Part shown: positions 1-64,000 of the stretch, in pieces
Position numbering within the stretch: position 1 is the stretch's first letter
Layout: every line of letters starts with the position of its first letter
Source of the DNA: Escherichia coli
GTDB lineage: Bacteria; Pseudomonadota; Gammaproteobacteria; Enterobacterales; Enterobacteriaceae
Assembly: GCF_001677475.2 (NCBI RefSeq)
Contig: NZ_CP015229.1
DNA: 64,000 bases
Reading direction: 5' to 3' (one strand)
The notes under the pieces: model-generated
Database searches by the model: none
Told to the model about the DNA's origin: nothing
What the model saw: only the letters and a program-made list of their open reading frames with translations
Made by a program: the position numbers and the translations under genes

Positions 1-476
1 TGATCATGGGCGGTTCCGCCGGTCGCGGCAACTGTACGCCAAACGCCGAGTTTAATATCGCTGCCGATCCAGAAGCGGCAGCCTGTGTCTTCCGTAGCGG
101 CATCGAAATCGTCATGTGCGGTCTGGATGTCACCAATCAGGCAATATTAACCCCTGACTATCTCGCTACTTTGCCGGAGTTGAATCGCACCGGAAAAATG
201 CTCCACGCCCTGTTTATCCACTACCGTAGCGGCAGTATGCAAAGCGGTCTGCGAATGCACGATCTCTGCGCCATCGCCTGGCTGGTGCGCCCGGAATTGT
301 TCACTCTCAAACCGTGTTTTGTCGCGGTAGAAACTCAGGGCGAATTTACCTCAGGCACGACGGTGGTTGATATCGACGGTTGCCTGGGCAAACCTGCAAA
401 CGTACAGGTAGCATTGGATCTTGATGTGAAAGGCTTCCAGCAGTGGGTGGCTGAGGTGCTGGCCCTGGCGTCGTAA
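1..476 (+). CDS. rihC: Ribonucleoside hydrolase RihC, C-terminal part (gene begins upstream of window)
   Basis: ORF 6..476 translation matches the C-terminal half of a nucleoside hydrolase; sits immediately upstream of dapB as in E. coli; reading frame is open to the window edge. Confidence 0.8.
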
Positions 477-627
477 CCTGTCACATGTTATCGGCATGCA
501 GTCATTCATTGACTCATGCCTTTCACTGATATCCCTCCCTGTTTATCATTAATTTCTAATTATCAGCGTTTTTGGCTGGCGGCGTAGCGATGCGCTGGTT
601 ACTCTGAAAACGGTCTATGCAAATTAA

Positions 628-1464
<837 letters not shown>

Positions 1465-1517
1465 CCACATCATGTTTATGATGATGCAAAAATAACACAT
1501 CTAATTTATTAATTATA

Positions 1518-1548
1518 AAGGGCTTTAATTTTTAGCCCTTTTATTTTT
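1518..1548 (+). terminator. Rho-independent terminator downstream of dapB
   Basis: Hairpin AAAGGGCT..AGCCCTTT followed by a T-run, read directly in sequence. Confidence 0.6.
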
Positions 1549-1870
1549 GGTGTTATGCTTTTAAATTTTATGCAAGCGCTAAAAATTATATGTTTCGTCT
1601 TCGATTTTTGTTGTTTTAATGTAAATTTTGACCATTTGGTCCACTTTTTCCTGCTCATTTTTATTTCATGCAATCTTCTTGCTGCGCAAGCGTTTTCCAG
1701 AAAAGGTTATATGATCTTTTTGTCGCTTAATGCCTGTAAAACATGCATGAGCCACAAAATAATATAAAAAATCCTGCCATTAAGTTGACTTTTAGCGCCC
1801 ATATCTCCAGAATGCCGCCGTTTGCCAGAAATTCGTCGGTAAGCAGATTTGCATTGATTTGCGTCATCAT

Positions 1871-1910
1871 TGTGAATTAATATGCAAATAAAGTGAGTGA
1901 ATATTCTCTG
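1871..1910 (+). promoter_or_regulatory. carAB promoter-proximal operator region with two ARG-box-like sites
   Basis: TGAATTAATATGCAAATA and GTGAGTGAATATTCTCT resemble ArgR box consensus TGAATwwwwATTCA and sit just upstream of the carA start. Confidence 0.5.
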
Positions 1911-1919
1911 GAGGGTGTT

Positions 1920-3068
1920 TTGATTAAGTCAGCGCTATTGGTTCTGGAAGACGGAACCCAGTTTCACGGTCGGGCCATAGGGGCAACAGGTTCGGCGGTT
2001 GGGGAAGTCGTTTTCAATACTTCAATGACCGGTTATCAAGAAATCCTCACTGATCCTTCCTATTCTCGTCAAATCGTTACTCTTACTTATCCCCATATTG
2101 GCAATGTCGGCACTAATGACGCCGATGAAGAATCTTCTCAGGTACATGCACAAGGTCTGGTGATTCGCGACCTGCCGCTGATTGCCAGCAACTTCCGTAA
2201 TACCGAAGACCTCTCTTCTTACCTGAAGCGCCATAACATCGTGGCGATTGCCGATATCGATACCCGTAAGCTGACGCGTTTACTGCGCGAGAAAGGCGCA
2301 CAGAATGGCTGCATTATCGCAGACGATAACCCGGATGCGGCGCTGGCGTTAGAAAAAGCCCGCGCGTTCCCAGGTCTGAACGGCATGGATCTGGCAAAAG
2401 AAGTGACCACCGCAGAAGCCTATAGCTGGACACAAGGGAGCTGGACGCTGACCGGCGGCCTGCCAGAAGCGAAAAAAGAAGACGAGCTGCCGTTCCATGT
2501 TGTGGCTTATGATTTTGGTGCCAAGCGCAACATCCTGCGGATGCTGGTGGACAGAGGCTGTCGTCTGACCATCGTTCCGGCGCAAACTTCTGCGGAAGAC
2601 GTGCTGAAAATGAATCCAGACGGCATCTTCCTCTCCAACGGCCCTGGCGATCCGGCACCGTGCGATTACGCCATTACCGCCATCCAGAAATTCCTCGAAA
2701 CCGACATCCCGGTATTTGGTATCTGCCTCGGTCATCAGCTGCTGGCGCTGGCAAGTGGGGCGAAGACCATCAAAATGAAATTTGGTCACCACGGCGGCAA
2801 CCATCCGGTGAAAGATATTGAGAAAAATGTGGTGATGATCACCGCGCAAAACCACGGTTTTGCGGTGGACGAAGCAACATTACCTGCAAACCTGCGTGTT
2901 ACGCATAAATCCCTGTTCGACGGTACGTTACAGGGCATTCATCGCACCGATAAACCGGCGTTCAGCTTCCAGGGGCACCCTGAAGCCAGCCCTGGTCCAC
3001 ACGACGCCGCGCCGTTGTTCGACCACTTTATCGAGTTAATTGAGCAGTACCGTAAAACCGCTAAGTAA
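1920..3068 (+). CDS. carA: Carbamoyl-phosphate synthase small subunit
   Basis: ORF 1893..3068; from the TTG at 1920 the product is 382 aa ([21 protein letters not shown]...), the length and non-ATG start I recall for CarA. Confidence 0.93.
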
Positions 3069-3085
3069 TCAGGAGTAAAAGAGCC

Positions 3086-6307
<3,222 letters not shown>

Positions 6308-6360
6308 TAGCGTGTCATGGCGGATATTTTTCATCCGCTAATTTGATCGAATAACTTATA

Positions 6361-6388
6361 CGGTTCTCTGATGAGGACCGTTTTTTTT
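6361..6388 (+). terminator. Rho-independent terminator downstream of carB
   Basis: CGGTTCTC-TGATGA-GGACCG hairpin followed by TTTTTTTT. Confidence 0.65.
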
Positions 6389-6567
6389 GCCCATTAAGTA
6401 AATCTTTTAGGGAATCGATATTTTTGATGACATAAGCAGGATTTAGCTCACACTTATCGACGGTGAAGTTGCATACTATCGATATATCCACAATTTTAAT
6501 ATGGCCTTGTTTAATTGCTTCAAAACGAGTCATAGCCAGACTTTTAATTTGTGAAACTGGAGTTCGT

Positions 6568-6963
6568 ATGTGTGAAGGATATGTTGAAAAACCACTCTAC
6601 TTGTTAATCGCCGAATGGATGATGGCTGAAAATCGGTGGGTGATAGCAAGAGAGATCTCTATTCATTTCGATATTGAACACAGCAAGGCGGTTAATACCC
6701 TGACTTATATTCTGTCGGAAGTCACAGAAATAAGCTGCGAAGTTAAGATGATCCCTAATAAGCTGGAAGGGCGGGGATGCCAGTGTCAGCGACTGGTTAA
6801 AGTGGTCGATATCGATGAGCACATTTACGCGCGCCTGCGCAATAACAGTCGGGAAAAATTAGTCGGCGTAAGAAAGACGCCGCGTATTCCTGCCGTTCCG
6901 CTCACGGAACTTAACCGCGAGCAGAAGTGGCAGATGATGTTGTCAAAGAGTATGCGTCGTTAA
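6568..6963 (+). CDS. caiF: Carnitine operon transcriptional activator CaiF
   Basis: ORF 6463..6963; internal ATG at 6568 gives 131 aa starting MCEGYVEKPLYLLIAEWMMAENRW, matching CaiF. Confidence 0.88.
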   Translation: MCEGYVEKPLYLLIAEWMMAENRWVIAREISIHFDIEHSKAVNTLTYILSEVTEISCEVKMIPNKLEGRGCQCQRLVKVVDIDEHIYARLRNNSREKLVGVRKTPRIPAVPLTELNREQKWQMMLSKSMRR

Positions 6964-6992
6964 TGTCGTTTCGTTGATACCACGCAGCCTGG

Positions 6993-7080
6993 TCGCCGGA
7001 TGCGACGCTGGCGCATCTTATACGGCCTACGGTTCCTTTCCAGCCGGGTTGGATAAGGCGTTTATGCCGCATCCGGCAAG
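6993..7080. repeat. REP/BIME-type extragenic palindromic element
   Basis: GCCGGATGCG...CGCATCCGGC-type imperfect palindromes typical of enterobacterial REP, between convergent caiF and caiE. Confidence 0.7.
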
Positions 7081-7081
7081 A

Positions 7082-7672
7082 TCACCGTTTCGGCGTCACA
7101 TCCGTCGTCCCCTGCAAACGGGGGCGATTTTCCTCCATTTGCCTCAATGGCTGCGTTTCATGCAACGATGCATGACAGCGCCCGACAAGATCCTGATACT
7201 CTTTGGTATTCAACCGTTTCCAGTGTAACTCGTCGTCACTAACATTGCGTACAGCGCGGGCTGGCGTACCTATCAACAACTGGCGTTTCTCGCCACTAAA
7301 GCCTGCTTTGACAAAGCTCATGGCGGCAACAATGCTCTCTTCGCCAATGACCGCGCCATCCATAATCACGCTGTTCATCCCGACCAATGCATCGCGACCA
7401 ATCACACAACCATGCAGGATCGCTCCGTGCCCGATATGGCCGTTTTCCCCAACGATGGTGTCAGTGTCGCAGTAGCCATGCATAATGCAGCCATCCTGAA
7501 TATTGGCTCCCGCTTGCACGATCAACCGCCCGTAGTCACCACGCAGTGAGGCGAGTGGGCCGATGTAGACACCGGCTCCCACAATCACATCGCCAATCAA
7601 GACTGCACTGGGATGGACAAACGCCGTCGGGTGAACCACCGGAATTAACCCCTCAAAGGCGTAATAGCTCAC
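7082..7672 (-). CDS. caiE: Carnitine operon protein CaiE (hexapeptide-repeat acyltransferase family)
   Basis: ORF 7082..7693; product [28 protein letters not shown]...; start set at the in-frame GTG giving 196 aa; the upstream GTG at 7693 (203 aa) is an alternative. Confidence 0.85.
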
Positions 7673-7677
7673 GGTTG

Positions 7678-8463
7678 TTAACGTCCTTTCCACACCGGAT
7701 CGCGCTTCTCGGCAAACGCCAGCGGCCCTTCAATGGCATCTTCCGAATGCAGAACCGACGGATAGTGTTTCAACACGCCGCTGCGAATATAGCGATACGC
7801 TTCTTCTACCGGCATTTCGCTGGTGGTGCGGTAGATCTCTTTCAGCGCCGCAATCGCCAGCGGAGCGCTGTTAACCAGCTGCTGCGCCAGTTCGCGGGCG
7901 TTATCCATCAGTTCCGCCTGGCTAACCACGCGGTTGACTATCCCCCAACGCAGCGCCTCTTCTGCGCCCATTCGTCTGCCGGTCATCACCATTTCATTGA
8001 CGATGGCAGGCGGCAGGATTTTCGGCAGACGCAGCACGCCGCCGCTGTCAGGAACGATGCCCAGTTTGGCTTCCGGCAGGGCGAAGCTGGCGTTATCGGC
8101 ACAGACAATAAAATCTGCCGCCAGTGCCAGTTCAAAGCCGCCGCCAAAGGCGTAGCCGTTCACAGCTGCGATAACTGGTTTGTCGAGATCGAAAATTTCG
8201 GTTAATCCCGCAAAACCACCCGGGCCAAAGTCAGCATCCGGTGCTTCGCCTTCTGCTGCCGCTTTTAAATCCCAGCCCGCGGAAAAGAATTTCTCTCCGG
8301 CACCGGTAATAATGGCGACACGTAATTGCGGATCGTCACGGAAATTTAGAAATACTTCGCCCATTTCAAAGCTGGTTTTTGCATCAATAGCATTCGCTTT
8401 TGGGCGATCAAGGGTAATTTCCAGAATTGATCCATTGCGGGTCAGATGTAATGATTCACTCAT
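7678..8463 (-). CDS. caiD: Crotonobetainyl-CoA hydratase (enoyl-CoA hydratase family)
   Basis: ORF 7678..8571; internal ATG gives 261 aa [27 protein letters not shown]; the longer 297-aa start is possible. Confidence 0.9.
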
Positions 8464-8571
8464 TCCTTTTCTCCATTTTTGCTTTTTCAGGGACGACAAC
8501 ATCCCTGCAAAAAATGCATATTGTTTTAGAGCGTGATTATTAGCTGGCAGGGTAGTTCCCTGCCGTTTCAT

Positions 8572-10125
8572 TTATTTCAGATTCTTTCTAATTATTTTCC
8601 CCGAGCAATTACGTGGCAGATCTTTTCTGATCTCCAGATAAGAGGGCACTTTAAATTTCGCCATATTTTGTTCGCAGAAGCGGAAAAATTCCTCTTCGCT
8701 CAATGTTTCACCTTCATTCAGCACCACAAATGCTTTGATGGCTTCATCGCGAATCGAATCTTTAATACCCACAACCACGATGTCCTGAATTTTTGGATGG
8801 GTGGCGATGATATTTTCCAGCTCCACGCAGGAGACATTCTCGCCACCGCGTTTGATCATATTGCAGCGGCGATCGACGAAATAAAAAAAGCCCTCTTCGT
8901 CGAGGTATCCGGTATCGCCGGTATGTAGCCAGCCATCGGCTTCCAGTACTTTCGCAGTGGCTTTCGGGTTGAGAAAATACTCTTTGAAGATGGTTTTCCC
9001 TGGTACGCCTTTAATACAGATTTCACCGATCTCACCTGCCGGGAGCGGGCGATTGTGATCGTCGCGGATCTCCGCTTCGTAGCAAAACCCCGCCCGACCA
9101 ATCGACGGCCAGCGTCGTTTATCGCCAGGGCGATCGCCGATAATGCCCACAATGGTTTCCGTCATCCCATAAGACGTCAGCAAGTGAACGCTGAAGCGTT
9201 CACAAAACGCGTCTTTTTCCTGCTCCGACAGGTTGAGATAAAACATCACTTCCCGCAGGCAGTGTTGCCGATCGTTCGCTGAAGGCGGCTGCACCATCAA
9301 CGTACGAATCATCATCGGAATACATTCGGTAATGGTGGCACGGTACTTCTGCACCTGTCCCCAGAAGGCGCGGGCGCTGTATTTCTCGACCAGCACAAAG
9401 GTGGCCCTGGCAGAAAACGCCGCCATCGCCGCAGTACACTGGCAATCGATATGAAACGCAGGCATTACCGTCAGGTAGACGTCATCGTCACGCAGTGCAC
9501 ATTGCCAGGCGGAGTAATATCCAGCGAAGCGCAGGTTGTAATGGGTAATCACCACCCCTTTCGGTCGGGAGGTGGTGCCGGAGGTGAAGAGAATTTCCGC
9601 CGTATCGTCAGTCGATAGCGGCGGTGCATAGCACAAGGTGGCAGGTTGTTGATTTTTCAGTTGAGTAAACGAACTCACGCCATCATCAGCGGGAAGTGCC
9701 ACATCTGTCAGGCAAATGTGCCGCAACTGAGAGGCATCTTCCTGCTGAATCTGTTGATACATAGGATAAAATTGTGCACTGGTCACCAGCAGGCACGCCT
9801 GGCTATTTTGCAGGATCCACGTGCTTTCTTCGCGCAACAGGCGGGCGTTAATCGGCACCATAATCGCGCCAATTTTTGCCAACCCGAACCAGCAAAAGAT
9901 AAATTCCGGGCAGTTGTCGAGATGTAGAGCAACCTTGTCGCCTTTGCGAATCCCCAGCGTATAAAACAGGTTTGCCGTGCGGTTAATCTCCTGATTTAAC
10001 TCAAGATAACTATACCGGTTAACGACTCCGCTGCTGGATTCACAAATCAGCGCCGTTTTATGACCGTAAACGTCCGCCAGATCGTCCCACATTTGACGTA
10101 GATGTTGTCCGCCAATGATATCCAT
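8572..10125 (-). CDS. caiC: Crotonobetaine/carnitine-CoA ligase
   Basis: ORF 8572..10140; start at [21 protein letters not shown] gives 517 aa; AMP-binding motif [10 protein letters not shown] present. Confidence 0.92.
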
Positions 10126-10198
10126 TGCACCTCTATCCATTTTTGTTCGTTTGTTATTGGGCGGGCGCTAGTCAGGCAAGCCGACTGACGCCACGCGT

Positions 10199-11434
<1,236 letters not shown>

Positions 11435-11446
11435 TTATGTAGCGCA

Positions 11447-11540
11447 TGACTGCCGGATGCGGCGTAAACGCTTTATCCGGCCTACATTCGTGCTCCCGTA
11501 GGCCTGATAAGACGCATTAGCGTCGCATCAGGCAGCGCAC
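11447..11540. repeat. REP/BIME-type extragenic palindromic element
   Basis: GCCGGATGCGGCGTAAACGC..TATCCGGCCTAC and GTAGGCCTGATAAGACGC..CGCATCAGGC palindromes in the caiB-caiA intergenic region. Confidence 0.75.
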
Positions 11541-11544
11541 GGAC

Positions 11545-12687
11545 TTAGCGGTATTGCTTCAGCACCGCGCGACCCAGCGTCAGGATCTGCATTTCGTCAG
11601 ATCCCCCGGAGACGCGGTCTACACGCAGGTCACGCCAGAAGCGGCTGATGCGGTGGTTGCCCGCAATCCCGACACCGCCCAGCACCTGCATTGCGCTATC
11701 CACAACTTCAAATGCCGCATTGGCGCAGAAGTATTTGCACATCGCTGCATCGCCAGAGGTGATGGTGCCGTTGTCTGCTTTCCACGCTGCTTCATACAGC
11801 ATGTTTTTCATGGAGTTTAATTTGATCGCCATGTGGGCGAATTTTTCCTGAATCAACTGGAAACGACCAATAGCCTCGCCAAACTGCACGCGCTGGTTGG
11901 CGTAGCGCGCCGCATCTTCAAAGGCGCACATCGCAGTACCGTAGTTGGTGAGGGCTACCAGGAAACGTTCATGGTCGAACTCTTCTTTGACGCGGTTAAA
12001 GCCGTTACCTTCCCGACCGAACATGTCTTTCTCGTCCAGTTCCACGTCGTCAAAGGTGATTTCACAGCAGCTATCCATACGCAGACCGAGCTTTTCAAGT
12101 TTGGTCACTTTGATGCCCGGTTTGCTCATATCAACAAACCATTCGGTGTAGACAGGTTTGTCCGGAGAAGCCCCGTCGCGCGCCATCACCACGATGTACG
12201 GGGTGTAGGCGCTGCTGGTAATAAAACACTTACTACCATTAAGATAAATCTTACCATTTCTACGGGTATAAGTCGTTTTCAGGCTACCCACGTCGGAGCC
12301 CGCGCCCGGTTCGGTAATCGCTGAGTTCCACATCTGCTTACCGGTGCCGCGGAAAGCCATAATCTTGTCGATCTGCTCTTGTGTGCCTTCGCGCAGGAAG
12401 GTGTTGAACCCGCCCGGCAACTGGTACAGCACATAGGTTGGTGCCCCCAGACGTCCCAGCTCCATCCACACGGCGGCGAGAGTAACAAAACCCGCGTCCA
12501 GACCACCGTGCTCTTCAGGAATCAGCAGACTGTCGATACCCATATCCGCCAGTGCTTTGACAAAACGTTCCGGGTAGACGCTGTCACGGTCGCACTCGGC
12601 AAAATAGGCCTCCCAGTTTTCGCTGGCCATCAGTTCGCGGATACCGGCGACAAACAGTTCCTGCTCATCATTTAAATTAAAATCCAT
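11545..12687 (-). CDS. caiA: Crotonobetainyl-CoA reductase (acyl-CoA dehydrogenase family)
   Basis: 380-aa [32 protein letters not shown]. Confidence 0.95.
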
Positions 12688-12717
12688 CTTTCAACCTCTT
12701 GATATTTTGGGGGTTAA

Positions 12718-14235
<1,518 letters not shown>

Positions 14236-14469
14236 TTAATTCCACTGTGAAAACGAATATTTATTTTGCGTTCCCGTTTGTTTTATTTTTGTTAACATTT
14301 AATATAATTATTATTAACCTCGTGGACGCGTTAATGGCTAACTCATAATGGGTATTCAATAAGCTGTATTCTGTGATTGGTGTCACATTTTTGTTTCGGG
14401 TGAATAGAGGATGTTTTTCCGTTAATTTTTGTTATTAATCAGTTTGTTATGCTCTTTTGTGAGTAAAAA

Positions 14470-14625
14470 AATAGCATCTGACTTTCAATATTGGTGATCT
14501 ATAAAACAATATTGAAAATTTCTTTTTGCTACGCCATTTTTTCAATATTGGTGAGGGACTTAACAATATTGAAAGTTGGATTTATCTGCGTGTGACATTT
14601 TCAATATTGGTGATTAAAGTTTTAT
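14470..14625. promoter_or_regulatory. Divergent caiT / fixA control region with repeated TTTCAATATTGGTGA and AACAATATTGAAA motifs
   Basis: Three direct copies of TTTCAATATTGGTGA (about 14483, 14540, 14598) and two of AACAATATTGAAA (about 14505, 14562) read in sequence; the location fits known CaiF/CRP-controlled divergent promoters. Confidence 0.6.
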
Positions 14626-14704
14626 TTCCAAATTAAAGGGCGTGATATCTGTAATTAACACCACCGATATGAACGACGTTTCCTTCATGATTTCTGGAGA
14701 TGCA

Positions 14705-15475
14705 ATGAAGATTATTACTTGCTATAAGTGCGTGCCTGATGAACAGGATATTGCGGTCAATAATGCTGATGGTTCATTAGACTTCAGCAAAGCCGATGCC
14801 AAAATAAGCCAATACGATCTCAACGCTATTGAAGCGGCTTGCCAGCTAAAGCAACAGGCAGCAGAGGCGCAGGTGACAGCCTTAAGTGTGGGCGGTAAAG
14901 CCCTGACCAACGCCAAAGGGCGTAAAGATGTGCTATCGCGCGGCCCGGATGAACTGATTGTGGTGATTGATGACCAGTTCGAGCAGGCACTGCCGCAACA
15001 AACGGCGAGCGCACTGGCTGCAGCCGCCCAGAAAGCAGGATTTGATCTGATCCTCTGTGGCGATGGTTCTTCCGACCTTTATGCCCAGCAGGTTGGTCTG
15101 CTGGTGGGCGAAATCCTCAATATTCCGGCAGTTAACGGCGTCAGCAAAATTATCTCCCTGACGGCAGATACCCTCACCGTTGAGCGCGAACTGGAAGATG
15201 AAACCGAAACCTTAAGCATTCCGCTGCCTGCGGTTGTTGCTGTTTCCACTGATATCAACTCCCCACAAATTCCTTCGATGAAAGCCATTCTCGGCGCGGC
15301 GAAAAAGCCCGTCCAGGTATGGTCGGCGGCGGATATCGGTTTTAACGCAGAGGCAGCCTGGTCAGAACAACAGGTTGCCGCGCCGAAACAGCGCGAGCGT
15401 CAGCGCATCGTGATTGAAGGCGACGGCGAAGAACAGATCGCCGCATTTGCTGAAAATCTTCGCAAAGTCATTTAA
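14705..15475 (+). CDS. fixA: Electron transfer flavoprotein beta-subunit homolog FixA
   Basis: ORF 14642..15475; internal ATG gives 256 aa [27 protein letters not shown]. Confidence 0.92.
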
Positions 15476-15489
15476 TTACAGGGGATGCT

Positions 15490-16431
15490 ATGAACACGTT
15501 TTCTCAAGTCTGGGTATTCAGCGATACCCCTTCTCGTCTGCCGGAACTGATGAACGGTGCGCAGGCTTTAGCTAATCAAATCAACACCTTTGTCCTCAAT
15601 GATGCCGACGGCGCACAGGCAATCCAGCTCGGCGCTAATCATGTCTGGAAATTAAACGGCAAACCGGACGATCGGATGATCGAAGATTACGCCGGTGTCA
15701 TGGCTGACACTATTCGCCAGCACGGCGCAGACGGTCTGGTGCTGTTGCCAAACACCCGTCGCGGCAAATTACTGGCGGCAAAACTGGGTTATCGCCTTAA
15801 AGCGGCGGTGTCTAACGATGCTAGCACCGTCAGCGTACAGGACGGTAAAGCGACAGTGAAACACATGGTTTACGGTGGTCTGGCGATTGGCGAAGAACGC
15901 ATTGTCACGCCGTATGCGGTACTGACCATCAGCAGCGGCACGTTCGATGCGGCTCAGCCAGACGCGTCACGTACTGGCGAAACGCACACCGTGGAGTGGC
16001 AGGCTCCGGCTGTGGCGATTACCCGCACGGCAACCCAGGCGCGCCAGAGCAACAGCGTCGATCTCGACAAAGCCCGCCTGGTGGTCAGCGTCGGTCGCGG
16101 TATTGGCAGCAAAGAGAACATTGCGCTGGCAGAACAGCTTTGCAAGGCGATAGGTGCGGAGTTGGCCTGTTCTCGTCCGGTGGCAGAAAACGAAAAATGG
16201 ATGGAGCACGAACGCTATGTCGGTATCTCCAACCTGATGCTGAAACCTGAACTGTACCTGGCTGTGGGGATCTCCGGGCAGATCCAGCACATGGTTGGCG
16301 CTAACGCGTCGCAAACCATTTTCGCCATCAATAAAGATAAAAATGCGCCGATCTTCCAGTACGCGGATTACGGCATTGTTGGCGACGCCGTGAAGATCCT
16401 TCCGGCGCTGACCGCAGCTTTAGCGCGTTGA
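15490..16431 (+). CDS. fixB: Electron transfer flavoprotein alpha-subunit homolog FixB
   Basis: 313-aa [33 protein letters not shown]. Confidence 0.95.
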
Positions 16432-16481
16432 TCCACTCTGGCAGGGCTGCATTTCGGCCCTGCCGCTGACAGGGAGCTCTT

Positions 16482-17768
16482 ATGTCCGAAGATATCTTTG
16501 ACGCCATCATCGTCGGTGCAGGGCTTGCCGGTTCGGTTGCCGCACTGGTGCTCGCCCGCGAAGGGGCGCAAGTGTTAGTTATCGAGCGTGGCAATTCCGC
16601 AGGTGCCAAGAACGTCACCGGCGGGCGTCTCTATGCCCACAGTCTGGAACACATTATTCCAGGTTTCGCCGAATCTGCCCCCGTAGAACGCCTGATTACC
16701 CATGAAAAACTCGCGTTTATGACGGAAAAGTCAGCGATGACTATGGACTACTGCAACGGTGACGAAACCTCGCCATCCCAGCGTTCTTACTCTGTTTTGC
16801 GCAGTAAATTTGATGCCTGGTTAATGGAGCAGGCCGAAGAAGCGGGCGCGCAGTTAATTACCGGGATTCGTGTCGATAACCTCGTACAGCGCGATGGCAA
16901 AGTCGTCGGTGTAGAAGCCGATGGCGATGTGATTGAAGCGAAAACGGTGATCCTTGCTGATGGGGTGAACTCCATCCTTGCCGAAAAGTTGGGGATGGCA
17001 AAACGCGTCAAACCGACGGATGTGGCGGTTGGCGTGAAGGAACTGATCGAGTTACCGAAGTCGGTTATTGAAGACCGTTTTCAGTTGCAGGGTAATCAGG
17101 GGGCGGCTTGCCTATTTGCGGGTTCCCCCACCGATGGCCTGATGGGCGGCGGCTTCCTTTATACCAATGAAAATACCCTGTCGCTGGGGCTGGTTTGTGG
17201 TCTCCATCATCTGCATGACGCAAAAAAATCGGTGCCGCAAATGCTGGAAGATTTCAAACAACATCCGGCCGTTGCACCGCTGATCGCGGGCGGCAAGCTG
17301 GTGGAATATTCCGCTCACGTAGTGCCGGAAGCAGGCATCAACATGCTGCCGGAGTTGGTCGGTGACGGCGTACTGATTGCCGGTGATGCCGCCGGAATGT
17401 GTATGAACCTCGGTTTTACCATTCGCGGTATGGATCTGGCGATTGCCGCCGGGGAAGCCGCAGCAAAAACCGTGCTTTCAGCGATGAAAAGCGACGATTT
17501 CAGTAAGCAAAAACTGGCGGAATATCGTCAGCATCTTGAGAGTGGCCCGCTGCGCGATATGCGTATGTACCAGAAACTACCGGCGTTCCTTGATAACCCA
17601 CGCATGTTTAGCGGCTACCCGGAACTGGCGGTGGGCGTGGCGCGTGACCTGTTCACCATTGACGGCAGTGCGCCGGAACTGATGCGCAAGAAAATCCTCC
17701 GCCACGGCAAGAAAGTGGGCTTCATCAATCTGATCAAGGATGGCATGAAAGGAGTGACCGTTTTATGA
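16482..17768 (+). CDS. fixC: FAD-dependent oxidoreductase FixC
   Basis: 428-aa ORF MSEDIFDAIIVGAGLAGSVAALVLAREGAQVLVIERG with GxGxxG FAD fold. Confidence 0.95.
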   Translation: MSEDIFDAIIVGAGLAGSVAALVLAREGAQVLVIERGNSAGAKNVTGGRLYAHSLEHIIPGFAESAPVERLITHEKLAFMTEKSAMTMDYCNGDETSPSQRSYSVLRSKFDAWLMEQAEEAGAQLITGIRVDNLVQRDGKVVGVEADGDVIEAKTVILADGVNSILAEKLGMAKRVKPTDVAVGVKELIELPKSVIEDRFQLQGNQGAACLFAGSPTDGLMGGGFLYTNENTLSLGLVCGLHHLHDAKKSVPQMLEDFKQHPAVAPLIAGGKLVEYSAHVVPEAGINMLPELVGDGVLIAGDAAGMCMNLGFTIRGMDLAIAAGEAAAKTVLSAMKSDDFSKQKLAEYRQHLESGPLRDMRMYQKLPAFLDNPRMFSGYPELAVGVARDLFTIDGSAPELMRKKILRHGKKVGFINLIKDGMKGVTVL

Positions 17769-18052
17769 CTTCTCCCGTCAATGTGGACGTCAAACTGGGC
17801 GTCAATAAATTCAATGTCGATGAAGAGCATCCGCACATTGTTGTGAAGGCCGATGCCGATAAACAGGCGCTGGAGCTGCTGGTGAAAGCGTGCCCCGCAG
17901 GTCTGTACAAGAAGCAGGATGACGGCAGCGTGCGTTTCGATTACGCCGGATGTCTGGAGTGCGGCACCTGTCGCATTCTGGGGCTGGGGTCGGCGCTGGA
18001 ACAGTGGGAATACCCGCGCGGCACCTTTGGTGTGGAGTTCCGTTACGGCTGA
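17765..18052 (+). CDS. fixX: Ferredoxin-like protein FixX
   Basis: 95-aa ORF overlapping the fixC stop by 4 nt; cysteine cluster CLECGTC. Confidence 0.93.
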   Translation: MTSPVNVDVKLGVNKFNVDEEHPHIVVKADADKQALELLVKACPAGLYKKQDDGSVRFDYAGCLECGTCRILGLGSALEQWEYPRGTFGVEFRYG

Positions 18053-18109
18053 TGTTGGTTTGATACGTAACGCCGCACTGACTCTCATTGCAAAAAACAG
18101 GAATAACCC

Positions 18110-33177: not shown

Positions 33178-36084
33178 TTACTGATGCGTCACAACGATCA
33201 AACGCAGGGCATCCAGACGCCAGCCTGCCTGATCCAGACTTTCCATTACCTGCTGACGGTTGCTCTCAATAGCGGTCAGTTCGTCGTCACGAATGTTCGG
33301 GTTCACTGCACGCAGAGCTTCCAGACGAGACAGCTCGGCAGACAGTTTTTCGTCGGCTTCGTTACGTGCGGCATCAATCAGTGCACGGGCAGATTTCTCG
33401 ATCTGTGCTTCACCCAGCTGAAGGATCGCGTGAACATCCTGCTGCACGGCGTTAACCAGTTTGCTGCCGGTGTGACGGTTAACCGCGTTAAGCTGACGGT
33501 TAAAGGTTTCAAACTCTACCTGCGCCGCCAGGTTGTTGCCGTTTTTATCCAGCAGCATACGTACCGGCGTCGGTGGCAGGAAGCGGTTGAGCTGCAACTG
33601 CTTCGGAGCCTGGGCTTCAACCACGTAAATCAGTTCCACCAACAGCGTACCTACCGGCAACGCTTTGTTTTTCAACAGTGAAATCGTGCTGCTACCGGTG
33701 TCGCCAGAAAGGATCAGATCCAGACCGTTGCGGATCAGCGGATGCTCCCAGGTAATAAACTGCGCATCTTCACGCGCCAGCGCCACTTCACGATCAAAGG
33801 TGATGGTGATGCCATCTTCCGACAAGCCAGGGAAGTCCGGCACCAGCATATGATCGGACGGGGTCAGCACGATCATGTTGTCGCCGCGATCGTCCTGATT
33901 GATACCGATGATATCGAACAGGTTCATAGCGAAGGCGATCAGGTTGGTATCGTCATCCTGCTCTTCAATGCTTTCTGCCAGTGCCTGGGCTTTTTCGCCA
34001 CCGTTGGAGTGGATTTCCAGCAGGCGGTCACGACCCTGTTCCAGCTGTGCTTTCAGCGCTTCATGCTGCTCGCGGCAGTTTTTGATCAAATCGTCAAAGC
34101 CTTCGGTTTGATCCGGTGAAGCCAGATAGTTAATCAGATCGTTGTATACGCTATCGTAAATAGTGCGTCCGGTCGGGCAGGTGTGCTCGAATGCATCCAG
34201 ACCTTCGTGATACCAGCGCACCAGCACCGACTGAGCGGTTTTCTCCAGATAAGGCACATGGATCTGAATATCGTGCGCCTGGCCGATACGATCCAGACGA
34301 CCAATACGCTGCTCCAGCAAATCCGGGTTGAATGGCAGGTCAAACATCACCATGTGGCTGGCGAACTGGAAGTTACGTCCTTCAGAACCGATTTCCGAGC
34401 ACAGCAGTACCTGTGCGCCGGTGTCTTCTTCGGCAAACCAGGCGGCAGCGCGGTCACGTTCGATAATCGACATACCTTCGTGGAACACCGCAGCGCGAAT
34501 ACCTTCACGCTCGCGCAGTACCTGCTCCAGTTGCAGCGCAGTGGCAGCTTTGGCGCAGATCACCAGCACTTTCTGAGAGCGATGGCTGGTCAGGTAGCCC
34601 ATCAGCCACTCAACGCGCGGATCGAAGTTCCACCAGGTGGCGTTATCACCTTCAAATTCCTGATAAATACGCTCCGGGTAGAGCATATCGCGGGCGCGGT
34701 CTTCCGCACTTTTACGTGCGCCCATGATGCCGGAGACTTTAATAGCCGTCTGATATTGCGTCGGCAGCGGCAGTTTAATAGTGTGTAGCTCGCGTTTCGG
34801 GAAGCCTTTCACACCGTTACGGGTGTTACGGAACAGCACGCGGCTGGTGCCGTGGCGATCCATCAGCATCGAAACCAGCTCCTGACGGGCACTCTGGGCA
34901 TCTTCGCTATCGCTGTTTGCTGCTTGCAACAGCGGCTCGATATCCTGCTCGCCGATCATCTCGCCAAGCATGTTCAGTTCGTCATTGCCCAGTTTGTTAC
35001 CTGCCAGAAGCATGGCAACGGCGTCCGCAACCGGACGATAATTTTTCTGCTCTTCAACGAATTGCGCAAAATCGTGGAAACGGTTCGGGTCCAGCAGACG
35101 CAGACGGGCGAAGTGGCTTTCCATCCCCAGCTGTTCCGGGGTTGCGGTCAGCAGCAGAACGCCCGGCACATGCTCTGCCAGTTGTTCAATGGCCTGATAT
35201 TCACGGCTCGGCGCATCTTCGCTCCACACCAGGTGATGCGCTTCATCGACCACCAGCAGGTCCCACTCGGCTTCACAGAGATGTTCCAGACGCTGTTTGC
35301 TACGACGGGCAAAATCCAGCGAGCAAATCACCAGCTGTTCGGTATCGAACGGGTTGTAAGCATCGTGCTGAGCTTCGGCATAACGCTCATCATCAAACAG
35401 AGCAAAACGCAGGTTGAAACGGCGCAGCATTTCTACCAGCCACTGATGCTGTAAGGTTTCCGGGACGATAATCAGCACACGTTCAGCAGCGCCAGAGAGC
35501 AACTGCTGATGCAGGATCATCCCAGCTTCAATGGTTTTCCCTAAACCCACTTCGTCAGCCAGCAGAACGCGCGGCGCGTGGCGGCGACCAACATCATGAG
35601 CGATGTTGAGCTGGTGCGGGATCAGACTGGTACGCTGACCGCGCAGGCCGCTGTACGGCATACGGAACTGTTCGCTGGAATACTTACGCGCGCGATAACG
35701 CAGTGCAAAGCGGTCCATACGGTCAATCTGCCCGGCAAACAGACGGTCCTGCGGTTTGCTGAATACCAGTTTGCTATCAAGGAAAACTTCACGCAGGGCT
35801 ACGCCGGACTCTTCAGTATCCAGGCGAGTACCGATATAGGTCAGCAAGCCATTTTCTTCTTTTACTTCTTCGACTTGCATCTGCCAGCCGTCATGGCTGG
35901 TAATGGTATCACCAGGGTTGAACATCACGCGGGTCACGGGGGAATCACTGCGTGCGTACAGACGGTTTTCACCAGTAGATGGGAAAAGTAAAGTGACAGT
36001 TCGCGCATCCACCGCGACAACGGTTCCAAGTCCCAATTCGCTTTCTGTATCGCTGATCCAGCGTTGACCAAGTGTAAAAGGCAT
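33178..36084 (-). CDS. rapA: RNA polymerase-associated Swi2/Snf2 ATPase RapA (HepA)
   Basis: 968-aa [42 protein letters not shown] helicase motifs. Confidence 0.96.
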
Positions 36085-36247
36085 ATGTGTTCGGCTCTAT
36101 ATCTTTAATTGCAGGCAATAACCACCCGCTACCGTGCTTATGAGGTAGTGGTGTTATTCAGGTCCAGGAATGGAAAGGGCGCTATGGTACTGGATGGCAA
36201 AGCATTCGTCACGCATCAAAATGGTATCTGGCGAACTCTTTTTTTGC

Positions 36248-38599
36248 TCAAAATAGCCCAAGTTGCCCGGTCATAAGTGTAGCAAAATTATCCTCAATAA
36301 AAGGGAGTATTCCCTCCGCCACGGGTTGTAGCTGGCGGGTCAGATAGTGTTCGTAATCCAGCGGTGAACGTTGATAGTCCAGCGGCTCCGGGCCGTTGGT
36401 GGTCCATACGTACTTAATGGTGCCGCGGTTCTGATATTGCAAGGGGCGACCGCGCTTTTGGTTTTCTTCATCGGCAAGGCGAGCGGCGCGTACATGAGGC
36501 GGCACATTACGCTGATATTCGCTCAGCGGACGGCGAAGGCGTTTACGGTAAACCAGCCGCGCATCCAGTTCACCCGCCATCAGTTTGTCGATGGTTTCGC
36601 GGACGTACTCCTGATATGGCTCGTTGCGGAAGATACGCAGGTAAAGCTCCTGCTGAAACTGCTGGGCCAGCGGCGTCCAGTCCGTACGCACGGTTTCCAG
36701 CCCTTTAAACACCATCCGCTGTTTGTCGCCCTCCTGAATCAGCCCGGCGTAGCGCTTTTTGCTGCCGGTATCGGCCCCGCGAATGGTTGGCATCAGAAAA
36801 CGGCAGAAATGGGTTTCATACTCCAGTTCCAGTGCGCTGGTCAGCCGTTGTTTTTGCAGCGTTTCCGCCCACCAGGCGTTAACGTGCTGCACCAGTGCAC
36901 GACCGATTTTCGCTGCTTCTTCTTCCGAATGTGCGCCTTTTAGCCAGACAAACGTTGAGTCGGTATCGCCGTAGATCACGTCGTAGCCCTGCGCTTCAAT
37001 CAATGCTTTGGTTTGCCGCATGATCTGATGACCACGCATGGTGATCGACGACGCCAGGCGCGGATCGAAGAAGCGGCAGGCAGTGGTGCCAAGCACGCCA
37101 TAAAAGGCATTCATGATGATCTTCAGCGCCTGCGACAGCGGCTTGTTGCCCTGACGTTTGGCTTCATCGCGCCCGTGCCAGATGTGAGTCACAATCTCCG
37201 GCAGGCAATGTTTCTCCCGTGAGAACCAGGCATCAAGAAAACCTTCGGTACTGTACTCTGGATCAGGCTGCGCCATGCCTTCCACCAGCCCGACGGGATC
37301 AATCAGAAAGGTGCGGATGATCGACGGGTACAGGCTTTTATAGTCCAGCACCAGTACCGAATCATAAAGCCCTGGCCGTGAATCCATCACGTAGCCGCCA
37401 GGGCTGGCGTGTGGCGGCACTTCGCCGAGATTAGGCGCGACATAACCAGCGCGGTGCATACGGGGAAAATAGAGATGACCAAACGCCGCCACCGATCCCC
37501 CGTGGCGGTCTACCGGCAGGCCGTTCACCGTTGCTCGTTCGAGCAAAAACGGCATGATTTCAGTTTTATGGAAAATCTGCGTCACCAGCTCGCAATCTTT
37601 CAGGTTATAAGTCGCCAGCGCAGGTTTATCTTCGGCGAAACGGCGGTCAATTTCGTCCATTCGATCCCACGGGTTATCGATAGATTTTCCTTCGCCTAAT
37701 AACTCCTGAGCGACGGTTTCCAGCGAGAATGAAGAGAAATTCCAGAACGCGGATTTCAGCGCCTCGATACCGTCGATAATTAGCCGACCTTTAGCCTGGG
37801 CAAAAAAGACGCCGTTTTTAAAGCCGTGCTCGCGCCACTCCAGCTCACTGTTATCGCGCCCCAGCCGCAGCGGAATACGATAACGCTCGGCATGTTTTTG
37901 CAGCATTCGCAGATCAAACTGCACCACGTTCCAACCGATGATCACATCAGGATCGTAGTTGGCAAACCAGGCGTTGAGTTTTTCCAGTAGCTGCGGGCGG
38001 CTGGCGACGTACTCCAGTTCAAAATCGAGCGCGGAGGCGTCGCCATTCTCTGGCCCCAGCATATAAACGATGCGCTGCCCGCAGCCTTCCAGGCCGATGC
38101 AGTACAGCTCACCGTGGCGGGTGGTTTCAATATCAATAGAAACCCACTTGAGCGGCGGACGATAGTCGGGATGCGGTTTCAGACGGGCATTAACGATAGC
38201 GCCATTGCGTATATCACCCTCGACCCACACCGGTGAGGTGATAAACCGCTCCATCAGATAGCGTTCTGGCGGGCGCACATCGGCCTCGTAGACGGTAACG
38301 CCACCTTCACGCAGGCGCTTTTCGTAATTCATCAACTGGCGATGGGCGCGACAGTAAAGGCCATACACCGGCTGGCGATGAAAATCCTTTAACGCCAGCG
38401 GCGTCAGGCGAAAGCCTTGCTCACCCTGCAAAATATGCTGGGCGCGGGGAACCTGATCGGCGGGAATAAACGCCACGGACTCTTGCGGCGCAAGCGTAAC
38501 CTGCAACGGTCCGTTGTCCGTCGCTAACCAAAAGGAAACTTCGGTTCCTTGCGGGGAGTCCCGCCAGTGTCGGGTTAAGATAAAACCTGCCTGCGCCAC
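36248..38599 (-). CDS. polB: DNA polymerase II
   Basis: 783-aa [38 protein letters not shown]-family polymerase YGDTDS motif. Confidence 0.96.
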
Positions 38600-38673
38600 G
38601 CTAAATATCCAATAAAAAACCAGGCTTGATTATAGCCTGGTTTTGTTTGATTGGCTGTGGTTTTATACAGTCA

Positions 38674-39369
38674 TTACTGCCCGTAATATGCCTTCGCACC
38701 ATGCTTACGCAGATAGTGTTTATCCAGCAGCGTTTGCTGCATATCCGGTAACTGCGGCGCTAACTGACGGCAGAATATCCCCATATAAGCGACCTCTTCC
38801 AGCACGATGGCGTTATGCACTGCATCTTCGGCATTTTTGCCCCATGCAAATGGGCCGTGAGAATGGACCAGGACGCCGGGCATTTGCGCCGCATCGATAC
38901 CCTGTTTTTCGAAGGTTTCTACGATGACGTTACCGGTTTCCCACTCATATTCACCGTTGATTTCTGCGTCGGTCATTTTGCGGGTGCAGGGAATGGTGCC
39001 GTAGAAATAGTCGGCGTGGGTGGTACCGGTTGCTGGAATCGACTGACCCGCCTGCGCCCAGATGGTGGCGTGGCGCGAGTGTGTGTGCACAATGCCGCCA
39101 ATGGACGGGAATGCCTGATAGAGCAGTCGGTGAGTTGGCGTGTCAGAGGAGGGCTTTTTCGTACCTTCAACCACTTCACCGGTTTCGATGCTGACCACAA
39201 CCATATCGTCAGCGGTCATGATGCTGTAATCGACGCCGGAAGGTTTGATCACCAAGACGCCGCGCTCGCGATCAACGGCGCTGACGTTGCCCCATGTGAG
39301 CGTGACCAGGTTGTGTTTTGGCAGCGCCAGGTTGGCTTCTAATACCTGGCGTTTGAGATCTTCTAACAT
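38674..39369 (-). CDS. araD: L-ribulose-5-phosphate 4-epimerase
   Basis: 231-aa [40 protein letters not shown]. Confidence 0.96.
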
Positions 39370-39382
39370 GTTGACTCCTTCG

Positions 39383-39460
39383 TGCCGGATGCGCTTTGCT
39401 TATCCGGCCTACAAAATCGCAGCGTGTAGGCCAGATAAGACGCGTCAGCGTCGCATCAGG
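39383..39460. repeat. REP/BIME-type extragenic palindromic element
   Basis: GCCGGATGCGC..TATCCGGCCTAC and GTAGGCCAGATAAGACGCG..CGCATCAGGC between araD and araA. Confidence 0.75.
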
Positions 39461-39483
39461 CGTTACATACCTGATGTGGCTAC

Positions 39484-40986
39484 TTAGCGACGAAATCCGT
39501 AATACACTTCGTTCCAGCGCAGTGCGTCTTTAAACGCTGGCAGGCGGGTGTCGTTATCAATCACCGTGATTTCAATGTCGTGCATCTCGGCGAACTGGCG
39601 CATATCGTTGAGGTTCAGCGCATGGCTGAAGACGGTATGGTGCGCGCCACCAGCGAGGATCCACGCTTCGGAAGCAGTTGGCAGATCCGGTTGCGCTTTC
39701 CACAGCGCATTCGCCACCGGCAGTTTCGGCAGGGAGTGCGGTGTTTTCACAGTGTCGATGCAGTTAACCAGCAGACGGTAACGATCGCCGAGATCAATCA
39801 GGCTGGCGACAATCGCTGGACCGGTTTGGGTGTTGAAGATCAGGCGGGCAGGATCGTCCTTACCGCCAATACCGAGGTGCTGAACGTCGAGGATCGGTTT
39901 CTCTTCTACGGCGATCGACGGACAGACTTCCAGCATATGGGAGCCGAGCACCAGGTCATTACCTTTCTCGAAGTGATAGGTGTAGTCCTCCATAAAGGAG
40001 GTGCCGCCCTGCAGACCGGTTGACATCACCTTCATGATGCGAAGCAGGGCGGCAGTTTTCCAGTCGCCTTCGCCCGCAAAGCCGTAACCCTGCTGCATCA
40101 GACGCTGTACGGCCAGACCAGGAAGCTGTTTCAGACCGTGCAAATCTTCAAAGGTGGTGGTGAACGCGTGAAAGCCACCTTGTTCCAGGAAACGCTTCAT
40201 CCCCAGCTCAATACGCGCCGCTTCCAGCACGTTCTGTCGTTTTTCGCCGTGGATTTGTGTGGCAGGCGTCATGGTGTAGCAGCTTTCGTACTCATCGACC
40301 AGCGCGTTAACATCGCCGTCGCTGATGGAGTTCACCACCTGCACCAGATCGCCAACCGCCCAGGTATTGACGGAGAAACCGAACTTGATCTGTGCGGCAA
40401 CTTTATCGCCATCGGTGACCGCTACTTCACGCATGTTATCGCCAAAACGGCAGACTTTCAGATGACGGGTATCCTGTTTAGAGACCGCCTGACGCATCCA
40501 GGAGCCGATACGCTCATGGGCTTGTTTATCCTGCCAGTGACCGGTAACGACGGCATGTTGCTGACGCATACGCGCGCCAATGAAGCCGAACTCGCGACCG
40601 CCATGTGCAGTCTGGTTCAGGTTCATAAAGTCCATATCGATGCTATCCCACGGCAGCGCCGCGTTAAACTGGGTGTGGAATTGCAGCAACGGTTTGTTGA
40701 GCATAGTCAGGCCGTTGATCCACATTTTGGCCGGGGAGAAAGTGTGCAGCCACACTACCAGGCCAGCGCAACGATCGTCGTAATTCGCGTCACGGCAAAT
40801 AGCGGTGATTTCATCCGGCGTGGTGCCCAGCGGTTTCAGCACCAGTTTGCAGGGCAGTTTCGCTTCCGTATTCAGCGCATTAACGACGTGCTCGGCATGT
40901 TGGGTGACCTGACGCAGGGTTTCCGGGCCATACAGATGCTGGCTGCCAATTACAAACCACACTTCATAATTATCAAAAATCGTCAT
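39484..40986 (-). CDS. araA: L-arabinose isomerase
   Basis: 500-aa [38 protein letters not shown]. Confidence 0.96.
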
Positions 40987-40996
40987 TGTCGTGTCC

Positions 40997-43035
<2,039 letters not shown>

Positions 43036-43914
43036 ATGGCTGAAGCGCAAAATGATCCCCTGCTGCCGGGATACTCGTTTAACGCCCATCTTGTGGCGGG
43101 TTTAACGCCGATTGAGGCCAACGGTTATCTCGATTTTTTTATCGACCGACCGCTGGGAATGAAAGGTTATATTCTCAATCTTACCATTCGCGGTCAGGGG
43201 GTGGTGAAAAATCAGGGACGAGAATTTGTCTGCCGACCGGGTGATATTTTGCTGTTCCCGCCAGGAGAGATTCATCACTACGGTCGTCATCCGGAGGCTC
43301 GCGAATGGTATCACCAGTGGGTTTACTTTCGTCCGCGCGCCTACTGGCATGAATGGCTTAACTGGCCGTCAATATTTGCCAATACGGGTTTCTTTCGCCC
43401 GGATGAAGCGCACCAGCCGCATTTCAGCGACCTGTTTGGGCAAATCATTAACGCCGGGCAAGGGGAAGGGCGCTATTCGGAGCTGCTGGCGATAAATCTG
43501 CTTGAGCAATTGTTACTGCGGCGCATGGAAGCAATTAACGAGTCGCTCCATCCACCGATGGATAATCGGGTACGCGAGGCTTGTCAGTACATCAGCGATC
43601 ACCTGGCAGACAGCAATTTTGATATCGCCAGCGTCGCACAGCATGTTTGCCTGTCGCCGTCGCGTCTGTCGCATCTGTTCCGCCAGCAGTTAGGGATTAG
43701 CGTCTTAAGCTGGCGCGAGGACCAACGCATTAGTCAGGCGAAGCTGCTTTTGAGCACTACCCGGATGCCTATCGCCACCGTCGGTCGCAATGTTGGTTTT
43801 GACGATCAACTCTATTTCTCGCGAGTATTTAAAAAATGCACCGGGGCCAGCCCGAGCGAGTTCCGTGCCGGTTGTGAAGAAAAAGTGAATGATGTAGCCG
43901 TCAAGTTGTCATAA
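43036..43914 (+). CDS. araC: Arabinose operon regulator AraC
   Basis: ORF 42985..43914; internal ATG gives 292 aa [55 protein letters not shown]. Confidence 0.95.
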
Positions 43915-43999
43915 TTGGTAACGAATCAGACAATTGACGGCTTGACGGAGTAGCATAGGGTTTGCAGAATCCCTGCTTCGTCCATTTGACAGGCACATT

Positions 44000-44764
44000 A
44001 TGCAAGCATTGCTGGAACACTTTATTACCCAATCCACCGTGTATTCATTGATGGCGGTGGTGTTGGTGGCCTTTCTGGAGTCACTGGCCCTGGTCGGTTT
44101 GATTCTGCCCGGTACGGTGCTGATGGCGGGGCTGGGGGCGCTGATTGGCAGCGGCGAGTTAAGTTTCTGGCACGCCTGGCTGGCAGGGATCGTCGGTTGT
44201 CTGCTGGGCGACTGGATCTCCTTCTGGCTGGGCTGGCGTTTTAAAAAGCCGTTGCATCGCTGGTCATTTCTGAAGAAAAACAAAGCACTACTTGATAAAA
44301 CTGAACATGCGTTGCATCAACACAGCATGTTCACCATTCTGGTCGGTCGTTTTGTTGGCCCGACGCGTCCGCTGGTGCCAATGGTGGCGGGAATGCTGGA
44401 TCTGCCGGTGGCTAAATTTATTACGCCGAATATTATCGGCTGCCTGCTGTGGCCGCCGTTTTACTTCCTGCCAGGGATTCTGGCGGGCGCGGCGATCGAT
44501 ATTCCTGCCGGAATGCAGAGCGGTGAGTTTAAATGGTTGCTGCTGGCAACAGCGGTGTTTTTGTGGGTTGGTGGCTGGCTGTGCTGGCGGTTATGGCGCA
44601 GCGGTAAAGCGACTGACCGTTTGAGTCATTATTTGTCCCGCGGTCGTTTGTTGTGGCTGACGCCGTTGATTTCTGCCATCGGCGTGGTGGCGCTGGTGGT
44701 GTTAATTCGCCACCCGTTGATGCCGGTGTATATCGATATTTTGCGTAAAGTGGTTGGGGTTTAG
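44000..44764 (+). CDS. yabI: DedA-family inner membrane protein YabI
   Basis: 254-aa ORF MQALLEHFITQSTVYSLMAVVLVAFLESLALVGLILPGTV. Confidence 0.93.
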   Translation: MQALLEHFITQSTVYSLMAVVLVAFLESLALVGLILPGTVLMAGLGALIGSGELSFWHAWLAGIVGCLLGDWISFWLGWRFKKPLHRWSFLKKNKALLDKTEHALHQHSMFTILVGRFVGPTRPLVPMVAGMLDLPVAKFITPNIIGCLLWPPFYFLPGILAGAAIDIPAGMQSGEFKWLLLATAVFLWVGGWLCWRLWRSGKATDRLSHYLSRGRLLWLTPLISAIGVVALVVLIRHPLMPVYIDILRKVVGV

Positions 44765-44781
44765 GGGATAGCCTTGTGCGG

Positions 44782-44872
<91 letters not shown>

Positions 44873-44877
44873 GCATA

Positions 44878-45576
44878 CTAACCCGTAATCCCCAATATTG
44901 CCGAAGCACTCGCCTTACCGCTCAACAATTCTTCGGTCTTACCCTGCCAGGCGATACGCCCGTCGGCGACCACCACCGAGCGCGTGGCGATCCGCGCCGC
45001 ATCTTCCACGCTGTGCGACACCATCAATAGCGTCATTTTTTGCTGCTGGCAGCTCGTGCTCACCAGCGTCAACATTTCCTGACGTAACGCCGGATCGAGC
45101 GCGGAGAACGGTTCATCGAGCAATAAAATCGGCTGTTCGCGCACCAGGCAACGCGCTAACGCCACGCGTTGTCGCTGACCGCCGGAAAGCTCGCCCGGTA
45201 ACCGCGCCATTAAATTATCAATCCCCATCTGGCGGGCGATAGCGTGCATTTTCCCCAGCTGTGCCGCGTTCAGTTTCAATCCCGGATTTAGCCCCAGCCC
45301 GATGTTCTGCTCGACCGTCAGGTGGCTGAACAGGTTGTTCTCCTGAAACAGCATCGACACCGGACGGCGTGACGGTGGCGTCGTGGTGTGATCAACGCCG
45401 TCGATAGTCAGCGAACCGCTGGCTGGCGTCAGAAAACCGGCGATCAAATTCAGCAGGGTACTTTTACCCGCGCCGCTTGGCCCGAGGATCGCCACCTGCT
45501 CGCCGCGTTCCACCGTTAAGCTAAAACGCATCGGCAAATGGTGGTAAAGCCAGGTGATATCAGTCAGTTTTAACAT
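44878..45576 (-). CDS. thiQ: Thiamine ABC transporter ATP-binding protein
   Basis: ORF 44878..45597; internal ATG gives 232 aa [40 protein letters not shown]. Confidence 0.93.
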
Positions 45577-47170
45577 TTCGCCCCGGTAGTTTTTCAATCA
45601 CAGTAAACAGCAGAAAACAGAGCAGCAGCAGAATTAACGCGGTGACCGCACCGTCCTGGCTGCGATAAGAGCCAATTTGCTGGTAGAGATAAAACGGCAG
45701 GGTGCGGAAATCGTCGTTACCGAACAACGCCACCACGCCAAAATCACCAATCGACAGCACGCAGGCAAAGGCCAACGCCTGCGCCAGTGGACGTTTCAGG
45801 GCGCGCAGCTCCACCACTTTTAAGCGTGACCAGCCTTCAATCCCCAGCGACTGACATAACATGCTGTAGCGGGCGGTGATATCGCGCATCGGGTTTTCCA
45901 GCACTTTCAGGGCGTAGGGGATCGCCATTAACGCATTGGTGGAAATCACAATGCCGTCAGCAGATTGTGGCAGGCCGATAGTGTTGTTGAGCAGTAAAAA
46001 GAAGCCCGTTGCCAGCACAATCCCCGGCATAGCGAGGATCAACATGCCGCTCATCTCCAGCGCCTGACCCGCCAGCATTTTTTGCCGCGCCCGCAGTTCG
46101 CGACTGCTCCATAGCAGCATCATGGTCAGCACTACGCACAATACACCTGCCGCCAGCGCAATACGCAACGAAGTCCACAGCGCCTGCCACAGCACCGGTT
46201 GTGCCAGCACTTCCGGCAACTGGCGATTTACCCCATCGACGATCACCGCCAGCAACGGTGGCAGCAACAGCAGCAGCGCCAGCACAATTAACATCGTGTC
46301 GCAAATGCGGCTATGCAGACGATCGTCCGGGTCGCGCCAGCCTTGCAGCAGCGTGGTGCCGGGCGCAATGGCCTTACTCAGTCGCTGACTCAACAGCACC
46401 AGCCCAAGGCAACACACCATCTGGATCAGCGCCAGCATCGCCGCGCGGGCAGGATCGTAGTCGTAACTCAGCGCCTGATAGATTGCCAGCTCGATAGTGG
46501 TCGCCTGCGGACCGCCGCCCAGCGACAGTACGGTGGCGAAGCTGGCGAAACAGAGCATAAAGATAAGCGCGGCAACCGGCGGGATTTGTCGCCGTAACCA
46601 CGGCCATTCGACGAAGCGGAAAAAATGCCAGCCGCGCATCCCAAGCTGGGCGGCAAGTTGACGTTGTTCGCCGGGAATGTTTTCCAGTGCCTGGAGTAAT
46701 AAGCGGCTCGCCATCGGTAGATTAAAAAATACGTGCGCCAGCAAAATACCTTGCAGGCCGTAGGGCGAAAAGGTCCACTCCAGACCGAGCGATTGGCAGA
46801 GCGATGCCAGCCAGCCCTGGCGACCATAGACGCTAAGAATGCCGAAAACAGCAACCAGCACCGGGAGGATCAAGGTCATTGCGCACAGACGCAACAGCGC
46901 CAGCCGACCCGGAAAGCGCCTGCGATAGAGCGCGCGGGCGAGGAATATCGCGGGTACGACAGAGAGCAGCGCCGAGAGAAACGCCTGCCAGAAGGAGAAG
47001 CGCACCACATGCCACAGGTAGCTGTCCTGCCAGACTGCCACCCAGTTACCCTGCGGCGCGTTCCACCACAGGGCGAGAAACGCCGCCAGCGCAACCGCTA
47101 CCACCAGCGTGGCGGCGCTTACACCTGGAATTAACCAGCCGGGAATTAACGGCTGACGGCGCGTTGCCAT
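45560..47170 (-). CDS. thiP: Thiamine ABC transporter permease
   Basis: 536-aa [35 protein letters not shown]; overlaps thiQ and thiB ends. Confidence 0.95.
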
Positions 47171-48129
47171 TCGCTAATCCATGCCTGACGTTGTGCCGCC
47201 ACTTCGGCTGGCGTGAACTCCAGCGTGGTTGCGGGTTTGGTCAATTGTTCAAACCCGGCAGGTAGCGTGACGTTTGCCACCGGATACATCCAGTTGCCGG
47301 TTGGGATCGCATTCTGGAAAGCCGGAGAAACCATAAACTGGAGGAATTTTTGCGCCAGCTCCGGCTGCTTGCTGGCAGCGGTGCGGGCGGCGACTTCCAC
47401 CTGCAGATAGTGACCTTCGCTGAAGTTCGCGGCGGCGTAGTTATCTTTCTTCTCTTCGAGAATGTGATAAGCCGGAGAGGTGGTATAACTCAGTACCAGA
47501 TCGCTTTCGCCTTTTAAAAACAGGCCGTAGGCTTCGCTCCAGCCTTTGGTGACCGTGACGGTTTTCTTCGCCAGCTTCTGCCAGGCTTGTGGGGCGTCAT
47601 CGCCATAGACTTTTTGCATCCACAACAGCAGACCCAGCCCCGGCGTACTGGTGCGCGGATCTTCATAAATCACCCGCCAGTTTTGATCGCTCTCAACCAG
47701 TTCTTTCAGGCTTTGTGGCGGGTTTTTTAGTTTGTTCTTGTCATAGACGAAGGCGAAGTAGCCGTAATCAAACGGGACGAAAGTGTCATTATTCCAGCCG
47801 CCGGGAACGTTAATGGCATCCGCTGCCACACCGCTTTTGGCAAACAACCCGGTTTTGCTAGCGGCGTCTAACAGGTTGTTATCCAGCCCCAGCACCACAT
47901 CGGCTTTGCTGTTTTTGCCTTCCATCCGCAGACGGTTGAGTAGCGAAACGCCATCTTCCAGCGCCACCAGTTTCAGCTCGCAATTACAGTTGGCTTCAAA
48001 GGCTTTTTTAACCACCGGGCCTGGTCCCCAGTCGGCGGCGAAGGAATCGTAGGTATAAACAGTCAGAACGGGTTTAGCGAAAACCGGCGCTGTGCACAGC
48101 AACAGCAGGGGCAGACATTTTTTTAACAC
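47146..48129 (-). CDS. thiB: Thiamine-binding periplasmic protein
   Basis: ORF 47146..48141 (tool start is a TTG); the GTG four codons downstream gives 327 aa (M)LKKCLPLLLLCTAPVFAKPVLTVYTYDSF. Confidence 0.9.
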   Translation of the reverse strand: MLKKCLPLLLLCTAPVFAKPVLTVYTYDSFAADWGPGPVVKKAFEANCNCELKLVALEDGVSLLNRLRMEGKNSKADVVLGLDNNLLDAASKTGLFAKSGVAADAINVPGGWNNDTFVPFDYGYFAFVYDKNKLKNPPQSLKELVESDQNWRVIYEDPRTSTPGLGLLLWMQKVYGDDAPQAWQKLAKKTVTVTKGWSEAYGLFLKGESDLVLSYTTSPAYHILEEKKDNYAAANFSEGHYLQVEVAARTAASKQPELAQKFLQFMVSPAFQNAIPTGNWMYPVANVTLPAGFEQLTKPATTLEFTPAEVAAQRQAWISEWQRAVSR

Positions 48130-48139
48130 TTTGCACCTC

Positions 48140-48265
48140 AAAAAAGAGTGGCAAAGGACTTGAGAAGGAGCCTCAAATCCCTTCGCCGGCGTTATCCGGA
48201 TCAGGTTCGACGGGTATTTTCTCAGCGCACGCGTCTGCGTGGCACCCCGTTGAGAACGGCGTTAG
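48140..48265 (-). ncRNA. TPP (thi-box) riboswitch in the thiBPQ leader
   Basis: Minus-strand transcript contains GGGGUGCC...CUGAGA...ACCCGUCGAACCUGAUCCGGAUAACGCCGGCGAAGGGA, matching the thi-box aptamer consensus, directly upstream of thiB. Confidence 0.8.
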
Positions 48266-48499
48266 TGTAGTGATTTTGTTATCAACCAGCAATCCATAGA
48301 GAAGGCGTATTAAAAAAGCCAATATTCGTTCAGCTATCAAGGACGTATTTGCATAGCTGGGAAGCTTTGAACCGAAAGAATCCCTTAGCACAGTCAAAAT
48401 CGGTAATGCAACGGCTTATTGCGTGAATGAGCGATTTTTGACAGTATTCTTATTCAGGACGCTTATTCTGAGTTTTTAACTCAGAGTGGAGCTATCAGC

Positions 48500-64000: not shown

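Follow-up and report, generated by a model that had tools for sequence, protein, structure and literature searches.

The divergent caiTABCDE and fixABCX genes of Escherichia coli are separated by an AT-rich intergenic region of 472 bp (31% GC compared with 52.5% for the window, that is, the whole stretch of 64,000 nucleotides analysed here), in which the 15-mer TTTCAATATTGGTGA occurs three times on the plus strand. This raises the question of what the array is, and whether its three copies are parts of one and the same kind of control element. A preliminary description had read it as three direct repeats spaced by roughly 57 bp, interleaved with a partially complementary motif and corresponding to CaiF/CRP activation sites. 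All three copies are indeed exact, AACAATATTGAAA is interleaved with them twice (14505–14517 and 14562–14574), and the intergenic placement is borne out. The start-to-start distances, however, are 57 bp for the first pair and 59 bp for the second, and the end coordinate of 14612 was one base short. While “three direct repeats” is true of the exact copies, a closer description is a pair of perfect inverted repeats (11-bp arms, 13-bp centres) together with a single arm that has no partner.

The genes concerned are those of the K-12 locus (Table 1). CaiT and FixA are 100% identical to their K-12 counterparts, compared with 99.6% and 99.2% identity to those of E. albertii, and the caiT DNA matches K-12 at 1497 of 1515 positions. 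CaiF matches the Pfam family PF07180 (CaiF_GrlA) with 28.4 bits at a gathering cut-off of 25, and its only relative with a solved structure is GrlA (PDB 4KT5; 4KT5_C, E = 1e-3). By genomic SELEX, caiT, fixA and caiF are known CRP targets (PMC3105977).

Table 1. Features of the caiT–fixA control region and associated genes (window coordinates).
Feature	Position	Strand	Remarks
caiF	6568–6963	+	specific activator reading the repeat arms; open reading frame, product one residue off K-12 CaiF
caiT	12718–14232	−	first gene of caiTABCDE; open reading frame; protein identical to K-12 CaiT
cai transcription start (presumed)	14338	−	14627 minus 289 bp; puts CRP site 1 at −41.5
CRP site 1 (CRP1)	14372–14387		perfect core TGTGATTGGTGTCACA, 10/10, centre 14379.5; class II position for cai
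CaiF operator F1	14483–14517		arms TTTCAATATTG 14483–14493 and CAATATTGAAA 14507–14517; contains copy 1 (14483–14497)
CRP-like core nested in F1 (CRP site 3)	14493–14508		GGTGATCTATAAAACA, 7/10, centre 14500.5
CaiF operator F2	14540–14574		arms 14540–14550 and 14564–14574; contains copy 2 (14540–14554)
CRP-like core nested in F2 (CRP site 2)	14550–14565		GGTGAGGGACTTAACA, 8/10, centre 14557.5
fix −35 GTGACA	14592–14597	+	promoter scan; PMC3946193 Table 1
repeat copy 3	14599–14613	+	exact 15-mer; left arm plus GGTGA, without right arm; −28 to −14 of fix
fix −10 TAAAGT	14615–14620	+	promoter scan; PMC3946193
conserved block downstream of copy 3	14619–14651	+	GTTTTATTT 14619–14627, 15 bp, TGATATCTG 14643–14651
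fix transcription start	14627	+	K-12 42325
fixA	14705–15475	+	first gene of fixABCX; ATG at 14705; protein identical to K-12 FixA

The published CaiF operators F1 and F2 have copies 1 and 2 as their left arms, as follows from the sequence together with the literature. According to the passages quoted in later papers, CaiF binds to two sites, F1 and F2, with the consensus 5'-TTTCAATATTG-N13-CAATATTGAAA-3' (Buchet et al. 1999 via PMC12083890, PMC3680233). Both operators of the window, labelled here by their order on the plus strand, agree with this consensus without a mismatch, and in sequence, locus and neighbouring genes they are identical to F1 and F2 of K-12 (Buchet et al. 1999, Mol Microbiol 34:562), a strain in which all five arms recur at identical positions. 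The full pattern occurs twice in the window, with zero occurrences expected. Allowing up to three mismatches, the 15-mer has nine matches in the window, five of which are the five arms of the array, while 100 shuffled sequences averaged 1.6 matches and had six at most, none reaching nine. At up to two mismatches, the 64-kb window holds no further copies, such as an autoregulatory site at caiF.

A motif search of the window and of 1.08 Mb flanking 55 cai–fix loci likewise yielded matches confined to caiT–fixA intergenic regions, with 140 matches of the 14-mer inside these regions and none in the flanks. That the motif is missing from the flanks, and from the window outside the array, argues against a mobile or REP-type element as the source of the repeats. 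A structured RNA is opposed by the failure of intergenic region and leader to match any known RNA family (Rfam; sole match 18 bits at a threshold of 75); moreover, with both transcription starts downstream of it, the array is transcribed from neither promoter. Both origins are extremely improbable. Instead, the array is very probably the CaiF/CRP operator of the divergent caiTABCDE–fixABCX control region. The assignment of the repeats to CaiF/CRP activation sites holds for copies 1 and 2, with their exact consensus and nested CRP-like cores, and needs qualifying for copy 3, which does not belong to either described CaiF operator, is without a right arm and lies in the fix promoter spacer. This control region is already known; re-finding it from raw sequence is not new biology.

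The tail of the repeat accounts for its length. In a scan for CRP cores (TGTGA-N6-TCACA, ten core positions, threshold 7/10), GGTGA proved to be the left pentamer of a nested CRP-like core, GGTGA-N6-[A/T]AACA, on the dyad of the palindrome; the CRP half-site nested at every CaiF arm is what lengthens the repeat from 11 bp to 15 bp. With such a core at the dyad of both palindromes, the 35-bp units are composite CaiF-CRP-CaiF sites.

Positions relative to the two promoters can be assigned from the fix start. The fixABCX promoter is listed as GTGACA-17-TAAAGT (PMC3946193 Table 1) and the fixA 5'UTR as K-12 42325–42403, comprising 79 nt (PMC4448311 Table 10). As the fixA ATG at 42403 corresponds to window position 14705 without indels in between, the fix start is placed at 14627, with the nested CRP-like cores centred at −126.5 (F1) and −69.5 (F2). 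In the 1998 work of Buchet et al., CRP is said to have bound three sites in vitro, located at −41.5 of cai and at −69.5 and −126.5 of fix, with the two starts reportedly 289 bp apart. We take these to be CRP sites 1 to 3 of Table 1, and with the 289 bp and the −41.5 of that work the presumed cai start falls at 14338. The reported values fit the sequence exactly, with the fix 5'UTR listing as an independent cross-check, and the placing of the three sites is the same here; the GGTGA of copy 3 is not among them. On the minus strand, the cai −10 reads CATTAT (14345–14350 in plus-strand coordinates), and the CaiF operators are found at −162 and −219 of cai. CRP activates from −41.5 in the class II arrangement and from about −61.5, −71.5 and so on in the class I arrangement. 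The cai site fits class II, the fix site at −69.5 deviates by 2 bp from the canonical −71.5, and that at −126.5 is far upstream.

On this arrangement a mechanism may be proposed, in which F1 and F2 would be occupied jointly by effector-bound CaiF and cAMP-CRP. The −69.5 unit would help to bring RNA polymerase to fix in a class-I-like manner, while CRP at −41.5 would drive cai directly, the array acting on it from a distance (−162 and −219). The preliminary description had gone further, suggesting from the regular phasing cooperative binding or DNA bending that drives both promoters; in its full form, a single cooperative, DNA-bending CaiF/CRP complex on three units phased at 57–59 bp would do so. 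CRP is an established DNA-bending protein, the location of the operators relative to cai demands action at a distance, and the spacing of units is constrained across genera (59–61 bp to the lone arm, 55–59 bp between palindromes). A 50-bp segment overlapping the fix start, reportedly required for cai transcription in the 1998 work of Buchet et al., would fit a copy 3 engaged in one such complex if it covers −28 to −14. However, 57 and 59 bp amount to 5.4 and 5.6 helical turns, and adjacent units therefore lie on roughly opposite faces of the DNA, with only F1 and copy 3 sharing a face (116 bp, 11.05 turns). Furthermore, cai, fix and caiF are retained by genera with anything from 0 to 3 units, and a fixed complex of three is therefore not required. 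A phased complex of this kind appears doubtful.

Copy 3 differs from the other two. It fills 15 of the 17 bp of the spacer (14598–14614) between GTGACA and TAAAGT, and a right arm, even a decayed one, is absent: at the partner position, 14623–14633 reads TATTTCCAAAT, with 7 of 11 positions mismatched, and the lone arms of other genera show 5–8 mismatches there. Without a right arm, copy 3 falls outside the palindromic operator class, of which it shares the left arm only. The accessible literature speaks, in the passages quoted, of two CaiF sites only (PMC12083890, PMC3680233); copies 1 and 2 show no difference from that description of K-12 F1/F2, and copy 3 lies outside it. The literature covered, with the work of Buchet et al. 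represented by what later papers quote of it, mentions neither a third CaiF site nor the promoter names fixAp/caiTp. Among the parts of the array, only the third, partnerless copy, which is retained in many enterobacterial genera, appears to be unreported.

Within Escherichia (11 sequences), none of the 67 arm positions varies, compared with 15 of 64 positions elsewhere inside the array (Fisher p = 8e-6); copy 3 is invariant, as are both arms of F1 and of F2. Between CRP1 and F1, 63 of 95 positions vary among the same sequences. This bears on the possibility that copy 3 is a neutral relic of a unit duplication with a decayed right arm. The unit copy number of 0–3 among genera, as if 57–59-bp units duplicate and get deleted, and the occurrence of two lone modules in tandem in Budvicia would be in line with such an origin. 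Against it stand the invariance of the lone arm in Escherichia and its conservation of at least 95% at 14 positions over approximately 20 genera, while neighbouring spacers vary; the lone arm also occurs without any full palindrome, and is, therefore, not derived from one. A relic is as improbable as a mobile element or an RNA, and the conservation data effectively refute all three.

The cross-genus set comprised 56 distinct caiT–fixA intergenic regions from about 20 genera, with 29 representative genomes in an ungapped anchored comparison. Coding full palindromes as F and lone arms as L, the architectures are FFL (28 regions), L (9), FFFL (8), FL (7), FLL (2), LL (1) and F (1). In 55 of the 56 regions a lone arm is the element nearest to fixA, following 0–3 full palindromes, and its positions 2–15 are those conserved to at least 95%. 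Between the last palindrome and the lone arm the distance is exactly 59 bp in 40 of 45 cases, and it is only this spacing that is tightly fixed, full palindromes being 55–59 bp apart depending on the genus. caiF and the motif co-occur across loci, the cai loci of Shewanella and Ferrimonas being without either in the DNA examined. Co-variation between arm and CaiF is uninformative, the consensus of the arm hardly differing from one genus to the next.

Downstream of the lone arm, conservation changes with the clade. Conservation of TAAAGT, in the form TAnnGT, is limited to the Escherichia/Salmonella/Citrobacter/Phytobacter clade, and in the O157:H7 strain Z903 the hexamer has become TGAAGT, with the −11 A lost. 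Outside the Escherichia/Salmonella/Citrobacter clade, the lone arm is accompanied by two conserved elements, GT(T/A)TTATTT and, 30 bp downstream, TGnTA; the latter is unchanged, and always at one ungapped distance from the arm, in each of the 29 representative genomes. A module of approximately 60 bp, TTCAATATTGGTGA-N5-GTWTTATTT-N15-TGnTA, is present in all caiF-bearing Enterobacterales genomes examined but one. In Edwardsiella, Hafnia, Serratia and Leminorella it is located 264–349 bp upstream of fixA, with no conserved open reading frame hidden in between. Since the fix −35 and −10 are conserved only in the Escherichia/Salmonella/Citrobacter clade, the ancestral geometry may differ from that of E. 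coli.

Tentatively, the lone arm may represent an ancestral fix promoter core that responds to CaiF and is universal, to which palindromic CaiF-CRP-CaiF units (0–3 copies) were added in individual lineages; we consider this conceivable, though on balance the less probable course. If true, CaiF would act at a single asymmetric arm in or beside the core promoter, like GrlA at LEE1, and the lone arm could correspond to the cis element close to the fix start, so far unexplained, that cai transcription reportedly requires.

What, then, reads copy 3? Its 15/15-bp identity with an operator arm, its invariance and its presence in essentially all caiF-carrying Enterobacterales mark it as putatively functional, and, judged from these sequence data, it is in all likelihood a protein-binding element. 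Most likely, it serves as a third, promoter-proximal CaiF contact, a putative assignment which we favour with some reserve. CaiF on this spacer arm would tune or license the fix core promoter, with an effect of either sign. Every arm includes CAATATTG, a perfect palindrome of 8 bp, and the centres of paired arms lie 24 bp from each other; the arms may therefore be recognised individually and not as the two close halves of a single dimer site. G12, within the GGTGA, is present in 100% of the lone arms as against 72% of the paired left arms, and this greater strictness is a hint that something besides or instead of CaiF reads copy 3.

This hint leads to CRP. Copy 3 might not be a CaiF site at all, having instead been kept as a core-promoter or CRP sequence, possibly as a weak CRP site of an alternative, more deeply conserved promoter. 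GGTGA-N6-T(T/A)TTA (14609–14624, centre 14616.5) would then occupy −41.5 of that promoter, whose extended −10 would be the invariant TGnTA at 14643–14647 and whose start would fall near 14658, in a galP1-like class II arrangement with the upstream TTCAATATTG flanking CRP as in F1 and F2. The fixed spacing of TGnTA in 29 of 29 representative genomes, the exact 41.5 bp between 14616.5 and the start predicted from it, the complete conservation of GGTGA in lone arms, and the clade-specific nature of TAAAGT and GTGACA, including the loss of the −11 A in the O157:H7 strain, are all consistent with this reading. However, the documented E. coli fix start is 14627, placing the centre of the core at −10.5; the right pentamer agrees with TCACA at only 2 of 5 positions, which leaves the core at 6/10 and below the scan threshold; the hexamer after TGn is without a conserved T at its last position; and the 11-mer preceding GGTGA is a CaiF arm, a fact left unexplained unless CaiF binds too. 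A CRP or core-promoter role in place of CaiF is therefore judged unlikely, and CaiF remains the preferred reader of copy 3.

A further explanation would assign CaiF and CRP mainly an anti-silencing role, in which they occupy the 130-bp AT-rich stretch and displace H-NS from two promoters that are in themselves competent for RNA polymerase, with copy 3 extending the H-NS-free zone over the fix promoter. The low GC content of the intergenic region would suit H-NS. The caiT–fixA spacer is bound by RpoD holoenzyme alone, with H-NS binding flagged there (PMC3946193), and H-NS represses carnitine metabolism (PMC2131755); both reports fit, as does the fact that the homologue GrlA works in the H-NS-silenced LEE. 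On the other hand, the exact conservation of the arms and the fixed spacing exceed what simple H-NS occlusion needs. Anti-silencing as the main function is rather improbable, and specific contacts of CaiF, including the one proposed at copy 3, are preferred.

As originally worded, the finding of three repeats matters little beyond a sanity check of the sequence scan. The arm of copy 3 is a modest new lead: its conservation equals that of the known operators, and no other piece of the array is conserved as widely. L-carnitine biosensors have been built on the fix promoter and CaiF (PMC12083890). Given this use, a third CaiF-type element between −35 and −10 would be relevant to the engineering of the promoter.

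Among known systems, the malEp–malKp region offers a likeness in layout for the array as a whole. There, MalT and CRP occupy interleaved sites between divergent promoters and co-activate both, and cai–fix likewise combines a pathway-specific activator with CRP in an array between divergent promoters. The two differ in that MalT belongs to another activator family, that the asymmetric MalT boxes are not nested around the CRP sites, and that malEp–malKp has no activator site in a promoter spacer.

For copy 3, a parallel is found in GrlA, a member of the same family PF07180, which, according to what is quoted of the original study, acts at the LEE1 P1 promoter of EHEC on a target that lacks dyad symmetry and is located between −35 and −10 (Islam et al. 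2011 via PMC4730234, PMC3130263). The spacer position and the partnerless target are like those of copy 3, the parallel being one of position only: in the 278 bp upstream of ler, the best match to a CaiF-type arm has 3 of 11 mismatches, a score equalled or bettered by 487 of 500 shuffles, and LEE1, unlike cai–fix, is without upstream palindromic operators or nested CRP sites. Activators of the MerR and GrlA style compensate for over-long spacers (19 bp for MerR, 18 bp for LEE1 P1; PMC4730234), the latter promoter reading TTGACA-TTTAATGATAATGTATTT-TACACA with its 18-bp spacer. Copy 3 shares with these systems the target between −35 and −10, whereas the over-long spacer is absent from fix, where the spacer has the optimal 17 bp. 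Within the CaiF/GrlA family, a partnerless arm in the fix core promoter would offer a simple explanation for action at single asymmetric sites.

The region between caiT and fixA spans 472 bp and has a GC content of 31%, compared with 52.5% for the whole window. The flanking genes encode CaiT and FixA proteins that are 100% identical to those of E. coli K-12; at the DNA level, caiT matches K-12 at 1497/1515 positions, and across the intergenic region identity is 98% with K-12 and no higher than 98.7% with any of the collection's complete E. coli genomes. The window thus belongs to an E. coli-type genome and not to E. albertii. Within it, the 15-mer TTTCAATATTGGTGA occurs in three exact copies (copies 1, 2 and 3) with start-to-start distances of 57 and 59 bp, interleaved with two partial complements (AACAATATTGAAA). 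Exact matching confirms this pattern as put forward in the preliminary description, whose end coordinate (14612) was one base too short. With up to three mismatches, the 15-mer is matched nine times in the window, and five of these matches belong to the array (shuffled mean 1.6, maximum 6). A repeat finder returned two perfect inverted repeats, each with 11-bp arms 13 bp apart, followed by one partnerless arm; the array is better described as two inverted repeats—designated F1 and F2 by their order along the plus strand—plus one unpaired arm.

Features of the cai–fix control region and associated genes (window positions)
Feature	Position	Strand	Description
caiF	6568-6963		PF07180 (CaiF/GrlA) protein
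caiT	12718..14232	minus	left flank of array
cai start	14338		presumed, 14627 - 289
CRP site 1	14372-14387		perfect core TGTGATTGGTGTCACA; centre 14379.5, -41.5 of cai
CRP site 1-to-F1 segment	14388-14482		
F1	14483-14517		CaiF operator
Copy 1	14483-14497	plus	TTTCAATATTGGTGA
CRP-like core on F1 dyad	14493-14508		GGTGATCTATAAAACA; 7/10 core matches; centre -126.5 of fix
Partial complement	14505-14517		AACAATATTGAAA
F2	14540-14574		CaiF operator
Copy 2	14540-14554	plus	TTTCAATATTGGTGA
CRP-like core on F2 dyad	14550-14565		GGTGAGGGACTTAACA; 8/10 core matches; centre -69.5 of fix
Partial complement	14562-14574		AACAATATTGAAA
fix -35	14592-14597	plus	GTGACA
Copy 3	14599-14613	plus	TTTCAATATTGGTGA; -28 to -14 of fix
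fix -10	14615-14620	plus	TAAAGT
fix start	14627		
Conserved downstream block	14619-14704		
fixA ATG	14705		right flank of array

The CaiF site is described as an 11-bp perfect inverted repeat with a 13-bp separation, 5'-TTTCAATATTG-N13-CAATATTGAAA-3', in section 3.2 of PMC12083890 and in the discussion of PMC3680233, both citing Buchet et al. 1999. Both window palindromes match this consensus without a single mismatch, and the same five arms are present in K-12. Copies 1 and 2 belong to the published CaiF operators; their earlier identification as CaiF/CRP sites stands, while copy 3 coincides with no described site. Genomic SELEX recovers caiT, fixA and caiF, which are listed as known CRP targets. 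In 1998, Buchet et al. reportedly described a distance of 289 bp between the starts of cai and fix, with one perfect CRP motif at -41.5 of cai and two more CRP sites at -69.5 and -126.5 of fix; these four figures agree exactly with the window sequence. The latter two CRP-like cores coincide with the F2 and F1 dyads; the GGTGA that ends the 15-mer is therefore the left pentamer of a CRP core, which makes every 35-bp unit a composite CaiF–CRP–CaiF site. The pentamers of CRP site 1 are nearly invariant among Escherichia (one CGTGA variant), as expected of a real CRP site, with the central 6 bp free to vary (TTGGTG, TTGGTA, TTGTTG, GTTAGT, AAATAT, others); in Edwardsiella and Leminorella, the equivalent is (T/C)GTGATCTTAATCAAA.

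The fixA 5'UTR is annotated at K-12 positions 42325-42403 (PMC4448311, Table 10), which sets the fix start at 14627, because the ATG at K-12 42403 corresponds to 14705 and no indels lie between. The fixABCX promoter, GTGACA-17-TAAAGT (PMC3946193), was the sole plus-strand promoter-like site in a promoter scan. Copy 3 lies within this documented core promoter, occupying 15 of the 17 bp between -35 and -10. A right arm for copy 3 was not found (7/11 mismatches at the partner position), nor do the accessible papers mention a third CaiF element. Given its 15-bp identity with the operator arms in ~20 genera, copy 3 is probably read by the same protein(s), most simply by CaiF. Each arm holds an 8-bp perfect palindrome (CAATATTG), and a distance of 24 bp (2.3 turns), within which the CRP core lies, separates paired arms; one arm on its own could thus plausibly suffice for binding.

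From copy 3 to the fixA ATG, only 6/91 positions vary in Escherichia. The downstream block contains GT(T/A)TTATTT and, 15 bp on, TGnTA; given the documented start, the block is for the most part transcribed as leader. TGnTA, which is invariant in 29 genomes of ~20 genera and always lies the same number of bases from the lone arm, without gaps, looks like an extended -10 with a start near 14658. In E. coli O157:H7 Z903 (locus L083), TAAAGT is changed to TGAAGT at the equivalent of 14616, so that the normally critical -11 A is gone; fix is then either less strongly expressed in this lineage or served by a further -10 besides TAAAGT. An attractive though less likely alternative is that copy 3 belongs to a CRP class II promoter that uses TGnTA: GGTGA-N6-TTTTA, centred at 14616.5, lies 41.5 bp upstream of the predicted start, and TGnTA is universal whereas TAAAGT, its -11 A lost in that O157:H7 strain, and GTGACA are clade-specific. 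However, the documented E. coli fix start is 14627, and the right pentamer of this CRP candidate matches at two of five positions.

All five arms are under strong purifying selection: among 11 Escherichia sequences, including E. albertii, E. whittamii and cryptic clades, 0/67 arm positions are variable versus 15/64 remaining positions inside the array (Fisher p = 8e-6). Between CRP site 1 and F1, 63/95 positions vary, a hypervariable segment with conserved sequence on both sides; relaxed constraint or inter-lineage recombination could account for this. In E. coli SFE8 (NZ_CP051219.1; locus L086, 2740-2760), an IS26 end (GGCACTGTTGCAAA) lies ~11 bp upstream of F1 (~window 14472), followed by resistance-associated genes (bleO, Tn3 remnant); this insertion separates the cai promoter and CRP site 1 from the CaiF array and fix, amounting to a natural operator deletion.

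A CaiT scan of species-representative genomes yielded 80 cai loci, from which 56 distinct enterobacterial-type caiT-fixA intergenic regions were analysed. Read toward fixA (F, full palindrome; L, lone arm), their architectures are FFL (28; Escherichia, Salmonella, Citrobacter, Pseudocitrobacter, Phytobacter, Intestinirhabdus, two Providencia), FFFL (8; Proteus), FL (7; Atlantibacter, Yokenella, Pluralibacter, Trabulsiella, two further Enterobacteriaceae), L (9; Edwardsiella, Hafnia, Serratia, Leminorella, Limnobaculum), FLL (2; two Providencia, right arm decayed), LL (1; Budvicia) and F (1; Entomohabitans). The lone arm is the last element toward fixA in 55/56 regions, 59 bp from the last palindrome in 40/45 cases and 60–61 bp otherwise; palindromes are spaced by 55–59 bp. 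Conservation is at least 95% at lone-arm positions 2–15, with the first G of GGTGA present in 100% of lone arms versus 72% of paired left arms, and an anchored ungapped comparison places the lone arm within a ~60-bp conserved module, TTCAATATTGGTGA-N5-GT(T/A)TTATTT-N15-TGnTA. In a tentative reading, to which we give somewhat less than even weight, the fix promoter would have the lone arm as its ancestral and universal CaiF-responsive core, and the palindromic units would be lineage-specific additions.

Budvicia aquatica (L048, intergenic ~352-405) carries two tandem complete lone modules (TTTCAATATTGGTGA-N6-TAT-T(G/A)TTTT), 27 bp apart, without a palindromic unit. In Leminorella (L022) and Limnobaculum (L043/L051), a perfect right-arm-type CAATATTGAAA is found ~34 bp before the fixA start, just 5' of the ribosome-binding site and separated from the lone left arm by >230 bp.

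At up to one mismatch, the 14-mer has 140 matches inside these intergenic regions versus none in 1.08 Mb of flanking DNA. Conservation, this exclusive location and the lack of an Rfam match led us to reject a neutral relic, a mobile element or an RNA. caiF is present in every enterobacterial locus of sufficient length. CaiT homologues outside Enterobacterales (L056-L081; Campylobacter, Shewanella, Ferrimonas, Desulfovibrio, Malaciobacter) share 68–74% identity; in the Shewanella and Ferrimonas loci examined, neither caiF within 10 kb nor a CaiF-type motif was detected. Carnitine genes there must be controlled differently.

As a working model, F1 and F2 would be co-occupied by effector-bound CaiF and cAMP-CRP, the unit at -69.5 would aid polymerase recruitment to fix, and CaiF on the spacer arm would license or tune the fix core promoter, the effect of copy 3 being either activating or limiting. 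cai would be activated directly by CRP at -41.5, in dependence on the array at a distance (-162, -219). The phased CaiF/CRP complex, with cooperative binding or DNA bending, that was initially envisaged is unsupported; constrained unit spacing does argue for some architectural requirement, but 57 and 59 bp correspond to 5.4 and 5.6 helical turns, therefore neighbouring units face roughly opposite sides, and unit number ranges from 0 to 3 among genera. A possible anti-H-NS action of CaiF/CRP would be compatible with the AT-richness of the caiT-fixA region, which is flagged for H-NS binding and is bound by RpoD holoenzyme alone.

The array is none other than the CaiF/CRP control region of E. coli; the finding is therefore already known. 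For copy 3, the closest analogue is the LEE1 P1 promoter acted on by GrlA, a CaiF homologue and the sole CaiF relative with a solved structure. GrlA reportedly acts within the LEE1 P1 spacer, which is 18 bp long, at a target without dyad symmetry. Copy 3 departs from such MerR/GrlA-style spacer activation in two features, an arm-like GrlA target and an over-long spacer: the LEE1 promoter of O157:H7 Sakai (TTGACA-TTTAATGATAATGTATTT-TACACA) holds no CaiF-type arm beyond chance, and the fix spacer has the optimal 17 bp. The likeness between copy 3 and the GrlA target is, therefore, one of position only.
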